Shown here piece after piece: positions 1 through 64,000 of a stretch of DNA of 64,000 bases. Numbering within the stretch: position 1 is the stretch's first letter; every line of letters begins with the position of its first letter. The translations under genes were made by a program, and so were the position numbers. Source of the DNA: Peptococcaceae bacterium UBA4068 (GTDB taxonomy: Bacteria; Bacillota; Dehalobacteriia; UBA4068); the NCBI GenBank assembly GCA_002382665.1, contig DFZA01000009.1, positions 403,602-467,601 of the forward strand. Reading direction: 5' to 3'. The notes beneath the pieces are model-generated. The model made no database searches and had not been told where the DNA came from. It saw only the letters and a program-made list of their open reading frames with translations.

Positions 1-372
1 AGTCGCCTGACGCACAGCTCTTTCTTCTACATCGGTGACGCCGCTGGGTATACAGATCATTACCCGCGGGCGGAACAGCCAATTATTGCCACAGGCTTTG
101 GTGATAAAATGGCGCAGCATCTTTTCGGTGATATCATAATCGGCAATTACACCTTCACGCAGGGGACGTACGGCAATAATATTGTCGGGAGTTCTGCCCA
201 GCATGCTGCGCGCCTCCTCGCCAATAGCTATCACGCGGCCTTCCCTTTTATCAAGCGCTACCACAGACGGCTCATTGAGAATAATACCCTTGCCTTTAAC
301 ATATATAAGAATACTGGCGGTACCCAAATCGATACCAATATCCGTGCCAAAATTAAACATGCCCATTGCCAT
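1..372 (-). CDS. mbl: Rod-shape determining actin-like protein MreB/Mbl, N-terminal part (gene continues beyond window start)
   Basis: Reverse-complement translation from ATG at 372 gives MAMGMFNFGTDIGIDLGTASILIYVKGKGIILNEPSVVALD..., the classical MreB N-terminus. GGAGGT RBS 10 nt upstream. Lies directly downstream of spoIIID, as mbl does in Bacillus. Absent from the ORF track because it has no stop in the window. Confidence 0.8.
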   Translation of the reverse strand, partial: MAMGMFNFGTDIGIDLGTASILIYVKGKGIILNEPSVVALDKREGRVIAIGEEARSMLGRTPDNIIAVRPLREGVIADYDITEKMLRHFITKACGNNWLFRPRVMICIPSGVTDVEERAVRQAT

Positions 373-471
373 TGCTATTGTGACCTCCCCGGCAACAAAA
401 TACCCAACATTATAGCTAATTTCGTATCAAATGTACTTCTTCACCAAAAAATAAAATCCTTTAAATAAAAA

Positions 472-520
472 AAGCCGTTATCTATTATTTTGGTAAAGAA
501 ACGGCTTTTTATTATAAGAT
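472..520 (-). terminator. Hairpin plus T-run downstream of spoIIID (imperfect, large loop)
   Basis: On the minus sense, aaaagccgtt...aacggctttttt follows the spoIIID stop. Confidence 0.35.
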
Positions 521-545
521 TGCGATTTTTATTTTCAAAATATGA

Positions 546-812
546 TTACTCTATAATTTCTTCTCGTTTTTTCAGGTATTTTTGTTTTGTTGCCTCACCG
601 CCACGCAGATGGCGCTCAGCCTTATTACTATCAAGAATATCGCGTACTCTTAAGGCAATTAATTCATTAATCAGCGGCAATCTTTCAGTAACGTCTTTAT
701 GCACTGTGGACTTGCTGACCCCGAAAACGCCGGCGGTCTGGCGCACAGTGGCTTGGCTTTCAATTATGTAATTACTGATCTCCAATACCCGCTTTTGAAT
801 GTAATCCTGCAT
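546..812 (-). CDS. spoIIID: Stage III sporulation protein D (SpoIIID), HTH regulator
   Basis: 88 aa, MQDYIQKRVLEISNYIIESQATVRQTAGVFGVSKSTVHKDVTERLP matches SpoIIID almost residue for residue. GGGGGAGG RBS 7 nt upstream of the ATG. Confidence 0.9.
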   Translation of the reverse strand: MQDYIQKRVLEISNYIIESQATVRQTAGVFGVSKSTVHKDVTERLPLINELIALRVRDILDSNKAERHLRGGEATKQKYLKKREEIIE

Positions 813-1031
813 AACATAGCCTCCCCCGACAAGCTTTTGTAAATTATATGGAGAGGCCGGCCTAAAAAGAACTATTTTTTTTGGATTCGCTGGCAGAACG
901 AATCAGAAAGATACCTAATCTTTATATAATAGAAAAAGATATGTCAATGTCAATAACAGTAATTTAAGTGAAATAACAATATTTAATATTTATCAACCAT
1001 CGCAATTCTTCTTGACAGATTTAGGTAAAAG

Positions 1032-1060
1032 TTATAAAATATTATATGTGGTTAAAGCAT
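1032..1060 (+). promoter_or_regulatory. Sigma-A type promoter upstream of purA (TTGACA-17-TAAAAT)
   Basis: cttgacagatttaggtaaaagttataaaat, about 115 nt upstream of the purA ATG. Confidence 0.4.
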
Positions 1061-1177
1061 TTACTGATGCTGCGCCAAGTGTTTGAGGGTGGGATTTTTT
1101 TTAGCATACTCAAGCATTAGCATGCGATTGGTAGATGTTTTTTATTTTTTTATGAGATCCAAAAAGGGGGGCATTTA

Positions 1178-2449
1178 ATGCTAACCGCTATCGTAGGTAT
1201 CAATTGGGGCGATGAAGGTAAAGGCAGAATGGTTGATTTACTCTCTGCCGATTATCAGGTAATCATCCGCTATCAGGGAGGAAACAACGCCGGTCATACG
1301 GTGGTCAACGATAAAGGCAAGTTTATTTTAAATTTGCTGCCGTCGGGTATACTGCGTGACGATACCGTTAACGTTATGGGCAACGGCATGGTCGTTGACA
1401 TTGAACATCTGTCACAGGAGATCAAAACTCTGCAGGACAAAGACATCAAAATAACCCCCGCTAATCTGAAAATCAGCGATAAGGCGGTAATCTGTCTGCC
1501 CTATCATAAACAATTGGATGTTCTGGAAGAAGACCGGCTCAAGGACGCCAAATTCGGCTCCACCCGCCGCGGTATCGGACCTGTTTACGGAGATAAATAT
1601 CTCAAAAAAGCCATCCGCATGAATGACTTAAGAGACCGTCAAGCCTTGAGAAAAAAAGTTGAATCATTATCGGAATGGAAAGATTTATTGATTACCAGCT
1701 ATGGCGCAGCGCCTATCGATAGAGAAAAATTCTATCAATGGCTCTGCCAATATGGCGATATAATTCTACCCTATGTCTGTGATACCACAGCCTATTTGCA
1801 GCAAACCATTAACAACGGCAAAAATCTGCTGTTTGAAGCGCAGCTTGGCGCTTTGCGTGATATTGACTTCGGTATTTATCCGTTTACAACCTCGTCATCG
1901 ACGATTGCCGCTTATGCGCCCATCGGCAGCGGTATTCCCTTTAAAAAGATTGAGCATACCATCGGTATCATCAAAGCTTACTCCAGTTGCGTCGGCGAAG
2001 GCCCGTTCACCGCTGAGCTTTTCGGCGAACAGGGCGAATTATTACGCCAGGCCGGCGACGAGTACGGCGCCGCAACCGGCAGACCACGTCGGGTCGGCGG
2101 CATCGATCTGGTAGCCTCGCGCTACGGCTGCCTGATGCAGGGCGCAGACGAATTAGCTATGACCAAACTGGATGTTTTATCCTGCTTCGATCAAATACCG
2201 GTTTGCACCGCTTATGAGCTTAACGGGGAAATCATCAAAGACTTCTTTACCGACGAGCGCCTCAACAGGGCTAAACCCATATATCAATATATACCGGGTT
2301 TCAAACAGGATATCTCCCATTGCCGCAAGCCGGAAGATCTGCCCAAGGCTGCGCGCGAATATATCGAATTTATCGAAGAAAACGTACAAACACCGATCAA
2401 ATATGTATCGGTCGGAGCCAACCGCGATGACTATCTGGTAATGAAATAA
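1178..2449 (+). CDS. purA: Adenylosuccinate synthetase
   Basis: 423 aa with GINWGDEGKGRMVD P-loop, GNNAGHTV and GIGPVYGDK motifs. Confidence 0.93.
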   Translation: MLTAIVGINWGDEGKGRMVDLLSADYQVIIRYQGGNNAGHTVVNDKGKFILNLLPSGILRDDTVNVMGNGMVVDIEHLSQEIKTLQDKDIKITPANLKISDKAVICLPYHKQLDVLEEDRLKDAKFGSTRRGIGPVYGDKYLKKAIRMNDLRDRQALRKKVESLSEWKDLLITSYGAAPIDREKFYQWLCQYGDIILPYVCDTTAYLQQTINNGKNLLFEAQLGALRDIDFGIYPFTTSSSTIAAYAPIGSGIPFKKIEHTIGIIKAYSSCVGEGPFTAELFGEQGELLRQAGDEYGAATGRPRRVGGIDLVASRYGCLMQGADELAMTKLDVLSCFDQIPVCTAYELNGEIIKDFFTDERLNRAKPIYQYIPGFKQDISHCRKPEDLPKAAREYIEFIEENVQTPIKYVSVGANRDDYLVMK

Positions 2450-2460
2450 GAAGATATAAT

Positions 2461-2490
2461 AAACGTCTGCGACTTAAGTCGCAGACGTTT
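2461..2490. terminator. Perfect palindromic hairpin between convergent purA and rmuC (bidirectional terminator)
   Basis: aaacgtctgcgacttaagtcgcagacgttt followed by a T-rich run. Confidence 0.6.
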
Positions 2491-2496
2491 TTAATT

Positions 2497-3768
2497 TCAG
2501 CTAATATTTAATTCATCTTCTTCAATTTCGGCCAAATCACCGCCCAGCAGTTCCACGCTGATATTTTCTTCAAGCTTTTCGACATTGCGCAGTTTACGGT
2601 TAATCGCTCTGGTACGAATACCAACCAGTTTGTCCAGATTCTGATTGGCTTGCTCCAAACGCTGTTGTGTTGCTTTTAATATCTCGTCAAATTTCTCAAA
2701 TTCTCCCTTAACCGCACCCAGTAACTGCCAGACCTCGGTGCTGCGTTTTTGAATAGCCAGCGTTTTAAATCCCATTTGCAAACTGTTAAGCAAGGCCGCC
2801 ATGGTACTGGGACCGGCAATGTTTACCCGGTATTTGCGCTGCAGCTCCTCAACCATGCCTCTGTTGATTACCTCGGCGTAAAGCCCTTCAAAGGGCAGGA
2901 ACATTACCGCAAAATCGGTGGTGTAAGGCGGGCCGATATATTTATCATGGATATCCTTGGCTTCGCTGCGAATAACTGTCAGCAAGCGGGCAACGGCTTC
3001 ATTGACTGCCTCTTGGGAGCCGCTCTCATAAGCATCCTGCAGCGCACTGTATGAATCACCGGGGAATTTGGCGTCGATCGGCAAATAAATATGCCCGCTA
3101 TCCTCCGCGGGCAGCCGGATGGCAAATTCAACCCTATTGGCGCTACCTGGGATCACTGCAACGTTAACATCATACTGCTCCGGCGTTAATATTTCTTCCA
3201 AAATAGCTTTAAGCTGCATCTCTCCTAAAATACCGCGGGTTTTAACATTCTTCAGCACTTTTTTCAGATCACCGACGCCGATAGCCAATGTCTGCATTTC
3301 GCCAAGCCCTTTATAAACCTGCTCCAATCGTTCGTTAACCAACTGAAACGATTGAGTCATCTTTTCTTCCAGGGTTTTTTGCAGTTTTTCATCAACTGTA
3401 GCCCGCATATCCTCCAGACGGCGATTGCTGTCTTCGCGGATATTGGCCAAATTAGTCTCCATGGTAGCACGGATATTATCGAGCTTTTGCTCATTGGTCA
3501 CTTCAAAAGTTTTAAAACGGTTTTCCAAATTAAGAAAATTATCCCGTTGAGTTCCGCTGATGATCTCACTGATATTGCGCATTGAGCTTTGCAGGTTATC
3601 GGTAACATCACTATGCAGACGCTCTTCGATACGCTGCAAATCCTTTTGTAGCTGCTCTATTTGCTGAGAACCGGTTTTTTCTTGGTTGCGGCGATTAATC
3701 AGAATAATAATTAACGTTATCAAACAAATGATAACCATTATTTGCAATAACAAAGAAATCAGATCCAT
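2497..3768 (-). CDS. rmuC: DNA recombination protein RmuC
   Basis: 423 aa with an N-terminal TM helix, a long coiled-coil region and a C-terminal RmuC nuclease-like domain. Confidence 0.7.
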   Translation of the reverse strand: MDLISLLLQIMVIICLITLIIILINRRNQEKTGSQQIEQLQKDLQRIEERLHSDVTDNLQSSMRNISEIISGTQRDNFLNLENRFKTFEVTNEQKLDNIRATMETNLANIREDSNRRLEDMRATVDEKLQKTLEEKMTQSFQLVNERLEQVYKGLGEMQTLAIGVGDLKKVLKNVKTRGILGEMQLKAILEEILTPEQYDVNVAVIPGSANRVEFAIRLPAEDSGHIYLPIDAKFPGDSYSALQDAYESGSQEAVNEAVARLLTVIRSEAKDIHDKYIGPPYTTDFAVMFLPFEGLYAEVINRGMVEELQRKYRVNIAGPSTMAALLNSLQMGFKTLAIQKRSTEVWQLLGAVKGEFEKFDEILKATQQRLEQANQNLDKLVGIRTRAINRKLRNVEKLEENISVELLGGDLAEIEEDELNIS

Positions 3769-3898
3769 GGCAATATCTCCCTTTCATCATCATTATTATT
3801 GTAATAATAGCACAACGACTAAACTATAGCAAATACTCGTTGTTTAATAAATAATTCTGCTATTTGGCTGGAATACTAAAACAAAAGGGGGATTTATT

Positions 3899-4111
3899 AT
3901 GAAACTCAGTGCAAGAAACCAGTTACCGGGTAAAATTACCCATATCGAAAACGGCGCCGTCAACAGTATGGTTACCATTGACATCGGCGGCGGTAAGCAA
4001 ATCACAGCTACCATATCATTAAAATCGGTTGAGGATTTGGGCCTTGCAGTCGGCAAAGATGCTATCGCGGTGATTAAAGCCACCTCGGTAATGGTAGGCA
4101 TCAACGATTAA
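3899..4111 (+). CDS. mop: TOBE-domain molybdopterin/molybdate-binding protein (Mop)
   Basis: 70 aa, MKLSARNQLPGKITHIENGAVNSMVTIDIGGGKQITATISL...AVIKATSVMVG is a typical single TOBE domain. Confidence 0.75.
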   Translation: MKLSARNQLPGKITHIENGAVNSMVTIDIGGGKQITATISLKSVEDLGLAVGKDAIAVIKATSVMVGIND

Positions 4112-4131
4112 TAGCCATTAATTGACTAAAA

Positions 4132-4543
4132 GGGAAACACATTAATGTGTTTCCCTGAGACTGTGAAAAGGGTGGTCAGCGGGCTGAGAAACAAGCGAGA
4201 CCAGGCGGCCCAGCTGGCTTTTGCCTAGCAGCAAAACCAACAGCTGAGGCACATAGGTAAAACTCAAGATAAAATATCTTGGTTTTACCTCGGCGGTCGG
4301 AACCGGCGACGCCCTAAGGGGTCCCCGCGAAGCTAAGCCAAGCGAAGCAGCTTCGTGGGGTATCGGGCGCAGGCGACCTAGCTGATTTTTACCTTGCGGT
4401 AAAACCACAGCTATGCACTTGCTGCGCTGCTGCGCAGCTTCGCGTCGTATAAAAGATACGTCGAGAAGACGGTGATGACCTGGGCGACGTATCGCGAAGC
4501 TTATCGACACTCTGAGGGAAACACATTAATGTGTTTCCTTTTT
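4132..4543. repeat. Structured intergenic element, copy 1 (about 380 bp) bracketed by identical palindromic hairpins gggaaacacattaatgtgtttccc
   Basis: Hairpins at 4132-4155 and 4516-4538, the latter followed by TTTTT. The interior shares long conserved blocks with 16926-17134 and contains at least three extra hairpin modules. The antisense Arg-rich ORF 4142..4510 is judged spurious. Confidence 0.6.
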
Positions 4544-4556
4544 AATTTGCAAATTA

Positions 4557-4585
4557 TTGACGCCGCTATTATAATTAGATTATAC
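4557..4585 (+). promoter_or_regulatory. Putative sigma-A promoter for the SEDS gene (TTGACG-17-TTATAC)
   Basis: ttgacgccgctattataattagattatac, about 75 nt upstream of the ATG. AAGGAG RBS at the gene. Confidence 0.3.
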
Positions 4586-4660
4586 AATTAATAAGAGACA
4601 AGCTATTGCCTTTAGCGGTTATTGAAGCTATAATATCCGTATTAAATCAAGGAGTATAAA

Positions 4661-5833
4661 ATGTTCGAACAACTTCGACAACAATTACGGCGGGCCGACT
4701 GGATATATGTCCTGCTGATATTTATATTACTGATAGTTAACTTAGTTGTCCTTTACAGTGCCTCGAGCAATATAATCAGTGATAACCCCTATTTCTATCT
4801 AAAAAAACAACTCACCTGGATTGCCCTCGGCGGTATAGTTTTTTTTGTTGCTGCAATTTTTGATTATCATCGTTTGAGTAAATTTGTGCGTCCGTTATAT
4901 GGATTGATATTTATTTCCCTGGCCGGTGTTCTGCTGATGCCGGAACAAAAAGGAGCTCACCGCTGGTATGATTTGGGCTTCATGGACTTTCAGCCCTCGG
5001 AACTGGCCAAAATAATTTTGATCATCACATTTGCTTACTTGCTATCTAATTGGCGGGAAGAAGTTAATCAACCGAAAAATTTATTAAAATCGTTTTTATT
5101 AATGGGTATTCCCATCGGCCTGATATTGATCGAACCGGATTTGGGCACTGCGATCATCTGTTCGTTTTTCTTTTTTGTGTTGCTCTATGTCGGCGGAGTC
5201 AAACATAAAACCATAATGATATTATTACTGATTATAGTAATCTGCGTCTGCGGTCTGTTTGGTTTTCTTTATCATGTAACAGACGGCTTCCAAAATAAAA
5301 TCGAAGAAAGCGATATACCTTCCTGGATGCCGATGCAAAGTTATCAATTGACGCGTTTGATTATCTTTATCAATCCCTATATGGATCCTCTTGATTCCGG
5401 ATATCATATGATACAATCACAGGTGGCTATCGGTTCCGGCGGCTTGTTAGGCAAGGGGCTTGGCAAAGGCACTCAGGTGCAAGGCGATTTTCTACCGGAA
5501 CACCATACCGACTTTATCTTCTCGGTAGTCGGTGAAGAAACAGGTTTCGTTGGGGTAGTCTGTATATTGGCTTTATATCTGGCGTTAATACTGCGCTGTC
5601 TCAAAATTGCCTCCGCAGCCAAAGAAAAATTTGGCTCTCTGATCTGTATCGGTATTACTTCCGTTTTATTCTTTCAGGTATTTATCAACGTCGGTATGAC
5701 AATCGGGCTAATGCCGATAACCGGCATTCCCATGCCAATGTTAAGCTATGGCGGCAGCAGTATGTTATTTAATTTACTTTCCTTAGGAATAGTTCTATCT
5801 GTAGATATACATAGTGAAAAAGGTATTTTTTAA
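4661..5833 (+). CDS. SEDS family peptidoglycan glycosyltransferase (RodA/FtsW/SpoVE family)
   Basis: 390 aa with about 10 TM segments and the conserved SEDS motifs (HTDFIFS, PITGIPMP, SYGGSS). Proximity to mbl suggests RodA. Confidence 0.8.
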   Translation: MFEQLRQQLRRADWIYVLLIFILLIVNLVVLYSASSNIISDNPYFYLKKQLTWIALGGIVFFVAAIFDYHRLSKFVRPLYGLIFISLAGVLLMPEQKGAHRWYDLGFMDFQPSELAKIILIITFAYLLSNWREEVNQPKNLLKSFLLMGIPIGLILIEPDLGTAIICSFFFFVLLYVGGVKHKTIMILLLIIVICVCGLFGFLYHVTDGFQNKIEESDIPSWMPMQSYQLTRLIIFINPYMDPLDSGYHMIQSQVAIGSGGLLGKGLGKGTQVQGDFLPEHHTDFIFSVVGEETGFVGVVCILALYLALILRCLKIASAAKEKFGSLICIGITSVLFFQVFINVGMTIGLMPITGIPMPMLSYGGSSMLFNLLSLGIVLSVDIHSEKGIF

Positions 5834-5846
5834 GAGGTGTAATAGT

Positions 5847-6713
5847 ATGGATTTTTTGCAAACTCTTGCGAGCGGCAAAACGCTGCTATTTGATGGCGCG
5901 ATGGGCAGTCTGCTCACGCAAAAGGGCGTCGACACCGGGACGAATAATAATATTACCGCGCCCGAAAAGGTCGCGGAAGTCCATCGCGAATACATTGAGG
6001 CCGGCAGCGATTGTATTATCACCAATACGCTGACGCTGAACAGTATCTATGCGTCCAAACGCGGCCTCAGCGACAATGATTGCGCTGAAGCTAACCGCGC
6101 CGCTGCGCGTGTCGCATTAGCAGCGGCAGCCGGTAAAGCCTTCGTCTTCGGTGATTTGGGTTCTACCGGCGAAATGCTCAAGCCTTACGGCACAGGCGAT
6201 AAGGAACAATTTTATCATGCGTATTGCCATCAAGCCGCCGCGCTGGCCGAAAATAAAATAGACGGCTTGATAATTGAAACCGTCTTTGATCTTGAAGAAG
6301 CGAAGATCATGCTGCAAGCCTGCCGGGATACCAGCAACTTGCCGGTGATCTTGTCTATGACCTTTGCCACAGCCGCCAAAGGCGGCAGAACGATTATGGG
6401 TAACAGAGCAGCAGAAATTGCTCAGGCCGCGGCGGCAGGCGGCGCGGTAGCTGTCGGCGCCAATTGCGGCGACCTGACGCCGGAAGAATTCGTGCCGGTT
6501 ATTAAAGAAATGCTGCCGGCCGGATTACCGATCATTATCCAACCCAATGCCGGAAAACCACGTTTAGAGAACGGTATTACCTGCTATGACTTGACAACCG
6601 AAGAATTCGCCCAAGGATTGCTGGAGTGCCATAAAGCCGGAACGCAGCTACTGGGCGGCTGCTGCGGGACTACGCCGCGGCATATTGCCGCAATCAAGAA
6701 ATTATTGGTTTAA
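5847..6713 (+). CDS. Homocysteine S-methyltransferase domain protein (MetH N-terminal-like / MmuM-like)
   Basis: MDFLQTLASGKTLLFDGAMGSLL ... GANCGDL ... LGGCCGTTPRHIAAI. Start refined to the ATG at 5847 (GAGGTG RBS 7 nt upstream); the ORF-track start at 5814 lacks an RBS. Confidence 0.75.
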   Translation: MDFLQTLASGKTLLFDGAMGSLLTQKGVDTGTNNNITAPEKVAEVHREYIEAGSDCIITNTLTLNSIYASKRGLSDNDCAEANRAAARVALAAAAGKAFVFGDLGSTGEMLKPYGTGDKEQFYHAYCHQAAALAENKIDGLIIETVFDLEEAKIMLQACRDTSNLPVILSMTFATAAKGGRTIMGNRAAEIAQAAAAGGAVAVGANCGDLTPEEFVPVIKEMLPAGLPIIIQPNAGKPRLENGITCYDLTTEEFAQGLLECHKAGTQLLGGCCGTTPRHIAAIKKLLV

Positions 6714-7462
6714 AGCTGTTCCATTATCTCATCGCTGATATCGTAATTGGCGTATACATCCTGCACGTCGTCATTATCTTCCAAAGCGTCTATCAGCTTC
6801 ATCAGCTTGGCGGCCGTTTCAACATCTGTTATTTCCACAGTATTGCTCGGCTGCATAATAATTTCGGCACTGGTAACATTATAGCTATTTTCCATTAAAA
6901 TACTGCGCAGGTTTTCCAATTGATCAGGGGCGGATATTATTTCCGCCTCTTCGTTTTCTTCGTTAGTTTGCAGATCATCAGCGCCGTTATCAAGCGCCAG
7001 CATCATCAGTTCGTCTTCGTCCTTACCACTTATATCTAACATGATCTGGCCTTTGCGTTCAAACATCCAGCCGACGCAACCGGTTTCACCGAGGTTACCG
7101 TTATTGCGGGAAAAGATATAGCGGATTTCGCTGGCGGTACGGTTTCTGTTGTCGGTCATCATCGCGCAAAGCACCGCTACGCCGCCCGCGCCGTAACCTT
7201 CGTAGTAAAATTCCTCATAGGCATTACTATCACCCATGCCGGCCGCCTTCTGGATACAGCGGTTGATATTATCGGCAGGCATATTATTGGCCTTGGCTTT
7301 CTGAATACAAAGCTTGAGCCGAAAATTACCGTCGGGATCGGGCCCGCCTTGCTTGACAGCTACGGCAATTTCTTTGGCTATTTTAGTAAACACCTTGCCT
7401 CTTTCATCGTCTACTTTTGATTTCTTTCTTTTGATATTCGCCCATTTGGAATGTCCGGACAT
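6710..7462 (-). CDS. yebC: YebC/PmpR family DNA-binding transcriptional regulator
   Basis: 250 aa, MSGHSKWANIKRKKSKVDDERGKVFTKIAKEI is the canonical YebC N-terminus. Confidence 0.9.
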   Translation of the reverse strand: MSGHSKWANIKRKKSKVDDERGKVFTKIAKEIAVAVKQGGPDPDGNFRLKLCIQKAKANNMPADNINRCIQKAAGMGDSNAYEEFYYEGYGAGGVAVLCAMMTDNRNRTASEIRYIFSRNNGNLGETGCVGWMFERKGQIMLDISGKDEDELMMLALDNGADDLQTNEENEEAEIISAPDQLENLRSILMENSYNVTSAEIIMQPSNTVEITDVETAAKLMKLIDALEDNDDVQDVYANYDISDEIMEQL

Positions 7463-7483
7463 ATTACAACCCCCTTGAAGAGT

Positions 7484-8218
7484 TTAATTAATCGATTCTA
7501 ATTCTATTTCGCCCCAGGCAGCCATTTTTTTACCGCAGATAATCAAAGCGCCGCATACGCCCTCAATACCCGCTGCCAGATCGGCGGCTTTTTTTACGTC
7601 CCTGTCACTTTGGACTACGTTACCTGCTGCCGTAGCCACGGCATCGGCCAAAAGCGGCGAAGGCGCCAATATTACTGCCGCATCTGCTATGCCATAGCTG
7701 AAGGACGGCCCTACCGTACCGGAAGAAGTGCAAACCCCCAGCGGTAACAAACGCGGCGGTATTTTGATGGCTATTTTATTGGAAAACGGTGATTTGCCGG
7801 CAAATATACCAACCAAACGCGGCTCCCGGCCTGCCAGATAGATATCGCCGCCGTTTTCCACGATCAGCTCATCGCTGAACTGGTGCAGATACTCACCGGC
7901 ATAATAGGCAAACGCGCCGGCCACCGCAGCCATCGGCCCCACGCCGGCAACCGCAGCCGCTTTAGCCATTTCCCGCGCAATCTCGGGAGCATCAGCGGCT
8001 ACCTGATACGGCTGATGAGTTGCGGCAAACTGATTGTCACCGGCAATATAGGTTTGCAGCTTGGTACGCAGCTCTATGATATAGTTTTTCAAGCCGACTT
8101 CGGCCTGCTGATAAACACCTGGTTTAAGGCAGAGCGCCAAATCGGTCTCAGCGATTTTCAAAGTGTGTGTTTCCAAACTTTTGCCGAAACGGCTGCGGTA
8201 AACTCTTTGTTCTTCCAT
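7484..8218 (-). CDS. UPF0280 / COG2122 (ApbE-like) family protein
   Basis: 244 aa, Ala/Gly-rich ApbE-like fold signature. Genetically linked to the DUF39 and NIL-ferredoxin genes, as in the Methanosarcina homocysteine system. Confidence 0.5.
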   Translation of the reverse strand: MEEQRVYRSRFGKSLETHTLKIAETDLALCLKPGVYQQAEVGLKNYIIELRTKLQTYIAGDNQFAATHQPYQVAADAPEIAREMAKAAAVAGVGPMAAVAGAFAYYAGEYLHQFSDELIVENGGDIYLAGREPRLVGIFAGKSPFSNKIAIKIPPRLLPLGVCTSSGTVGPSFSYGIADAAVILAPSPLLADAVATAAGNVVQSDRDVKKAADLAAGIEGVCGALIICGKKMAAWGEIELESIN

Positions 8219-8225
8219 AATTAAT

Positions 8226-8639
8226 TTAAATATCTAACTTAACAGCGCCAACCGGACAGGCCTGGATGCACATATTACAGACAATACATTTACCACCGTC
8301 AAATTCTACGTTCATCTGCGGACGTTTGATCGACAGGGCGCTGCTGGGGCAAACAGCAGTACAAGCACCGCATTGAGTGCACGTTTTTTCATCCCAGGTA
8401 ATACGGTCAACCAACGCTTCTACTTCCAAGCCTTTTTCTTTAAGATAATCGACGCCGCGGCAGTAATCGTCCTCTTCCCCCGATAGAGTCATCACCAGAT
8501 ATCCTTGATTTTGCGGATTGATATCAGCCTTGATAATATTGGGGATCAGTCGAAAATCTTTCACCAACCGGTATACAACCGGCATATCGACTACTTCCGG
8601 TGAAAATTTAACAAATACGCTTTTGGTTATATTAGCCAT
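8226..8639 (-). CDS. NIL-domain / 4Fe-4S ferredoxin protein (partner of the DUF39 homocysteine biosynthesis protein)
   Basis: Two CxxCxxCxxxCP motifs (CTQCGACTAVCP, CIVCNMCIQACP) after an N-terminal NIL-like domain. Start refined to the ATG at 8639 (GAGGGGGAG RBS 6 nt upstream). Overlaps the DUF39 stop by 8 nt. Confidence 0.7.
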   Translation of the reverse strand: MANITKSVFVKFSPEVVDMPVVYRLVKDFRLIPNIIKADINPQNQGYLVMTLSGEEDDYCRGVDYLKEKGLEVEALVDRITWDEKTCTQCGACTAVCPSSALSIKRPQMNVEFDGGKCIVCNMCIQACPVGAVKLDI

Positions 8640-9816
8640 TATTGACTCCCCCTCTTTTTTCATCCGTTGGCAATAATTGGCTGGGCTGACCTAATAGGAA
8701 TTTGCTTTGATTTATCCAATCTTTTAGAGTAGCGGCAATTTCCTGAGCCATTGTGTAGCTTGACAGCGGCGCGGTACGAATTTTTTTACCTTGGAATTCG
8801 ATCTCGCCGGTTTTCAGCTCGGCATAGCTGACCGAACCGATATCGCATTTTTCTCCGGCCGGATATAGAATACCGTAATCACAAATCGGTGCGAATATAT
8901 CTTCGTCTTTGATCGTAGTATATTCCAGTATTTCTTCGTCAAGGATGGGTATCGGTACGCCGATACCGACCATCAAACTAACGCCATAACCGGTAATACT
9001 GACACCGCGCACATAGCGGCTGTTCATCTGTTTCATATCGCCGATCACAGACAGCGTACCGGCGCCACCCAAAGGAATGCCTTTTTCGGATCTGGGATCA
9101 TTAGGCGCATGCTGAGTGCCAGGCCAGGCCACATAACCCTCGCCGCCGCCCAGGAATATCCGAGTACCGATACCGATAGTCTTGTAATAAGGATCATTGA
9201 TCAGCGGTGAAAGCTGACCGGCGCTAGAATAATGAGCGTTGGCGCAATGCGGTTTCAAAATGCCCATGTAGGTATAAATAGTCTTATCGGAGCAATTAAC
9301 GCCGACATTATAGTTTTGATAGCTATTGCGCGGATTAAACATAAAAGCATCGCGTAAATCATTAATAGTAATAGTCTTTTCCAATTTACGCAACGGATAG
9401 CAATCTGTGCCATAGGCATCAGCGCGCAGACGAATTTCTTTTCCGGCAATCAGATCTTCGATCACATGACCGCCCCCGTAACGGAAATGGCCGGGATGAT
9501 TATTATTACAGGGGTCGCCTTCCGCTACTTCCGCAGCGCCGATATAAGCATCAACAGCCGCGATACCGCCATAGGCGGCAACGTCGTTTAACCAGACATG
9601 AGTCATTTTTATCTTTGGCTTAGTGTGCCAGAAATTCAGGAAAGCTCCGCTGGAACACATAATACCAAAAGTTCCGGTTGTCACGACATCGATTTTTTCA
9701 GTAGCCTTTCTAATTCCTTGCTCGGCGGCGATATCTATTACTTCTTCCGCCGTTACAACAACGGCCGTTCCCTTTTTGATTTTTTCATTGATCTCTTCAT
9801 AAGTTTTTTTAATCAT
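8632..9816 (-). CDS. DUF39 (COG1900) homocysteine biosynthesis protein, sulfide-incorporating
   Basis: About 394 aa. Start refined to the ATG at 9816 (GAGGTG RBS 6 nt upstream); the longer track ORF begins with TTG inside the RBS. Confidence 0.7.
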   Translation of the reverse strand: MIKKTYEEINEKIKKGTAVVVTAEEVIDIAAEQGIRKATEKIDVVTTGTFGIMCSSGAFLNFWHTKPKIKMTHVWLNDVAAYGGIAAVDAYIGAAEVAEGDPCNNNHPGHFRYGGGHVIEDLIAGKEIRLRADAYGTDCYPLRKLEKTITINDLRDAFMFNPRNSYQNYNVGVNCSDKTIYTYMGILKPHCANAHYSSAGQLSPLINDPYYKTIGIGTRIFLGGGEGYVAWPGTQHAPNDPRSEKGIPLGGAGTLSVIGDMKQMNSRYVRGVSITGYGVSLMVGIGVPIPILDEEILEYTTIKDEDIFAPICDYGILYPAGEKCDIGSVSYAELKTGEIEFQGKKIRTAPLSSYTMAQEIAATLKDWINQSKFLLGQPSQLLPTDEKRGGVNNG

Positions 9817-9848
9817 TATTATCACCTCAAATTTCAAAATTGTTAAAA

Positions 9849-9884
9849 CAAATAAAAAAGCTGCTTCTCATCGCTGGGAGCAGC
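9849..9884 (-). terminator. Intrinsic terminator/attenuator inside the 5' leader of the DUF39 gene
   Basis: On the minus sense, gctgctcccagcgatgagaagcagc followed by TTTTTTATTTG. It ends about 33 nt upstream of the start codon. Confidence 0.5.
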
Positions 9885-10199
9885 CATCACATTCGTTTTT
9901 CAAAAACAATTTTGTGGTCGACATTCGCCAGCTGATTTAGACATAAATTAATAAGCTTCTTCTCAATGAAGACGCCAGGCATCATCAACATTTGGCCGTC
10001 AGGTCTTAACTTGTAGGTAGATCTAATAGATTCCATTTACTTTTGACCTCTTTAAATCGGGTATAAAAACTTAATTTTAATTGTAACAAACATCCATTTA
10101 TACGTCAAGGGTATAATATGGGAACAATTTGTTAAACAAAATTGTCTATTTTGTAACCACATTTGACAATGCGGCATATAGTAGCCATGAGGTGATAAT

Positions 10200-10838
10200 G
10201 TGCGCAGACGATGTGGTTACTACAAAAAAAGATCTCGCCGACCGGTAGTACTTATACTGGTAATCTTACTTGTGGTTTCATTTATTATCATTGAGAAAAC
10301 ACTATCACCAATTGTTGACAGCATGGCCGAAGCCCAGGTTCACACTTTGACTACGGAATTAGTCAACGAAACAGTCAATAAACTACTGGCGGAAAATCCT
10401 CAATATCAAGATTACCAGAAATTGTTGACAATTGAAAGAGGCAGTGGCGGTGATGTCGAATTAATGCTTCCCAATACATCATTAATTAATCAAATGGTAA
10501 CGGAAATGACTAGCAAGGTTAGTAAACAACTTGCCACATTTGATCAAACTCTCGAAATTCCAGCTGGCAGCATTACCGGTAGTAAGATTTTTGCATCATT
10601 TGGACCAAACATACCTATCAAAACTACATCGTTGGGTTATGTAAATGTTAAAATAACCGATGATTTTATTGCCGCAGGCGTCAATCAGACACGCCATCGG
10701 ATCTGGCTAAACATCACCAGTGAAATACTGGTATCCGTGCCATTTATTTCTGACAAGATATCTGTTGAAACTACAGTTCTTTTAACTGAAGGAATAATTG
10801 TCGGTCCGGTTCCCGACACATACGTAGACATAGGATAA
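10200..10838 (+). CDS. yunB: Sporulation protein YunB
   Basis: 212 aa with an N-terminal TM segment and conserved YunB-family blocks (ERGSGGDVELM, IPIKTTSLGYVNVKITDDF). Confidence 0.7.
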   Translation: MRRRCGYYKKRSRRPVVLILVILLVVSFIIIEKTLSPIVDSMAEAQVHTLTTELVNETVNKLLAENPQYQDYQKLLTIERGSGGDVELMLPNTSLINQMVTEMTSKVSKQLATFDQTLEIPAGSITGSKIFASFGPNIPIKTTSLGYVNVKITDDFIAAGVNQTRHRIWLNITSEILVSVPFISDKISVETTVLLTEGIIVGPVPDTYVDIG

Positions 10839-11062
10839 TAAGTTGATTAATTATAGATAAACATGATATAATAGCTGCACAGGCCGAAATCTATGATTTC
10901 GTGCCTGAGCGCCTATATATAGCGGAGGTTTTCCCGTTAAGGGAAAAACCGGCTAGATAAGCTGTGATTTTCTCAGGTTTAGGGAAAAGCCAGCAATATT
11001 CGCGAAAGCGGATATGATATAATATATTTTAAGCCATAATAGTGCTTTATGGAGGTAAGATT

Positions 11063-13717
11063 ATGCCAAAATTTAAATTCGGCGGAAAAGGCTCACATGC
11101 GACAAACATGGACAACCAAAATATTGCCGGTCCTCATAAAAGAAAGAGAAAAAAGCTTAATGCCCGTCATGTGTTACTGGCTATATTAATGATAATTGTT
11201 ATTTCCATAATTGTTGTCGCAGGCGTTGTTTTCGCTATTGCCGCAACGCTACCGGATATAAACTCCGACAGCATTTTAACAATGTCGTCAAGCCTTATAT
11301 ATGATAAAGACGGCAATGAAGTAGCGGCTCTTAACGGCGGCGAAAACAGAGTTGATATCACTCTCGATGAAATGCCTCAATATTTAATCGACGCTTTTAT
11401 TGCCACAGAAGACACACGGTTTTACAGTCATAACGGAGTTGACCCCATCGGCATCGGCCGCGCCATCTTTGCCGACCTACGGTCGGGAGGATATTCACAA
11501 GGAGCCAGCACTATCACCATGCAGTTGGTCAGCACAACCATCCTTAACAATAATGAAAGGACCATGCTCAGTAAAATCAAAGAAGCGGTTCTGGCTATTA
11601 AAGTCGAAAAAAAATACGGCAAGGACGAAATTCTTAACTATTATCTTAACGAAATATACTTAGCACCCGGTACCTATGGTGTAGAAGCTGCCTCGCGATA
11701 CTACTTTAACAAATCAGCAAAAGATCTGACACTAAGCGAAGCTGCATTATTAGCAGGCATAGTCCGCAGCCCCGGCGTCTATTCCCCTTATAATCATCCG
11801 GAAAAGGCCTTGCAGATCCGCAACACCGTATTGGAAAACATGACCAAATACGACGAAGATACATACGGTCAAATCGCCGAGGAAGCTAAAAATGACAAAT
11901 TGGATTTAACTACTTCTGAATCACAATCAGCTGCAAAAGGTTATGCCTACGGTTGGTATATCGATTATGTCATTGACGAGGCCGCCGATATACTGTCCGA
12001 CCTTAATATCTCAACGGCCTCGATATATTCGGGCGGCTACAGTATTTACACTGGCATGGATACTACTACGCAATCAGCAATGGAAGATGCGTACAGTAAT
12101 AACAGCAATTTTCCCTCCAGCCCCAGCGGCGATATTGTTGAAAGCGCCATGGCGGTTATGGATCCCTATAGCGGCGAAGTTCGAGGCGTTGTAGGTGGAC
12201 GAGTCTATGAAACAAAACGTGGTTTCAACAGAGCTACTGATCTGGAACGACAACCTGGTTCAACAATAAAACCGATCGTCGTCTATGGGCCGGCGGTCGA
12301 CCAAGGTTATTTCCCCGGAACAGTATTGCTGGATACCCCCACCACTTTTGGCAACAATTACAAACCTACCAATTATGATGATACCTGGCGCGGACGCATT
12401 TCCATGCGTATAGCGATTGAGAAATCGGTCAATATGGCCGCAGTTAAAATGCTGCAGGAAATCACCCCAAAAGCTGGTTGGGAATATGGTGTCAAAATGG
12501 GCTTGCCATTAGTTGATGATGACTCAAACCTTGCTATGGCCTTGGGAGGATTAACCCACGGTGTTTCCCCTGTGGAAATGGCCAGCGCTTATAGCACATT
12601 TGCCAACTACGGCAATTATATTGAACAGCATTGTATAACCAAAATTGTCGATATCGAAGGCAATGTATTATATGAAGCAAATTTTGAAGAAACCAAAGTC
12701 TTCAGTAAGCAAACCGCTTATATAATGACAGATATGCTTGAGTCGGTAACTACTGAGGGTACAGGTAAAAACGCGCGAATGAATCGCCCGGTTGCTTCCA
12801 AAACCGGCACAACCCAGTTGCCTGATCTGAAGATATTTGCCGGCAAGGGCGGCTATAAAGATGCCTGGTTCGCAGCATATACGCCGGAATTGGTAGGAGT
12901 TGTCTGGATGGGTTATGATAATACTACCGACGATAACGGCAGCGCCCAATACCTGCGACTCTCATGGGGCGGCGGTGGTTCATACCCGGCAAAAATCTGG
13001 AAAAAAGTCATGACCGCAGCCTTGGCCGATATGCCTGTCAGCCAATTCGAGAAACCGTCAGGAATTACTACCGTTACCATCGATACTAAAAGCGGCTTGT
13101 TACCAAGCTCATTAACGCCCGATAAATATATTGGCAGCGAAATATGTAATGAAGAAAACATACCAACCGAGACCAGTGATATTTGGCAAAAAGTAAAGAT
13201 TTGTACCGACAGCAATAAATTGGCTACTGATTACTGTCCCAATACAACCACCGAAGTCAGGATTAAACGGGAAGAGGGATTATCGCTTACCGGCGTGGCC
13301 GACGCCTATCTCTATATACCATCAAAGTGTACTTTGCATACGGAGGCTACTGCCCCGGAATACCTCGATGATATAACGCAATCTCCGGGAGATGCAAACG
13401 GGTCGGATAACAATGGAAACTCAAATAATTCAGGAAACGATTCTAAGCCAAATACACCCAGCAATGTCAGCGCAACTTATACAAATGAAGGCTGTTATAT
13501 ATCTTGGTATGCTGCAAACGATGCGTCAACAACCATTTATGTAGTGGAGCGTACCGATAGTGCGGGTAATAAAACTAAATTCTCCGTATACGATTATGCC
13601 TATATAGACAGCAGTGTTGTCAGCGGTCAAAGCTATAAATACCGAGTCTATGCTTACGACGCTGCTAATAAAACTACCAGCGCCTGGTCATCATCGGTTA
13701 GTTATACGCAACAGTAA
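11063..13717 (+). CDS. ponA: Class A penicillin-binding protein (PBP1A-type transglycosylase/transpeptidase)
   Basis: GT51 motifs (EDTRFYSHNGVDP, RxxxQxxK-like), a transpeptidase STIKP (SxxK) motif, and a Ser/Asn-rich Fn3-like C-terminus. Start refined to the ATG at 11063 (GGAGGT RBS 6 nt upstream). Confidence 0.88.
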   Translation: MPKFKFGGKGSHATNMDNQNIAGPHKRKRKKLNARHVLLAILMIIVISIIVVAGVVFAIAATLPDINSDSILTMSSSLIYDKDGNEVAALNGGENRVDITLDEMPQYLIDAFIATEDTRFYSHNGVDPIGIGRAIFADLRSGGYSQGASTITMQLVSTTILNNNERTMLSKIKEAVLAIKVEKKYGKDEILNYYLNEIYLAPGTYGVEAASRYYFNKSAKDLTLSEAALLAGIVRSPGVYSPYNHPEKALQIRNTVLENMTKYDEDTYGQIAEEAKNDKLDLTTSESQSAAKGYAYGWYIDYVIDEAADILSDLNISTASIYSGGYSIYTGMDTTTQSAMEDAYSNNSNFPSSPSGDIVESAMAVMDPYSGEVRGVVGGRVYETKRGFNRATDLERQPGSTIKPIVVYGPAVDQGYFPGTVLLDTPTTFGNNYKPTNYDDTWRGRISMRIAIEKSVNMAAVKMLQEITPKAGWEYGVKMGLPLVDDDSNLAMALGGLTHGVSPVEMASAYSTFANYGNYIEQHCITKIVDIEGNVLYEANFEETKVFSKQTAYIMTDMLESVTTEGTGKNARMNRPVASKTGTTQLPDLKIFAGKGGYKDAWFAAYTPELVGVVWMGYDNTTDDNGSAQYLRLSWGGGGSYPAKIWKKVMTAALADMPVSQFEKPSGITTVTIDTKSGLLPSSLTPDKYIGSEICNEENIPTETSDIWQKVKICTDSNKLATDYCPNTTTEVRIKREEGLSLTGVADAYLYIPSKCTLHTEATAPEYLDDITQSPGDANGSDNNGNSNNSGNDSKPNTPSNVSATYTNEGCYISWYAANDASTTIYVVERTDSAGNKTKFSVYDYAYIDSSVVSGQSYKYRVYAYDAANKTTSAWSSSVSYTQQ

Positions 13718-13725
13718 CGAATAAT

Positions 13726-13774
13726 AAAAAACGGGCTGGCTACTTGATTAAAGGGTAGCCAGCCCGTTTTTTTT
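13726..13774. terminator. Bidirectional terminator between convergent ponA and ypeB
   Basis: acgggctggctac...gtagccagcccgt hairpin with an A-run on one side and a T8 run on the other. Confidence 0.6.
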
Positions 13775-15147
13775 CAACGTTGATAATAACTATCCCCGGA
13801 GACACTATTAAGCAATAAACACTCATCTTTACCCCCATCGGTATTAATATAATCCCAATATTCCTCTCCATCGTATTTGCCACGGATTTCATAACAAAGG
13901 TTTTCACTGCCGGCGCCATCACTGATCACCGCTAGTGAGCTACCACTAACCGTAAAATCTTTACCTAAACCCCCAATAGCGGCTTGCTGATCGTACATTT
14001 CTTTGCCGCTGAAATCACGCTCGCAGCAATTAAGCCAATATTGACTGGCATCGAAGCCTGAAATCAGTCCTTTATCCAAATCAACCCTGACATTAATGCT
14101 ATCCGGATAATAAGTGGTATCGTCAGCTTTGCGCACAAATTTCATCACTGCTTGCCGATCGTTTGTCTGGACTGATGACAGCACCATATCCGTATAACCT
14201 AAATCCTTCAAAAGTGAGCCTGCATATGCTTCCGCTGACTTGACATCCATGTTTTGCTGCTTACCAGATCCGCTTATTTCCCCGAATAACGATACTAATT
14301 TGCCTCCGGATTCGCTGACAGCCAGATTAATTGAATTATTGCTATCACCGCAAGCAAAAGTATATACCGGTATCTGTGCTGAAGCTGCCTCACCCGCAGA
14401 AATTATTTCATAATTTTCTAAACCACAAAGTTTTAAATACTGATTAGCAGCGCTTTCAGCCTCTTTAGCACTGATTTTGTCATAATTGGCTAAACCTTTG
14501 GCTGTCATCGTCAACATACTTGATGCATATTTGCCTTCATAATCCAATTGTTGATATCCGTTAATCGTCCGATTTATATCAGCAAAACCGCTACCGATGC
14601 CTGTGGTAGTCTGCGCCTGAGCTGTAGGCCAGATACTAGACGTCCAGCTTTTAAGATTAACAAATTTTGCCCCTCCGACGGCTACAGCTTCCTGTAATTG
14701 CATAGTGTTATCATATATACCTTGCAACTGATGATAAACATCGGCCAATGTTGCTCTGTCGTTGGCGCTGATTGATTCTCCGCGGCTGAGACTGTTGCTT
14801 AACGATAAAGCATAATCTGACAACTGATTATAATAAACTAAAGAACGGGACAAGTCATCTTTCATAGGCAAAACCGCCAGATTAGTTGCGGCCGCACTGG
14901 CTTCAGCCTGAATTTCTCCCAGCAAGATAGCGCTTTGCAGATTACCGGACAGGCGTGCTTTGCCCGTCAGCAATTTCAAATTCTCCAGATTGCCAACATA
15001 ATTATAAAAGGCACGCTGATATTGGTATTCCAATTGATTGTAAAGCACTTGTTTTTGCTGGCGCTCTCCGTAACCCCAAAGCAAACTAACAAACAAGGCT
15101 ATCGAAAAGCATATGGACAGAATACCTATCCATCTTTTTTTACTCAT
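13774..15147 (-). CDS. ypeB: Germination protein YpeB (PepSY domains)
   Basis: 457 aa with an N-terminal TM segment, encoded immediately downstream of sleB as in Bacillus. Confidence 0.7.
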   Translation of the reverse strand: MSKKRWIGILSICFSIALFVSLLWGYGERQQKQVLYNQLEYQYQRAFYNYVGNLENLKLLTGKARLSGNLQSAILLGEIQAEASAAATNLAVLPMKDDLSRSLVYYNQLSDYALSLSNSLSRGESISANDRATLADVYHQLQGIYDNTMQLQEAVAVGGAKFVNLKSWTSSIWPTAQAQTTTGIGSGFADINRTINGYQQLDYEGKYASSMLTMTAKGLANYDKISAKEAESAANQYLKLCGLENYEIISAGEAASAQIPVYTFACGDSNNSINLAVSESGGKLVSLFGEISGSGKQQNMDVKSAEAYAGSLLKDLGYTDMVLSSVQTNDRQAVMKFVRKADDTTYYPDSINVRVDLDKGLISGFDASQYWLNCCERDFSGKEMYDQQAAIGGLGKDFTVSGSSLAVISDGAGSENLCYEIRGKYDGEEYWDYINTDGGKDECLLLNSVSGDSYYQR

Positions 15148-15159
15148 AGATACGCTCCT

Positions 15160-15858
15160 TTAAATACCAAAAACATGTTTACCATAGGTGACAACAACCT
15201 TGCGTGTCCAAATCCAAGTGCTGGTTGCTGTCGCCGGATTCCAAAAATACAAGCAACCGTATGACGGATCCCAGCCGTTGATGGCCTCCTGAGCAGCTTT
15301 TAGGCACTCCGCATTTGTACCGGTACCATAACGACCGTTGCTGACCGATTCCAGTGCATATGATTGATAGATAACCCCGCTTAAAGTATTGGGGAAAGAT
15401 GAACTATCAACGCGATTCAGCATTACCGCGCCGACAGCGACCTTGCCGGTATACGGCTCCGCTTCCGACTCGGCGTAAATTACTTTGGCTAATAACACCG
15501 CATCACTCGAAGTATTACTACTCACACCGGAAGAAGAAGCAATTCCTAATGCCGCCAATGTTTTACTGCCGACTATACCATCTGCAGTCAACCCATTATA
15601 TTTTTGAAATTTTACCACAGCGGCCTTGGTCTGGCTGCCATAAATACCGTCAACACTGCCGGTATAATAGCCCCAGTCTTTTAACTTTTGTTGTACTTCT
15701 TTGACCTGTTGGCCGGTGCTGCCCTGCGCCAGAGCTGCGACAGACTGGTTTTGCAGATTAGCAAAAACCATACTAGCAATAATTGTGATTATTATTATAA
15801 ACAATAATATTTTAGATAGCTTAATGCTACCTTTGATTACGTGATAATTACCACTCAT
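15160..15858 (-). CDS. sleB: Spore cortex-lytic enzyme SleB
   Basis: N-terminal peptidoglycan-binding domain (GSTGQQVKEVQQKLKDWGYYTGSVDGIYGSQTKAAVVKFQ) plus a C-terminal SleB hydrolase domain. Confidence 0.85.
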   Translation of the reverse strand: MSGNYHVIKGSIKLSKILLFIIIITIIASMVFANLQNQSVAALAQGSTGQQVKEVQQKLKDWGYYTGSVDGIYGSQTKAAVVKFQKYNGLTADGIVGSKTLAALGIASSSGVSSNTSSDAVLLAKVIYAESEAEPYTGKVAVGAVMLNRVDSSSFPNTLSGVIYQSYALESVSNGRYGTGTNAECLKAAQEAINGWDPSYGCLYFWNPATATSTWIWTRKVVVTYGKHVFGI

Positions 15859-15957
15859 TTTTCACCCTCCCTTTATCTGACAGTATTATTTTGGCAGTAT
15901 GAATTGTTTTTATACTTAAGCAATTTTTTGTTTTTAAGATTTTTCAATTCAGAAGTA

Positions 15958-15986
15958 TTGCAAAAAATGTTTTGATATGATATGAT
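15958..15986 (+). promoter_or_regulatory. Sigma-A promoter for the tRNA pair (TTGCAA-17-TATGAT)
   Basis: ttgcaaaaaatgttttgatatgatatgat, ending about 10 nt before tRNA-Cys. Confidence 0.5.
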
Positions 15987-15997
15987 ACTCTTACTGC

Positions 15998-16071
15998 GGC
16001 GCCATAGCCAAGTGGTAAGGCAGAGGACTGCAAATCCTTTACCCCCAGTTCAAATCTGGGTGGCGCCTCCA
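15998..16071 (+). tRNA. tRNA-Cys (GCA)
   Basis: GGCGCCA...TGGCGCCTCCA with a 7-bp acceptor stem, GCA anticodon in the loop CTGCAAA, a GTTCAAATC T-arm and an encoded CCA. Confidence 0.85.
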
Positions 16072-16074
16072 AAT

Positions 16075-16161
16075 GCCGGAGTGGCGGAACTGGCAGACGC
16101 ACAGGACTTAAAATCCTGCGGTAGCAATACCGTACCGGTTCGACCCCGGTCTCCGGCACCA
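16075..16161 (+). tRNA. tRNA-Leu (TAA)
   Basis: 87 nt, GCCGGAG...CTCCGGCACCA, anticodon loop CTTAAAA, long variable arm, GGTTCGACCCC T-arm. Confidence 0.85.
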
Positions 16162-16163
16162 TA

Positions 16164-16201
16164 AAAAACAAGACGGATATTTAAATATCCGTCTTGTTTT
16201 C
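16164..16201 (+). terminator. Intrinsic terminator after the tRNA pair
   Basis: aacaagacggatatttaaatatccgtcttgtttt. Confidence 0.6.
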
Positions 16202-16261
16202 TATTAATAAAACTTATAACAATAACATAAATAAGATTAGATAATCTGATCAGGTGATTAA

Positions 16262-16456
16262 ATGAATCCATCCGAATGGTCATTGGCCGTTGCCGTGATT
16301 GCCGTGGCAATCGCCCAAAATAAAACCGAAGAAGAAATTGAATTTTTATCTGTGATATTTTCACAATTGGGAGGTACTTTAGCAACGATTACCATCTCAC
16401 CGCCCCATGGCGGCGGGGACGAAGGTGGTGAAGCTGGCGAAGGTGCTGTTTTATAA
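16262..16456 (+). CDS. Hypothetical small protein (64 aa) with a Gly/Glu-rich tail
   Basis: AGGTGA RBS present. MNPSEWSLAVAVIAVAIAQNKTEEEIEFLSVIFSQLGGTLATITISPPHGGGDEGGEAGEGAVL. No family recognised. Confidence 0.35.
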   Translation: MNPSEWSLAVAVIAVAIAQNKTEEEIEFLSVIFSQLGGTLATITISPPHGGGDEGGEAGEGAVL

Positions 16457-16458
16457 GT

Positions 16459-16863
16459 CTATATATTTTTCTCGCTATCGAAAATCAATTCTACCTGACT
16501 ATATTGATCAATAAAGAGGCCTAATACCGGCCTCTGCCATTCATCGTTTACCAGCAACTTGGCCGCAGAGATTACCCGCTGTTTTATCTGCTCCTCGCTT
16601 TCCCGCGCATCCTCTTCAATATCCAGGATAGCATGTCCGGCTATAGCAATCGTTTGTGCATAATGATTGTTTAACGAATAATTGATCGCATCGGTAATAA
16701 CCTGGTTACCGGCGATTATTTTTTTTTCTATTTCCGGTAAAGCGATATGATCGATATAATCAACGCCTTCTGCTGAAAGACGCTCTTTCATCCATAACAA
16801 CAACGGCAATTGAATATCGCCATCACTACCGCTCAACAAAATAGCGTAAACCGGATGCTGCAT
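16459..16863 (-). CDS. Hypothetical protein (134 aa); sits where ybaJ/ybaK lie downstream of rpsI in Bacillus
   Basis: Long ORF with reasonable coding appearance. No family recognised. Confidence 0.4.
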   Translation of the reverse strand: MQHPVYAILLSGSDGDIQLPLLLWMKERLSAEGVDYIDHIALPEIEKKIIAGNQVITDAINYSLNNHYAQTIAIAGHAILDIEEDARESEEQIKQRVISAAKLLVNDEWQRPVLGLFIDQYSQVELIFDSEKNI

Positions 16864-16899
16864 AAATTACCACCTCCCGCTAAATAAAATAAATAAGGA

Positions 16900-17151
16900 G
16901 CGGTTTACCGCCCCTACAGATTGTTAAAAAAGTGGCCAGCGGGCCAAGAAACGAGCGAGACGAGGCAGGGGCGAAACCGGCGACGCAGGCGACCTAGCTG
17001 GCTTTTACCTTACGGTAAAATCTCAGCTAATGCACTTACTGCGCTGCTCCGCGGCTTCGCGGCGTATTCAAGATACGTCGAGGAGACGGGGACGACCGTA
17101 ACGACGTATCGCGAAGTTTATCGACACGCTGAAGGGGCGGAAAACCGCCCC
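16900..17151. repeat. Structured intergenic element, copy 2 (about 230 bp), between the 134-aa gene and rpsI, bracketed by inverted hairpins gcggtttaccgcccc / ggggcggaaaaccgcccc
   Basis: Block-wise alignment with 4166-4517. Shared segments include gcgacctagctg..ttttacctt.cggtaaaa, cgtat..aagatacgtcgag.agacgg and cgacgtatcgcgaag.ttatcgacac.ctga.gg. Confidence 0.6.
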
Positions 17152-17161
17152 TTGTAAACAA

Positions 17162-17554
17162 CTATCTCTTGGAAAACTGGCTGGCTTTACGGGCTTTCTT
17201 TAAGCCGTATTTACGCCGTTCTTTCATTCTCGGATCGCGAGAAATCAAACCCGCGCTCTTCAATATCGGACGTAATTCGCTCTCTGCGATGGCTAAGGCG
17301 CGAGAAATACCATGACGTAAAGCGCCTGCCTGACCGCTTACACCGCCACCATTCACACTGGCAACAACATCATACTTGCCCAGGGTGGAGGTTATTTCAA
17401 AAGGTTGCTGTACAATCATCTCTAAAGTCTTCTTGCCGAAATAATCGTCAAGCCCTTTATTGTTTACGGAGAACTTACCTGTTCCGGGAGCCAGCCATAC
17501 TTTAGCGATGGCATTTTTACGGCGTCCTGTTTGATAAAATCTAAGTTCAGTCAT
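17162..17554 (-). CDS. rpsI: 30S ribosomal protein S9
   Basis: 130 aa, C-terminal ...[14 protein letters not shown]. Confidence 0.93.
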
Positions 17555-17580
17555 TTACTATTTTCCTCCCTTCCCCTTTA

Positions 17581-18009
17581 TTAAAATTCCCAGACTGCCG
17601 GTTTTTGAGCAGCATGCGGATGTTCACTGCCGGCATAAACTTTGAGCTTGGTAAACAGCGATCTGCCTAATCTGTTATGAGGAAGCATACCGCGCACGGC
17701 CTTCTCCAAAACCAGAGTCGGTCTAGTAGCCATTAAATCTTTGTAGGCAACTTCTCTAAGTCCACCCGGATAACCGCTGTAATGATAATATTTCTTTTGT
17801 TCCAATTTATTTCCTGTCAATACGACTTTATCGGCATTAATAATAATTATAAAATCACCGGTGTCCATATTGGGTGTAAAGATCGGTTTATGCTTACCGC
17901 GCAAAAGGCGGGCAGCCTCTGTAGAAACGCGTCCAAGAGGTTTCCCGGCCGCATCAATAATATACCAATCTCTTTGGATATCAGCTGGCTTTGCCATGTA
18001 AGTACCCAA
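17581..18009 (-). CDS. rplM: 50S ribosomal protein L13
   Basis: Likely TTG start at 18009 (GGAGGT RBS 7 nt upstream), reading [28 protein letters not shown]... The ORF-track start at 18072 has no RBS. Confidence 0.85.
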
Positions 18010-18087
18010 GTTGATTACCTCCTTAAAAAGCATTACAATCAATTCTGCGCTATTGTCACGGGGCCGAGACAAAGAGCGTACTTAGAT

Positions 18088-18116
18088 ATTATATATTTTA
18101 TAGCAATTACTGTCAA
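18088..18116 (-). promoter_or_regulatory. Consensus sigma-A promoter (TTGACA-17-TATAAT) for rplM-rpsI, followed by an about 75-nt leader (L13-leader-like)
   Basis: Minus sense: ttgacagtaattgctataaaatatataat. Confidence 0.5.
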
Positions 18117-18137
18117 GAAAAATATATACAAATTAGC

Positions 18138-18911
18138 TTATTTTTTATAGTATACTTCCGCCAAAAACAAGCCTTTAGCCGGCGCTAATTGAATGTTTTT
18201 ATGAAAACTGCCATCAAAATAACCGTTAATTTGTTCAGACGTTATAATACCTTGTCCCACAGCAATCAGACGGCAACAAATCATCCTCATCATTTTATAT
18301 AAAAAACCGTCTGCAATCGCCTCAATCATCAACGGATCATGCAAATACTGCCAGGGAAAATTCGGAGTAACATTTTGCGGCTGATAAATATCAATCGATT
18401 TAATATTACGCACGGTTGTTTTGGTTTTTCCTCCCCGCGCTGAAAAATGATAAAAATCATGTTCGCCAACTAATAACGCAGCGGCTGCCCGCATTGCATC
18501 AATATTGAGCTTCCCTTGCAGATGCCATCCGTAACGGCAGTTAAAAGCATTGGCTTCGGCTTGCTGATCAATCAGATATATATAGCGTTTACCGCAAGCA
18601 CTATAGCGGGCATGAAAGTCATCCGCCGCAGTGTTGGCACTAATAATCCTCACATCTGGCGGCAGGATATTGTTTAATGCCTGCTGCAGTCTTGAAGCGG
18701 GAAACGGTTTGGGGCACTCAAAACTCGCCACCTGTCCTAAGGCGTGAACGCCGCTATCCGTTCGGCCTGCGCCATCAACGGTTACAGGCTGATACAATAA
18801 TGATGTTAAAGCTTCCTCTATAGTTTGCTGGATAGTTATCTGACCAGCTTGCCGCTGCCAACCGCAATAATCTGTACCGTCATAGGCAATTGTCAGTTTG
18901 ATTTTTGCCAT
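18138..18911 (-). CDS. truA: tRNA pseudouridine(38-40) synthase TruA
   Basis: 257 aa, ...AAGRTDSGVHALGQVASF with the catalytic Asp motif. Confidence 0.9.
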   Translation of the reverse strand: MAKIKLTIAYDGTDYCGWQRQAGQITIQQTIEEALTSLLYQPVTVDGAGRTDSGVHALGQVASFECPKPFPASRLQQALNNILPPDVRIISANTAADDFHARYSACGKRYIYLIDQQAEANAFNCRYGWHLQGKLNIDAMRAAAALLVGEHDFYHFSARGGKTKTTVRNIKSIDIYQPQNVTPNFPWQYLHDPLMIEAIADGFLYKMMRMICCRLIAVGQGIITSEQINGYFDGSFHKNIQLAPAKGLFLAEVYYKK

Positions 18912-18912
18912 C

Positions 18913-19743
18913 TTAAATCCCCCGTAACAGCACTGCTACAACTACTATTGCGGTAAACACCAGCAAATATTCGCTGTCCCGTTGATGCCATTTAGCTACT
19001 TTCCAACGGCTGCGGCCTTCACCGCCGCGGTAGCATTTAGCTTCCATAGCTTGCGCCAATTCTTCGGCTCTGCGGAAAGCCGCTACAAACAACGGCACCA
19101 TTAAAGGAATTAACGCTTTCACCCGATTAAGAAAACTTCCTTGGCTGATCGTCGCGCCCCGCGCCCGCTGCGCTAAAATAATCCTGTCAAACTCTTCGAG
19201 AATAGTGGGGATAAAACGCAAGGCAATAGAGGTCATCATCGCAATTTCATGAGCAGGGAATTTAATTACCGTCAAAGGTTTAAACAAACCCTCAAGACCA
19301 TCCGTCAATTGAATAGGCGTTGTGGTCAGGGTTAGCAAAGAGGCAAAGGCAACCAATAACAGCAGGCGTAATCCCATGGCAATACCATGTAATATGCCCT
19401 GATCCGTCAATATTAAAGCTTTATATTGCCAGATAATTTCACCCTGGTCGTAAAAAAAGAAGTTAAAAACCATCGTCAGAATACTGAAATAGATAATAAC
19501 TTTTAACCCTCGCCAGACCGCTGTCATCGGCAAGCGCGAAATGGCTGTGTATAAGATAAATACCGCTGCCATCAACGCATATCCCCACCAGTTGTTGACC
19601 ACAAACAATGTTATCATATAAATCAAACTGGCTAATATTTTCGCTCTGGCGTCTAAACGGTGGATCGGGGAATCAACAGGATAATACTGACCGATCAGCA
19701 GCTTTTCCTTAAACATCGCCGCCACCTCCCAACCAGGCAGCAA
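18913..19743 (-). CDS. ecfT: ECF transporter transmembrane (T) component
   Basis: 276 aa membrane protein with a CbiQ/EcfT signature (ARGATISQG). Operonic with ecfA1/ecfA2. Confidence 0.85.
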   Translation of the reverse strand: MLPGWEVAAMFKEKLLIGQYYPVDSPIHRLDARAKILASLIYMITLFVVNNWWGYALMAAVFILYTAISRLPMTAVWRGLKVIIYFSILTMVFNFFFYDQGEIIWQYKALILTDQGILHGIAMGLRLLLLVAFASLLTLTTTPIQLTDGLEGLFKPLTVIKFPAHEIAMMTSIALRFIPTILEEFDRIILAQRARGATISQGSFLNRVKALIPLMVPLFVAAFRRAEELAQAMEAKCYRGGEGRSRWKVAKWHQRDSEYLLVFTAIVVVAVLLRGI

Positions 19744-20557
19744 TCTCCTGATAGGCTTCCTGAGCTGTGATTGCCTGAGCGCTCAGCGGTATACCCCTTT
19801 GGCGCAAACGCCTTACCAACTGCGCAGGTTGCGGTAAATCCAAACCGGATGTAAAAAGCTGTTGTTCGGCGGCAAATACTTGATGCGGATCACCGTCAAG
19901 TATTTTTTTGCCTGCAGATAATACAACTATCCTTTGGGCAATATCGGCAACTTCCTCCATATTATGAGAAATCCAGATGATTGTTTTGCCCTGCTGTTGC
20001 CACAGCCGTTTGACTAAATCTATAATCCAACGGCGGCCACGCTGATCGAGACCGGCCGTCGGCTCATCCAATATCATAATTTGCGGATTGATAGCCAATA
20101 TACTGGCTATCGCCACCCGCCTTTTTTGGCCGCCGGAAAGAGAGAAAGGCGAACGTTCCATAAATTGCTGAGGTTGCAAATCAACCTCAGTCAAAGCACT
20201 TTCCACGATACCGGCAAGCTCTTGTTCGGAAGCGCCATAATTTTTGGCGCCAAACGCAACCTCTTCAAATATTGTTTCAGCAAATAATTGCTGCTCCGGA
20301 TACTGGAATACCAGGCCAACCTGACGAAATACTCCACCTTTTGACGGTTTTGCGCCATCAATCAGCACCGAACCCGCAGTAGGCAATATTAAACCAGCTA
20401 ACAACTGCGCTAAAGTGCTTTTGCCGGAACCGCTGTGTCCGATAATCGCCACCAACTCATTCGCATCAATTGTCAGATCGATGTCATGCAGAGCCTCCAC
20501 TGCAAACGGGCTGTCTGCTTGATAGCTATAGCTTGCTTTAGTCAGCTCAATTTGCAT
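19709..20557 (-). CDS. ecfA2: ECF transporter ATPase EcfA2
   Basis: Walker A GHSGSGKST, ABC signature LSGGQKRR, Walker B ILDEPTAGLD. Confidence 0.88.
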   Translation of the reverse strand: MQIELTKASYSYQADSPFAVEALHDIDLTIDANELVAIIGHSGSGKSTLAQLLAGLILPTAGSVLIDGAKPSKGGVFRQVGLVFQYPEQQLFAETIFEEVAFGAKNYGASEQELAGIVESALTEVDLQPQQFMERSPFSLSGGQKRRVAIASILAINPQIMILDEPTAGLDQRGRRWIIDLVKRLWQQQGKTIIWISHNMEEVADIAQRIVVLSAGKKILDGDPHQVFAAEQQLFTSGLDLPQPAQLVRRLRQRGIPLSAQAITAQEAYQEIAAWLGGGGDV

Positions 20558-21357
20558 AGTGCCTCCACCAATTGATCTATATCACCGACACCGCGCAACT
20601 GCTGATAGCCCGCATCAGCCAATAATGAAGCTATTTGGCAAATAGACGGTAATTCCAGTCCCAGTTGTGATATCAACCCCGCGTCGGCAAAAATTTGCGT
20701 CGGCGTTCCCTGGGCAACGATAGCGCCGTCTGCCAAAGCTATTACCCGATCGGCTAAAAACGCCTCTTCGAGAATATTTGTAACGTAAACGATGCCCATC
20801 TGATAGTCAGTATACAACTGCTTTACCGCCGCCAAAACTTGAGAACGCAACTGCGGATCCAGCATCGAAGTAGGTTCGTCCATAATCAGATACTCCGCCG
20901 CCATAGCCAAGGCTCCGGCAATCGCTACTCTTTGCTTTTCACCGCCGGAGAGCAAATGCGGCGGTTTGTTCCGTAATTGCTGCAAACCGGTTATTTTTAA
21001 AGCATTCTCCACCCGCGCGCTAATTAATTCCGGCGCCAGGCCAAGATTCTCCGGTCCAAAGGCAATATCATCCTCCACCGATGTCGCAACCAATTGATTA
21101 TCGGGGTTTTGAAAAACGAAGGCTACCTTTGCTCGGATCTGCCAAAGTTGATCGCTATTTAAAACACTTAGGCCGTCGACAAAAACATTGCCGCTATCCG
21201 GTAATAAAAGGCCGTTGATTTGCCGCGCCAAAGTACTTTTACCCGAGCCGTTGGGGCCAATTATCGCCAACCATTCGCCTCGTGCAATATTGAGATTGAT
21301 ATCTTTTAATACCGGCGTATCATCATAAGCAAAGCAAACGCCTTTTATCTCGATCAT
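20542..21357 (-). CDS. ecfA1: ECF transporter ATPase EcfA1
   Basis: Walker A GPNGSGKST, LSGGEKQRVAIAGALA, MDEPTSMLD. Confidence 0.88.
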   Translation of the reverse strand: MIEIKGVCFAYDDTPVLKDINLNIARGEWLAIIGPNGSGKSTLARQINGLLLPDSGNVFVDGLSVLNSDQLWQIRAKVAFVFQNPDNQLVATSVEDDIAFGPENLGLAPELISARVENALKITGLQQLRNKPPHLLSGGEKQRVAIAGALAMAAEYLIMDEPTSMLDPQLRSQVLAAVKQLYTDYQMGIVYVTNILEEAFLADRVIALADGAIVAQGTPTQIFADAGLISQLGLELPSICQIASLLADAGYQQLRGVGDIDQLVEALCKLS

Positions 21358-21436
21358 GTAAACCTCCGGGCATATATAACAAAGCCAGGATAGGCTTTAT
21401 CTCCCATCCTGACTTTTGATGTTACACCCATACCAT

Positions 21437-21775
21437 CTAAACCAATTCTAGTAAAACCATATCGGCAGCATCGCCGCGTCTTTGACCTAAGCGTACGATG
21501 CGGGTATACCCGCCCTGACGATCGGCGTACTTTGTTGCCAGTTCGGAAAAGACTTTAGTCACGATATCCTCCTCGGTAACAAAAGCTAAAACCTCTCTAC
21601 GCGCCGCCAAATCACCTTTTTTACCTAAAGTAATCATCTTCTCGGCAACAGAAGCTATTTCTTTAGCGCGAGGTTCGGTTGTTTCAATTTTGCCGTTTTT
21701 GAAAAGAGAGGTGGTTGCGTTACGCAACAGTGAGCGTCTGTGAGCGCTCTTGACACCTAATCTCCGGTAAGCCAT
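21437..21775 (-). CDS. rplQ: 50S ribosomal protein L17
   Basis: 112 aa, [19 protein letters not shown]... Confidence 0.93.
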
Positions 21776-21788
21776 ATCTTACTCCTCC

Positions 21789-22736
21789 TCACTCATCAGA
21801 CTTTTTTAAAGCCATGCCCAACTCATTCAATTTGCCTATGACCTCTTCCAAGGATTTACGTCCTAAATTGCGCACTTTCATCATTTCATCTTCGCTACGA
21901 GACGCCAATTCCTGAACAGTATGGATTCCGGCACGTTTCAAGCAGTTGTAGGAACGTACGGAGAGATCGAGTTCTTCGATGGTCATCTCCAACAGTTTTC
22001 CTTTAATGCTTTCCTCTTTTTCGACCAAGGCAATTTCCTGCGGGACTCTGCCGGCCAAGCCGATGAACAATCCTAAATAATCACTTAAGATATGCGCTGA
22101 CGAACTAAGCGCTTCATCAGGCGCGATAGTTTTGTCGGTCCAAATATCTATCGTCAGCTTATCATAATCGATTTGCTGACCGACACGCGTATCTTCCACT
22201 GTAAAATACACTTTGATTACAGGTGAAAACAGTGAATCAATCGGGATAATGCCTATCGGATGGCCCTCTTTTTTATTCTTATCGGCGCTAACATAACCGC
22301 GCCCTTTTTCTACAGTAATTTCCGCTTTTAAAACACCATCGCTATCAAGCGTGGCAATATAATGATCTGGATTTAGTATTTCAACATCCGCGTCACACTT
22401 GATATCTCCGGCAGTTACAGCACCCGGACCTGCCGCATCAATATAGATAATGCGCGGCTCGTCGCAATACATTTTGATCGAAAGGCCCTTGATATTAAGG
22501 ATAATATCGGTAACATCTTCAACAACACCGGGAACTGCGGAGAATTCGTGCAACACTCCTGCCACCTTGACGGAAGTCGCCGCAGCACCGGGTAAAGAAG
22601 ACAACAACACTCTTCTCAGCGAATTGCCAAGCGTCATGCCATAGCCTCTTTCCAACGGTTCTACGGTAAATCTACCATACGAATTATCCTGGGAAATTTC
22701 CACACATTGAATTTTCGGTTTTTCGATTCCAAACAT
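21789..22736 (-). CDS. rpoA: DNA-directed RNA polymerase alpha subunit
   Basis: 315 aa with an N-terminal dimerisation domain and the alpha-CTD ([16 protein letters not shown]). Confidence 0.93.
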
Positions 22737-22788
22737 TTAATCCCTCCTTACTGGGGACCGTAAATTAGCTTGCGACCGGTCATATCTA

Positions 22789-23424
22789 TTAACGGGAGTA
22801 CAACTCAACGATCAGTTGTTCATTGATTGGCAAATCAATATCGTCACGCTCCGGCCTGGCTATAACTTTACCGGACAGATTGTCCTTGTCAACTTCCAGC
22901 CACTTAGGTGCAGTACGATGCACTATAGCAGCGGCCATATCAACAAATTTGGGGCTTTTAACACTATTTTCACGTAAGGTAATTACATCACCGACCTTGA
23001 CTAAATAGGACGGAATATCAACTTTCTTGCCGTTGACCAGGAAATGGCCGTGACGGACTACTTGCCTGGCGTCTATTCTAGAAGAAGCCATGCCCAAACG
23101 GAAAATAACATTATCAAGGCGGCATTCCAAAAGTGACAGCAAGTTTTCGCCGGTAACACCTTTTTGTCTCTCCGCTTTTTTAAAATAGATCCTGAATTGT
23201 TTTTCCTGGATCCCGTAAATACGGCGGACTTTTTGCTTTTCTCTTAATTGAATGCCATATTCGGAAACCTTCTTGCGCATTTGCGACGGACCATGTTGTC
23301 CGGGCACATGACCTTTCTTTGTTTCAAAAGAGCATTTACCGGAATAACAACGATCGCCTTTGAGGTAAAGTTTCATACCCTCACGACGGCAAAGCCGGCA
23401 AACAGCACCTGTATATCTTGCCAT
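22789..23424 (-). CDS. rpsD: 30S ribosomal protein S4
   Basis: 211 aa, [31 protein letters not shown] zinc form. Confidence 0.93.
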
Positions 23425-23436
23425 TGAACTTACCTC

Positions 23437-23823
23437 CTAAACTCTTCTTCTTTTCGGCGGTCTGCAGCCGTTATGCGGTATGGGAGTAACATCCTTGATC
23501 ATGCTAACTTCTAAACCTGCCGCCTGCAAAGAACGAATTGCAGCTTCACGACCGGAGCCCGGTCCTTTAACAAAACATTCGACCTGACGCATACCATGGT
23601 CCATGGCTTCTTTAGCAGCAGTTTCTGCAGCCATCTGCGCTGCATACGGCGTGCTTTTACGTGAACCTTTGAAGCCCATTGCACCAGCTGAAGACCAGGA
23701 TACGGCGTTACCGAATTTATCGGTAATTGTTACAATGGTGTTATTAAAAGTTGATTGAATATGGGCCACGCCCGATTCAACATTTTTTTTCTCTTTTTTT
23801 CTCCGAGTTTGTCTGCGTGCCAA
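23437..23823 (-). CDS. rpsK: 30S ribosomal protein S11
   Basis: 128 aa. Confidence 0.93.
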
Positions 23824-23842
23824 AATTGTGTCCTCCCTTCTA

Positions 23843-24214
23843 TTATTTCTTTCTTCTAACGCCTACTGTACGTTTCGGACCTTTTCTGGTACGGGCGTTA
23901 GTTTTGGTTCTCTGTCCACGCACGGGTAAGCCGCGGCGATGACGAATCCCCCTGTAGCAACCGATCTCTGACAACCGTTTAATATTTAGCGCGATTTCTC
24001 TGCGCAAGTCGCCTTCGACCGGACAAGTTCTCGACAAGACCTCTCTGATTCTGACTGTCTCGTCTTCTGTCAGGTCTTTAACTCTAGTGTCAGGATTGAC
24101 ACCAGCCTCAGCGAGAATTTTCTGGGAAGTTTTCAAACCTATACCATAGATATAGGTCAAGCCTATTTCCACTCTTTTCTCTTTCGGCAGGTCAACTCCA
24201 GCAATACGTGCCAT
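23843..24214 (-). CDS. rpsM: 30S ribosomal protein S13
   Basis: 123 aa, [26 protein letters not shown]. Confidence 0.93.
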
Positions 24215-24255
24215 TAATGCAACACCTCCACGAAAAAATTTGCATATTTTTAAAT

Positions 24256-24369
24256 TTAACCTTGTGTTTGTTTATGCTTGGTATTGGGGCAAATCACCAT
24301 GACTTTGCCTCTTCTTTTGATAATGCGGCATTTTTCACAAATAGGTTTAACAGAAGCTCTGACTTTCAT
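24256..24369 (-). CDS. rpmJ: 50S ribosomal protein L36 (zinc-ribbon C+ form)
   Basis: Not in the ORF track. Manual translation gives [37 protein letters not shown], with a GGGGGT RBS 8 nt upstream. Confidence 0.85.
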
Positions 24370-24404
24370 ATAGAAACCCCCTTTGATCAAAAACTAACTA
24401 GAAA

Positions 24405-24623
24405 CTATTTATAACGATAGGTAATCCGGCCTCTTTTGAGATCGTAAGGACTCAATTCCACAGTTACTTTATCCCCGGGCAGAATACGAATATAATTAGT
24501 GCGGATCTTACCTGAGATATGCGCTAATATCCGGTGTCCGTTGGCAAGTTCCACAGTAAACATTGCATTCGGCAACGGTTCAATGACAACGCCATCTATT
24601 TCGATAGCATCTTGTTTGGACAT
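24405..24623 (-). CDS. infA: Translation initiation factor IF-1
   Basis: 72 aa, [41 protein letters not shown]. Confidence 0.93.
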
Positions 24624-24976
24624 TGAAATTCCCCCTTTCCGGCATTTTCGCCTTTGTACATCTTGTTTAAATTCTCTCTGATGACTTCGTCGGTTAATTT
24701 TCCTTGCTCGATTAAGGTTATCAGGTCAGCCGCTACCTGATGGCATTTTTGCAGATGTTGCTGATTTTTCTTTTTAGGATTGGCAATTTTGCGGCGTAAG
24801 CCGTCGGCAACTACCACCCAGTATCCCTCAAAGGCAATTATCAAATAATACTGGCCATTGTCGCGGCCCGCCTTGGAGCGAACCAATTGTCCTACCTCAA
24901 GACCGTACTGAGAGGATGTATCCGTTCTATTGGTATCGGAGCTTTTCCTTTCAGCAGCACTGCTATACTTTGCCAT
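24596..24976 (-). CDS. KOW-domain RNA-binding protein of the adk-infA interval
   Basis: 126 aa with a KOW-like core ([18 protein letters not shown]). A similar gene sits between adk/map and infA in many Clostridia. Overlaps infA by 28 nt. No map gene at this locus. Confidence 0.55.
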
Positions 24977-25044
24977 TAAATATTCCTTTCACCGATTACG
25001 AATAAAGCGAAACGAAGTTTGGCGAAAAGTACCACCGAAAACCT

Positions 25045-25698
25045 TTAATTCCATTTTTCCCCTAAAGCTTCGCCCATATCTGCCAAAACGGCATTTATCG
25101 GCTGGTCACCATTGATATTGTGAAGGACATCCTTCTTAGCGTAATAGTCAATTAAAGGAGCCGTTTGTTCATGATAGACCTTGAGACGATTTTTAACGGT
25201 ATCCTCCTGATCATCGCTGCGCTGATACAGTTCGCTGCCACAGTTATCGCAGATACCTTCTTTTTGTGGGGCATTGTAAAGCTGATGATAGATGCTACCG
25301 CAGGATTTGCACATGCGCCTGCCAGACAGACGCAAAATCAATTGCTCATCAGGAACGCTGATATTGATAACCGCATCAAGAGTAGTATTCATCTCTCCCA
25401 TCAGTTTATCAAGAGCCTCGGCCTGTGCTAAAGTACGAGGAAAACCGTCGAGCAGGAAACCTTCCCTACAGTCGTCATGGCTGATTCTGTCCTTAATGAT
25501 TCCAATAGTAATTTCATCGGGAACAAGAATTCCCTTGTTGATATATTCTTTGGCTTCATTTCCCATCGGCGTACCGGCGCTCATAGCAGCACGGAACATA
25601 TCACCAGTGGAAATATGAGGTACAAAGAGCTTTTTTGTTAAAACATCAGCCTGTGTTCCTTTACCAGCTCCGGGTGGACCGAGCAATACGATTCGCAT
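25045..25698 (-). CDS. adk: Adenylate kinase (zinc-lid form)
   Basis: GPPGAGKGTQ P-loop. Lid CKSCGSIYH...CDNCGSEL. Confidence 0.93.
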   Translation of the reverse strand: MRIVLLGPPGAGKGTQADVLTKKLFVPHISTGDMFRAAMSAGTPMGNEAKEYINKGILVPDEITIGIIKDRISHDDCREGFLLDGFPRTLAQAEALDKLMGEMNTTLDAVINISVPDEQLILRLSGRRMCKSCGSIYHQLYNAPQKEGICDNCGSELYQRSDDQEDTVKNRLKVYHEQTAPLIDYYAKKDVLHNINGDQPINAVLADMGEALGEKWN

Positions 25699-25712
25699 AT
25701 TTTAATCCCCCT

Positions 25713-26969
25713 TTATTTCATAAAACCTTGATAGTGACGCATTAACAAATGCGACTCAATTTGTTTCATGGTATCTAAAGCAACACCGACGGCAATCAGT
25801 AACGAAGTGCCACCAAAATATAGATTCATTCCGGTAATTGTCATAAAAATGCTGGGAATCAAAGCAATAATCGTTAAAAATGTAGCACCGGAAAAAGTTA
25901 AACGGGATAATATCTTATCTAAATATTCCGCTGTTGGGCGACCCGGACGTAGACCCGGTATAAAGCCGCCGTTCTTCTTCATATTATCGGCCACGTCGAC
26001 AGTATTAAACGTCGCGGCAGTATAAAAGTAAGTGAATAAGAAGATCAACAGTGCGTAACAAACGATATAAACCGGATGTTGGAAATTAAATACTTTATCA
26101 AGCCAGGCAGCAAATCCACTGTTCTTGGCAAAGAAACCGGCCAGCATTTGCGGAAACATTAGTATCGACATGGCGAAAATGATCGGTATTACGCCTGCCT
26201 GGTTAATCCGCATCGGTATATGGGTGCTTTGCCCGCCGTAAACCTTACGTCCGACAACTCTCTTGGCATACTGGACAGGTATACGTCTTTGCGCTTCCTG
26301 GACGGCAACTACACCGGCAATCAGCAATATTGCACAAACAGCAAAGATAATTATTGCTGTATAACTAACGCTGCCTGAAGTTGCGTATGATTTAATTGTA
26401 TAAAGGCCTTGTGGCAGCCTGGAAACGATACCGATAAAAATGATCAGTGAAATACCGTTACCGATACCTTTCTCAGTAATCAATTCGCCAATCCACATTA
26501 ACAATGCCGTACCGGCAGTCAAAGTAATGGTACAAACGATGATTGACCAGACTCCAGGAGTAATCATTGCACTTTTAAGATAGATCGCCATAATAACAGC
26601 TTGAGCAAATCCCAGACCAATAGCGCCATAACGCGTATATTGTGTCATCTTTTTTCTGCCTTCCTGACCTTCTTTGGCCAGTTCTTGGAAATACGGCACC
26701 ACCATCGTCAATAACTGGATAATGATCGAGGCATTGATGTACGGGATAATTCCCATGGCAAAGATGGTCAGGTTTTTGAAAGAACCGCCGGAAATGATAT
26801 CTATCCAACCAAAAAATTGTGAAGAAAACATACTGGAAACTAAATCCGTATTAATACCTGGCACAGGAATATGGCATCCCAATCTGAATACCACAAACAT
26901 CAGTAAAGTAAAAAGTATCTTTTTACGTAATTCGGGAACTTTCCATGCGTTGACCAATGCTGAAAACAT
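25713..26969 (-). CDS. secY: Preprotein translocase subunit SecY
   Basis: 418 aa, 10 TM helices. Confidence 0.93.
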   Translation of the reverse strand: MFSALVNAWKVPELRKKILFTLLMFVVFRLGCHIPVPGINTDLVSSMFSSQFFGWIDIISGGSFKNLTIFAMGIIPYINASIIIQLLTMVVPYFQELAKEGQEGRKKMTQYTRYGAIGLGFAQAVIMAIYLKSAMITPGVWSIIVCTITLTAGTALLMWIGELITEKGIGNGISLIIFIGIVSRLPQGLYTIKSYATSGSVSYTAIIIFAVCAILLIAGVVAVQEAQRRIPVQYAKRVVGRKVYGGQSTHIPMRINQAGVIPIIFAMSILMFPQMLAGFFAKNSGFAAWLDKVFNFQHPVYIVCYALLIFLFTYFYTAATFNTVDVADNMKKNGGFIPGLRPGRPTAEYLDKILSRLTFSGATFLTIIALIPSIFMTITGMNLYFGGTSLLIAVGVALDTMKQIESHLLMRHYQGFMK

Positions 26970-27406
26970 TAAACCACCTCGACTTTTCCGCCCAATGCTG
27001 TAATCTTTTCCGCTGCGGACGAAGAAACAGGAACAGCGACGGTTAGTTTTTTGGTTAATTCACCGTTATTCAAAACCTTAACGCCATCCTTAACTCTTTT
27101 AATAATGCCGGATGTCAATAAAAGCTCAGCAGTGACGACAGTACCGTCTTCAAACTGCTCTAATGCACCCAAATTAACCTCGACAATATTTTTCTTGTAG
27201 ATGTTGGTAAAGCCACGCTTTGGCAAACGACGGGATAAAGGCATCTGACCGCCTTCAAAACCGGGTCGAACGCCGCCGCCGCTACGGGAATTTTGACCTT
27301 TATGACCGCGTGCTGAGGTCTTGCCTTTTCCGGAACCGATACCTCTGCCGACTCTGGTCGCATCCTTACGGGAGCCTTCTGCTGGCTGTAATTGATTAAG
27401 CTTCAT
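26969..27406 (-). CDS. rplO: 50S ribosomal protein L15
   Basis: Start refined to the ATG at 27406 ([15 protein letters not shown]). GGGAGGTG RBS 6 nt upstream. Confidence 0.9.
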
Positions 27407-27424
27407 GCTTACACCTCCCTGCAA

Positions 27425-27622
27425 TTATTTATCGGCTTCCTCGACAACCTGTTCTACAGTGACCAGATGAGCAATACTGCGCACCTTACCCATAATATCG
27501 GGAGTGTCTTCCTGGATTACCGAGGAATGCATCTTCTTTAAGCCAAGCGCAACTGCCGTGGCTCTTTGCTTTTTATTGTAACCAATGGGGCTTTTTGTGA
27601 GAGTTATTTTGATTTTTGCCAT
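27425..27622 (-). CDS. rpmD: 50S ribosomal protein L30
   Basis: Start refined to the ATG at 27622 ([14 protein letters not shown]). GGGGGAG RBS 7 nt upstream. Confidence 0.88.
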
Positions 27623-27635
27623 TATTTTCTCCCCC

Positions 27636-28136
27636 TTAACCCAAAATTTCTTCGGGAGTTTTACCTCTTTGACGGCAAACTTTTTCAACCGTCTTTAAGG
27701 ATTTTAAACCTTCTATGGTCGCCTGTACCATATTAACAGGAGTATTGGAGCCCAGCGATTTGGTAAGGATGTTTTTCATACCGGCTAATTCCAATACCGC
27801 ACGCACTGGGCCACCGGCAATAACGCCTGTACCATCGGCAGCAGGTTTGAGCAATACTTTGCCGGCGCCGAAACACCCGATAACTTGATGCGGAATTGTG
27901 GAATGGAGTAGAGGAACATCGATCATATGCTTTTTAGCATCCTCTACACCTTTTCTAATCGCTTCCGGCACCTCGCTGGCTTTGCCCATGCCGGAGCCAA
28001 CGCGTCCATTGCCGTCACCAACAACTACCAGGGCGCTAAAGCTGAAACGACGACCACCCTTAACGACCTTGGCGACACGGTTGATAAATACTACACGCTC
28101 TTGTAATTCGACAACGTTTTCTTCTGTGTTTATCAT
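27636..28136 (-). CDS. rpsE: 30S ribosomal protein S5
   Basis: 166 aa. Confidence 0.93.
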
Positions 28137-28153
28137 TACTTAACCTCCTTCGC

Positions 28154-28516
28154 CTAAAACTGCAGGCCGCCTTTCCTGGCGCCTTCCGCTAAAGCGGCAA
28201 TGCGGCCATGATACATCAAACCGCCTCTGTCAAAAACGGCGCATTTGATGCCGGCGGCAACAGCCTTCTCAGCCAATAATTGGCCAGTTTTTTCGGCAGC
28301 CGCAGCATTTCCGCCATAGGTATCCTTGCACGCACCCTCTAAAGTAGAGGCCGCGGCCAAAGTAACGCCTTTGACATCATCGATCAGTTGGGCATATATA
28401 TGCTTGTTACTCCGATAAACTACCAAACGCGGGCAATCCGCCGTACCGGAAATATTCTTGCGGATCCGGTAATGCTTCTTGACTTTGATAGCCTTGCGAT
28501 CAATCCGTTTATACAT
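28154..28516 (-). CDS. rplR: 50S ribosomal protein L18
   Basis: 120 aa. Confidence 0.93.
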   Translation of the reverse strand: MYKRIDRKAIKVKKHYRIRKNISGTADCPRLVVYRSNKHIYAQLIDDVKGVTLAAASTLEGACKDTYGGNAAAAEKTGQLLAEKAVAAGIKCAVFDRGGLMYHGRIAALAEGARKGGLQF

Positions 28517-28575
28517 TCATTGCGCTCCTTTCTACCTCAAAAGAAGATTATATCCTTCTTTTTTTCGGCAGCGAC

Positions 28576-29118
28576 TTATTTCTTCACGCCGGCTTTACCG
28601 GCTTTACGCTTAATTATCTCGTCGGCATATTTGATACCTTTGCCCTTGTACGGTTCCGGCGGACGGACTTCGCGTACTTGCGCCGCAAAAGCGCCGACTT
28701 TTTCTTTATCAATGCCGCTGATAACAATGGTATTCGGTTGCGGGACTACAACAGCCAGATCAGAACCGGGATCCATCTCCACGGGATGAGATTTACCAAC
28801 AGTCAAGACCAGCTTTGGACCTTGCATAGCTGCACGATAACCAACGCCGACCAGATTCATCTTCTTTTCGAAGCCTTGAGTAACGCCAACAACCATATTT
28901 GAAAGCAATGCTCTGGTCAAACCATGCAAAGAGCGCTCTTGCGGGCTATCTCCGTTACGACTGACATTGATTATGCTTTCTTGCTGGCTTATAGTAATTA
29001 ACGGTGAAAACTCTTTTGCCAACGAACCCTTGGGGCCTTTGACAAAAACAGAATTACCCTCAATATTTATTACAACACCATCAGGTACGCTGATAGGCAT
29101 TCTACCAATACGGGACAT
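28576..29118 (-). CDS. rplF: 50S ribosomal protein L6
   Basis: 180 aa, [15 protein letters not shown]. Confidence 0.93.
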
Positions 29119-29155
29119 GCTTACACCTCCTAAAGAAACTTAGCGGATTAAAGTA

Positions 29156-29554
29156 TTACCAGATATAGCAGAGGACTTCTCCGCCCAATCCTTGTTTGCG
29201 CGCGCTTTTGTCTGTCATCAGACCGTTTGACGTGGAAACAACAGCAATACCTAAGCCACCTAAAACCTTGGGCAGCTCATCTTTTCTTGCGTATACGCGC
29301 AGACCGGGACGGGAAATTCTCTTCAAGCCGCTGATAACCCGTTCCTTACCACCGCTATATTTAAGATAAAGCCGGATAATGCCTTGCTTGCCGTCTTCTA
29401 TATACTCTACATCCTTGATAAAGCCTTCATCCTTGAGAATGTTCGCCAAAGCCATCTTTGTTTTGGATGCGGGTATTTCGACCTTTTCCATGTACATTGT
29501 GTTGGCATTGCGGATTCTGGTCAAGAAATCGGCAATCGGATCAGTGACAACCAT
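29156..29554 (-). CDS. rpsH: 30S ribosomal protein S8
   Basis: 132 aa, [18 protein letters not shown]. Confidence 0.93.
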
Positions 29555-29584
29555 AGGGAATAACCTCCTTCCAAAGTCCGGATA

Positions 29585-29770
29585 TTACCAGCTTGATTTG
29601 GTAATGCCGGGGATTTCTCCTTTATAAGCAAGATTGCGGAAACAAATACGGCAGATGCCGAATTTGCGCATATAACCATGAGGACGGCCGCAAATACTGC
29701 AGCGATTGTATCCTCTGACGCTATACTTGGGAACCCGCCTTTGCTTGATCAGCATAGAAGTTTTAGCCAC
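29585..29770 (-). CDS. rpsZ: 30S ribosomal protein S14 type Z (zinc form)
   Basis: 61 aa, [22 protein letters not shown]. Confidence 0.92.
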
Positions 29771-29784
29771 AAATTTCCCTCCTC

Positions 29785-30327
29785 TTACTTATCGGCGAAT
29801 GGCATACCCATCAGCCGTAACAATTCTTTGCATTCCTCATCAGTTTGGGCGGATGTAACAAAAGCTACTTCCATGCCGCGAATTCTATCAATCTTGTCGT
29901 ACTCGATTTCCGGAAAAATAAGCTGTTCTTTTAATCCCAATGTATAATTGCCGCGGCCATCAAAAGCCTTTGCAGATACACCCTTGAAGTCACGAATACG
30001 AGGGATGGAAGCCGAAATAAGCTTATCGACGAATTCATACATTCTATCGCCGCGCAAAGTAACTTTGCAGCCGATAGACATGCCTTGACGCAGCTTAAAT
30101 GCGGCGATAGACTTTTTGGCTTTGGTAATGATAGGTTTTTGACCGGAAATAATTGTCAAATCATGAACGGCAGCGTCCAAAGCTTTGGGGTTTTGGATAG
30201 CTTCGCCCATGCCAATATTAATCACGACTTTTTGAAGACGCGGGATTTGCATCGTGTTATCGTAATTAAATGTGTCTTTCAATTGAGACCTAATTTCCTG
30301 ATTATAGCGATCCCTGAGTCTTGCCAT
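29785..30327 (-). CDS. rplE: 50S ribosomal protein L5
   Basis: 180 aa. Confidence 0.93.
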
Positions 30328-30348
30328 AAAGACTCCTCCTTCCCCTTG

Positions 30349-30693
30349 TTATTTGTCAAATTCAGTGCCGCAAATCGGGCAAACGCGTATTTTGGAGCCA
30401 TCGCCCAGTATTTTTTTACTGACGCGTACGCCTTTATCGCATTTGCTGCAAAAGATCATAACATTGGAGCTATCCATTGCGGCTTCCTTTTTAATGATAC
30501 CGCCTTGGGGAGCGCCTTGTGTGGGCTTGGTATGACGGCTGACAAGATTGACCTTATCAACATAAACCCGTCCTGTTTTGGGATTAGCATTGATAATTTT
30601 ACCCTTTTTGCCTGCGTCTTTACCGGTAATTACCACAACGGTATCGCCTTTTTTTACATGCATTTTTTTTGCTTTAGTAATTTTTTTTATCAT
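30349..30693 (-). CDS. rplX: 50S ribosomal protein L24 (Cys4 zinc-ribbon variant in the C-terminal region)
   Basis: GGAGGTG RBS 5 nt before the ATG at 30693. C-terminus FCSKCDKGVRVSKKILGDGSKIRVCPICGTEFDK. Confidence 0.9.
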   Translation of the reverse strand: MIKKITKAKKMHVKKGDTVVVITGKDAGKKGKIINANPKTGRVYVDKVNLVSRHTKPTQGAPQGGIIKKEAAMDSSNVMIFCSKCDKGVRVSKKILGDGSKIRVCPICGTEFDK

Positions 30694-30707
30694 TTCTACA
30701 CCTCCGC

Positions 30708-31076
30708 CTAAAGCACTTCGGGAGCCAGAGAGACTATTTTCATATAGTTTTTGTCTCTCAATTCTCTGGCAACCGGCCCGAATATACGGGTGCCTCGCGG
30801 CTGGCCCGCTTCGTTGATAATCACTCCTGAGTTTTCATCAAAGCGGATATAGGAGCCGTCCGCACGGCGAATCTCTTTTTTGGCGCGTACTATAACCGCG
30901 CGCACAACATCGCCTTTTTTCACTAGTCCACCGGGGCTTGCCTCCTTGACGGAACAGACAATCACATCGCCCACGGTTGCATATTTACGGCGTGAACCGC
31001 CCAGCACTTTAATACAAAGCAGCTCTTTTGCGCCGGTATTATCGCCAACTTTTAGTCTGGTTTCGGCCTGTATCAT
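30708..31076 (-). CDS. rplN: 50S ribosomal protein L14
   Basis: 122 aa, [19 protein letters not shown]. Confidence 0.93.
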
Positions 31077-31127
31077 TTAAGCCTCCCCCTTTCACATCAC
31101 TTGAATTTGCCTAACAAAATAGGTTAA

Positions 31128-31391
31128 TTAAACGATAGGTGCCTTTTCCAATATCTCCACAACCCGCCAGCGTTTTTCCTTGGAAAGGGGTCTGGTTTCC
31201 GCGATTAACACCTTATCGCCGATTTTTGCTTCATTATTCTCATCATGCGCCTTATACTTTTTGCTCGACGTTACAATCTTGCCAAAAAGCGGGTGACGCG
31301 TTCTTGATTCAACTTTTACGACCACGGTTTTGTCCATTTTATCACTGGTGACAATACCGATACGATCTTTGCGAGAATTTCTTTCTACCAA
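31128..31391 (-). CDS. rpsQ: 30S ribosomal protein S17
   Basis: 87 aa. Confidence 0.93.
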
Positions 31392-31419
31392 CTTACCTGC
31401 CTCCTTTCATATCGAAAAG

Positions 31420-31620
31420 CTATTGGGCTTTCTCCAAATCTTTTTGACGAATAAAGGTCTTGACTCTTGCCATATCCTTCTTAACGGCCTTAATGGTCAT
31501 CGGATTATCCAACTGACCTGTAGCTAAACGGAAACGCAAGTTAAACAACTCAGCCTTAAGTTCGCTCTCTTTAGCTACTAATTCCTCATAATTGAGGCTA
31601 CGAAAATCTCTAGATTTCAT
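31420..31620 (-). CDS. rpmC: 50S ribosomal protein L29
   Basis: Start refined to the ATG at 31620 ([14 protein letters not shown]). GGAGG RBS 9 nt upstream. Confidence 0.88.
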
Positions 31621-32044
31621 TTGCTTCCGCCTCCGTTTCTTCCCTTTTAACAAAGCGGGATTTGATCGGCAGCTTGTGTTGCGCCAAACGGATAGCCTCC
31701 TTGGCTAAATCTTCCGGTACACCGGCGATTTCAAACATTACCCGGCCCGGTTTGACAACCGCAACCCAGTATTCGGGAGAACCTTTACCGGAACCCATAC
31801 GGGTCTCGGCTGGTTTCTCGGTAACGGGTTTATGCGGGAATATCTTAATCCAAACTTGACCACCGCGCTTGATATATCGGGTCATCGCAATACGGGCGGC
31901 TTCTATCTGACGGCTGGTAATCCATCCGCATTCCAGGGCCTGCAAACCGTATTCGCCATAGCTTACTGTATTGCCCTTATGGGCTGCACCCTTCATTCTG
32001 CCACGGTGTTGGCGGCGATATTTAACTCTTTTTGGTAACAACAT
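31610..32044 (-). CDS. rplP: 50S ribosomal protein L16
   Basis: 144 aa, [19 protein letters not shown]. Confidence 0.93.
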
Positions 32045-32722
32045 TTACTCGCCCTCCTCCACAGCTTTTACTTGTGTAGGTTTGACTGCCTTTTTTGGCA
32101 GTATCTCACCTTTATAGATCCAAACTTTGACGCCGATCTTACCGTAAGCGGTATTGGCTTCGGCAAAACCATAATCGATATTGGCACGCAGCGTATGCAG
32201 CGGTACTTTGCCTTCCGCATACCATTCGGTACGAGCAATTTCCGCACCGCCCAACCGACCGGAGCACATGATTTTGATGCCCTCGGCGCCCATTCTCATG
32301 GTACGGCCAACGGTTTGTTTCATAGCGCGTCTGAACGCAATACGTTTTTCTAGAGATGCGGCTACGTTCTCGGCGACCAATTGTGCGTCAAGATCTGGAT
32401 GTTTGACTTCAGTAATATTGACCGAAACCTTTTTGCTGCTGATCTTTTCCAATTCCTTGCGCAGATTCTCTACTTCCTGACCGCCACGACCAATAACAAT
32501 ACCGGGTTTTGCGGTGAAAACATTGATCGTCACCCTAGAAGAGGCACGCTCAATATCAACCTTGGAAACGCCGGAGGCGTATAACTTGGTTTTAACGTGC
32601 TTGCGCAGAAGATAATCCTCATAAAGCAAGCCTCTAAAATCTTTGTTGTTTGCATACCAGCGGGCGTCCCAATCATTAATAACGCCTACTCTGAAACCTT
32701 TTGGATTAACCTTTTGTCCCAC
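32045..32722 (-). CDS. rpsC: 30S ribosomal protein S3
   Basis: 225 aa, [13 protein letters not shown]. Confidence 0.93.
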
Positions 32723-32725
32723 GCT

Positions 32726-33067
32726 TTAAACCTCCTCTCTCGTACCAACCACAACTGTTATATGGCTGGTTCTATGCACCATTCTATCCGCCCGCCCCTG
32801 AGCGCGCGGCTTAAAGCGCTTAAGTCTCGGGCCCTCGTCTATGAAAGCCTTTGTTACAATCAGTTCTTCTTTGCTGAGATTTAAGTTATTCTCGGCATTG
32901 GCAATGGCGGAGTGTAAAACCTTGATGATGTCTTCCGCCGGCTTATTAGGCGTAAATTTTAAAATTGCCTCTGCCTGATTAACGTTCTTTCCCCGAATCA
33001 GGTCAATGACCAAACGTGATTTTCTCGGGGAGATACGGATATATTTGGCTACTGCTTTAGCTTCCAA
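32726..33067 (-). CDS. rplV: 50S ribosomal protein L22
   Basis: Probable TTG start at 33067 ([16 protein letters not shown]). GGAGGA RBS 7 nt upstream. Confidence 0.88.
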
Positions 33068-33093
33068 AACACTTCCTCCTCTCACATTACCGG

Positions 33094-33378
33094 CTATTTC
33101 AACGCCGACGATCTCTCAGTATGAGAACCGTGGCCGCGGAACAGACGGGTGGGAGCAAACTCCCCAAGTTTATGACCAACCATATCTTCGGTTATATAAA
33201 TCGGCACATGTTTTCTGCCGTCATGCACAGCAATGGTATGCCCCACAAATTGCGGGAATATCGTAGAGCTGCGAGACCATGTTTTTAATACTTTCTTATC
33301 GCCGGAATCATTCAGTTGTTCAATGCGGGCAAACAATCTTTCTTCGCAATAAGGACCCTTTTTGATAGATCTGCTCAT
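33094..33378 (-). CDS. rpsS: 30S ribosomal protein S19
   Basis: Start refined to the ATG at 33378 ([10 protein letters not shown]). GGGAGG RBS upstream. Confidence 0.9.
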
Positions 33379-33420
33379 GCAGGCTATTCCTCCCTTCAAT
33401 CATCGGCATTGCGCCGCTAA

Positions 33421-34251
33421 TTATTTTTTACCGCGCCTCTTGATAATCATCCGTGAAGAGGCCTTCTTCTTGTTCCTGGTCTTAGCACCCAATGCCGGTT
33501 TGCCCCAAGGGGTGACCGGATTGCGGCCAACCGGGCTGCGGCCTTCACCGCCGCCATGCGGGTGATCGCAAGGATTCATAACAACACCGCGGTTTGCGGG
33601 ACGAATACCCAGCCAGCGACTGCGTCCGGCTTTACCGATATTAATGTTTTCCTGATCAATATTACCTACCTGGCCGATTGTGGCGCGGCAATTGCTGAGC
33701 ACCATGCGCATTTCGCCGGAAGGCATACGCAATGTCACATATTTACCTTCCTTGGCCATCAACTGAATCGAAGTGCCAGCGCTGCGAGCCAACTGGCCGC
33801 CGAGACCTGGGCTAAGCTCAACATTATGAACAATGGTACCAACCGGTATGTCGGAAAGCGGTAAGGCGTTGCCGGGCTTAATGTCTGAACCGCTGCCGGA
33901 ATAGAGAACATCGCCGACCTTGACGCCGTAAGGAGCAAGTATATAACGCTTTTCTCCGTCGGCATAGTTTAAAAGAGCAATATTGGCTGTCCGGCAAGGA
34001 TCGTATTCGATCGAAGCGACTTTGGCCGGGATTGCATCTTTATTTCTTTTGAAATCAATAATGCGGTACATTTGCTTATGACCGCCGCCTTGGTGGCGGG
34101 TAGTCAGATGACCCTCATTATTACGACCGGCGCGTTTTTTCAACGGCTGAAGCAGGGATTTTTCCGGTACTGCCGTGGTAATTTCCTCGAATGTGGAAAC
34201 AGTCATGCCCCGGCGTCCGGGAGAAGTGGGCTGATATTTTTTGATTCCCAT
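33421..34251 (-). CDS. rplB: 50S ribosomal protein L2
   Basis: 276 aa, [16 protein letters not shown]. Confidence 0.93.
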
Positions 34252-34273
34252 TTATTTTCCTCCTTTGCCAGGC

Positions 34274-34564
34274 TTATTGTAAGCTGGAGAATATCTCGAT
34301 CTTATCATTGGCAGCTAAAGTGACAATAGCTTTTTTGACATCGGGACGCTTGCCCTCGCTCTTGCCCATTCTTTTAACTTTACCTTTGATAATTCTCGTA
34401 GTTACATTGAGCACCTTGACATTAAACAATGACTCTACAGCATGTTTAATCTCAATTTTGTTGGCATTCTTGTCAACGACAAACGAATATTTATTGTCTT
34501 CCATTAAAGCCACGGACTTTTCAGAGACCATCGGCTTAATCAAAACTTGATGAGGATCACGCAT
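34274..34564 (-). CDS. rplW: 50S ribosomal protein L23
   Basis: 96 aa. Confidence 0.93.
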   Translation of the reverse strand: MRDPHQVLIKPMVSEKSVALMEDNKYSFVVDKNANKIEIKHAVESLFNVKVLNVTTRIIKGKVKRMGKSEGKRPDVKKAIVTLAANDKIEIFSSLQ

Positions 34565-35184
34565 TATGCCAGCACCTCCTCTAAAGAAGCAAGCGCTTCT
34601 TTGGTTAAAACCAATTTTTCGTTATATAAAATTTTGTAGGTATTTAGCGAATCATATTCCGCAGTATTGACACAAGGAATATTCCGTGCTGAAAGGTTGG
34701 CAAATTCGTTGGCTTTTTCCAAAACCACCAAGGCATTGGAGGCTTTAAGATTACTTAAAATTTGCACCATTTCAGATGTTTTTGGCTTATCAAATTTCAA
34801 TTCGTCAACTACTACAATATTGCCGTCGGCCAGTTTGGAAGATAAAGCGGATAATAAAGCGATCCGCCGCATTTTTTTAGGCATTGTCATAGAATATGAA
34901 CGAGGCGAAGGGCCAAAAGCTACGCCACCGCCGCGCCACACCGGGTTACGGCTGGAACCGAAACTGGCTCTGCCTGTGCCTTTTTGCCGCCAGGGTTTTC
35001 TACCGCCGCCGGAAACCATACCACGACTTTTGGTGCTATGAGTGCCGGAACGCTGGGAATTGAGATATATCCGTACTGCTTGATGCATTACAGGTACATT
35101 GATCTGGCTATTAAAAATAGCGTCATTCAATTCCACTTCGCCAACCGAGGCGCCTTCTTTATTGTATAAAGCTACTTTCGTCAT
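34564..35184 (-). CDS. rplD: 50S ribosomal protein L4
   Basis: Start refined to the ATG at 35184 (MTKVALYNKEG). The track ORF begins at a GTG 9 nt upstream. Confidence 0.88.
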   Translation of the reverse strand: MTKVALYNKEGASVGEVELNDAIFNSQINVPVMHQAVRIYLNSQRSGTHSTKSRGMVSGGGRKPWRQKGTGRASFGSSRNPVWRGGGVAFGPSPRSYSMTMPKKMRRIALLSALSSKLADGNIVVVDELKFDKPKTSEMVQILSNLKASNALVVLEKANEFANLSARNIPCVNTAEYDSLNTYKILYNEKLVLTKEALASLEEVLA

Positions 35185-35203
35185 GATTGTCACCCTTTCT
35201 CAC

Positions 35204-35833
35204 CTAGGCCAATTTGCAGGCGCTCTTAATTACGAGCAGACCATTTTTCGGTCCGGGGACAGCACCCTTGACCAGCAGTAAATTGCGTTCGGCGTCAACT
35301 CTCACTATTTCCAGATTTTGTACCGTAACCTTTTCTCCACCCATTCTACCAGGGGAGTGTTTACCCTTAAATACGCGGGCCGGTCCCTTGGCGCCGGTAG
35401 TAGCAGGACGACGATGGCATTTAGAACCATGGCTCATCGGTCCGCGACTGTCGTTCCATCTTTTGATAGTGCCGGCAAAACCTTTGCCTTTAGATGTGCC
35501 GGAGATATCAATCATATCTCCTACGGTGAAAATATCAACAGCCAGAGATTGACCTGATTGATAAGACTCAGGATCAGCAACCCTAACTTCCTTGAACCAG
35601 CGAACAGGGCTGATGCCAACTGCTTTGCAATGTCCGGCCAAAGGCTTCTTAACATTGACAGGTTTAATATCGCCAAAACCTATTTGTACGGCCTGATAGC
35701 CGTCTTTTTCCATTGTCTTTACCTGGGCAACCACACAAGGACCTGCGCCGATAACCGTTACCGGAACGATTTTCCCTTCAGCGTTGAACATTTGTGTCAT
35801 TCCCAGCTTCTTGCCGAGTAATGCTTTCGGCAT
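35204..35833 (-). CDS. rplC: 50S ribosomal protein L3
   Basis: Start refined to the ATG at 35833 (MPKALLGKKLGMTQ). GGAGGTG RBS 7 nt upstream. The track start at 35866 has no RBS. Confidence 0.9.
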   Translation of the reverse strand: MPKALLGKKLGMTQMFNAEGKIVPVTVIGAGPCVVAQVKTMEKDGYQAVQIGFGDIKPVNVKKPLAGHCKAVGISPVRWFKEVRVADPESYQSGQSLAVDIFTVGDMIDISGTSKGKGFAGTIKRWNDSRGPMSHGSKCHRRPATTGAKGPARVFKGKHSPGRMGGEKVTVQNLEIVRVDAERNLLLVKGAVPGPKNGLLVIKSACKLA

Positions 35834-35903
35834 AGCTTGCACCTCCGTTTCATTATCTTTCGTCATCTTTGCCAGACGAAAGCTTGCATATCATTAACAA
35901 ACG

Positions 35904-36212
35904 CTACAGCTTGATTTCAATATCCACACCCGCAGGCAAGTCGAGCCGCATCAATGAATCCATAGTTTTGGGAGTGGCTTCGAGTATATCAATCAGGCGC
36001 TTGTGTGTTCTCATCTCAAATTGCTCACGCGAGTCCTTATTGACATGAGGTGAACGTAATATTGTGTAAATGTTTTTCTCAGACGGCAGCGGCACGGGGC
36101 CGGATACCAAAGCGCCGGTTCTTTTGGCAGCCTCGACGATTTTCATTGCCGATTGATCCAAAAGTCTGTGGTCATAAGCTTTTAATCTAATGCGAATTTT
36201 TTCTTGTGCCAT
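35904..36212 (-). CDS. rpsJ: 30S ribosomal protein S10
   Basis: 102 aa, [21 protein letters not shown]. Confidence 0.93.
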
Positions 36213-36360
36213 TTTTTAACCTCCTCTTCGCCCGTATCATGACGGACATTTCTCAGCGGAAAAACCCTCGCGGCGCATCCGCAAAGCAACCTCCCGCCTC
36301 ATAGCATTAAAGTTTGTTTTGTCGGGCGGGCGTTAAACCCGCCCGACAATTAAAATTAAT

Positions 36361-37563
36361 TTACTCGTTAACACCGGTAACAACACCCGAACCAACTGTA
36401 CGGCCGCCTTCGCGGATAGCGAAACGCAGTCCTTCTTCGATGGCGATCGGGGTGATCAGCTCAATATCCATTTGAATATTGTCGCCAGGCATTACCATCT
36501 CTACGCCTTCCGGCAGATTGGCCACACCCGTTACGTCAGTTGTGCGGAAATAAAACTGCGGTCTGTAACCGTTAAAGAACGGTGTATGGCGTCCGCCCTC
36601 TTCGTGGGTCAGGACGTAAACTTCACCATGAAATTTGGTGTGCGGATGAATGCTCCCCGGCTTCGCCAAAACTTGGCCGCGCTCTACTTCTTTACGCTCA
36701 ACACCGCGCAGCAAGCATCCGACGTTGTCGCCGGTCTCTGCGTAATCAAGCAGCTTACGGAACATTTCCACGCCTGTTACTACTGTCTTCTTGCTCAGTT
36801 CCTGGAGTCCTACGATTTCTACCGTCTCTCCGACTTTAACCTGTCCGCGTTCCACTCTGCCTGTGACCACGGTGCCGCGGCCGGTAATCGTGAAAACGTC
36901 TTCGATAGGCAGCAGGAATGGCTTTTCGGTATCTCTTACCGGTGTCGGAATATATGCGTCTACTGCATCCATCAGTTTCCAGATGCTGCCGCAATGCGGG
37001 CAATCTCTCTCGCCGCAGCCGCATTCGCCGGCTTTTAATGCTGATCCCGGTATAATCGGGATATCATCGCCCGGGAACTCATATTCGCTCAGTAAGTCTC
37101 TGATTTCCATCTCGACCAAATCCATCAATTCAGGATCGTCTACCTGGTCTGCTTTGTTCATATATACTACGATATAAGGTACGCCAACCTGTCTGGCCAA
37201 CAGGATATGCTCTCTGGTTTGCGGCATCGGTCCGTCAGCCGCGCTGACTACCAAGATCGCTCCGTCCATCTGCGCCGCACCGGTGATCATGTTTTTAACA
37301 TAGTCGGCGTGTCCGGGGCAGTCGACGTGCGCATAGTGGCGCTTTTCCGTCTCATATTCTACGTGCGCGGTGTTGATCGTGATTCCTCTTGCTTTTTCTT
37401 CCGGCGCTTTGTCGATTTGGTCATAGGCTGTCGCTACCGCGCCGCCTACTTTTGACAAACACATCGTGATCGCTGCCGTCAATGTCGTTTTACCATGGTC
37501 AACGTGGCCGATTGTGCCTACGTTTACATGCGGTTTTGTTCTTTCAAATTTCTGCTTAGCCAT
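36361..37563 (-). CDS. tuf: Elongation factor Tu (with an unusual CxC-x4-CxxC insertion)
   Basis: 400 aa, [23 protein letters not shown]. Insertion [19 protein letters not shown] at residues 177-192. Followed directly by the S10 operon; upstream neighbour is chrA, not fusA. Confidence 0.93.
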
Positions 37564-37676
37564 AGGTTAACCTCCTAAAATAAATAATTGCATAATCAGT
37601 GGCAATTTGTTAATTACCTCATAATTGCAGAACTACATGATGCTATTGTATAGCAAGAATACGTCTTTTGTCAATC

Positions 37677-38234
37677 TTATAATTTACAAACAATACCAAC
37701 AACTGCGGCTATTGCAATATAAAAGACCGGATGTTTCTTAAAAATAAATATCAACGGCAACATTACCGCAAACAAGATCAGCGCTTTCACGTCAACAGTG
37801 CCAAACAATCCACTATTAATGCCGGTAAATATCGCAATTTGGATCAAACTGACAGCTACGGCTGCAATTAGACCCACCACCGCCGGACGCAAGCCCCAAA
37901 AAGCATTCTGTACTTTGGTATTCTCATTAAAACGGCTGAGGAATTGACAAACAATAATAACTATAATTATCGAAGGCAGCACCAGTCCCAGATTAGCAAA
38001 AAAGCTGCCGCCGATACCTGCGGTATGATATCCGGCGTAAGTAGCCATATTGGCGCCGAGCGGCCCAGGCGTCGATTCTGAAACGGCGATCATATTTGTC
38101 AGTTCGCTGTTGGTAAACCAACCGTATTTATCCGACAACTGATAGAGAAAAGGCAAAGTAGACAAGCCGCCGCCGATGGCGAAAACACCGATCTTAAAAA
38201 ATTCCCAAAACAGCAGTAAATAAATCATCTGCAC
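37677..38234 (-). CDS. chrA: Chromate transporter ChrA, short form (C-terminal paralog of the pair)
   Basis: 185 aa, all TM. The paired short chrA arrangement is normal in Firmicutes. Confidence 0.8.
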   Translation of the reverse strand: MQMIYLLLFWEFFKIGVFAIGGGLSTLPFLYQLSDKYGWFTNSELTNMIAVSESTPGPLGANMATYAGYHTAGIGGSFFANLGLVLPSIIIVIIVCQFLSRFNENTKVQNAFWGLRPAVVGLIAAVAVSLIQIAIFTGINSGLFGTVDVKALILFAVMLPLIFIFKKHPVFYIAIAAVVGIVCKL

Positions 38235-38779
38235 ATCCTCATCTGCCCAATCAATATACCGGCTATAGCCGCGCCAATAATTACCGGAATTGGGCTGATG
38301 TTAAATAGCAGCATCAATATTAAGGCAACGATAAAAATTACAAAGGCAACCCAATCTTTGACACCATTTTTAAACATACCATATACCGAATAGATGACCA
38401 GCGCCGCCACCGCCACTCTGATGCCGGCAAACGCCGATGCCACCGCAGCAATATGCATATAATTGCTCAATAAAGCGGCAACAATCAGAATAACCACAAA
38501 AGAAGGCAGTACAACGCCGATAACCGCCGCTACTGCCCCGGCAGTTTTCTTTTGCTGATAGCCGATCATTACCGCCATATTTACAGCTATTAAACCTGGT
38601 AAACATTGAGACAGGGCAAAATAATCAGCCAGCTTATTCTCATCCAGCCAATGCTGACGTTCAACTGTTTCCCGCTGGAGCATCGGCAACATCGAATAGC
38701 CGCCGCCGAATGTCAACGCGCCGATTTTGAAAAATGTCCAGATAATCTCCAACAATTGCCGTAACTGCGTCATAATCAT
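38225..38779 (-). CDS. chrA: Chromate transporter ChrA, short form (N-terminal paralog of the pair)
   Basis: 184 aa with the FKIGALTFGGGYSMLP motif. Confidence 0.8.
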   Translation of the reverse strand: MIMTQLRQLLEIIWTFFKIGALTFGGGYSMLPMLQRETVERQHWLDENKLADYFALSQCLPGLIAVNMAVMIGYQQKKTAGAVAAVIGVVLPSFVVILIVAALLSNYMHIAAVASAFAGIRVAVAALVIYSVYGMFKNGVKDWVAFVIFIVALILMLLFNISPIPVIIGAAIAGILIGQMRMCR

Positions 38780-38842
38780 CCCTCAATTATCAAGATACCG
38801 CCATAACTCTAACAAATCCGGCAAAGAAAATAATATTCGACC

Positions 38843-39616
38843 TTACTCGGGCATGCCCATATTACGACCGTAAAAGATCTCGTCACGCTCCTTGTTGAGT
38901 TTATCGGTAATCTTCTTAGTTTCTTCCTCACCGATATCAGACTTAGAAAAATGGAACAGGTATTCGTCGAGGTCGGCTTCTTTGACTTTGCATTTGGTAT
39001 GGAAGATATGCTCCTGATAAACATTAACGTCTATCATGTGATACTTTTCGATTATTTCGTCTTCTATATAATCTTGAATAGATACCAGATCGTGATCTAT
39101 AAACAGCTTTTTACCAGTAATATCGCGAGTAAATCCGCGCACCCGGTAATCCATAGTCATAATATCCGCGTCAAAAATGTTGATCAGATAATTAAGTGCA
39201 TTTAGCGGCGAAATCTCACCGCAAGTGGCAACATCAATATCAACACGGAAAGTACAAACGCCACCGTCCGGGTGATACTCCGGATAGGTATGGACTGTAA
39301 TATGGCTCTTATCAAGATGTGCTAAGATGGTTTCGCCACCCTTGGCCTTCTCCTTGACGCGTTTTTCACCACCGTCGCATATCAATATGGTAACCGACGA
39401 CCCCTGCGGATCATAATCCTGACAGGAAATATTAATCACAGTAGCGCCGATAATACTTGTAACCTGCGACAAAATACCGGTCAAACGCTCAGTATTGTAT
39501 TCCTCATCAATATACTCCAAATAAGCTACGCGGTCTTCGATTGTCTTGGCGTAACAAATATCATACATATTGAAACTTAATGTTTTGGTCAAATTATTAA
39601 AGCCATACAGCTTCAT
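38843..39616 (-). CDS. speD: S-adenosylmethionine decarboxylase proenzyme (class 1B, E. coli SpeD-type)
   Basis: [25 protein letters not shown]...[14 protein letters not shown]...YRVRGFTRD is near-identical in motif set to E. coli SpeD. Start set at the Met aligned to the SpeD N-terminus; the track ORF begins at a TTG 15 codons upstream. Confidence 0.85.
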
Positions 39617-39815
39617 TCTATCGTTTTTCACTCTCCCTAACAATAACGCACCCTCCTGCAAAGAACATATTACAGATTATGTCAATAGTATCCCCTGTCA
39701 CGATATTATAACACTCTTTTTATCTTTTGCAAATATGATTTTCACAAGAACAAAACCGCAGGTTGAAATAAACTTATGACCCCTAAAATATCGCAATTTA
39801 CCTGTCGTTTGATTA

Positions 39816-39849
39816 GTATTAAAAAGCCGAAGAATAATTTCTCCGGCTC
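39816..39849 (-). terminator. Terminator downstream of sigK (minus sense)
   Basis: Minus sense ggagccggagaaattattcttcggcttttt. Confidence 0.45.
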
Positions 39850-39867
39850 CAAACTTATTATATAATA

Positions 39868-40569
39868 TTATTTATCTTTTTCCATTTCAGCGGTAAGTTT
39901 TTGTACCGCCCTTTTTTCTATTCTCGACACATAAGAACGGGAAATCCCCAATTTCTTCGCTATTTCTCTTTGTGTCGTCTGTATACAGTTATCCAGCCCG
40001 TAGCGCAAACGCAAAACAAAGCGTTCATTTTCGTCCAATATATCCATGTTTTGCAACAGCATCTGTTTTTCTTCCTGCTGTTCTATTACTTCATGAACTG
40101 TTTCTCCGGTAGACCCTAATATATCAAGCAAAACCACTTCGTTGCCTTCCTTATCAACACCTACCGGTTCATATAGTGAAAGCTCTTTTTTGAGATTACG
40201 ACCGGCGCGCAGTTGCATCAAGATTTCATTTTCGATACAACGCGCGGCATATGTCGCCAGCCGCGTGCCTCTGTCCTGAGAGAAACTGTTGATAGCTTTG
40301 ATCAAACCGATAGTACCGATCGATATTAAATCATCCTTGTCGATGCCGCTGCTTTCAAATTTTTTGCAAATATGGGCTACCAAACGCAGGTTATGCTCAA
40401 TCAAGGCATTACGGGATTCCATATTGCCTTTTTTACATGCGGCTATATGATAAGATTCTTCCTCAGCGCTCAAAAGCGGCGGGAAGATACTGTTACTAAT
40501 GTAAGCAATTTTTATTTCATTTGTCGTTCGTTTCCCTGGCCAACTAATGACAATATTCGTTATTTCCAC
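39868..40569 (-). CDS. sigK: RNA polymerase sporulation sigma factor SigK (pro-sigma-K), uninterrupted
   Basis: IFPPLLSAEEE...ALIEHNLRLVAHICKKF...LISIGTIGLIKAINSF...TQREIAKKLGISRSYVSRIEKRA aligns along the full length of Bacillus SigK (not SigE). GTG start with a weak RBS. Confidence 0.85.
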   Translation of the reverse strand: MEITNIVISWPGKRTTNEIKIAYISNSIFPPLLSAEEESYHIAACKKGNMESRNALIEHNLRLVAHICKKFESSGIDKDDLISIGTIGLIKAINSFSQDRGTRLATYAARCIENEILMQLRAGRNLKKELSLYEPVGVDKEGNEVVLLDILGSTGETVHEVIEQQEEKQMLLQNMDILDENERFVLRLRYGLDNCIQTTQREIAKKLGISRSYVSRIEKRAVQKLTAEMEKDK

Positions 40570-40683
40570 CCCCAGTTGGGTTAGGATATATATGATAATA
40601 TGTCATTCACCTCGTTTTGGTGTTTGGTTACAAATAAAAAACCACCGTAATAAATACAATGATAGCTCGGGTTTAAATATACC

Positions 40684-40711
40684 TTGACAACATACTTAAG
40701 TTAAATATAAA
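40684..40711 (+). promoter_or_regulatory. Sigma-A type promoter for csoR-copA (TTGACA-16-TATAAA), followed by a C-rich 5' UTR
   Basis: ttgacaacatacttaagttaaatataaa. Confidence 0.4.
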
Positions 40712-40754
40712 ATATAAACACCCCCCCTCCCCGGTGCCCCGGTAAAGAGAAAGG

Positions 40755-41027
40755 ATGTTTTTTATGAAAGCAAATCCAGATGAAATATTGCTATTACTAA
40801 AAACAGCAAAAGGCCAAATTGACGGCATTATAAAAATGGTCGAAGACGATCGATATTGCATAGATATTTCCCATCAGGTGATGGCTGCTGAAGCAGTACT
40901 GCAAAAAGCCAATCGTGAAATATTAACCGCCCATCTCAAGCATTGCGTCAAAAATGCAACCGATCCGGACGATAAAGAAAAAAAGGTTGATGAATTAGTT
41001 GCCTTATTAAGTAAAATACTTAATTAA
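40755..41027 (+). CDS. csoR: Copper-sensing repressor CsoR family (DUF156)
   Basis: 90 aa, ...RYCIDISHQVMAAEAVL...HLKHC with the Cys/His/Cys Cu(I) ligand pattern. Confidence 0.8.
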   Translation: MFFMKANPDEILLLLKTAKGQIDGIIKMVEDDRYCIDISHQVMAAEAVLQKANREILTAHLKHCVKNATDPDDKEKKVDELVALLSKILN

Positions 41028-41101
41028 AAAGAAACCAACGAAATTGTTTTGTTTACGCTTTCTGCGAATTATAAAATTAATCATTAAGATGGAGTAAAAA
41101 A

Positions 41102-43600
41102 ATGATCCAGAAATTCGCCGTCACAGGTATGACCTGCGCTTCCTGTTCAAGCCATGTTGAAAAAAGCGTCCGTAGCCTTTCCGGCACGGAAAATGTGACC
41201 GTCAATCTCTTAACAAACAGCATGACGGTCGAATATAACGATGCTGTTTTAAGCAATAGCGATATAATCAGCGCCGTTGCCAAAGCCGGTTATGACGCAA
41301 GTCTGCCAGAAAACACCCGTATAAAAGCGCCTGCGTCAGAAGAAAAAAAAGTTGATATTAACAGTGAACAGCTAAAAAACATGCAACTACGCTTGATAGT
41401 ATCTATAATTTTTCTGATTCCATTGATGTATATATCGATGGGACAGATGGCTAATCTTCCTCTGCCTGCTTTTTTGAGCAGTATGGAAAACGCCATAGCT
41501 TTTGCGCTGACGCAATTTCTTTTATGTCTGCCGATCTTATATGTTAACAGAAGTTTCTACACCAGAGGCTTCAAGTCTCTGTTCCACGGCGCTCCCAATA
41601 TGGACTCCCTGATTGCTATTGCTTCCACCGCCGCTGTTGTCTACGGCGTTTATGCCATATATAGGATAGGATACGGACTGGCAATCGGCGATATGCAGTT
41701 AGTTGAATCATACCGTATGAACCTATATTTTGACGCCGCCGCCATGATTCTGACACTGATCACCGTTGGCAAATATCTGGAAACAAAATCAAAAGGAAAA
41801 ACCGGTGAGGCAATTGCCCAGCTGATTAATCTGGCGCCTCAAACTGCTACAGTTGAACGTAACGGCAATTTACTGGAGGTTCCTATCGATCAGGTCATGG
41901 CGGGAGAAACGGTTTATGTAAAACCCGGCGCTGCCATCCCTGTGGACGGTACTATTTTGTCAGGCAACACCAATGTTGACGAATCAGCTATCACCGGCGA
42001 AAGCATACCGGTCTATAAAAGTATTGACGATACGGTAATCGCCGCTACCATCAATAAGACCGGTTTTATTAAAATCAAAGCTACCCGAGTTGGCGATGAT
42101 ACCACTTTTGCGCAAATCATTCGCCTGGTTGAGGAAGCCGGAGCCAGCAAAGCGCCGATTGCCCGGCTGGCGGATAAAATCTCCGGCGTTTTTGTGCCGA
42201 TAGTAATTATTATCGCCGTAATTACTATCATCGTATGGTTGTTAACCGGCGCTTCGTTTGAGTTCGCTTTTTCTTGCGGCATCAGCGTGCTGGTCATTTC
42301 CTGCCCTTGCGCGCTAGGGCTTGCCACACCGGTGGCGATCATGGTAGGTACCGGCAAAGGGGCGCAGTCAGGCATCTTAATTAAATCCGGTGAAGCGCTG
42401 GAGACAGCGCACCGCATAAACAGTATTGTATTAGACAAAACCGGTACTATCACCGAGGGCAAGCCGGTTGTAACCGATATTAAAGCCTATCAAAATACTT
42501 CCGAGCAATTACTACAAATTGCCGCCGCACTTGAAGCGGGCAGTGAACATCCGTTAGCCGCGGCTATTATTGAATATGCCAATCAAAAAGGCTGCCGTAT
42601 AACGGCAGCGCAGAATATCGAAGCTATTACCGGGCAGGGAATCAAAGGTGAAATCGACGGCAAAATATATATTGCGGGCAATCAGCGCCTACTGGCCGAA
42701 AACGGTATTAAAACAGATATTGCTATTAATGACATTAATGATTATGCCCAAAACGGTAAGACGCCGTTGCTCTTTGCCGACGGTCAACAGCTTATCGGCA
42801 TTATTGCCGTAGCCGATACCGCCAAACCTACCAGCAAGGAAGCTGTTGAGCGTTTTAAAAAGCTGGGTATCGAAGTCATCATGCTGACCGGCGATAATTA
42901 CAATACGGCGCAGGCTATCCAAAGACAGCTCGGTATCGATACCGTAATCGCCGAGGTTCTGCCTGCCGATAAAGAAAAAGAAATAACTAAGCTGCAAAGC
43001 GCGGGTAAGACTGTGGCTATGGTCGGCGACGGTATCAATGATGCACCGGCTTTGGTAAAAGCCGATGTCGGTCTGGCTATCGGCGCAGGAACAGATGTTG
43101 CCATCGAAAGCGCCGATATCGTGCTGATGAAAAACAATCTATTGGACGCTGTGACTGCCATTCGGCTCAGTAAAGCAGTCATACGCAATATCCGTCAGAA
43201 CTTATTTTGGGCCTTTTTCTATAATATTCTCGGCATACCTATCGCCGCCGGTGTGTTTTACAATCTGCTGGGTCTAAAACTAAACCCGATGATCGGCGCT
43301 GCCGCCATGAGTTTTAGCAGTGTTTTCGTAGTCACAAACGCTTTAAGATTAAGAAGGTTTAAATCAGAATCCACAAGAAAGGAGTCCGAAAATATGCAGA
43401 TTACCATGAAAATCGAAGGCATGAGCTGCATGCATTGCCAAAAACGCGTCAGCGACGTCTTAAACGCCGTACCCGGTATAAAAGCGGAAGTGGATTTAGC
43501 AAATAATGCCGCCTATATTACCTCAAATACTGCTATTGATATAAACGAGTTGAAAAAAGTTATCGAAGACGCCGGATATCAAGTTACCGAGGTGGAATAG
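41102..43600 (+). CDS. copA: Copper-translocating P-type ATPase with N- and C-terminal HMA domains
   Basis: GMTCASCSSHVE (HMA), CPC motif (SCPCALGLATP), DKTGT, GDGINDAP, and a C-terminal second HMA (GMSCMHCQKRV). Confidence 0.92.
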   Translation: MIQKFAVTGMTCASCSSHVEKSVRSLSGTENVTVNLLTNSMTVEYNDAVLSNSDIISAVAKAGYDASLPENTRIKAPASEEKKVDINSEQLKNMQLRLIVSIIFLIPLMYISMGQMANLPLPAFLSSMENAIAFALTQFLLCLPILYVNRSFYTRGFKSLFHGAPNMDSLIAIASTAAVVYGVYAIYRIGYGLAIGDMQLVESYRMNLYFDAAAMILTLITVGKYLETKSKGKTGEAIAQLINLAPQTATVERNGNLLEVPIDQVMAGETVYVKPGAAIPVDGTILSGNTNVDESAITGESIPVYKSIDDTVIAATINKTGFIKIKATRVGDDTTFAQIIRLVEEAGASKAPIARLADKISGVFVPIVIIIAVITIIVWLLTGASFEFAFSCGISVLVISCPCALGLATPVAIMVGTGKGAQSGILIKSGEALETAHRINSIVLDKTGTITEGKPVVTDIKAYQNTSEQLLQIAAALEAGSEHPLAAAIIEYANQKGCRITAAQNIEAITGQGIKGEIDGKIYIAGNQRLLAENGIKTDIAINDINDYAQNGKTPLLFADGQQLIGIIAVADTAKPTSKEAVERFKKLGIEVIMLTGDNYNTAQAIQRQLGIDTVIAEVLPADKEKEITKLQSAGKTVAMVGDGINDAPALVKADVGLAIGAGTDVAIESADIVLMKNNLLDAVTAIRLSKAVIRNIRQNLFWAFFYNILGIPIAAGVFYNLLGLKLNPMIGAAAMSFSSVFVVTNALRLRRFKSESTRKESENMQITMKIEGMSCMHCQKRVSDVLNAVPGIKAEVDLANNAAYITSNTAIDINELKKVIEDAGYQVTEVE

Positions 43601-43602
43601 CA

Positions 43603-43760
43603 CAGCGTATCGCGAAGTTTATCGACCCGCTGACAGACTGAGAGAAAAGAGCCAAGTCCTAGGCGGCAGCCAAGGCCAGACAGGGAGCGTATACGGTAAT
43701 ACGTGACCTGACTGGAAGCAGGCTGCCAACAACGGAATTGGCCTTTTGTCTCGGTCTGAA
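43603..43760. repeat. Partial/degenerate copy 3 of the structured element: 3'-terminal block (agcgtatcgcgaagtttatcgacccgctga) fused directly to a diverged, short element-like sequence
   Basis: 43604-43633 matches the last 30 nt of copies 1 and 2. The following actgagagaaaag and cgtatacggtaatacg resemble the 5' start and internal hairpin of copy 1. Confidence 0.45.
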
Positions 43761-43795
43761 AAGGCAGCTATCATTTGATAGCTGCCTTAGTTTTT
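43761..43795. terminator. Bidirectional terminator between convergent copA and clpX (13-bp perfect stem)
   Basis: aaggcagctatcatttgatagctgccttagttttt. Confidence 0.55.
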
Positions 43796-45059
43796 ACGCT
43801 GTTTCGTTTTGTTTACTACTGGTCTTTTTGGTTGTTGACAACAACAGGGGCGGTTCTCTTTTTTCTACCGTTTCCTTGGTCACTACGCATTTGTCAATAT
43901 TGTTCTGCGAAGGCGTTTCAAACATGATATCCAGCAATATACTCTCCATGATCGCTCTTAGTCCGCGGGCGCCGGTATCGCGCTCCAAAGCCTCTTTGGC
44001 GATAGCCTCCAGTGCGTCATCCTTGAATTCTAAGCTGATACCGTCCATGTCAAATAACTTTTGATACTGTTTAACCAGAGCGTTTTTGGGCTCGTTTAAA
44101 ATTTTAATCAACGCTTGCTGATCCAATGATTGCAGCGTGACAATGATCGGCAGACGGCCGACAAACTCCGGAATCAACCCGAATTTGAGCAAATCCTCCG
44201 GCATGATCTTTGCCAGAATATCATCTTTTTTTACATCCTTTTTGCTCTGCAGCTCCGAACCGAAACCCATCATATTTTTGCCTAAACGGTTTTGGATAAT
44301 GTTTTCAATACCGCCAAAAGCGCCGCCACAAATAAAGAGAATGTTGGTTGTATCGATCTGAATGAACTCCTGGTGCGGGTGTTTACGTCCACCCTGCGGC
44401 GGAACAGAAGCAACAGTACCCTCTAAAATTTTCAGCAGCGTTTGCTGCACGCCTTCGCCGGAGACATCGCGGGTTATCGAAGGATTTTCCGATTTACGGG
44501 CGATCTTATCTATCTCATCGATATAGACAATACCTTTTTCCGCCCGCTCGATATCATAATCCGCAGCCTGAATCAGCTTAAGCAGTATATTTTCCACATC
44601 CTCGCCGACATAACCGGCTTCGGTTAAAGAGGTAGCGTCGGCAACGGCAAACGGCACCTGCAAAATCCGTGCTAATGTTTCGGCTAGTAATGTTTTGCCG
44701 CAACCGGTAGGGCCAAGCATGATAATATTGCTTTTTTGCAATTCAACTTCGTCTTGGTCGCTTTCATTGTATATGCGCTTGTAATGATTATAAACAGCTA
44801 CGGCCAAAGATTTTTTAGCCGCCGCCTGACCGATAACATACTGATCAAGCACAGCGTTAATCTCCAGTGGTTTGGGAGTTTCAATAGCCTCGGAGGTTTT
44901 GGTGATGACGTTGCCTTCGGCAATTATTTCATTACACAGCTCAATACATTCGTTGCAAATATAAGCATTGGGGCCAGCAATCAGTTTTTGCACCTGCGAC
45001 TGGTTTTTACCGCAAAAAGAACAAGACGGCGTATGCTTATCATCTGTAGACTTAGTCAT
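43794..45059 (-). CDS. clpX: ATP-dependent Clp protease ATP-binding subunit ClpX
   Basis: N-terminal zinc finger CSFCGK...CNEC. Walker A GPTGCGKT. Confidence 0.93.
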
Positions 45060-45667
45060 TATTTGTTTCCTTTCGCTGCTTTCTCTCTGGCAGTGATAAC
45101 ATTATCAACGATGCCGTACTCTTTGGCCTGCCCGGCACTCATAAAGAAATCTCTCTCGGTATCCCTTTCGATATTCTTTAGCGGTTGACCGGTACGATCA
45201 GCCAGTATTTTATTGATTTCATCACGCAAACGCAGAATATGCTTGGCGTGAATCTCGATATCCGTGACCTGGCCCTGGGTGTTTCCTGAAGGTTGGTGAA
45301 TCATTATTTCACTGTTGGGTAAAGCAAAACGTTTGCCAATCGTGCCTGCTGTCAGTAAAAATGCGCCCATGCTGGCGGCCATACCTAAACAAATGGTACT
45401 GACGTCACAACGTATATATTGCATGGTATCGTAGATCGCCATTCCCGCCGAGACTGAACCACCGGGGCTGTTGATATACAAACGGATATCTTTATCAGGA
45501 TCCTCCGCTTCCAAAAACAATAATTGAGCTATTACCAAATTAGCAACAGTATCATCTACCTGTGAACCTAAAAAAACAACTCTGTCTTTCAACAGCCGGG
45601 AATAGATATCATACGACCGTTCTCCTCTGTTAGTTTGCTCTACAACCATTGGTACCAATACACTCAT
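45059..45667 (-). CDS. clpP: ATP-dependent Clp protease proteolytic subunit ClpP
   Basis: 202 aa, ...INSPGGSV..., catalytic Ser in GMAASMG. Confidence 0.93.
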
Positions 45668-45738
45668 ATTAATCCTCCCTCTTTTGGCTACTCTTCATTT
45701 ATACCCCATGGACAGGGAAATTATACCTGTAATAATAG

Positions 45739-47160
45739 CTATTCGCTATCGACAACTTCACCGGTCTCTTCGCTGTTATCGTCAATAATCTCGCTTGCCG
45801 CTTCGGCTTTATCTTCGACAACTTCCGCCTCCGCTTGCGGCTCGGGACGGGCAACGATTTCCTCGGTAATTGTGGCTTCTTTATAAACCAAATCCAAGGC
45901 TTTTTCCATTTTCATGCCGTTTTCCAACGTGAAAATCTGGTTGCTCTTCAGCAAATAATCTTTAATTACATCTGCTGGTTGTCCGTAATTAGCAGCCATG
46001 ATTTCCACATGCTCGTCAATCTCTTCCGGCGTGATTACTATTTTTTCTTCATCGGCAACTTGACCGAGAACTAAATCCATCTTTACGCCCTCTTCGGCTT
46101 GCGCACGGTAATTTTCCCTAAATGACTTTTTATCGCCACCGTTAAAAGCAATAAACTGATCGACAGATAAGCCTTGCGCTTGTAATCTCTGGTCAAGATT
46201 CTCAACCAAAGACTCGATTCTTTGTTCAATCATTACCGGCGGGACATCAAGTGTCGCGTTATCGACTACCTGCTTGATTGCTTCAGCATGACAGGCGTCC
46301 TCCGCGGTCAGACGGTTTTTGTCCAATAATTTTTCTTTAACTTCAGCCCTATATTGTTCTATAGTATCAGAAGTCTCACTGATTTCCTTAACAAAGGCAT
46401 CGTCAAGTTCCGGTATCACTTTGACCTTAATGCCCTTGACAGTGACCGCAAATTCCACCGGCTGGCCGGCCAGTTTTTCATCATGGTATTTTTCGGGGAA
46501 AGTCACTTGGATGCGCTTTTGATCGCCAACCTTGCAGCCGATCAATTGCTCTTCAAACCCCGGTATAAACGATCCTGAACCTAGTTCAAGAGGATAATCC
46601 TCGGCCCTGCCGCCTTCAAATGCAACATCGCCCTGATAACCTGTAAAATCGATTGTTACCACGCTGCCTTTTTGGGCAGCAAATGACTCCGCCGCGTCTT
46701 CCAGTTTGCCAAGACGCGTACGCTGGTCTTCTATTTCTTTATCAATTTCTTCCTCGGTAACTTCATAAACGGTCTTAGTCAAAGACAAACCTTTATACTG
46801 ACCGAGTTGTACTTCCGGCATCACTGTCATGGTTGCTTTGAAAATAAAAGGTTTATCTTTTTCCAATTGGATTACTTCCAATTCCGGTTTGTCCACTGCA
46901 TCAAGATTATTTTCATCCATGCCCTGAACACAGGCTTTGGGTACTAATTCATCAGCGGCCTCATCCAATATGGCCTGTACGCCCACAAAATTTTCTAAGA
47001 CACTATAGGGAGTCTTGCCCTTACGAAAACCAGGTATGTTGACCTTTTGGGCTATACGTTTGCCGGCTAACTTGCATGCCAGCGCCATTTCCTCCACGGA
47101 AACCTCAACCTGTAAAACCTTTTGATATTTTTCGCCGCTGTTTACCTCAAATTTCATCAA
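45739..47160 (-). CDS. tig: Trigger factor with an acidic C-terminal tail
   Basis: 473 aa with a PPIase (FKBP-like) central domain. tig-clpP-clpX synteny. Confidence 0.9.
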   Translation of the reverse strand: MMKFEVNSGEKYQKVLQVEVSVEEMALACKLAGKRIAQKVNIPGFRKGKTPYSVLENFVGVQAILDEAADELVPKACVQGMDENNLDAVDKPELEVIQLEKDKPFIFKATMTVMPEVQLGQYKGLSLTKTVYEVTEEEIDKEIEDQRTRLGKLEDAAESFAAQKGSVVTIDFTGYQGDVAFEGGRAEDYPLELGSGSFIPGFEEQLIGCKVGDQKRIQVTFPEKYHDEKLAGQPVEFAVTVKGIKVKVIPELDDAFVKEISETSDTIEQYRAEVKEKLLDKNRLTAEDACHAEAIKQVVDNATLDVPPVMIEQRIESLVENLDQRLQAQGLSVDQFIAFNGGDKKSFRENYRAQAEEGVKMDLVLGQVADEEKIVITPEEIDEHVEIMAANYGQPADVIKDYLLKSNQIFTLENGMKMEKALDLVYKEATITEEIVARPEPQAEAEVVEDKAEAASEIIDDNSEETGEVVDSE

Positions 47161-47265
47161 TATGCCTCCTTAAAATTCTCTTATCTTATTTAATAATTTT
47201 TTTATAATTTTTGAAAATATCCGACTAGATTAATTCTATATAGTAAGAGATATTCCTTCCAACAA

Positions 47266-48060
47266 TTATATGATATTCTCCAAACCGCTGACAAGCCCCT
47301 CCAATTGCAATACTTTACGCACGGCAATCAGCAAGCCAGGTAAAAAGCTGTCCCGGCTCATGGCGTCATGACGGATCGTCAATAGCTGACCGACGCCGCC
47401 AAAAACCACCTCCTGCGTCGCCACATAGCCCGGCAAGCGCACGCTGTGAATCCGCGCGCCCTGAAAATCTCCGCCGCGGGCGCCCGGCAGTTTTTCAAAC
47501 TCATTGGCTGCTCCCTGAGCAAAAACTTCACGCTTATCGGCAATCATTTCCATGGTTGCCAACGCGGTACCTGAAGGCGCGTCGAGTTTCTGGTCATGGT
47601 GGCGTTCAATAATTTCCACATGCGGGAAATACTCAGCCGCTTCGGCGGCAAAACGCATCATCAATACCGCCCCCAAGGCGAAATTGGGCGCTACGAATAC
47701 CGGCGCTTGATATTGACGCGCCAGCTTGTCCACTTCCGTAAGATCGTGCGCCGATAGTCCTGTCGTGCCAATGACACAGGCCACGCCCATCGGCACAACG
47801 CTGCGCAGCGTTTTCATGATTGCCTGCGGGTTGGTAAAATCCACCAACACTTCGGGGCGGGTGCGTTTGACCGCCAAAATCAAATCATCTTCAACTTTTA
47901 CGCCTATTGGTTCACTTCCAGTCAAAATACCGATATCGGTACCGTGCATCCGCATATCGACAGCCGCCACAATCTCGATATCTTCCTCAGCTAATAAGCC
48001 GGCCGTCATGCTTCTGCCCATTTTACCGGCGACTCCGTTTACGATAACTTTAATTGTCAT
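47266..48060 (-). CDS. dapB: 4-hydroxy-tetrahydrodipicolinate reductase
   Basis: 264 aa, MTIKVIVNGVAGKMGR (NAD-binding), ...ERHHDQKLDAPSGTA. Confidence 0.9.
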   Translation of the reverse strand: MTIKVIVNGVAGKMGRSMTAGLLAEEDIEIVAAVDMRMHGTDIGILTGSEPIGVKVEDDLILAVKRTRPEVLVDFTNPQAIMKTLRSVVPMGVACVIGTTGLSAHDLTEVDKLARQYQAPVFVAPNFALGAVLMMRFAAEAAEYFPHVEIIERHHDQKLDAPSGTALATMEMIADKREVFAQGAANEFEKLPGARGGDFQGARIHSVRLPGYVATQEVVFGGVGQLLTIRHDAMSRDSFLPGLLIAVRKVLQLEGLVSGLENII

Positions 48061-48079
48061 AAAACTCTCTCCTTAGTAA

Positions 48080-48346
48080 TTAACGGTTATATGTACCGTT
48101 TTCGTCTATTTCCACCACTATCACTTCGGAACCGATCTTTCTCACTGCCGTCCAGGGTATAGATAATTGCCGTTTGCCGGCGCCAAACCCCAATAGGCCG
48201 CGTCGCGTCGGCAATATAATCTCAATGATTCTGCCATCAGTCGGATCAACCAATAAATCGGAATCGCCGACTGTGCCTAATATCTCTCCGTCGTAGATAT
48301 TGATGATTTTCTTGTCCGCAAATTCGCTTAGACGCATAGCAATCAC
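48080..48346 (-). CDS. YlmC/YmxH family sporulation protein (PRC-barrel)
   Basis: 88 aa, ...LSEFADKKIINIYDGEILGTVGDSDLLVDPTDGRIIEIIL. Confidence 0.75.
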   Translation of the reverse strand: MIAMRLSEFADKKIINIYDGEILGTVGDSDLLVDPTDGRIIEIILPTRRGLLGFGAGKRQLSIPWTAVRKIGSEVIVVEIDENGTYNR

Positions 48347-48394
48347 CTCAAGAGGTTTTTTTAATTATATGCCTCTTGAAGGACAGCTATTCCG

Positions 48395-48844
48395 CTAAAA
48401 ACCGCTATGTCCAAAACCGCCGCTGCCACGCCCACTAACGGATAGTTGATCCGCTTCTTCCCACGATACCCGAATCACAGAAGCCGCAACCAATTGCGCA
48501 ATGCGCATGCCCCGTTCCACTAAAAACGGCTGGTCGCCAAGATTAATCACTATTAGACCGATTTCGCCTCGGTAATCAGCGTCGATAGTACCGGGTGTAT
48601 TAAGCAGCGTAATACCATATTTCAAAGCCAGTCCGCTGCGCGGACGGATCTGTGCTTCAAATCCCTCCGGCAGCTCGATGGCCAATCCGCTAGGTATTAA
48701 AGCCCTTTTACCCGGCTCAATCAGTACACCTTGCTTATCAACCGCGGCTAACAAATCCAACCCGGACGAATGCTCACTTTGGTAGCTCGGCAATTCTAAG
48801 CCATGATAATTGGCAAGCTTTTGTACCCTTAATACTAAATCCAT
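48395..48844 (-). CDS. dut: dUTP diphosphatase
   Basis: 149 aa, ...RPRSGLALKYGITLLNTPGTIDADYRGE. Confidence 0.88.
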   Translation of the reverse strand: MDLVLRVQKLANYHGLELPSYQSEHSSGLDLLAAVDKQGVLIEPGKRALIPSGLAIELPEGFEAQIRPRSGLALKYGITLLNTPGTIDADYRGEIGLIVINLGDQPFLVERGMRIAQLVAASVIRVSWEEADQLSVSGRGSGGFGHSGF

Positions 48845-48853
48845 AAACTCTCC

Positions 48854-50104
48854 TTAAAAAAGTTTATCAATATCGAATTGGTTCTCTTGGGGGCCTACTG
48901 TCGCTATCACCAGCTTATCCGGCACAAACAGTTTGGCGGCCAATCTTAAAACATCTTGCTGACTGACATGCATCAGCTTGTCCAGCGATTGTTCCCAGGA
49001 ATACAATTCATCGAGCATTAGTTCCCGTTTGCCTATCTTATTCATCACGCTGCTGCTGCTTTCCATGCCAAATACCAGTGCGCCCTTCAATTGCTGTTTA
49101 CTGCGCTGCAGCTCTTCCTCAGATAAACCTCTTGCCGCCACGTCGCTAAACTCGGCAGTAATCACCTGCATCAACTGATCGATATTCTTCGGTCTGGTTG
49201 AAGCATAAGCAGCAAAATTGCCACTTTTGAGGTAACTGGCGTTATAAGAATATACGTTGTAGGCCAAGCCTCTTTTTTCCCGTACTTCCTGGAATAGCCG
49301 CGAACTGACGCCGCCGCCTAAGGCACAGCTTAATACAGCGGCAGTATAGTAGTCGTCATCCTTGCTGGCTATAGAAGGAAATCCCAGGCAAACATGCGTT
49401 TGTTCGATATCTTTATTAACATAGACGGTCCCTGATACAGCCTCGGGAGCACTCGGTTCGCCGGCAATACCGTCACCGATACTTGCCGCAAAGAATTTTT
49501 CTACTGCCGCAACAGCTCGTTTTTCGTCAATATTTCCGGCAATTGCAATTACCGTATTGCGTGGTTGATACATTTGCTGCCAATAACCAATCAGATCCTC
49601 ACGTCGCATGGCTTCAACGGTTTGGCGGCTGCCGATCACAGCTCGGCCATAACTGTGGCGCGGCCACATTGTCGCTGGCATCAGCTCTGTCACCAGATCG
49701 TCCGGCGTATCCTCGTAGGAATTGATCTCCTCAGTCACCACATTTTTCTCACGCGTAAATTCATCCTCCGCAAATACGGAGTTTAAATGCATGTCCGCCA
49801 ATAAGTCCATGCTCAGTTCAAAATCCTCGTCTATGCAGCGAATATAAAAACAAGTATGCTCACGGGAAGTAAAGGCATTCATGATGCCCCCCACCGATTC
49901 CATTGTTTCGGCGATTTGCTTGGCACTGCGGCTGGTAGTACCTTTAAACAGCATATGCTCAAGAAAATGCGAAATTCCGGCCAGCGGTTCTTCTTCCCAA
50001 ACAGAACCGGCTTTTATCCAGACGCCGGTAGTGACCGAACGTAAGTAAGGCATTTGTTCAATCACCAATCTTAATCCCGAAGAAAATTCTATTTTTTTTG
50101 TCAT
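48854..50104 (-). CDS. M16 family zinc peptidase (insulinase-like)
   Basis: 416 aa with the HxxEH motif (HFLEHMLFKGT). Confidence 0.85.
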   Translation of the reverse strand: MTKKIEFSSGLRLVIEQMPYLRSVTTGVWIKAGSVWEEEPLAGISHFLEHMLFKGTTSRSAKQIAETMESVGGIMNAFTSREHTCFYIRCIDEDFELSMDLLADMHLNSVFAEDEFTREKNVVTEEINSYEDTPDDLVTELMPATMWPRHSYGRAVIGSRQTVEAMRREDLIGYWQQMYQPRNTVIAIAGNIDEKRAVAAVEKFFAASIGDGIAGEPSAPEAVSGTVYVNKDIEQTHVCLGFPSIASKDDDYYTAAVLSCALGGGVSSRLFQEVREKRGLAYNVYSYNASYLKSGNFAAYASTRPKNIDQLMQVITAEFSDVAARGLSEEELQRSKQQLKGALVFGMESSSSVMNKIGKRELMLDELYSWEQSLDKLMHVSQQDVLRLAAKLFVPDKLVIATVGPQENQFDIDKLF

Positions 50105-50176
50105 TATTCTACCTTTCCCAAACCGAATATTTAGTTATTTTTCTGCAAAAACAGCTAAAATCCTGCATATTGGATT

Positions 50177-51304
50177 TTAATCAACAAACGGCATATTAAA
50201 TAACGAGAAGGATTCAGCTGCATCAGCCGCAGCAGATAATCTAATATCCATTATTTGATTATCTTGACCGTCATATACCTTTAAATATCCGATTGTTTGG
50301 TCATAAGCAACCGGAGCGGTTAAATTCATTGGTAATTGCCAGCAAATATGTAATTCGTTTAATTTATCTTTAGCATATAAGAGATAGGCGTCGGTACTTA
50401 CTTGAATAGGCAAATACTTGACATTGCCGCCTCTTACAGGCAAAGAGGCTACGATTTCCCCCGCTGATGCCAAACGGCATAACTGATAATTATCGGCGCC
50501 GTAATTTAACAGCCCCATACTCTCGCCGTAACGGTCGGGACTGTGCAGAACCACGCTGATAAACTGCATATCCCCCGACTGCATTGACGCTATCAAACAG
50601 GAACCGGCCGCATCGGTCGTACCTGTTTTGATGCCGGTTACGGCATCGCACTGCCATAAAAGTTTATTGGTGCTTTTTAAGGTGCGTGTCGACTTGCCGC
50701 TGCCGATTTGTGCATATTTACTGGCTACTATTTCGGCGAAGTTATCGTTTTTCATTGCATACCTGGCAATATAAGCTAAATCCCTGGCGCTGATCTCGTG
50801 GCCGTCAAACGGCAGTCCGTTGGTATTATACAGTGTTGCCGAAGTAGCACCGAGCGTGGCTGCTTTGAGATTCAGCCAATGGACAAACAAATCCTCATCG
50901 CCTGCCACCGCTTCACCCAAAGCAAAACAGGCGTCATTGCCGGAACGAATCAATGCACCCTTAAGCAAATCATCTGTTGTCAGTATCTCTCCCGCCTGCA
51001 AATTAATACTTGATTCACCAACCTGGGCGGCTTTGGCGCTGATTTGGTGCTGCTCTGATAAATCCGCCATATCTAAAGCGGTAATCGCCGATATTATTTT
51101 GCTGGTACTGGCAGGGGGCAACGGAGTAGTAGCGTTTTTTTGATAAATAATTCTGCCGCTATTTGCTTCGATAAGTATTGCCGCCGTTGCCTGAGGATCA
51201 GGTACAGTCGCAGCCTGCGCTATAGATGAAAACGATATTAAGACAATAATCAGTACCAAAACGCTGCTACAAACCGATATTTTTCGATACAGTCGTGAAA
51301 ACAT
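50177..51304 (-). CDS. D-alanyl-D-alanine carboxypeptidase (DacB/DacF-like, sporulation-type)
   Basis: SxxK motif STSK, SGN motif, KTG motif, N-terminal signal peptide. Confidence 0.85.
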   Translation of the reverse strand: MFSRLYRKISVCSSVLVLIIVLISFSSIAQAATVPDPQATAAILIEANSGRIIYQKNATTPLPPASTSKIISAITALDMADLSEQHQISAKAAQVGESSINLQAGEILTTDDLLKGALIRSGNDACFALGEAVAGDEDLFVHWLNLKAATLGATSATLYNTNGLPFDGHEISARDLAYIARYAMKNDNFAEIVASKYAQIGSGKSTRTLKSTNKLLWQCDAVTGIKTGTTDAAGSCLIASMQSGDMQFISVVLHSPDRYGESMGLLNYGADNYQLCRLASAGEIVASLPVRGGNVKYLPIQVSTDAYLLYAKDKLNELHICWQLPMNLTAPVAYDQTIGYLKVYDGQDNQIMDIRLSAAADAAESFSLFNMPFVD

Positions 51305-51974
51305 ATCCTTGCTCCTGTGCTTTTTCGATTATATCCGGCAAGGCGGCCAAAGTCGACTCGGTCGGATGAGCTAAAATAATTGCTCCGCCATGAAGTTTAC
51401 CGACAACCCTGTTAACGATTGTATTGGCATCGGGTTTCTGCCAATCTATGGTATCAATGCTCCAGAGAATTACTTTATAACCGCAGTCTTTTGCTGCCCG
51501 CAATACATGTTCTTCCTTTTCGCCGGACGGTGGCGCATACAAGCGGGTAGTTACGCCGGTAGCTTTAGCTATCGCATCCTCGGTCTTGGTAATTTCCTCG
51601 ATGTTTTGCTCGTATGTATTGTTATTGGGACTACTGTGACTATAAGCGTGATTGCCTATTTCATGACCGGCTGCAACAATAGCTGCCGCTATATCCGGAT
51701 TTTTGTCAGCCCAGCGTCCTGTAAGGAAAAAAGTAGCCTTAACATGATATTCGTCCAATACCGCCAGCATATCAGGTATATATTCCTCTCCCCAGTCGAC
51801 ATTAATCGCCAAACTGACTTTATTTTCTGTGATATCTCCCTGATAATACGGTTCGGCCGACACGGCGGTTGTCTGTGGTAAGGCTAGCTTTGCCGTGACA
51901 ATTAAAACTGTCACCGCCAGCAAATATATAATAAAATACCTGCTGTTTTTTTTGCTCAGATAAAAGGTTTGCAT
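51267..51974 (-). CDS. Polysaccharide deacetylase (NodB domain; PdaB/PdaA-like)
   Basis: 235 aa, ...YHVKATFFLTGRWADKNPD...GHEIGNHAYSH. Confidence 0.8.
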   Translation of the reverse strand: MQTFYLSKKNSRYFIIYLLAVTVLIVTAKLALPQTTAVSAEPYYQGDITENKVSLAINVDWGEEYIPDMLAVLDEYHVKATFFLTGRWADKNPDIAAAIVAAGHEIGNHAYSHSSPNNNTYEQNIEEITKTEDAIAKATGVTTRLYAPPSGEKEEHVLRAAKDCGYKVILWSIDTIDWQKPDANTIVNRVVGKLHGGAIILAHPTESTLAALPDIIEKAQEQGYVFTTVSKNIGL

Positions 51975-52098
51975 CCGGCTAACCCCCTAATTGTTAATTT
52001 AAACCTTTTATATCAATATTCTATGGTAGTGGCAATTATGTAAATGATATTAATTAATATTATTTATGATGAAATTTTTAATTTTTTTTCAAATTATA

Positions 52099-52127
52099 TT
52101 GACAAGAGAATAATGTTCGGTTATACT
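52099..52127 (+). promoter_or_regulatory. Consensus sigma-A promoter (TTGACA-17-TATACT preceded by an AT-rich UP-like tract) with no ORF downstream
   Basis: ttgacaagagaataatgttcggttatact. Confidence 0.5.
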
Positions 52128-52133
52128 AATATC

Positions 52134-52247
52134 AACGGTTGTATTTCTTTAAATATAACGGCTGGTCACTATCCCCCCTTAAAGCACCCCCTTAAAAAAA
52201 AAGCACCCTCATGCAATCGCTCTGCAAGAGGGTGTTTTTTTTATTGA
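52134..52247 (+). ncRNA. Candidate small RNA (about 110 nt) with duplicated C-rich motifs (CCCCCCUUAAAG / CCCCCUUAAAA), ending in an intrinsic terminator
   Basis: The transcript is bounded by the promoter above and by the hairpin caccctc...gagggtg plus T8 at 52208-52247. That hairpin also serves the convergent cysteine desulfurase gene. Confidence 0.35.
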
Positions 52248-52262
52248 TATTGTCTGGTTGGA

Positions 52263-53432
52263 TTAATTGGGCGTATACGGGCTCATTTTGCGTAACAGGG
52301 CAACTTTTTCTTCCAATACATCAACGGTGTGGAGTATTTGTTGCTCAGTTACGCCCAGCCCGAGTGAAAATCTTAAAGAACTGTCAAGCCAGGGGTTTTG
52401 GATACCCATCGCTTGTAAGACATGAGAAGGGCTAAGTGATCCCGAAGAACAGGCCGAACCGGTAGAACAGCAAATGCCCGCAGAATCCAGATAGAGGAAT
52501 AAAGCTTCGCCTTCAATATAATTAAAGGCTAAATTGGCGTTATGGGGCAGACGCTGTTCAGGGTGCCCGTTTAAGCGGCATTGGTCAATACGGCTGAATA
52601 TCTGCGATACAAATAAATCACGCAGCCTTTTTTGCTCTTTCATTTCCTCACGCCAACCTTTGGCGGTAAGCTCGGCGGCTAAGCCAAAGCCAAAAATACC
52701 CGGCATATTTTCCGTGCCCGAACGCAGCTTCTTTTCCTGACCGCCGCCATAAGTCCTCCTGCCTAAACGGATGCCGTTACGTTTATATAACGCGCCTGCT
52801 CCTTTGGGGCCGTTGATTTTATGAGATGAACATGTCAGCATATCCACATCCAGTTGCTGAACGTCTACTTCGATCTTACCTACGCTTTGCACTGCATCCA
52901 CATGGAACAGCGCACCAGCTTCGTGGGCTATTGCCGCTAACTCCTTAATTGGATTGATCGTACCAACCTCATTATTGGCATGCATAATGCTGACTAAAAA
53001 AGTATCTTCCCTGATCGCCGCTTTGAGTGTCTCCGGCTGTACCATACCGTATTGATCAACATCAAGGATGGTAACATCATAACCCTCGCGCTTTAACTGC
53101 TCGCAGCTTTCCAGTATAGCATGGTGCTCTACCGCCGAAGTAATTAAGTGCTTTTTGCTTTTTTCTGACGATGCCCCGCCAAAAAGAGCAATATTATCGG
53201 CCTCCGTACCGCCGCTGGTGAAGAAGACATCATTAGTATCGACATTAATTAAAGATGCCACCTGCTCACGTGCTTTCTCCAGATAACCTTTGGCGTCTCT
53301 GCCGATAGCATGGGCGCTAGAGGGATTGCCGAAGTGATTACGCATATAATCGGCCATGGCGTCAATTACTTGGGGAAACATCGGCGTAGTCGCCGCATGA
53401 TCCAGATATATTCTTTCGGTCAACAAAATCAT
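52263..53432 (-). CDS. Cysteine desulfurase (NifS/IscS/YrvO-like, class V aminotransferase)
   Basis: 389 aa, DHAATTP..., PLP-Lys motif SSHKINGPKG, active-site Cys in CSTGSACSSGS. Confidence 0.88.
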   Translation of the reverse strand: MILLTERIYLDHAATTPMFPQVIDAMADYMRNHFGNPSSAHAIGRDAKGYLEKAREQVASLINVDTNDVFFTSGGTEADNIALFGGASSEKSKKHLITSAVEHHAILESCEQLKREGYDVTILDVDQYGMVQPETLKAAIREDTFLVSIMHANNEVGTINPIKELAAIAHEAGALFHVDAVQSVGKIEVDVQQLDVDMLTCSSHKINGPKGAGALYKRNGIRLGRRTYGGGQEKKLRSGTENMPGIFGFGLAAELTAKGWREEMKEQKRLRDLFVSQIFSRIDQCRLNGHPEQRLPHNANLAFNYIEGEALFLYLDSAGICCSTGSACSSGSLSPSHVLQAMGIQNPWLDSSLRFSLGLGVTEQQILHTVDVLEEKVALLRKMSPYTPN

Positions 53433-53447
53433 CTCCTGTACTATTAA

Positions 53448-53963
53448 TTAACGTGTTTCTTTATTTACCAAATCCGCCAGCGTATGTGAATCCAAGACCT
53501 CGGCAATCGCTTTTTGGATTTCTTCCCAAAGATAGCCGCTACCGCAATAATCTTTTTTACTGCAGGCGGTTGCTTCACTCTCGCTGCTGCAGTCCTTATT
53601 TCTGCAAGCGTTTGCTTCACCCTCGCTACTGCAATAATCTTTTTTTTTGCAGGAAGTTGTTTCATCTTCACTGGTGCAAACAGCTAAATTAAGCGGTCCT
53701 TCCAAAGCTCTGAAAATCTCCCCGACAACTATATGCTGCGGGTCTCTGGCTAATGAATATCCTCCCTGGGCTCCGCGGCTGCTGACAATAATCCCCGCTT
53801 TTTTCAGCGGCGCCATCAGCTGTTCAAGATAACCTTCGGAAATCTGTTGGCGAAGGGAAATCGCAGATAATGTCACGGGTTTACCTTGATAATTGCAGGC
53901 GATATCCAATACTGCCCTGAGACCGTACCTGCCCTTGGTAGATATATTCATTTTGCGCCTCAT
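53448..53963 (-). CDS. Rrf2 family transcriptional regulator (CymR/IscR-like) with an expanded Cys-rich tandem-repeat insertion
   Basis: N-terminal wHTH (GRYGLRAVLDIA...GGYSLAR), then CTSEDETTSCKKKDYCSSEGEANACRNKDCSSESEATACSKKDYCGSG. Gene pair arrangement resembles cymR-yrvO. Confidence 0.8.
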   Translation of the reverse strand: MRRKMNISTKGRYGLRAVLDIACNYQGKPVTLSAISLRQQISEGYLEQLMAPLKKAGIIVSSRGAQGGYSLARDPQHIVVGEIFRALEGPLNLAVCTSEDETTSCKKKDYCSSEGEANACRNKDCSSESEATACSKKDYCGSGYLWEEIQKAIAEVLDSHTLADLVNKETR

Positions 53964-54075
53964 TCCTTAGTTATTTAATAGGGAATAAATTACTGGGAAA
54001 AGTATAATTCTTTTAATTAATAATGTCAAGCTATAAAAGGATTTTTCCCTTATTTTTAAAATATTAAACAAAAAA

Positions 54076-54104
54076 GAACTGCCACTGGCAGCTCTTTAAT
54101 TACG
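54076..54104 (-). terminator. Putative terminator downstream of panC (minus sense)
   Basis: Minus sense agagctgccagtggcagttcttttttg. Confidence 0.4.
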
Positions 54105-54109
54105 TAATA

Positions 54110-54949
54110 TTATAGTAATATATTATCAATTAAACGGGTATTGCCAAACCATACAGCCAGGGCGATAACCGCACCATTTTTAATATTTGTCAGTGGCTCT
54201 AAGGTATCCTTGTCCGCAATCGCAATATAATCTATACGGGCATCGGGGTAACCGCTGATAATCTCTCTGATCCGCTGCTCCAAGACCGCCGCATTATCCT
54301 CACCATCGGCGTACATCTGCCTGGTTTCGCTTAAGGCGGCAAACAGCTTGGGCGCAGCCTGCCGCTGCTCGGCTGTAAGATAGACATTTCGCGAACTTAA
54401 GGCCAGATGATCGCTCTCGCGGATTATCGGCATGCAATGCATATTGACCGGCAGATTGAAATCTTTGACCATTCGTTTTAAAACAACAAACTGCTGGTAA
54501 TCTTTTTGTCCGAAATAAGCGTTATCAGGTGTGACGATATTAAAAAACTTTAACACCACTGTACAAACGCCCCGGAAATGGCCGGGACGGCTTTTACCGC
54601 ATAAATATGTTGTTAATGAACCGGGTTCAACATAGTTTTGATAACCTTCAGGATACATTTCTTCCACGGTTGGACAAAAAACCAGATCAACGCCGGCTTT
54701 ATAAGCAGCCTTGATATCCGCTCCCATATCGCGCGGATAACGGCTAAAATCCTCATTGGGCCCAAATTGGGTGGGATTAACAAAGATGCTCATTACAACC
54801 TTATCATTATCTTTAACGGCGGCCTCCGCCAATGACATATGGCCGCGGTGCAGGAATCCCATGGTCGGCACCAATCCTATTGTCATACCCTGGCTTCGCC
54901 AATCACTACAGATTTGGGAGATTTTTTCTATGGAAGTAACTATATTCAT
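54110..54949 (-). CDS. panC: Pantoate--beta-alanine ligase
   Basis: 279 aa, ...GLVPTMGFLHRGHMSL...HIGH-like and the KMSKS-like region. Confidence 0.9.
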   Translation of the reverse strand: MNIVTSIEKISQICSDWRSQGMTIGLVPTMGFLHRGHMSLAEAAVKDNDKVVMSIFVNPTQFGPNEDFSRYPRDMGADIKAAYKAGVDLVFCPTVEEMYPEGYQNYVEPGSLTTYLCGKSRPGHFRGVCTVVLKFFNIVTPDNAYFGQKDYQQFVVLKRMVKDFNLPVNMHCMPIIRESDHLALSSRNVYLTAEQRQAAPKLFAALSETRQMYADGEDNAAVLEQRIREIISGYPDARIDYIAIADKDTLEPLTNIKNGAVIALAVWFGNTRLIDNILL

Positions 54950-54972
54950 TATTATCAGATCCTTGATTTATT

Positions 54973-55482
54973 TTACCATTGATCGGCATCAATAATTTTA
55001 GCCACTGGCCCTTTATCATAGCAGTTCTCGATCATTAAACTTACTTTTCCGGCCAGCGGCAAATCCATATCGGCGTCTATTTCCGCTAACGGTTTCAATA
55101 CAAACATTCTGTCTTTGAGGTTGATATGGGGTATATACAAATCATTGGTATGGATTTGCAAACCGCCATAGGTGAGAATATCAATATCCAACTGACGAGG
55201 ACCCCAATGCACCAAACTTTTACGGCCGGAGGCAATTTCCATTTCCTGACAGAAATTTAATAAATCCCATGGCGATAAATCGGTGAATATCTCAACCACC
55301 GCGTTATAAAAATCATCCTGATCTTTATTGCCCCAGGGCGCAGCCAGGTATATCGACGACTTTCGGCCTATCTCTATCTGCGGGTGCTGGCGCATTTTTT
55401 CCAGTGCAAATTGCAGATAGGCTTTTTTATCACCAACATTACTACCTAAACTTAACCAGACCTGTTCAGCCATTTTCATCAC
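54973..55482 (-). CDS. folK: 2-amino-4-hydroxy-6-hydroxymethyldihydropteridine pyrophosphokinase
   Basis: 169 aa, ...YLSLGSNVGDK...PRQLDIDIL. Confidence 0.88.
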   Translation of the reverse strand: MMKMAEQVWLSLGSNVGDKKAYLQFALEKMRQHPQIEIGRKSSIYLAAPWGNKDQDDFYNAVVEIFTDLSPWDLLNFCQEMEIASGRKSLVHWGPRQLDIDILTYGGLQIHTNDLYIPHINLKDRMFVLKPLAEIDADMDLPLAGKVSLMIENCYDKGPVAKIIDADQW

Positions 55483-55879
55483 TGTTCCTTTCTATGACAA
55501 CAGCAGCGCCAAACTCGATATCCCCTACCTTTGCAGCAGTTTTTTCCACTTCAACTTTGGCTTTAGATACTCCGGATTGCTGCAGGGACATCTCCGCAAT
55601 CCTGCCTGCCAAAGTTTCCAATAAATTAAAGCTTTCGCCTTCAACGATCTCTTTAACTTTAAGATAATATTGGCCATAATCCAATGTTTTTGTCAAATCG
55701 TCGCTTGCTGCCGCTGGCGCCAAATCAACACTTAATTTGATAGTGACGCGAAACGGCTGCAATAATGATTTTTCCTGCTCGGTCACGCCATGAGATGCCA
55801 TAAAATGCAAGTTGCGAAGCACGATTTTATCCATTTTGAGTATCCCCCGAAGATTTATAAATAGCATCAGCCATGGCAA
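55466..55879 (-). CDS. folB: Dihydroneopterin aldolase
   Basis: 137 aa, MDKIVLRNLHFMASHGVTEQEK. Confidence 0.85.
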   Translation of the reverse strand: MPWLMLFINLRGILKMDKIVLRNLHFMASHGVTEQEKSLLQPFRVTIKLSVDLAPAAASDDLTKTLDYGQYYLKVKEIVEGESFNLLETLAGRIAEMSLQQSGVSKAKVEVEKTAAKVGDIEFGAAVVIERNSDENG

Positions 55880-57098
55880 TCACATCTTGGGCAGCAGTAA
55901 CATTGTGAACGCGAATAATCGCAGCTCCGGCCGCTACCGCAGCGGTTGTAACCGCAGCGTTGCCAAACTCGCGATTATCTATGTCCGCATTAATAATATT
56001 ACCTATAAACCCCTTATTGGAAGCGCCGATCAATAAAGGCCGCCAACAAACAGTCAGCTCCGGCAGACGGCGTAATATCTCCATGTTTTCGGCTGTATTT
56101 TTGCCAAAACCAATCCCTCCGCCAAGCCCGGGGTCATAGATCAGATTTGTATCGGCAATGCCATGTGTAGTGGCTATTTGCTTCGAGCGGGTGAAAAAGG
56201 CACTGATATCGGCGATAACATCACCGTAACAACCTTCTTTACCGCTATGCATGACTATCACCGGCGCATCAAATGCAGCCGCTACCGCGGCCATCCCTGT
56301 ATCCTTTTGCAGGCCGCCGATATCATTAATAATATCTGCCCCTGTCTCCAGAGCAGCTTTGGCTGTATCTGCCGAATCTGTATCTATAGAAATTGGCAAA
56401 TCGGTTTTCCTGACGATCTGTTTCAACACGGGAAGCAGTCTTGATATTTCTTCCTCTGCAGTAACAGGTATATGCCCCGGACGGCTGCTAGCAGCGCCGA
56501 TATCGATAATATCGGCTCCGTCCGCCGCTAATTTTAAAGCCTGCGCTACCGCCTTGTCTACATCAAAGTATTTGCCGCCGTCATAAAAAGAATCGGGCGT
56601 TATATTCAATATTCCCATTATCAGAGTTTTATTAAAAACCAACTGTTTGTCACGGCATTTAATCCCCTTTGGTGGCAACTTCTGTTTTTCAATAAATTCG
56701 ATTATCTCAACCGCCAGGTTTTTCAGGCCAAAAGGCTGGTTTTGCATTTTTACCGTCAGTTGCCTCAATTGCGCTATTGTTGCCATCAATATAGCGCTGT
56801 TGCCGTCAATCTCGGCGCTGCCGCCCATTATTGCATCACGGGACAACGCCGCGTCACCGCCAACCGATAAAAGCTCCTGCTTAAGTATAAGTGCCGCAGG
56901 ATTTTTCAAGCCGTCGACGCGTAAACAAAGAAACTCTCCTTTATCAAGCATTTTTTTTTGCCCACAGTCGCTAACGCCAATGGAGATCATTTCTCTCAGT
57001 AAATTATCTTTTGTATTACTTATTAATCTCATAGCTCCCCCGGCATTATCCGCATTGACACAAATATTAGGCAAACAGCTCTTGGACTTAAAGCCCAA
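55827..57098 (-). CDS. folP: Dihydropteroate synthase with an about 150-aa N-terminal extension of unknown function
   Basis: C-terminal about 270 aa is canonical DHPS (IMGILNITPDSFYDGG...DIIDIGAASSRPG...). The N-terminal 150 aa has no DHPS similarity. Confidence 0.8.
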   Translation of the reverse strand: MGFKSKSCLPNICVNADNAGGAMRLISNTKDNLLREMISIGVSDCGQKKMLDKGEFLCLRVDGLKNPAALILKQELLSVGGDAALSRDAIMGGSAEIDGNSAILMATIAQLRQLTVKMQNQPFGLKNLAVEIIEFIEKQKLPPKGIKCRDKQLVFNKTLIMGILNITPDSFYDGGKYFDVDKAVAQALKLAADGADIIDIGAASSRPGHIPVTAEEEISRLLPVLKQIVRKTDLPISIDTDSADTAKAALETGADIINDIGGLQKDTGMAAVAAAFDAPVIVMHSGKEGCYGDVIADISAFFTRSKQIATTHGIADTNLIYDPGLGGGIGFGKNTAENMEILRRLPELTVCWRPLLIGASNKGFIGNIINADIDNREFGNAAVTTAAVAAGAAIIRVHNVTAAQDVIAMADAIYKSSGDTQNG

Positions 57099-57196
57099 GA
57101 GCTGTAATATTAATCAGCCCATAAAATACACCGTATTTTTTCAAGGCAAATAAGATACTCCCCAACTATAGCATCATTTTAAATTATGATTAAAAT

Positions 57197-59137
<1,941 letters not shown>

Positions 59138-59219
59138 AGTATTCTCCTTTCAACACGGTAACAGTATAAATTATTTAAAAAGTATTTTCTTGATATTTTA
59201 TCATAAATAAGTGAATAAT

Positions 59220-60569
59220 TCAAATCTTTTTCAAAGATAGCAATAAACCATTCTGATCTTTATTATGCAGTACTGAAAAATTATTATTTTTATATAAAAA
59301 CGGAATCCAGATTATTTGATCTTTATACAGTAATAATGGCCAATTAGCTCTTTGCACCGGCGGTATTTTGGCGTCGATAAATATCTCTTTAAGCTTACGT
59401 TTACTACTTTTCCCTCGAGAAGGTACCGCATCGCCTTCGTGACGGCAACGGAAATACAAATCAGCCAATAATTCGGCGGGTAAGCGGATGCTGTCGCTAT
59501 TAATATCGGTTTTATTATCGTTAATAACAGCAGTGTAACTCCAGCCCCAATCATCAAGCGCCGTAAATTGGTTTTGCAAAGATGGTTTGATAATTTGCTG
59601 ATGCTCCGGCAAGGGCGGTTTTGATTTGGCAAAATAAATATCTTCCCGCCGGTAGACAATTACGCCGCCGGGCAAAGATAACGACTGCTCTTCTTTTAAT
59701 TCGCTCATATCGGAAGTTTGCCGATAAGATAATTCCAGACTTTCCCCGGCAACCAGACAATATGCTTTACGCAAAACACGTAGTTTTAAGGAAAGCGGTA
59801 AACGGTCAAACGCCGAGCCGCTGAGAGCCATGTTTTGATCCAGCCAAATTTCAGCAAATTCTATTTCTGCCAGCTCGTCAAGAAAATTGTTATCTTCGCG
59901 GCAAATGTCCGCGGTAATATTAAGGCTTTCCACTATATTAGGATTATACGCCAACAATTGCGGTATTAAACTTAAACGAATTTTATTTCGCAAATATTTT
60001 TCTGAGAAATTGCTTTGATCCTGGCAAAACGATAAATTATGCGTGGCGCGGTAATCCTCGATTTCCTGAGGGAAAGCGGTAAGCAGCGGTCTGATTATAT
60101 CTCCCTGCTCCGGCGACATTGCTGACAGGCCCTCTATGCCGCTGCCCCGTAACAAGTGCAACAGCAGAGTTTCCGCCTGATCTAAAGCATGATGGGCAAC
60201 CGCAATTTTATTGGCGCCGATCAGATCAGCGGTGCTTCTTAAAAACGCATATCTTCGCTGGCGGGCAACCTGCTGCAGGTTTTTGCCTTGAGCAAGCTTA
60301 CCAATATCATCACCGCCGCGATAACATTTGATACCGTATATATCGGCTAAATGCTCGACAAACTCACCTTCCGCAGCGCTCTCAGGCCGCAGTTGATGGT
60401 CAAAATGAGCAACAGCCAGCTCAAATCCGATATCATCCCGAATACGGTATAATATATCCAAAATCACACAGGAATCCTTGCCGGCAGACACCGCCGCCAG
60501 CACTTTATCGCCGGCAGAGATTAACTGCTGATCTAATATATATTGTTTTGTTCTTTGTAGTAAAGCCAT
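59220..60569 (-). CDS. tilS: tRNA(Ile)-lysidine synthetase
   Basis: 449 aa with an N-terminal PP-loop (SAGKDS). tilS-ftsH synteny downstream of spoIIE, as in Bacillus. Confidence 0.85.
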   Translation of the reverse strand: MALLQRTKQYILDQQLISAGDKVLAAVSAGKDSCVILDILYRIRDDIGFELAVAHFDHQLRPESAAEGEFVEHLADIYGIKCYRGGDDIGKLAQGKNLQQVARQRRYAFLRSTADLIGANKIAVAHHALDQAETLLLHLLRGSGIEGLSAMSPEQGDIIRPLLTAFPQEIEDYRATHNLSFCQDQSNFSEKYLRNKIRLSLIPQLLAYNPNIVESLNITADICREDNNFLDELAEIEFAEIWLDQNMALSGSAFDRLPLSLKLRVLRKAYCLVAGESLELSYRQTSDMSELKEEQSLSLPGGVIVYRREDIYFAKSKPPLPEHQQIIKPSLQNQFTALDDWGWSYTAVINDNKTDINSDSIRLPAELLADLYFRCRHEGDAVPSRGKSSKRKLKEIFIDAKIPPVQRANWPLLLYKDQIIWIPFLYKNNNFSVLHNKDQNGLLLSLKKI

Positions 60570-60597
60570 TGTCCCTCCAATTATTAATCAAACGAAA

Positions 60598-60630
60598 AGC
60601 GAAAAGCTTATTTGCTTTTCGCTTTATTTT
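60598..60630 (-). terminator. Terminator between spoIIE and tilS
   Basis: gcgaaaagcttatttgcttttcgc hairpin with T-rich flanks on both strands. Confidence 0.45.
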
Positions 60631-60667
60631 AATAGTTTCCTGCTATTAATAGATATTTTCAATTATT

Positions 60668-63073
60668 TTAGGCAATTTCGCCTAATTTGGCAACAAGAAT
60701 GGTAATATCATCATTAATTTTACCGTTACTGACACTGATTACTTTATCCAGTAAATATTCCGCCAGCAACTGTGGCGAATTGCAGCCGGTTTGCGATAAG
60801 ACCCTGCTCAGCCATTGGGCATCGTCCTGAGTATCGGCGTCGATTAAACCGTCGGACGCCAGTATTATCATATCGCCGGGGAATATTTGTTCTCTGATTA
60901 CCTGCTTATCAACATTATACAGCATACCTACCGGCAGGCTCGAGCCTTTTATCGCTTTGATACTAGATCCGCGCTTAATAAAGCTGACGGCGCCGCCGCT
61001 TTTAATAAAATCGGCGCGGCCATCGTAAAGATCAACGACACAAAGGTCAAGCGTAACAAAGCTTTCCTGATTACCGCGCAACGACAAGGCGGCATTGACG
61101 GTTTCAATCGCTGTATCCTGAATAAAACCAGCCTCAAGTAAACGCGAAATCAAGCCCAGCGCCGCCGCAGATTCTGTGGCGGCAATCTCACCGGTTCCCA
61201 TGCCGTCGCTGATCATCAATAACTGCCGTCCGCCTTCCAATAACAAACTGGCGCCGCTATCGCCGCAAATGCCTTTGCCGTTACGGGCCAACTGGGCCTT
61301 GCCGACAGACATGCGGTATGCACCTTGTGCCAACAGCCGGTATTCGCAGCGTTCTACACAATTATTATTGCCGCAACTGCACTCATGGACGGAGAACTCA
61401 CAGCCAAGCAAGCGGCTTACTTCATCGGCTACCGCTTTGCGGCAGACATTTTCGCCCGGACATTCGCTATATTGAACCCAGACGTCAACAGCCTTATTAT
61501 TGATAGTGATTATTCCGGCGCTGTCAGCGGGCATACCTCTCTTGGCTATCGCTCTGTGTAGCTCTCTCTCCAAAATCTCCCGCTCATCGCTGAAATCTGT
61601 AACTTCGCTGGCTATTTTATCAAAGATTTCCGCGACTCCCTGCAATTGACGACTAATCAGACGGCAACTGCTCATCCTTTGCGCCGACCAATAATTACTG
61701 CGGCAATAAGATTCATAAAGGCAATTGATAATAGCCACCAACTCTTTGATATGCGGGCAGCGTTTGGTAAAGTTCTCCGGCGCGTCTTTTACGGTAGCGA
61801 CGCCGTTTTGCTCCACAGCATCAAATAGCATGACTATTCCTTCGTTTGATTGCTGCAAATCCATATCCCAACAAATATTATTTAATGTACATTGACTGCA
61901 TAACTGATTTGATAACCGCTCCATAATCGATTTAAAATTAGCATTTGTATTGTTTTCCTCATCTTTAGATAAAGTGAATAAAGAATTGCCCAAATCGCGG
62001 AACATCCAACCGTTATTGCGCAGGCGTCTTACCGCCAGGCGCAGTAGGCGTTCGTTTTTTTCCTCTTTGGCGCTGATCAAGCCGCTGACAGCAAAAATCC
62101 TTGCAAGGCGGCTATAGAGTTTTCTGGGCAGTATCAAAAATATGATCGCGGCAATTATCGATGTTAATAACAGAATACTGATTTGCGTACTGTCCACAAT
62201 ATAAAGCGCCAGTATCAAGTTACCAAGGATAAAACCAAGCACTGTACCTAGACGGCCAAAGCCGGAAAATACGCCGGCCAGTAAACCGGAAAACGAGTAG
62301 GCGGCAATAATCGACGGAGATACTACCTGCGCCAGGCTGGGCACTATGCCCACCAGCGCTCCCACCGCCGCTCCGGCGCCGGCGCCGCCTAAATAGGCAA
62401 CCGCAATAATTAACAGACACCCCACAATGCCTCTGATATCCAATCCGCCAATTTCAACACCGGTTAAACCACACAATATACCGACGCTGGCAATAAAAAT
62501 ACAGATAGTCTCATCGGTACTGAAATGACGGCTGACCTCAAACCGCCGCAGCGCGTTAAATATCACCATAAAGACAAGTGACAATCCCCCCGCCAATAAT
62601 CCTTCGAAAACACCGATCAGCATCTGATAATTGTTGAAGCCTGTTACCGCCATGGCCAAACCTTTGCTGACCATAACTGCGGCAAAAACCATGCCGGGCA
62701 ATACAAACCATTGTTTGTGGCCGTCTACTGTGTAAAGCAAAAATGTTACTGCCAGTAACAACATTATTGATCCATAGACAAATAAATCGCTTCCGGATAA
62801 TACGGTTATTAAACCAAGCATCAACGGAAGCGCGGCCAAAGCACCCTTTTTAGGATATGTAGTAGCAATAGCAGCCAAAAATGCGGGGGCAAAAGGATAA
62901 AGCCCTCCCAAAATCTGGGCGCGGGCAAATACAAAAGCCAGCACTGACCACAGTACCCACCAACCGACATTAACACCACTTTTGAGTATTACTACATCAC
63001 GAGGATTTAATGAAGCGACTGCGCTGTTGTCGCCGCCACGGCGAAAAGGATAAACACGAGGATTATCTGACAT
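60668..63073 (-). CDS. spoIIE: Stage II sporulation protein E (membrane PP2C phosphatase)
   Basis: 801 aa with about 10 N-terminal TM helices, a central regulatory region and a C-terminal PP2C domain (...LLMISDGMGTG...ILASDGL). Confidence 0.9.
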   Translation of the reverse strand: MSDNPRVYPFRRGGDNSAVASLNPRDVVILKSGVNVGWWVLWSVLAFVFARAQILGGLYPFAPAFLAAIATTYPKKGALAALPLMLGLITVLSGSDLFVYGSIMLLLAVTFLLYTVDGHKQWFVLPGMVFAAVMVSKGLAMAVTGFNNYQMLIGVFEGLLAGGLSLVFMVIFNALRRFEVSRHFSTDETICIFIASVGILCGLTGVEIGGLDIRGIVGCLLIIAVAYLGGAGAGAAVGALVGIVPSLAQVVSPSIIAAYSFSGLLAGVFSGFGRLGTVLGFILGNLILALYIVDSTQISILLLTSIIAAIIFLILPRKLYSRLARIFAVSGLISAKEEKNERLLRLAVRRLRNNGWMFRDLGNSLFTLSKDEENNTNANFKSIMERLSNQLCSQCTLNNICWDMDLQQSNEGIVMLFDAVEQNGVATVKDAPENFTKRCPHIKELVAIINCLYESYCRSNYWSAQRMSSCRLISRQLQGVAEIFDKIASEVTDFSDEREILERELHRAIAKRGMPADSAGIITINNKAVDVWVQYSECPGENVCRKAVADEVSRLLGCEFSVHECSCGNNNCVERCEYRLLAQGAYRMSVGKAQLARNGKGICGDSGASLLLEGGRQLLMISDGMGTGEIAATESAAALGLISRLLEAGFIQDTAIETVNAALSLRGNQESFVTLDLCVVDLYDGRADFIKSGGAVSFIKRGSSIKAIKGSSLPVGMLYNVDKQVIREQIFPGDMIILASDGLIDADTQDDAQWLSRVLSQTGCNSPQLLAEYLLDKVISVSNGKINDDITILVAKLGEIA

Positions 63074-63244
63074 ATTTTCACCACCCTGATAATAAGCTCG
63101 CCCACAAAAGGCGTAACTAAATTATATGCGGTAAGTGATAAAAATATTGTCAAAGCAACGGCCAAATCGCTGATTAGTTTGCGACAAATTTGCTTAGAAT
63201 TAACCGCGATTCATCAGTAAATTATTAGCTGGTATATAATAGTT

Positions 63245-64000
63245 TTAATTACGACGAAGTGCCACAAGTTTTTCCTCAATCAGCAGTTTTAAACCATCAT
63301 TCATCGCAATATCACCTGATACAATAGATGATGCTGCTTCGCGCGCGTCGATCATCAGCTTTTTATCCAGGAATAAATCGGCAACCTTCAACTCCGGCAG
63401 GCCATGCTGCCGCACGCCGAAAAACTCACCGGCGCCGCGCTCTAGTAAATCGGCCTCTGCTATGGCAAATCCGTCGTTAGATTCGCTGATAATTCTCATC
63501 CTCTCGGCGGCAACTCCGCCCTGGGCATTATGGATCAAAATGCAATACGACTGCTCGCTGCCACGGCCAATCCGCCCTCGTAATTGATGGAGCTGAGCCA
63601 GACCGAAGCGTTCCGCATCACGAATCACCATTACCGTGGCATTAGGGATATCAATACCGACCTCAATAACAGTTGTCGACACCAAAATGTTAATTTTACC
63701 AAGAGCAAAATCATTCATGATAGCGGCTTTTTCCTGCGATTTCATTCTGCCATGAAGTAAACCGACATTTGTAGACGGCATGATTTGCCGCAATTGGTCG
63801 GTATAAGTAACGGCGCTTTGCAAATCGAGCTTTTCCGATTCTTCAACCAAAGGGCAAACGACAAACGCCTGATGGCCTTGGGTAATTTCTTTGGCTAAAA
63901 AATTATGGATCCGCTGTTCGTACTGATAACTGACCGCATAAGTCTCCACCGGACGCCGCCCGGCGGGCAACTGATCAATAACGCTCAATCGCAAATCAGC
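63245..64000 (-). CDS. recG: ATP-dependent DNA helicase RecG, C-terminal part (gene continues beyond window end)
   Basis: Helicase C-terminal motifs (ILVSTTVIEVGIDIPNATVMVI, QLHQLRGRIGRG). Confidence 0.85.
   Translation of the reverse strand, partial: ADLRLSVIDQLPAGRRPVETYAVSYQYEQRIHNFLAKEITQGHQAFVVCPLVEESEKLDLQSAVTYTDQLRQIMPSTNVGLLHGRMKSQEKAAIMNDFALGKINILVSTTVIEVGIDIPNATVMVIRDAERFGLAQLHQLRGRIGRGSEQSYCILIHNAQGGVAAERMRIISESNDGFAIAEADLLERGAGEFFGVRQHGLPELKVADLFLDKKLMIDAREAASSIVSGDIAMNDGLKLLIEEKLVALRRN

Follow-up and report, generated by a model that had tools for sequence, protein, structure and literature searches.

The intergenic region described here lies between mop, a TOBE-domain gene, and rodA in a 64-kb window, a term used throughout for the whole stretch of DNA that was analyzed (64,000 nt). 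The mop-rodA spacer measures 549 nt and contains, in order, a stem-loop, a 360-nt element and a stem-loop once more. The first-pass annotation, based on the sequence alone, had described a core of about 350 bp bracketed by identical palindromes, and this description holds: the element, designated copy 1, spans positions 4156-4515 and is flanked on both sides by the stem-loop GGGAAACACATTAATGTGTTTCC(C). The perfect 24-nt palindrome GGGAAACACATTAATGTGTTTCCC occupies positions 4132-4155, and its first 23 nt recur at 4516-4538, where base 24 is a T that starts a run of TTTTT; these are the only two occurrences of the palindrome in the entire 64 kb. The GC content of copy 1 is 55%, compared to 45% for the window, and its predicted folding energy (-152.5 kcal/mol, z -5.7) is well beyond that of shuffled sequence. 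Four core blocks (A-D) and four optional hairpin modules (M1-M4) were delineated by comparison with the additional copies described below, and the resulting features of the locus are as follows.

4132-4155, no strand: left copy of the target duplication, the mop terminator stem-loop GGGAAACACATTAATGTGTTTCCC; no T tract follows, and the stem-loop is single in the empty site of L041
4156-4515, + strand: element copy 1, 360 nt; at the orthologous site missing in L041 and present in L031; no ORF in common with other copies
4156-4175, + strand: outer left end TGAGACTGTGAAAAGGGTGG, abutting the target duplication, from a 5'-end comparison of 12 copies
4176-4207, + strand: block A (TCAGCGGGCTGAGAAACAAGCGAGACC...), which supplies the inner left inverted repeat and, in the closing helix, the 5' strand
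4208-4293, + strand: optional hairpin modules M1 (4208-4249) and M2 (4250-4293), in copy 1 and L031 only
4294-4312, + strand: block B, small core hairpin CGGTCGGAACCGGCGACGC
4313-4370, + strand: optional hairpin module M3, in copy 1 and L031 only
4371-4444, + strand: optional module M4, also in copy 2, L003 and L027; missing in the orthologous L031 copy
4445-4487, + strand: block C, apical core hairpin GTATAAAAGATAC with its 3' strand
4488-4515, + strand: block D (CGTATCGCGAAGCTTATCGACACTCTGA), which supplies the right inverted repeat and, in the closing helix, the 3' strand; better conserved than any other block in the family
4516-4543, no strand: right stem-loop copy followed by TTTTT, the sole copy still resembling an intrinsic terminator

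Sequence blocks of copy 1 had also been reported from two other places in the window, and both were recovered. A second copy (copy 2) lies in antisense orientation to the rpsI operon and shares blocks with copy 1, the last ~106 nt of the two being 85% identical, and the 28-nt terminal block of copy 1 is repeated at 17105-17132 and 43606-43633. The tally for the 64 kb is hence two full copies and one partial copy, located as follows.

16897-16915, no strand: distal duplicate of the rpsI terminator stem-loop, reading GGGGCGGTAAACCGCTCC and then TTATTTATTTT on the - strand
16916-17132, + strand: element copy 2, 217 nt (outer left end, A, B, M4, C and D), scoring 102 bits; missing in L036-L040
17133-17153, no strand: duplicate of the rpsI terminator stem-loop adjoining the rpsI stop codon
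43606-43633, + strand: solo right end consisting of block D alone, 5 nt past the stop codon of an 832-aa ORF (41102-43600)

The three hairpin modules that had been counted as extra in copy 1 relative to copy 2 map to 4208-4249, 4250-4293 and 4313-4370, close to where they had originally been placed, and correspond to optional modules of the family. No ORF is conserved among the copies, which differ by indels and reading frames, and the translation of the copy 2 ORF did not match any of 5.8 billion proteins when used as query, in agreement with the earlier statement that no protein is shared between copies.

To define the family beyond the window, public genome and metagenome-contig collections were scanned with the terminal block. 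Twelve further copies were identified in one genome and several metagenomes, and the ends of the element could be defined from them. Within the genome collection, a 20-nt end block returned 16 matches, among which the sole true homologue belongs to Peptococcaceae bacterium UBA5752 (locus L003); the remaining 15 were dismissed as chance matches, given that ~9 are expected for 19 specified bases in 596 Gb. The metagenome contigs provided eleven true matches, representing ten further distinct copies or fragments. For this accounting, L021 was taken as two copies (L021a and L021b, within 2.5 kb of each other), L020 and L023 were merged into one locus, and L031 was treated as the ortholog of copy 1. 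The GC content of the hosts ranges from 37 to 62%, and the element stays at ~55-65% GC. A covariance model of the minimal element yielded no additional copies in the window, the fetched loci or the syntenic DNA of relatives (~33 kb, holding zero copies of the element). Similarly, a blastn search in distant mode with copy 2 as query drew a blank among both the plasmids (72,556) and the phage records (50,697), a scan of viral contigs returned no match to the element, and its sequence appears in none of the papers covered by a literature search. Short-read Logan assemblies of the same organism (SRR636597) provide indirect evidence on copy number, since the ends of contigs L033 and L034 and the start of contig L042, which together cover both window sites, fall inside the element and thereby point to many near-identical genomic copies.

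The aligned copies range from 126 to 360 nt in length, and the minimal form is a 126-nt rod-like imperfect palindrome represented by seven copies with a mean column identity of 89%. It comprises block A (TCAGCGGGCCGAGAAACGAGCGAGACCAGGC), the small hairpin B, the apical hairpin C, which reads GGCGTAT-loop-ATACGTC, and block D (CGTATCGCGAAGTTTATCGACACGCTGA). The ends of the element are 28-bp imperfect inverted repeats (TCAGCG...GAGAAAC / GTTTATCGACACGCTGA), the left one reading TCAGCGGGCCGAGAAACGAGCGAGACC and the right one being the reverse complement of CGTATCGCGAAGTTTATCGACACGCTGA; block A and the reverse complement of block D are identical at ~20 of 28 positions, and this correspondence is kept in all full copies. 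In the consensus fold, A and D pair into an interrupted 20-bp helix and the whole unit forms a rod of 38 pairs. The helix closing all copies, TCAGCG/CGCTGA, is contributed by the 5' and 3' ends and has changed on both sides to TTAGCG/CGCTAA in L021 and to TAGCGGG/CCCGCTA in L024. The inverted-repeat ends are almost perfectly conserved over hosts of 37-62% GC, and the interior is variable. The compensatory change originally perceived between copies 1 and 2 (tCAGC/GCTGa against cCAGC/GCTGg) did not survive the comparison, as it pairs the 5' block with M4, a module missing from the 126-nt minimal copies.

Outside block A is an extension of 17-20 nt (TGAGACTGTGAAAAGGGTGG in copy 1, consensus T-N-AGACT-N-TC-AAAAAG), with a (T)NAGAC motif at the left end in most copies. 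Between copy 1 and L031 this outer left end is 65% identical and block A is 100% identical. The extension resembles the reverse complement of the right end, which accounts for the inverted likeness between TGAGACTGTG and TCAGAGTGTC described in the first-pass annotation; the likeness is real (7 of 10 positions), but the two sequences are located just inside the hairpins, as termini of the element, and not outside them. Judging from its sequence, the outer left end looks like a degenerate second (tandem) left inverted repeat.

The length variation among copies stems from the optional modules, with M4 present in copy 2, L003 and L027, M1, M2, M3 and M4 in copy 1, and M1, M2 and M3 in L031. M1 and the first half of M4 are paralogues in which changes on both sides of the stems keep them paired. 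The presence of M4 in copy 1 and its absence from the orthologous L031 copy indicate that modules are gained or lost in place. M1+M2 and M4 are each bounded on both sides by GGCG (4203-4207/4290-4293 and 4371-4375/4441-4447, with equivalents in copy 2 and L003). Module turnover could have involved slippage at GGCG, recombination at the same motif, or else a nested insertion that duplicates 4 bp. This layout is reminiscent of the pneumococcal BOX element (boxA-boxBn-boxC), which is also modular, with conserved ends that pair and internal hairpin modules that vary in number, and in which the presence or absence of modules leaves the closing helix undisturbed (PMC3049150). The two differ in that their sequences are unrelated and their hosts belong to different groups, and terminator duplication is not reported for BOX.

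Empty sites in related genomes, whose comparison had been suggested as a test of mobility, were identified for both full copies in the window. At the copy 1 site, the mop-rodA spacer of L041 (RodA 92% identical) is 176 nt long and presents one stem-loop, AAAAGGGAAACAC-TCTTG-GTGTTTCCCTTTT, the sequence beyond the mop stop codon including AAAAGGGAAACACTCTTGGTGTTTCCCTTTTAATTTGC. At the copy 2 site, the spacer between rpsI and the next gene spans 53-59 nt in L036-L038 (S9 88% identical) and L039-L040 (S9 93% identical), in which GGGGCGGTTTACCGCCCCTTGTTTTTT occurs once after the rpsI stop codon; the single rpsI terminator of these relatives is GGGGCGG-TTTA-CCGCCCC followed by TTGTTTTTT. The window instead carries at this site a stem-loop, the reverse-oriented element and the stem-loop again with its T tract. 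Copies 1 and 2 are mobile insertions, and the initial suggestion of a hairpin-targeting non-autonomous mobile element is thus directly supported. Furthermore, since the empty sites hold one stem-loop each, the bracketing palindromes are not parts of the element but duplicated host terminators, with a duplicated stem-loop of 24 bp for copy 1 and of about 19 bp for copy 2.

The same flanking pattern, each time with a different hairpin, was observed in L003 (~26 bp), L017 (29), L030 (27) and L021a (43). The flanking duplications hence span 19-43 bp and are different in sequence at every site, which argues that the element targets structure and not sequence; their length varies with that of the target stem-loop. 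The target stem-loops comprise six unrelated sequences without a sequence consensus, and nearly all insertions lie ~50 nt or less from a stop codon. A whole stem-loop is duplicated in 7 of the 12 copies for which both junctions are available (6 of 11 independent sites). One-sided hairpins are seen on the right only in L021b, L026 and L027 and on the left only in L024, and L020 displays the half-stems GGGCAA and TTGCCC, one on either side of the element. The 43-nt duplication in L021a encompasses the hairpin and 18 nt beyond it; the ribosome-binding site of the next gene is included in the duplication and the downstream gene therefore keeps it. This copy (~1230-1460, minus strand) lies between a gene for a Cys-rich peptide (...GGCGECQTSCQSACKTSCTVANQDCEKK), which by eye resembles a SCIFF (six-cysteine) precursor, and the following gene.

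Among five pairs of flanking hairpins with informative loops, three are direct (L017, L030 and L021a) and two are flipped, that is, present as the reverse complement. The loops of copy 2 (16897-16915 versus 17133-17153) read TTTT and TAAA, and that of the empty site TTTA; those of L003 (6080-6103 versus 5838-5861, approximate positions) read AAAT and TATTT. An inverted duplication as the general origin of the flanking hairpins was considered and rejected on this count of three direct versus two flipped pairs.

The reading that best accommodates these results, to which we assign a probability of roughly 0.7, is that the copies constitute a previously undescribed family of MITEs (non-autonomous DNA transposons) moved in trans by a transposase that targets stem-loops or cruciforms. 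The element is small, has no coding capacity and ends in terminal inverted repeats, and it occurs in multiple dispersed copies with presence/absence polymorphism. A target duplication is documented by the empty sites, and is atypical in spanning 19-43 bp and a whole stem-loop. The main features of known bacterial MITEs, such as MITEPye1, Correia, RUP and Nezha, are in this respect shared: these are small, gene-less elements with terminal inverted repeats, fold into rods, and are intergenic, multi-copy and present or absent between relatives (PMC11578231, PMC10969869, PMC3049150). MITEPye1 in particular derives from an insertion sequence of the IS1182 family, with a duplication of 4 bp (PMC11578231). 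Known MITEs, however, duplicate a fixed 2-9 bp, as opposed to a target stem-loop of 19-43 bp, and are usually AT-rich, whereas the element analyzed here exceeds most of its hosts in GC content. Nothing similar is mentioned in a 2024 review of MITEs in prokaryotes (PMC10969869).

The first-pass annotation had labeled the element as MITE- or PATE-type, and only the first half of this label can be maintained. IS200/IS605 PATE and REPIN families, which are moved as single-stranded DNA by Y1/HUH transposases (TnpA/RAYT), generate no target duplication, lack terminal inverted repeats and insert on the 3' side of a fixed motif of four or five nucleotides. Membership in such a family, in which the right end might carry a TnpB-type guide RNA scaffold, would fit the highly structured nature of the element, its sharply defined right end, the solo right end at 43606-43633 and the association with hairpins, and the element is akin to IS200/IS605 PATEs and REP/REPIN-RAYT systems in being hairpin-rich, extragenic and non-autonomous. 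This reading is nonetheless contradicted by the target duplications, which here involve whole stem-loops; in addition, the ends are inverted repeats, the left flanks have no motif in common and no target tetranucleotide is conserved 5' of the left end. No tnpA, tnpB or RAYT gene was seen at the examined loci or among the window proteins, and no HEARO or IS605-orfB RNA family was matched in Rfam. We consider this origin extremely unlikely.

A closer parallel to the proposed MITE family is provided by IS1272 and TnSha1 of the IS1182 family, which insert into stem-loops or terminators without sequence specificity (PMC5678879 sections 22, 24; PMC4923244). As with the six unrelated targets reported here, their targets are mostly intrinsic terminators located just downstream of genes, with variable cut positions (PMC5678879, PMC4923244). 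IS1272 is also found with its left end tandemly duplicated, as IS1272L (PMC5678879 section 21), and the left end of the present element appears to be duplicated in the same manner. The likeness concerns targeting and the layout of the ends, and the element carries no transposase gene. Moreover, insertion of IS1272 or TnSha1 costs the target its stem-loop, in part or entirely, and leaves no duplication, whereas the present element usually duplicates the stem-loop. This latter outcome matches pathway b of the published model, where attack on the cruciform at its 5' feet leads to duplication of the complete stem-loop (PMC5678879 section 29).

Under the MITE hypothesis, a transposase encoded elsewhere would pick its target by shape, recognizing the stem-loop or cruciform of an intrinsic terminator. 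Both strand transfers would take place at the 5' feet of the extruded stem-loops or close to them, leaving a single-stranded, self-folded stem-loop at each junction, and gap repair would copy both hairpins to yield one full stem-loop on each side of the element. Nucleolytic loss of one single-stranded hairpin would generate the one-sided copies, and loss of both would produce the outcome seen for IS1272. By analogy with these systems, the enzyme may be a cruciform-targeting DDE transposase of the IS1182/IS1272 kind. Because the T tract is retained at the distal hairpin alone, the element is probably transcribed within the 3' end of the upstream gene. Several observations sit uneasily with this model: the L021 duplication overshoots the stem-loop by 18 nt, the four one-sided copies and the half-stems of L020 show that the geometry of insertion is not uniform across sites, and a simple staggered cut does not predict the flipped loops found in 2 of 5 informative pairs. 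Loop flips may have arisen if, during gap repair, synthesis switched templates from one single-stranded hairpin to the other. The ORF lists of L003, L017, L018 and L021, the Pfam calls for the loci and 10 window proteins revealed only housekeeping genes; neither a transposase nor a full-length insertion sequence with matching ends was present in the window or the fetched loci, and no further element ends were found in either.

The flipped loops and the result of the transposase search could also be read as the footprint of a retro-mobile or template-switching element, in which an RNA or single-stranded copy is inserted at terminators by target-primed synthesis and the terminator hairpin stalls or primes that synthesis, giving rise to duplications of variable length. 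The observed duplications do vary, from 19 to 43 nt, and the 3' end of the element is precise and highly conserved, with a more variable 5' region. Yet the left end is defined as well, bearing the (T)NAGAC motif in most copies, the ends are inverted repeats with no 3' tail, and the limits of the duplications follow the feet of the stem-loops, as the DDE cruciform model would have it. The examined loci contain no reverse transcriptase near the element. We know of no bacterial precedent for such a mechanism and regard it as very unlikely.

A different class of explanation places function in the transcript. The rod would here be a structured RNA, acting in cis as a 3'-UTR module or as a small RNA (for instance, a protein-binding rod or transcript stabilizer), with its spread by transposition being secondary and the conserved end blocks forming an RNA helix with conserved internal loops. 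Several properties of the family are in line with this notion. The consensus rod of 38 pairs contains conserved non-Watson-Crick internal loops, the better fold is that of the + strand and not the - strand in 6 of 7 minimal copies, module hairpins stay paired through changes on both sides, the end blocks hardly differ between hosts of 37-62% GC, and the element is placed where co-transcription would occur. On the + strand, G-U cells outnumber A-C/C-A cells by 17 to 2, with 7 of the 17 coming from one invariant pair, and this excess hints at some selection on RNA. Paired changes at both ends are, however, equally expected for the ends of a transposon, and modules come and go between copies. Close relatives lack the element at both sites, with nothing in its place. 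Copy 2 is antisense to its operon, and an apparent orientation bias (10 of 11 sense to the upstream gene) was withdrawn as many of the sites lie between convergent genes, so that no such bias is established. At the orthologous loci of the window and L031, identity is 91.5% for the element, compared to 93-98% for flanking intergenic DNA and 90% for mop, and purifying selection on the element is not seen.

The searches against Rfam point in the same direction. At the gathering threshold, the whole window yielded only two tRNAs and an S10-Clostridia leader, and at E≤10 both copy regions returned only noise of 16-18.5 bits, which concurs with the earlier failure to match the element to tmRNA, 6S RNA, group II intron domains or a T-box. 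No promoter was found inside copies 1 and 2. With neither an Rfam match nor a promoter, and with conservation no better than that of neighboring intergenic DNA, the proposal of a new ncRNA family is not supported, and a selected RNA function appears unlikely.

The MITE interpretation can be extended, more speculatively, to regard the family as the natural record of a shape-reading transposase that joins at the feet of cruciforms and regenerates a terminator on each side, resulting in a self-insulating insertion. The same chemistry, combined with different repair of the hairpins, would explain duplications, single hairpins, IS1272-style deletion and flipped loops alike; in its full form we deem this extension improbable. 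In a more radical variant, transposition may pass through an intermediate, made of RNA or by template switching, for which terminator hairpins provide the priming site; alternatively, the rod may be a domesticated 3'-UTR RNA module.

To our knowledge, structure-directed transposition into terminators has been observed only for a handful of elements from staphylococci, and the structure-targeting transposons described so far are limited to IS1272, TnSha1 and some other members of the IS1182 family. The family reported here supplies naturally occurring insertions, with empty sites to match, that duplicate the stem-loop in full, an outcome that is predicted by the cruciform-attack model and yet is not the one observed for IS1272, and offers a second, independent view of how structure-directed transposases cut. 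What is new is a MITE family with an unusual and mechanistically informative insertion signature, which overturns nothing. On a practical level, the elements interrupt short-read assemblies and give rise to tandem terminators and to 3' UTRs that are long and structured, and comparative screens could take them for novel ncRNAs or riboswitch-like motifs. Should the transposase be found, its ability to target any terminator and restore it on both sides would make it an attractive low-disruption integration tool.

Other repeats and structured features were noted in the window. The solo right end is abutted by a second palindromic element, which stands before the terminator of the 832-aa ORF (41102-43600).

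43634-43759, + strand: second rod-like palindromic element, 126 nt, whose ends read CAGACTGAGAGAAAAG...CTTTTGTCTCGGTCTGA; abuts the solo right end and is followed by a terminator at 43761-43795

The stretch comprising this element, the solo end and the terminator (43600-43790, 191 nt) folds at -100 kcal/mol (z -10.3). The left arm and apical hairpin of the second element weakly resemble those of the main family, to which it appears to be distantly related, and it is single-copy in all the sequence examined. Elsewhere, two convergent genes at 1178-2449 and 2497-3768, identified through synteny with L034 as adenylosuccinate synthase and RmuC, have between them a 30+30-nt inverted repeat without spacer (2446-2505), which contains no element and probably serves as a bidirectional terminator. 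Three overlapping 55-nt direct repeats, spaced 42-45 nt apart and 69-80% identical, occur at 53537-53678, just upstream of the ORF at 52263-53432. The nearest sampled relatives of the host have protein S9 sequences that are 88-93% identical, and the two tRNA genes and S10-Clostridia ribosomal leader, located at 15998-16158 and 36228-36310, fit a Clostridia/Peptococcaceae-like host.

What the first reader, a model, noticed from the sequence alone, without database searches (positions are those of the whole stretch)
16900..17151. Copy 2 of the structured element sits in the rpsI 3' region, flanked by inverted hairpins
The 230-bp copy lies between rpsI and the downstream 134-aa gene. Its left flank gcggtttaccgcccc and right flank ggggcggaaaaccgcccc are inverted copies of each other: the loops are complementary (ttta versus aaaa), so these are inverted, not direct, repeats. 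The same bracketing logic occurs in copy 1 with a completely different hairpin sequence. The element is therefore associated with, or creates, terminator-like palindromes at both ends. That is unusual for a plain ncRNA gene and more like an element that inserts into or duplicates hairpins. The right hairpin abuts the rpsI stop (17162) and may now serve as the operon terminator. A spurious 78-aa ORF is called across it on the opposite strand relative to the copy 1 ORF, which confirms the element is non-coding.
Basis: seen in the sequence. Interest (0 to 1): 0.62.

Follow-up and report, generated by a model that had tools for sequence, protein, structure and literature searches.

The report
Mobile repeat that duplicates terminator hairpins
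A small non-coding repeat has inserted itself at the transcription-terminator hairpin behind the ribosomal gene rpsI and left a second copy of that hairpin on its far side, which points to a mobile element that targets terminator palindromes by their shape and not their sequence.

Summary
An 18-nt GC-rich hairpin occurs exactly twice in the window (16897-16914, 17134-17151). The two copies bracket a 219-bp non-coding repeat. The other full copy of that repeat (4156-4515) is bracketed by a different duplicated hairpin.

Orthologous loci settle the origin. Relatives that lack the repeat carry one copy of the same hairpin plus its T-tract, both between rpsI and the 134-aa gene (L027-30, L034-35) and between mop and rodA (L036). 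So the hairpins are the native intrinsic terminators. The repeat is an insertion that came with a second copy of the whole terminator palindrome. Two further sites in other genomes (L003, L056) show the same pattern, each with its own hairpin.

The duplicate is inverted (complementary loop) at rpsI and L003 but direct at L056. Its length (18-31 bp) follows palindrome size.

The repeat has:
- no conserved ORF and no Rfam match
- weak CAG...CTGA ends, with an exact 3' end and a ragged 5' end
- a variable number of internal hairpin modules, and decay by deletion
- a copy in a phage contig

Best reading: a non-autonomous element that targets terminator palindromes. The enzyme and mechanism are unknown. 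It is a new variant of a known kind, of moderately high interest.

The parts
17134..17151 (.). Proximal hairpin GGGGCGG-AAAA-CCGCCCC. This is the native rplM-rpsI terminator hairpin in native orientation, now separated from its T-tract by the insertion.
   Evidence: Empty-site relatives have the same stem once, with loop TTTA or TCTT on the rpsI strand, followed by TTGTTT....
16915..17133 (+). Element copy 2 (219 bp, one hairpin module), antisense to rpsI. It has an exact 3' end (...CGACACGCTGA(A)) and a ragged 5' end (TACAGATTGTTAAAAAAGTGG...).
   Evidence: Homology to copy 1 and to L003, L024, L022, L012, L026 and L056. Absent from the orthologous sites L027-30 and L034-35. No Rfam hit.
16897..16914 (.). 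Distal hairpin GGAGCGG-TTTA-CCGCCCC. This is the extra, inverted copy of the native hairpin. On the minus strand it reads GGGGCGG-TAAA-CCGCTCC (G.U-tolerant) and adjoins the T-tract.
   Evidence: The loop TAAA is the exact reverse complement of the native TTTA in L027-30. It matches the proximal copy 16/18 as inverted and 14/18 as direct. Called terminator-like on the minus strand.
16880..16896 (-). T-rich tract (TTATTTATTTTATTTAG on the minus strand). It is homologous to the native terminator T-tract and now follows the distal hairpin.
   Evidence: Alignment of filled and empty sites; terminator scan.
17162..17554 (-). rpsI (ribosomal protein S9), the upstream gene whose terminator was hit.
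   Evidence: PF00380.
16459..16863 (-). 134-aa gene (PF20393) downstream of the insertion. It was used to fetch the orthologous loci.
4132..4155 (.). Left copy of the mop/rodA terminator hairpin, GGGAAACAC-ATTAAT-GTGTTTCCC.
   Evidence: The empty relative L036 has one copy, GGGAAACAC-TCTTG-GTGTTTCCC, followed by TTTTAATTTGCAAAT.
4156..4515 (+). Element copy 1 (360 bp, two hairpin modules plus extra internal hairpins), sense to mop.
   Evidence: The intergenic region is 549 bp here and 176 bp in L036.
4516..4538 (.). Right copy of the same hairpin, followed by TTTTTAATTT. Called terminator-like on the plus strand.
43603..43633 (+). 31-nt internally deleted derivative of the element (CAGCG + TATCGCGAAGTTTATCGACCCGCTGA).
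43634..43759 (+). Second rod-like palindromic element ('E2'). Its ends resemble those of the element (CAGAC...GTCTGA). It abuts the mini copy head-to-tail and the terminator hairpin at 43761-43788.

Best explanation
**What it is.** The 219-bp sequence at 16915-17133 is one copy of a small, ORF-less, palindrome-rich repeat (219 to about 430 bp). It behaves as a non-autonomous mobile element that targets intrinsic-terminator palindromes.

**Shown.**
- The ancestral rpsI site held one bidirectional terminator: A-tract, a 7-bp GC stem with a 4-nt loop, then a T-tract.
- The element now sits 1-2 nt after the hairpin on the rpsI strand.
- A second full copy of the hairpin lies on its far side, next to the original T-tract.
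- The same architecture, with unrelated hairpin sequences, is found at the mop/rodA site (its empty allele was also found) and at sites in two other genomes.
- The duplicated segment is always the whole palindrome (18-31 bp), so the cuts or joins are set by the hairpin's shape, not by a fixed stagger or a sequence motif.

**Inferred mechanism.**
- The hairpin, extruded as single-stranded DNA or as a cruciform, is cut or used as a primer at its 3' base (hairpin-T|) on both strands.
- The element is joined there, and gap filling regenerates the palindrome on both sides.
- Complementary loops, as at rpsI, arise in one of two ways. A later quasipalindrome template switch may perfect the long inverted repeat. 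Alternatively, fold-back copying may occur during insertion.

**Inferred consequence.** The rplM-rpsI transcript probably now reads through the orphaned proximal hairpin and across the antisense element. It would then stop at the distal hairpin plus T-tract. That gives a 3' UTR of about 250 nt whose ends can form an 18-22-bp duplex.
For: **Empty versus filled alleles at the rpsI site.**
- L027/29/30 read TAG..ACAA GGGGCGG-TTTA-CCGCCCC TTGTTTTTT.
- L034/35 have loop TCTT.
- The window and L031-33 carry hairpin + element + hairpin.

**Second site.** L036 has a single GGGAAACAC-TCTTG-GTGTTTCCC hairpin. The window has two copies around copy 1.

**Further sites, each with its own duplicated hairpin.**
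- L003: AGACGCGCT-AAAT/TATTT-AGCGCGTCT.
- L056: AGCAGACATG-TAAAAA-CATGTCTGCT on both sides.
- L012: a decayed pair.

**Statistics.** Chance expectation for the hairpin pairs is 0.15 and 0.00.

**Non-coding and non-autonomous.**
- No homologue of the 78-aa ORF.
- No frame conserved between copies.
- No Rfam family or tRNA.
- No covariation.
- No mobile-element genes among the window genes tested.

**Repeat behaviour.**
- Module number varies from 0 to 3.
- There is a 76-nt deletion in a 95%-identical relative.
- Independent assemblies break at the element.

**Junction regularity.** All junctions have the form hairpin-T(1-3)|CAGNGTGTCGATAA on one strand. The opposite end is ragged.

**Terminator.** The terminator scan calls the distal hairpin.

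**Fold.** Both strands fold with the two hairpin copies as a closing helix, with z about -6 to -7.
Against: - Only five insertion sites are known, and empty alleles exist for only two.
- 'Empty' alleles could in principle be precise deletions between the two hairpin copies.
- L024 has only the 3' terminator, and the phage copy L026 has no flanking hairpins. Hairpin duplication is therefore not universal, or it is lost with time.
- Loop orientation is mixed: two sites inverted, one direct, two uninformative. No single simple mechanism fits.
- The terminal inverted repeats are weak (about 7/10).
- No autonomous partner or enzyme was found in any fetched locus.
- Nothing shows current mobility or transcription.
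Confidence: 0.75

Rival explanations
1. Polar copy-choice or retro-like insertion. A DNA 3' end lying just after the terminator hairpin (hairpin-T) primes synthesis on the element's 3' end (...CTGA(A)). Synthesis ends raggedly near the element's 5' end. The rod-like product then snaps back and copies the target hairpin, giving an inverted copy, or re-enters the chromosome upstream of the hairpin, giving a direct copy. On this view the element is a SINE-like passenger of a reverse transcriptase or of replication template switching, possibly donated by phage DNA or RNA.
For: - The 3' end is exact and the 5' end varies by up to about 13 nt across copies.
- There is T/TT versus A/AA microhomology at the junction.
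- The 3' end of the mini copy meets the 5' end of E2 head-to-tail at 43633/43634.
- Hairpin copies are inverted at two sites.
- A phage-borne copy lacks hairpins.
- All three window copies have the same orientation on the negative-GC-skew strand.
Against: - No reverse transcriptase was seen in any fetched locus.
- L056 has a direct duplicate.
- Orientation relative to GC skew is mixed in the other loci.
- No severely 5'-truncated series exists apart from one mini copy, which looks like an internal deletion.
Confidence: 0.25
2. It is a bona fide structured ncRNA gene. Its 5' and 3' ends pair in a long closing helix. The different hairpin pairs in different copies are covariation that keeps that helix. 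The arms are palindromic because the 3' arm must also be a terminator.
For: - Both strands fold far better than shuffles, with the flanks as a closing helix.
- The loops are complementary at two sites.
- Most copies lie sense to the gene on their 5' side and end in a plus-strand terminator.
Against: - Empty orthologous sites already hold the same hairpin once, so the arms are target DNA and not evolved RNA arms.
- The L056 loops are not complementary.
- L024 and L026 lack the 5' arm.
- Copy 2 is antisense to both neighbours and has no promoter-like site.
- There is no covariation, and the G.U-versus-A.C evidence is mixed between strands.
- Modules are gained and lost freely.
- No Rfam family matches.
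Confidence: 0.07
3. The element is ancestral at the rpsI site, and the one-hairpin alleles are secondary precise deletions by recombination or slippage between the two hairpin copies.
For: The two hairpin copies share 7-13-bp stems in direct orientation, which could mediate precise loss. The element demonstrably suffers deletions between microrepeats.
Against: - Two separate lineages (loops TTTA and TCTT; 80% and 82% protein identity) are both empty, while only the 95%-identical relative is filled. One gain is more parsimonious than two precise losses.
- The same pattern holds at the mop/rodA site.
- Even if this were true, the locus-specific hairpin pair still needs an insertion-plus-duplication event earlier.
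Confidence: 0.1
4. It is a degenerate ORF-less group IIC intron, which is known to insert just after terminator hairpins.
For: The insertion point is 1-2 nt after an intrinsic-terminator hairpin, at sequence-unrelated terminators. Group IIC introns do this (PMC4424553).
Against: - No hit to group II intron models, even at E up to 10.
- There is no domain V-like hairpin and no GUGYG 5' end.
- At 219 to about 430 bp it is too small.
- Group II insertion does not duplicate the target hairpin.
Confidence: 0.03

Closest known systems
Bacterial group IIC (class C) introns
   Same: They choose targets by structure. They insert immediately after intrinsic-terminator stem-loops (or attC hairpins) of unrelated sequence, so copies in one genome sit behind different terminators (PMC4424553).
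   Different: This element has no ribozyme domains (no Rfam hit), no RT ORF, and is only 219 to about 430 bp. It is accompanied by a second copy of the whole target hairpin, which group II retrohoming does not produce.
Bacterial MITEs and small palindromic repeats (Correia/CREE, ERIC, RUP, BOX, SPRITE, REP/BIME)
   Same: All are small, ORF-less, multi-copy, intergenic and hairpin-rich. They show presence/absence polymorphism and internal length variants, and they can alter termination and mRNA ends (review PMC10969869).
   Different: MITEs have clear terminal inverted repeats and a short, fixed, direct target duplication. SPRITE and REP carry their own hairpins. Here the terminal repeats are weak. 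The flanking hairpins come from the target and differ at each locus. The duplication is 18-31 bp, tracks palindrome size, and is inverted at two sites.
CRISPR repeat duplication during Cas1-Cas2 spacer integration
   Same: Two joins at the two borders of a palindromic sequence duplicate the whole palindrome around the inserted DNA. Cas1-Cas2 also integrates next to cruciform-prone inverted repeats off-target (PMC5389526).
   Different: The insert here is a specific 219 to about 430-bp repeat, not a 30-40-bp spacer. There is no array, leader or cas context. The duplicate can be inverted.
IS200/IS605 family, PATEs and REP/RAYT systems (my own knowledge, not tested in papers here)
   Same: They use single-strand, hairpin-centred DNA transactions, are small non-autonomous derivatives, and insert strand-specifically at replication forks.
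   Different: Their hairpins belong to the element and are conserved between copies. They insert next to a fixed 4-5-nt motif and make no duplication.
Quasipalindrome-associated template-switch mutation
   Same: A single replication event can convert an imperfect inverted repeat into a perfect one (PMC7202029). This would turn a direct hairpin duplicate with mismatched loops into the complementary-loop state seen at rpsI and L003.
   Different: It is a mutational process, not a mobile element. It can explain the loop orientation but not the insertion.

Membership tests
Any Rfam RNA family | Covariance-model score at or above the family's gathering threshold | tested here: not met
   There was no hit over the element at gathering thresholds. 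The only two hits over the element region at E up to 10 (E 0.53 and 4.1) scored far below threshold. The copies in L026, L024, L012 and L022 also gave none.
Group IIC intron | Insertion directly 3' of intrinsic-terminator hairpins of unrelated sequence | tested here: met
   The junction is hairpin-T(1-3)|element at five sites with unrelated hairpins.
Group IIC intron | Ribozyme core (domain V/VI, 5' GUGYG) with or without an RT ORF | tested here: not met
   There is no Intron_gpII or group-II-D1D4 hit at E up to 10 on either strand. The element is 219 to about 430 bp and has no conserved ORF.
Group IIC intron | No duplication of the target | tested here: not met
   The whole target hairpin is present twice at filled sites and once at empty sites.
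MITE (non-autonomous transposon) | Small, no coding capacity, multi-copy, with presence/absence polymorphism | tested here: met
   At least five copies come from one metagenome or organism (window x3, L057, L026). Both empty and filled alleles exist. No conserved ORF.
MITE (non-autonomous transposon) | Well-defined terminal inverted repeats shared with an autonomous IS | tested here: inconclusive
   The ends are CAGNGTGTCG... and ...ACAGTCTC, only about 7/10 complementary. No longer element with these ends was found in the window, the fetched loci or the viral contigs. Whole genomes could not be scanned.
MITE (non-autonomous transposon) | Short direct target-site duplication of fixed length | tested here: not met
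   The duplicated segment is 18-31 bp, equals the whole palindrome, and varies with the palindrome. It is inverted at two sites and direct at one.
IS200/IS605-derived PATE or REP/RAYT repeat | Element-borne terminal hairpins conserved between copies | tested here: not met
   The flanking hairpins differ completely between loci and pre-exist at the empty sites.
Intrinsic (Rho-independent) terminator (the flanking hairpins) | GC-rich stem-loop directly followed by a T-tract on the transcribed strand | tested here: met
   The empty sites read GGGGCGG-TTTA-CCGCCCC TTGTTTTTT. In the window the distal copy plus TTATTTATTTT is called terminator-like. The proximal copy is now followed by TTCAGCG and is not called.
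CRISPR repeat-spacer unit | Insert of spacer size (about 30-40 bp) within a leader/array/cas context | tested here: not met
   The insert is a 219 to about 430-bp conserved repeat. No array was found around it. Cas genes were not searched for systematically.

The most novel reading that the evidence does not exclude
The element is moved by a structure-reading mechanism that has not been described for bacterial mobile DNA. The mechanism would recognise an extruded terminator hairpin or cruciform. It would then cut, or prime DNA synthesis, at the hairpin base on both strands. The 'target-site duplication' would thus be the entire palindrome, in flip or flop orientation. A phage-borne copy may act as donor. 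The resulting hairpin-element-hairpin units would give host mRNAs long double-stranded 3' ends.
Probability: 0.3. Interest if true: 0.8.

Novelty: new variant of a known kind. Interest (0 to 1): 0.66.

Why it matters
- **A possible third structure-directed targeting route.** Known elements that pick targets by DNA shape and not sequence are few (group IIC introns, integron cassettes). This element would add a route with a distinctive footprint: duplication of the whole terminator palindrome.
- **Annotation.** The footprint is easy to search for. It could reveal similar elements elsewhere, and it explains 'tandem terminators' that annotators would otherwise read as native.
- **Effect on host genes.** The insertion rewires the ends of housekeeping operons, here rplM-rpsI. 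It orphans the original hairpin, adds a 250-450-nt structured 3' UTR whose ends form a perfect duplex (a likely RNase III substrate), and moves the working terminator.
- **Effect on assemblies.** The copies break metagenome assemblies and may mediate rearrangements.
- **Possible tool.** If the enzyme is found, a hairpin-directed integrase or primer-extension system could be useful.

Tried and rejected
- **Rfam.** Gathering and permissive searches over the window, the element and four other copies found no family. ARAGORN found no tRNA-like gene.
- **Protein homology.**
  - The 78-aa ORF gave nothing.
  - Exact look-ups of the spurious ORFs gave nothing except P0078 itself.
- **BLAST.** Searches against plasmids and phage genomes gave nothing.
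- **Collection scans.**
  - The genome-collection scan with a 20-base 3'-end pattern gave one real copy (L003). The other four hits were chance matches inside pfkA- and accD-like coding sequence, judged by eye and not confirmed by a search.
  - The metagenome scan gave three real copies out of 18 hits.
  - Six viral scans gave only L026.
- **Autonomous partner.** A search for a longer element with the same ends found none.
- **Phage genes.** Pfam and PHROGs on the L026 genes looked for a nuclease, integrase or RT. Only portal and terminase were recognised.
- **Window genes.** The ten genes tested are housekeeping.
- **Promoters.** No sigma-70-like site lies next to either copy.
- **Covariation.** None was found because the sequences are too similar. 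By eye, G.U versus A.C substitutions favour different strands in different copies, so no RNA strand could be assigned.
- **Replication-strand bias.** Bias is consistent within the window but mixed in short loci, so it was not used as evidence.
- **Further empty alleles.**
  - The gene at the mini-copy site (window 43394-43600) is not on record, so no relatives could be fetched.
- **Simple models.** A pure snap-back model (always inverted) was considered and dropped once the direct duplicate in L056 was seen.

Full report
**1. The observation**

The window sequence at 16890-17165 reads: A-rich tract, GGAGCGG-TTTA-CCGCCCC (16897-16914), a 219-bp segment (16915-17133), GGGGCGG-AAAA-CCGCCCC (17134-17151), ten bases, then the rpsI stop codon (17162-17164, minus strand).

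- The hairpin pattern occurs only at these two places in 64 kb, against 0.15 expected.
- Scored as inverted copies the two match 16/18. Scored as direct copies they match 14/18. The difference lies entirely in the loop.
- The segment between them is homologous to 4156-4515, at 85-89% over the shared blocks.
- That other copy is bracketed by a different hairpin, GGGAAACAC-ATTAAT-GTGTTTCC(C), at 4132-4155 and 4516-4538, against 0.00 expected. Its inverted repeat extends to 38 nt.

The one adjustment is that the left hairpin starts at 16897.

**2. Other copies of the element**

No Rfam family matches it on either strand, even at E up to 10. ARAGORN finds nothing.

| Locus | Source | Copy found |
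|---|---|---|
| L003 | Peptococcaceae MAG UBA5752 | one copy |
| L012, L022, L024 | one sediment metagenome | three copies |
| L026 | viral contig from the window's own metagenome, with portal and large terminase | three-module copy |
| L056, L057 | found through P0078 | two more loci |

P0078 is the only real protein-database relative of the spurious 122-aa ORF on copy 1. It is another spurious ORF lying on another copy.

Across the copies:
- A hairpin module (…AGCTGGCTTTTACCTTGCGGTAAAACCACAGCT…) is present 0 to 3 times.
- Whole sub-hairpins come and go.
- No reading frame is conserved.
- The consensus fold consists of nested hairpins without any covariation.
- Single substitutions give G.U on the plus strand in some copies and on the minus strand in others (my reading).

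So there is no evidence that either strand is a selected RNA.

**3. The decisive test: orthologous sites**

The 134-aa downstream protein has three close relatives.

*Empty rpsI sites.* In the 80% and 82% relatives the rpsI-to-gene spacer is only 53-59 bp.
- L027/29/30: TAG TTTTTTATTACAA GGGGCGG-TTTA-CCGCCCC TTGTTTTTTAGTGAGGAGG…ATG
- L034/35: TAG TTTTTATCA GGGGCGG-TCTT-CCGCCCC TTGTTTGTTTATTAGGAGG…ATG

This is one hairpin of the same sequence with its T-tract, which is an ordinary intrinsic terminator.

*Filled rpsI site.* The window, read on the rpsI strand, has: TAG TTGTTTACAA GGGGCGG-TTTT-CCGCCCC TT|CAGCGTGTCG…element…AATCTGT|A GGGGCGG-TAAA-CCGCTCC TTATTTATTTTATTT.
- The proximal hairpin keeps the native T-rich loop.
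- The distal one has TAAA, the exact reverse complement of the native TTTA.
- The native T-tract now follows the distal copy.

*The 95% relative (L031-33).* It is also filled, but its element has lost 76 nt between CGCC microrepeats, and its distal stem has decayed.

*The mop/rodA site.* A 92% RodA relative (L036) has a single GGGAAACAC-TCTTG-GTGTTTCCC followed by TTTTAATTTGCAAAT. The window has two copies around the 360-bp element.

The hairpins are therefore native target terminators. The element is an insertion, and the insertion is accompanied by duplication of the entire palindrome.

**4. Generality and limits**

| Site | Left hairpin (or loop) | Right hairpin (or loop) | Relation |
|---|---|---|---|
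| rpsI (window) | TTTA | AAAA | inverted |
| L003 | AGACGCGCT-AAAT-AGCGCGTCT | AGACGCGCT-TATTT-AGCGCGTCT | loops complementary; 22/22 inverted versus 20/22 direct |
| L056 | AGCAGACATG-TAAAAA-CATGTCTGCT | same, identical loop | direct |
| Copy 1 (window) | ATTAAT | ATTAAT | self-complementary loop, uninformative |
| L012 | AATT | decayed copy | uninformative |
| L024 | none | 3' terminator only | no pair |
| L026 (phage) | none | none | no pair |
| L057 | as L056 | different hairpin and flank | recombination between copies or an assembly chimera |

- The duplicated segment is 18-31 bp and always equals the palindrome, so its length is set by structure.
- On one strand every junction has the form hairpin-T(1-3)|CAGNGTGTCGATAA…, so the element's 3' end …CTGA is exact.
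- The other end varies: TGAGACTGTG-, TACAGATTGTT-, TTTGAGACTTTCG-, ACTGTT-, or nothing before AAAAAAGTGG.
- Independent assemblies stop at the element, as expected of a multi-copy repeat.

**5. How it most likely works**

*Shown:*
- targeting of bidirectional intrinsic terminators of unrelated sequence
- insertion 1-2 nt after the hairpin
- duplication of the whole palindrome
- no coding capacity

*Inferred:* the hairpin, as single-stranded DNA or as a cruciform, is cut or used as a primer at its 3' base on both strands. The element is joined, and filling regenerates the palindrome on both sides. This would give direct copies, as at L056.

Complementary loops, as at rpsI and L003, could arise in two ways:
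- A later quasipalindrome template switch, a known one-step route from imperfect to perfect inverted repeats (PMC7202029).
- Fold-back copying during a polar, primer-extension-like insertion. The exact 3' end with a ragged 5' end, the T/A junction microhomology, and the head-to-tail junction at 43633/43634 all fit this second idea.

I cannot decide between the two. No transposase, RT or nuclease candidate was found in the window genes tested, in the phage contig, or as a longer element with the same ends.

**6. Consequence at this locus (inferred)**

- On the rpsI strand the native hairpin is now followed by UUCAGCG and is not called a terminator.
- The distal hairpin plus TTATTTATTTT is called one.
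- No promoter-like site flanks the element.
- The rplM-rpsI transcript therefore probably runs through the antisense element and ends at about 16896. This would give a 3' UTR whose ends form an 18-22-bp duplex closing a highly structured rod (minimum free energy -116.8 kcal/mol, z = -6.2; the DNA fold has z = -7.1).

**7. Comparison with known systems**

- **Group IIC introns.** These are the best functional analogy because they also insert after terminator hairpins (PMC4424553). The ribozyme features were tested and are absent, and introns do not duplicate the hairpin.
- **MITEs.** These are the best general category (PMC10969869). The weak terminal repeats and the long, structure-defined, sometimes inverted duplication do not fit the definition.
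- **Cas1-Cas2 spacer integration.** This process duplicates a palindromic repeat and is drawn to cruciform-prone inverted repeats (PMC5389526). It is a mechanistic parallel only.
- **IS200/IS605, PATE and REP elements.** These carry their own conserved hairpins, which is not the case here.

**8. Verdict**

It is corrected on three points: whose hairpins they are, whether inversion is general, and which copy now terminates the operon.
- This is a new variant of a known kind: a small non-autonomous mobile repeat. Its target choice and footprint are unusual and testable.
- The main weaknesses are the small number of sites, empty alleles at only two of them, and an unknown enzyme.

Noticed in passing
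window 43603-43788: Directly after the stop of an 832-aa heavy-metal P-type ATPase (41102-43600) lies a 31-nt internally deleted copy of the element. It abuts head-to-tail a 126-nt rod-like palindromic element (43634-43759) whose ends (CAGAC...GTCTGA) resemble the element's ends. Next comes the bidirectional terminator hairpin shared with convergent clpX. There is no duplicated hairpin on the left. This could be a second family using the same insertion route, or a template-jump product.
   Followed up: partly
L026 209-566 (minus strand): A phage contig from the same metagenome as the window (portal and large terminase confirmed) carries a three-module copy of the element. It has no flanking hairpins and lies sense between the portal gene and a 46-aa ORF, with a TATAAT box just upstream. 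It is a possible donor or original home of the element.
   Followed up: partly
L056 and L057, about 2789-3275: The two loci share the fumarase flank, the left hairpin and an about 430-bp element that differs by one base. They differ in the right hairpin and flank (tautomerase/dnaB versus kdgT). This is either homologous recombination between element copies or a metagenome assembly chimera at the repeat.
   Followed up: no
L031 1279-1425 (also L032, L033): In the 95%-identical relative, the rpsI-site copy has lost 76 nt (the whole hairpin module) between CGCC microrepeats, and the distal hairpin stem is damaged. This copy is decaying and is not conserved.
   Followed up: yes
window 16933-16946 (minus strand): The element's minus strand carries a small hairpin (GGCCCGCTGGCC) followed by T6, which the scan calls terminator-like. 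The A6 + hairpin motif is conserved at the plus-strand 5' end of most copies. Its role is unknown.
   Followed up: no
window 4156-4515 versus 16915-17133: Copy 1 would be transcribed in sense with mop, and copy 2 in antisense with rplM-rpsI. The two 3' UTRs would then be about 85% complementary over about 150 nt and could pair in trans.
   Followed up: no
L054 (contig end 57 nt past rpsI), L055 (contig end 52 nt past mop), L037 (contig starts inside the element): Independent short-read assemblies of the same organism end at the element, as expected for a multi-copy repeat.
   Followed up: yes
window 53537-53678: Three tandem 42-45-nt repeats at 69-80% identity. Whether they lie inside a gene was not examined.
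   Followed up: no
window 15998-16158 and 36228-36310: Two adjacent tRNA genes (plus strand) and an S10-Clostridia ribosomal-protein leader (minus strand). These are ordinary features that help place the organism among the Clostridia/Peptococcaceae.
   Followed up: no

Follow-up and report, generated by a model that had tools for sequence, protein, structure and literature searches.

C-Rich Small RNAs That Pair With Shine–Dalgarno Sites

Bacillus, Staphylococcus, and Listeria have provided well-studied examples of small RNAs (sRNAs) that use C-rich sequences against Shine–Dalgarno sites. To our knowledge, few such RNAs have been described in Clostridia-class anaerobes, and none in the uncultured syntrophic Peptococcaceae-like organisms of methanogenic enrichments. 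LhrC of Listeria, the UCCC-motif Rsa sRNAs of S. aureus, and the CiaR-controlled csRNAs of streptococci each consist of a stem-loop, an unpaired C-rich anti-Shine–Dalgarno segment, and a terminator, and the redundant C-rich motifs of these RNAs occlude ribosome-binding sites.

RoxS and RsaE (RF01820) are about 100–115 nt in length, have their own sigma-A promoter and an intrinsic terminator, and occur in Bacillus and Staphylococcus, with broad conservation across Bacillales. Their C-rich regions are unpaired or located in loops and pair with G-rich Shine–Dalgarno sequences. RoxS contains a 10-nt C-rich motif that is duplicated (CCCCUUUGUU); one of its two copies blocks the ppnKB ribosome-binding site (PMC4409812). 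CsfG, a non-coding RNA of endospore-forming Firmicutes, has C/U-rich stretches that are conserved both in loops and in the segments that separate its helices (PMC3574147); its gene is located between ylbG and ylbH, and its transcription depends on sigma-F/sigma-G (PMC9147052).

The clade considered here is made up of uncultured Peptococcaceae-like Bacillota from methanogenic enrichment metagenomes. The window (the whole stretch of DNA that was analyzed, 64 kb in length) contains a candidate sRNA with several of the features described above, located between a cysteine desulfurase gene and a sporulation gene.

Genomic Context of the Candidate RNA

The intergenic region (51975–52262) is 288 nt in length and is flanked by two minus-strand genes. 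The gene on its right (52263–53432), taken from the list of open reading frames and termed csd here, encodes a NifS/IscS-type cysteine desulfurase of 389 amino acids that matches NCBIfam TIGR03402 at 509.8 bits, slightly below the cutoff, and is convergent with the candidate sRNA. Directly upstream of csd, in the direction of its transcription, is a gene for an Rrf2 (CymR/IscR-like) regulator. The gene on the left (51267–51974; open reading frame list and NCBIfam), termed pda here, encodes a YlxY/PdaB-like sporulation polysaccharide deacetylase, is divergent from the candidate sRNA, and is followed by genes for a D-Ala-D-Ala carboxypeptidase and then an M16 peptidase. The placement given in the initial annotation, between sporulation cell-wall genes and a cymR-like/cysteine desulfurase pair, agrees with pda and the carboxypeptidase gene on one side and Rrf2–csd on the other.

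The Shine–Dalgarno site of pda is AGGGGGU (AUUAGGGGGUUAGCCGGAUG), which is of the GGGGG type. A putative sporulation-type promoter for pda, TCATTTA-15-CATAGAAT (52018–52047, minus strand), was read from the sequence with low confidence; its −10 block is conserved in the intergenic alignment, and the label sigma-E/K-like comes from comparison with the B. subtilis consensus sequences. If this promoter, which is closer to the start of pda, is real, pda would not need the plus-strand hexamers described below.

The deacetylase protein is identical in several enrichment-culture metagenomes, and homologs that keep the csd–pda arrangement have deacetylase identities of 97% (L087/L088), 89% (L086), and 86% (L084/L085). 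The comparisons below cover four close lineages.

A Candidate Consensus Promoter With Invariant Hexamers

A promoter scan of the plus strand identified a −35 hexamer, TTGACA (52099–52104), and, 17 nt after it, a −10 hexamer, TATACT (52122–52127). Together (52099–52127) these match the sigma-70-type consensus at 11 of 12 positions. In 288 nt of random sequence composed like this intergenic region, at least one match of this quality (≥11/12) would occur on either strand with a probability of 0.027. In the 64-kb window, 11 such matches were observed against 1.8 expected under a first-order Markov model (a six-fold enrichment), and those examined precede genes: one, at 54029–54001, belongs to the Rrf2–csd operon and has the same two hexamers as the candidate sRNA promoter, and another, at 40684, belongs to the csoR–copA operon.

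Both hexamers are invariant in all four lineages (12/12 positions throughout), with five indels elsewhere in the intergenic region. The promoter spacer of L084 has five substitutions and no indel, and the 17-nt spacing is unchanged in every lineage. A fully invariant, indel-free 6+17+6 pattern occurs in 2 of the 284 registers along the intergenic alignment, and these two are the candidate promoter and the arms of the 5′ hairpin (see below). The A/T-rich tract at 52060–52098 (plus strand) resembles an UP element in sequence, is partly conserved in relatives, and would act as one; it also separates the candidate promoter from the divergent pda promoter.

Predicted Transcript and C-Rich Motifs

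Judging from the position of the −10 hexamer, transcription would start at A52134 or A52135, and fold and conservation outline a predicted plus-strand transcript of about 109 nt (52134–52242). A 113-nt plus-strand RNA folds at −33.4 kcal/mol (z = −4.7 relative to shuffled sequences) with the C-rich stretch left open. At the 5′ end, the folds contain a hairpin (52138–52159, plus strand) with a 9-bp stem (GUUGUAUUU/AAAUAUAAC) and the loop CUUU. Seven of the eight modeled pairs in this stem never vary across the lineages, whereas the loop and the top of the stem are variable; the loop in L084 is CUCCCCGA, which holds an extra CCCC. One invariant pair in the stem is G·U, for which the minus strand would have an A·C mismatch, so that this pair fits the plus strand only and mildly favors it. 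The unit of about 109 nt contains no conserved open reading frame, and neither strand of the intergenic region as a whole has one.

The 10-nt sequence CCCCCTTAAA occurs in two exact copies, at 52174–52183 and 52187–52196 (repeat D1), with no further exact copy in the 64-kb window. Its copies define two C-rich motifs on the plus strand: motif 1 (CCCCCCUUAAA, 52173–52183), which is complementary to UUUAAGGGGGG, and motif 2 (CCCCCUUAAA, 52187–52196), which lies within CACCCCCUU. The latter sequence differs by one base from CACCUCCUU, the anti-Shine–Dalgarno core at the 3′ end of 16S rRNA. All lineages retain the C run of motif 1, which comprises five Cs in L084 and six elsewhere, and the CACCCCC of motif 2 is invariant. 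L084 has a 12-nt insertion just upstream of the motifs and a 1-nt deletion between them, with both C runs retained. The C-rich segment, about 35 nt in length, is predicted to be mostly unpaired in four of four homologs. The two copies of CCCCCTTAAA are interleaved with two copies of AAAGCACCC, the second of which is the left arm of the terminator, and because of this interleaving the seed region appears to have arisen by duplication, on a local scale, of the terminator's left flank.

The features from which an sRNA had initially been proposed can be recovered here: a sigma-A promoter with an upstream A/T tract stands at the coordinates given above with its 11/12 match, it is followed by about 110 nt that lack a conserved open reading frame and end at a strong hairpin plus T8, and the two C-rich motifs that were presumed to be unpaired are exact 10-nt repeats in a segment predicted to be open in every homolog.

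A Terminator Shared With csd

Inverted repeats I1/I2 and folds of both strands delimit an intrinsic terminator at 52194–52242, which consists of A9 (52194–52202), a 12-bp stem (52204–52215/52223–52234) with one A·A mismatch, the 7-nt loop AUCGCUC, and T8 (52235–52242). Read on the minus strand, the hairpin is followed by U9; the stop codon of csd (52263) is 20 nt from the terminator, which is downstream of csd on that strand. The A9/T8 flanks and the position after the csd stop indicate that the terminator is bidirectional and common to csd and the candidate sRNA. It had been described as an orphan, a description that does not hold for a bidirectional terminator located 20 nt past the stop of a convergent gene, and since csd would have this structure regardless of any plus-strand RNA, the terminator alone is no evidence for an sRNA. 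As in other bidirectional terminators between convergent genes, a G+C-rich hairpin lies between an A-tract and a T-tract, here after the csd stop; this case differs in that one of the two units is non-coding, promoter-proximal, and about 109 nt in length, and in that the loop is invariant across the lineages.

The terminator stem of L084 has two compensatory pairs, and its A·A mismatch is repaired to C–G. The 9-nt loop block AATCGCTCT is invariant. In L084/L085, the minus-strand T6 (U6) is kept and the plus-strand tail is degraded to CTTAATATC/CUUAAUAUC, and weak plus-strand termination is therefore predicted there; as judged from sequence, the plus-strand terminator would be strong in three lineages and weak in L084.

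Conservation and Distribution

With the third codon positions of both flanking genes as a gauge of neutral divergence, identity at these positions is 0.84–0.88 for L087, 0.62–0.69 for L086, and 0.59–0.61 for L084, whereas the candidate RNA is identical at 0.98, 0.91, and 0.67 (0.75 without the 12-nt insertion), respectively. The 19 nt that separate the tail of the terminator from the stop codon of csd have an identity of just 0.25–0.45, which indicates that the region is not simply slow-evolving. Among intergenic alignment columns, 62% are invariant, and the pda-proximal part is 0.76–0.79 identical, so that conservation is not unique to the candidate RNA. Covariation is confined to the terminator, and 37 of 500 shuffles score as high as the real alignment; this signal is thin because only four close lineages are available. 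The 5′ stem does not vary. The identity of 0.91 in the RNA body of L086 and the survival of the motifs through the indels of L084 argue for purifying selection on the transcript. Conservation of the promoter and motifs in relatives, which had been suggested as a check on the candidate, is thus well above the neutral level in the four lineages, and these comparisons favor a plus-strand unit that is functional.

Among the loci searched, just these four lineages carry the element, which sits at a gene-order junction that is specific to the clade. In relatives with csd at about 70% identity, a Ham1-family gene directly follows csd; in relatives with pda at about 60% identity, the genes upstream of pda are those for thioredoxin, an amidase, and a hypothetical protein beside PNPase. 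A covariance model (R1) built from the four lineages recovered only its source sequences in a search of the relatives at about 60% (pda) and about 70% (csd) identity, 80 diverse cysteine desulfurase loci, and the window. A metagenome scan for the pattern CCCCCTTAAAN{0,2}CACCCCC yielded only chance matches among the at least 120 loci listed; the best R1 matches among those listed (L150, L151, and L198) were inspected and are unrelated. A blastn search against plasmids and phages gave no match, and a mobile element is ruled out by this absence of similarity.

Relation to Described RNA Families

When the whole window was searched with cmscan against Rfam 15 at gathering thresholds, neither RsaE nor any other meaningful match was found, and a search of 51900–52350 at E ≤ 10 with permissive filters likewise gave no RsaE match. 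The comparison with RF01820 that had been suggested as a check is therefore negative, and the candidate is not a member of the RsaE/RoxS family. The likeness that had prompted the comparison does stand: a 5′ hairpin, a single-stranded C-rich seed, a terminator, and a duplicated 10-nt C-rich motif parallel those of RoxS/RsaE. Matches to PyrR (27.5 bits), SurA (17.7 bits), and rli61 are driven by the terminator, and those to PyrR and SurA are far below the gathering scores.

The candidate resembles RoxS and RsaE in length, in having its own sigma-A-type promoter and an intrinsic terminator, and in two exposed motifs that correspond to the C-rich regions of those RNAs. The counterpart of the duplicated RoxS motif CCCCUUUGUU is CCCCCUUAAA (PMC4409812). 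However, RoxS and RsaE have three to four C-rich regions spread over loops, whereas the candidate has two adjacent single-stranded motifs with another sequence and another fold, in another genomic context and with a far narrower range than that of the Bacillales RNAs. Control by ResD/Rex is a trait of RoxS/RsaE, and visual inspection of the candidate promoter revealed no Rex-like box. LhrC, the Rsa sRNAs, and the csRNAs carry UCCC or CCUCC motifs, whereas the motif here is CCCCC(C)UUAAA in a single-copy locus within the 64-kb window, and these RNAs have no sequence or covariance-model similarity to the candidate. CsfG, which is sporulation-specific and antisense to the ylbH leader motif, recalls the candidate in that the latter adjoins sporulation cell-wall genes, but CsfG is widely conserved, located at ylbG–ylbH, and dependent on sigma-F/G, whereas the candidate lies between csd and pda, has a sigma-A-like promoter, and is restricted to a clade. 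Neither CsfG nor the ylbH motif, which has an Rfam entry, gave an Rfam match on either strand of the candidate region. These sequence comparisons place the candidate outside all described families; it is best classed as a putative new sRNA of narrow distribution that belongs to a known functional kind and would work in the manner of RoxS/RsaE or LhrC.

Several other identities were considered and rejected. A type I toxin–antitoxin system does not fit a convergent gene that encodes a 389-amino-acid cysteine desulfurase, and there is no conserved small open reading frame on either strand. Small proteins were rejected as well: a plus-strand TTG frame that lacks a Shine–Dalgarno site extends over 18 amino acids in the window and reaches a stop after 11 codons in L084, and a minus-strand GUG mini-open reading frame after AAGGGGGG is not conserved. 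A leader or riboswitch would need a plus-strand gene downstream, and there is none. A CsoR-type operator was also discarded, because the C runs here are not matched by an inverted G run as they are in the genuine csoR–copA operator at about 40710–40745.

Alternative Explanations

It is possible, although unlikely, that no functional RNA is made here. The hairpin would then be the csd terminator, and the rest of the conserved sequence would be DNA-level regulatory sites for pda or csd, or a young junction that diverges slowly; the promoter match would have arisen as a side effect of A/T-rich sequence, such as an operator or a minus-strand Spo0A-box-like TGTCAA. Such a view can draw on the terminator, which is placed and oriented for csd and has a minus-strand U-tract that is kept everywhere whereas the plus-strand tract decays in L084, and termination of the csd mRNA would fully explain both the hairpin and its compensatory changes. 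It also accommodates the conservation of the pda-proximal part (0.76–0.79), the weak covariation among four close lineages, and the absence of the element from all outgroups searched. It has more difficulty with the hexamers, which are invariant at an exact spacing of 17 nt while the spacer itself changes (2 of 284 registers), and with a promoter match of 11/12, which an intergenic region such as this one would contain in only 2.7% of cases. The putative pda promoter lies much nearer to pda, and a conserved block 90–230 nt upstream of it would be unusual; the C-rich direct repeats lack the palindromic partner that is typical of operators; and the neutral-looking tail (0.25–0.45 identity) is at odds with a region that is simply slow-evolving.

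Two further explanations accept the promoter and assign its product another role. In one, which we consider improbable, the RNA acts in cis on the convergent csd transcript rather than in trans: the two RNAs would overlap by about 48 nt at their 3′ ends, their perfectly complementary 7-nt terminator loops might form a kissing complex or a duplex, and, where the plus-strand terminator is leaky (L084), read-through would produce antisense RNA over the 3′ end of csd, with altered stability of the csd mRNA or transcriptional interference as the outcome. The convergent arrangement with its common terminator suits this idea, as do the degraded plus-strand U-tract of L084/L085, which predicts read-through, and the loop block AATCGCTCT, which is invariant although the stem has changed three times, an unusual behavior for a plain terminator. 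The invariance of these 9 nt is, however, only mildly improbable by our own estimate (about 0.01–0.08), hairpins as stable as these two seldom open to form an intermolecular duplex, and the conserved single-stranded C-rich motifs, which lie outside the overlap, are left unexplained. The other explanation, to which we attach slightly less weight still, is that the promoter fires and the product is a young, near-neutral transcript with no regulatory role, which would have arisen once csd had been brought next to the pda cluster by rearrangement and the C-rich repeats had formed through duplication of the adjacent terminator flank. A synteny junction specific to the clade (outgroups have csd followed by the Ham1-family gene, and other genes before pda), the interleaved pairs of CCCCCTTAAA and AAAGCACCC copies that point to local duplication of the left flank of the terminator, and the confinement of the element to a narrow clade are what such an origin would leave behind. 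Near-neutrality is nevertheless hard to reconcile with an RNA body that is 0.91 identical in L086 against 0.62–0.69 at third codon positions, or with C-rich motifs that survive the indels of L084.

Proposed Mode of Action

We give about an even chance to the explanation that the candidate is an independently transcribed, clade-restricted sRNA that pairs with GGGGG-type Shine–Dalgarno sites, in a manner similar to RoxS/RsaE action. For this trans-acting sRNA, we infer transcription, the 5′ and 3′ ends, action on Shine–Dalgarno sites, and target identity as follows. The strong housekeeping-sigma promoter with its A/T-rich upstream tract would start the RNA at about A52134, and the 5′ hairpin could protect the 5′ end. 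About 35 nt would be left single-stranded, including the two copies of CCCCCUUAAA, and the RNA would end at the bidirectional terminator that it has in common with convergent csd. The exposed motifs CCCCC(C)UUAAA, which are complementary to (U)UUAAGGGGG, would pair with the GGGGG-type Shine–Dalgarno regions of target mRNAs, and CCCCCUUAA would be the segment that pairs with their ribosome-binding sites. This pairing would block 30S binding and might trigger mRNA decay, as the C-rich regions of RoxS/RsaE do.

Potential targets are common here: sites of the GGGGG type, complementary to the motif, precede at least 12 genes in the 64 kb, pda included, and a 65-amino-acid open reading frame at 27622 has the Shine–Dalgarno site GUUAAGGGGGAG. 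Because CACCCCCUU is one base off the anti-Shine–Dalgarno core CACCUCCUU, competition between the candidate RNA and the ribosome would favor GGGGG sites. No target was singled out when the 64-kb window and 80 translation initiation regions were scanned for RNA duplexes, and large-loop artifacts were returned.

The locus may, more speculatively and with rather low probability, record the recent birth of a regulatory RNA by rearrangement, flank duplication, and promoter capture, with a clade-specific anti-Shine–Dalgarno mimic as the result. A rearrangement would have put the csd terminator beside the pda cluster, and part of the terminator's left flank (AAAGCACCC/CCCCCUUAAA) would then have been duplicated in tandem to give two exposed near-copies of the ribosomal anti-Shine–Dalgarno sequence. 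Capture of a consensus promoter would then have turned these into a mimic that selectively silences mRNAs with GGGGG-type ribosome-binding sites, and the loop of the terminator, being invariant, may in addition allow a kissing contact with the csd mRNA at its 3′ end.

The candidate yields a precise prediction, namely a plus-strand transcript of about 109 nt at 52134–52242. The predicted mechanism is a familiar one and would not surprise specialists. If expressed, the RNA would be a new, lineage-specific member of the class of C-rich, Shine–Dalgarno-targeting sRNAs, with a very simple architecture; and if the birth scenario is true, the locus would provide a tidy example, readable from sequence, of the origin of a regulator from a duplicated terminator flank at a rearrangement junction.

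Gene Order at the csd–pda Junction

The candidate sRNA (52134-52242, +) lies between the cysteine desulfurase gene csd (52263-53432, -) and the sporulation polysaccharide deacetylase gene pda (51267-51974, -), and gene order breaks here: the csd–pda junction that bears it is specific to this clade, and csd and the pda cluster have other neighbors in the outgroups. In the nearest outgroup csd loci, csd is followed by a co-directional gene, which is of the Ham1 family in L215 (5191-5820) and L216 (2906-3535) and a 200-aa ORF in L001 (3018-3620). The pda–dac–M16–dut cluster of the outgroups L089-L093 has thioredoxin, amidase and a hypothetical gene beside PNPase as its upstream neighbors. On the pda side, a putative sigma-E/K-like sporulation promoter of pda (TCATTTA-15-CATAGAAT; 52018-52047, -) has a -10 block that is kept in all relatives.

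The Rrf2–csd Operon

The promoter of the Rrf2–csd operon (54001-54029, -), which directly follows the panC terminator (54073-54097), is identical in hexamers and spacing to that of the candidate sRNA (TTGACA-17-TATACT). The operon encodes an Rrf2 (CymR/IscR-like) regulator (53448-53963, -) with a Cys-rich repeat expansion of 29 residues, CKKKDYCSSEGEANACRNKDCSSESEATACSKKDYC, at residues about 98-140, within the Fe-S cluster-ligating region of Rrf2 proteins. The orthologue in L084 (138 aa), from the farthest relative that has the sRNA element, lacks this expansion, and the two proteins are about 92% identical outside it (127/138 aligned positions).

Other Features of the Window

A putative csoR–copA locus is present at 40684-41027 and 41102-43600 (+). 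The C/G-rich inverted repeat CACCCCCCCTCCCCGGTGCCCCGGTA comes after a consensus promoter (TTGACA-16-TATAAA or TTGACA-18-TAAAAT). Downstream of both are a 90-aa ORF, CsoR/RcnR-like by eye at its N terminus, and an ORF of 832 aa that we take to be a P-type ATPase. Together these elements are probably a copper-responsive csoR–copA operon with its operator. Rfam models also match an S10-Clostridia ribosomal protein leader (36228-36310, -; 39.9 bits, above the gathering score) and two adjacent tRNA genes (15998-16158, +; 67.1 and 54.6 bits), the second with a long variable arm.

Repeats and Terminator of the Candidate sRNA

AAAGCACCC occurs twice in the candidate sRNA (52181-52189 and 52200-52208). 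Its copies interleave with those of the CCCCCTTAAA repeat, and the second one makes up the left terminator arm; the C-rich seed region therefore seems to be a partial tandem duplication of sequence flanking the terminator.

The bidirectional terminator (52194-52242) serves both the candidate sRNA and the csd mRNA. The block AATCGCTCT, made up of its loop (52216-52222) and the loop's flanks, is unchanged in all four lineages that have the element, and the surrounding stem is altered at three pairs. An invariant loop block amid a changing stem is unusual for a plain terminator, and is compatible with a loop–loop contact between the two convergent transcripts.
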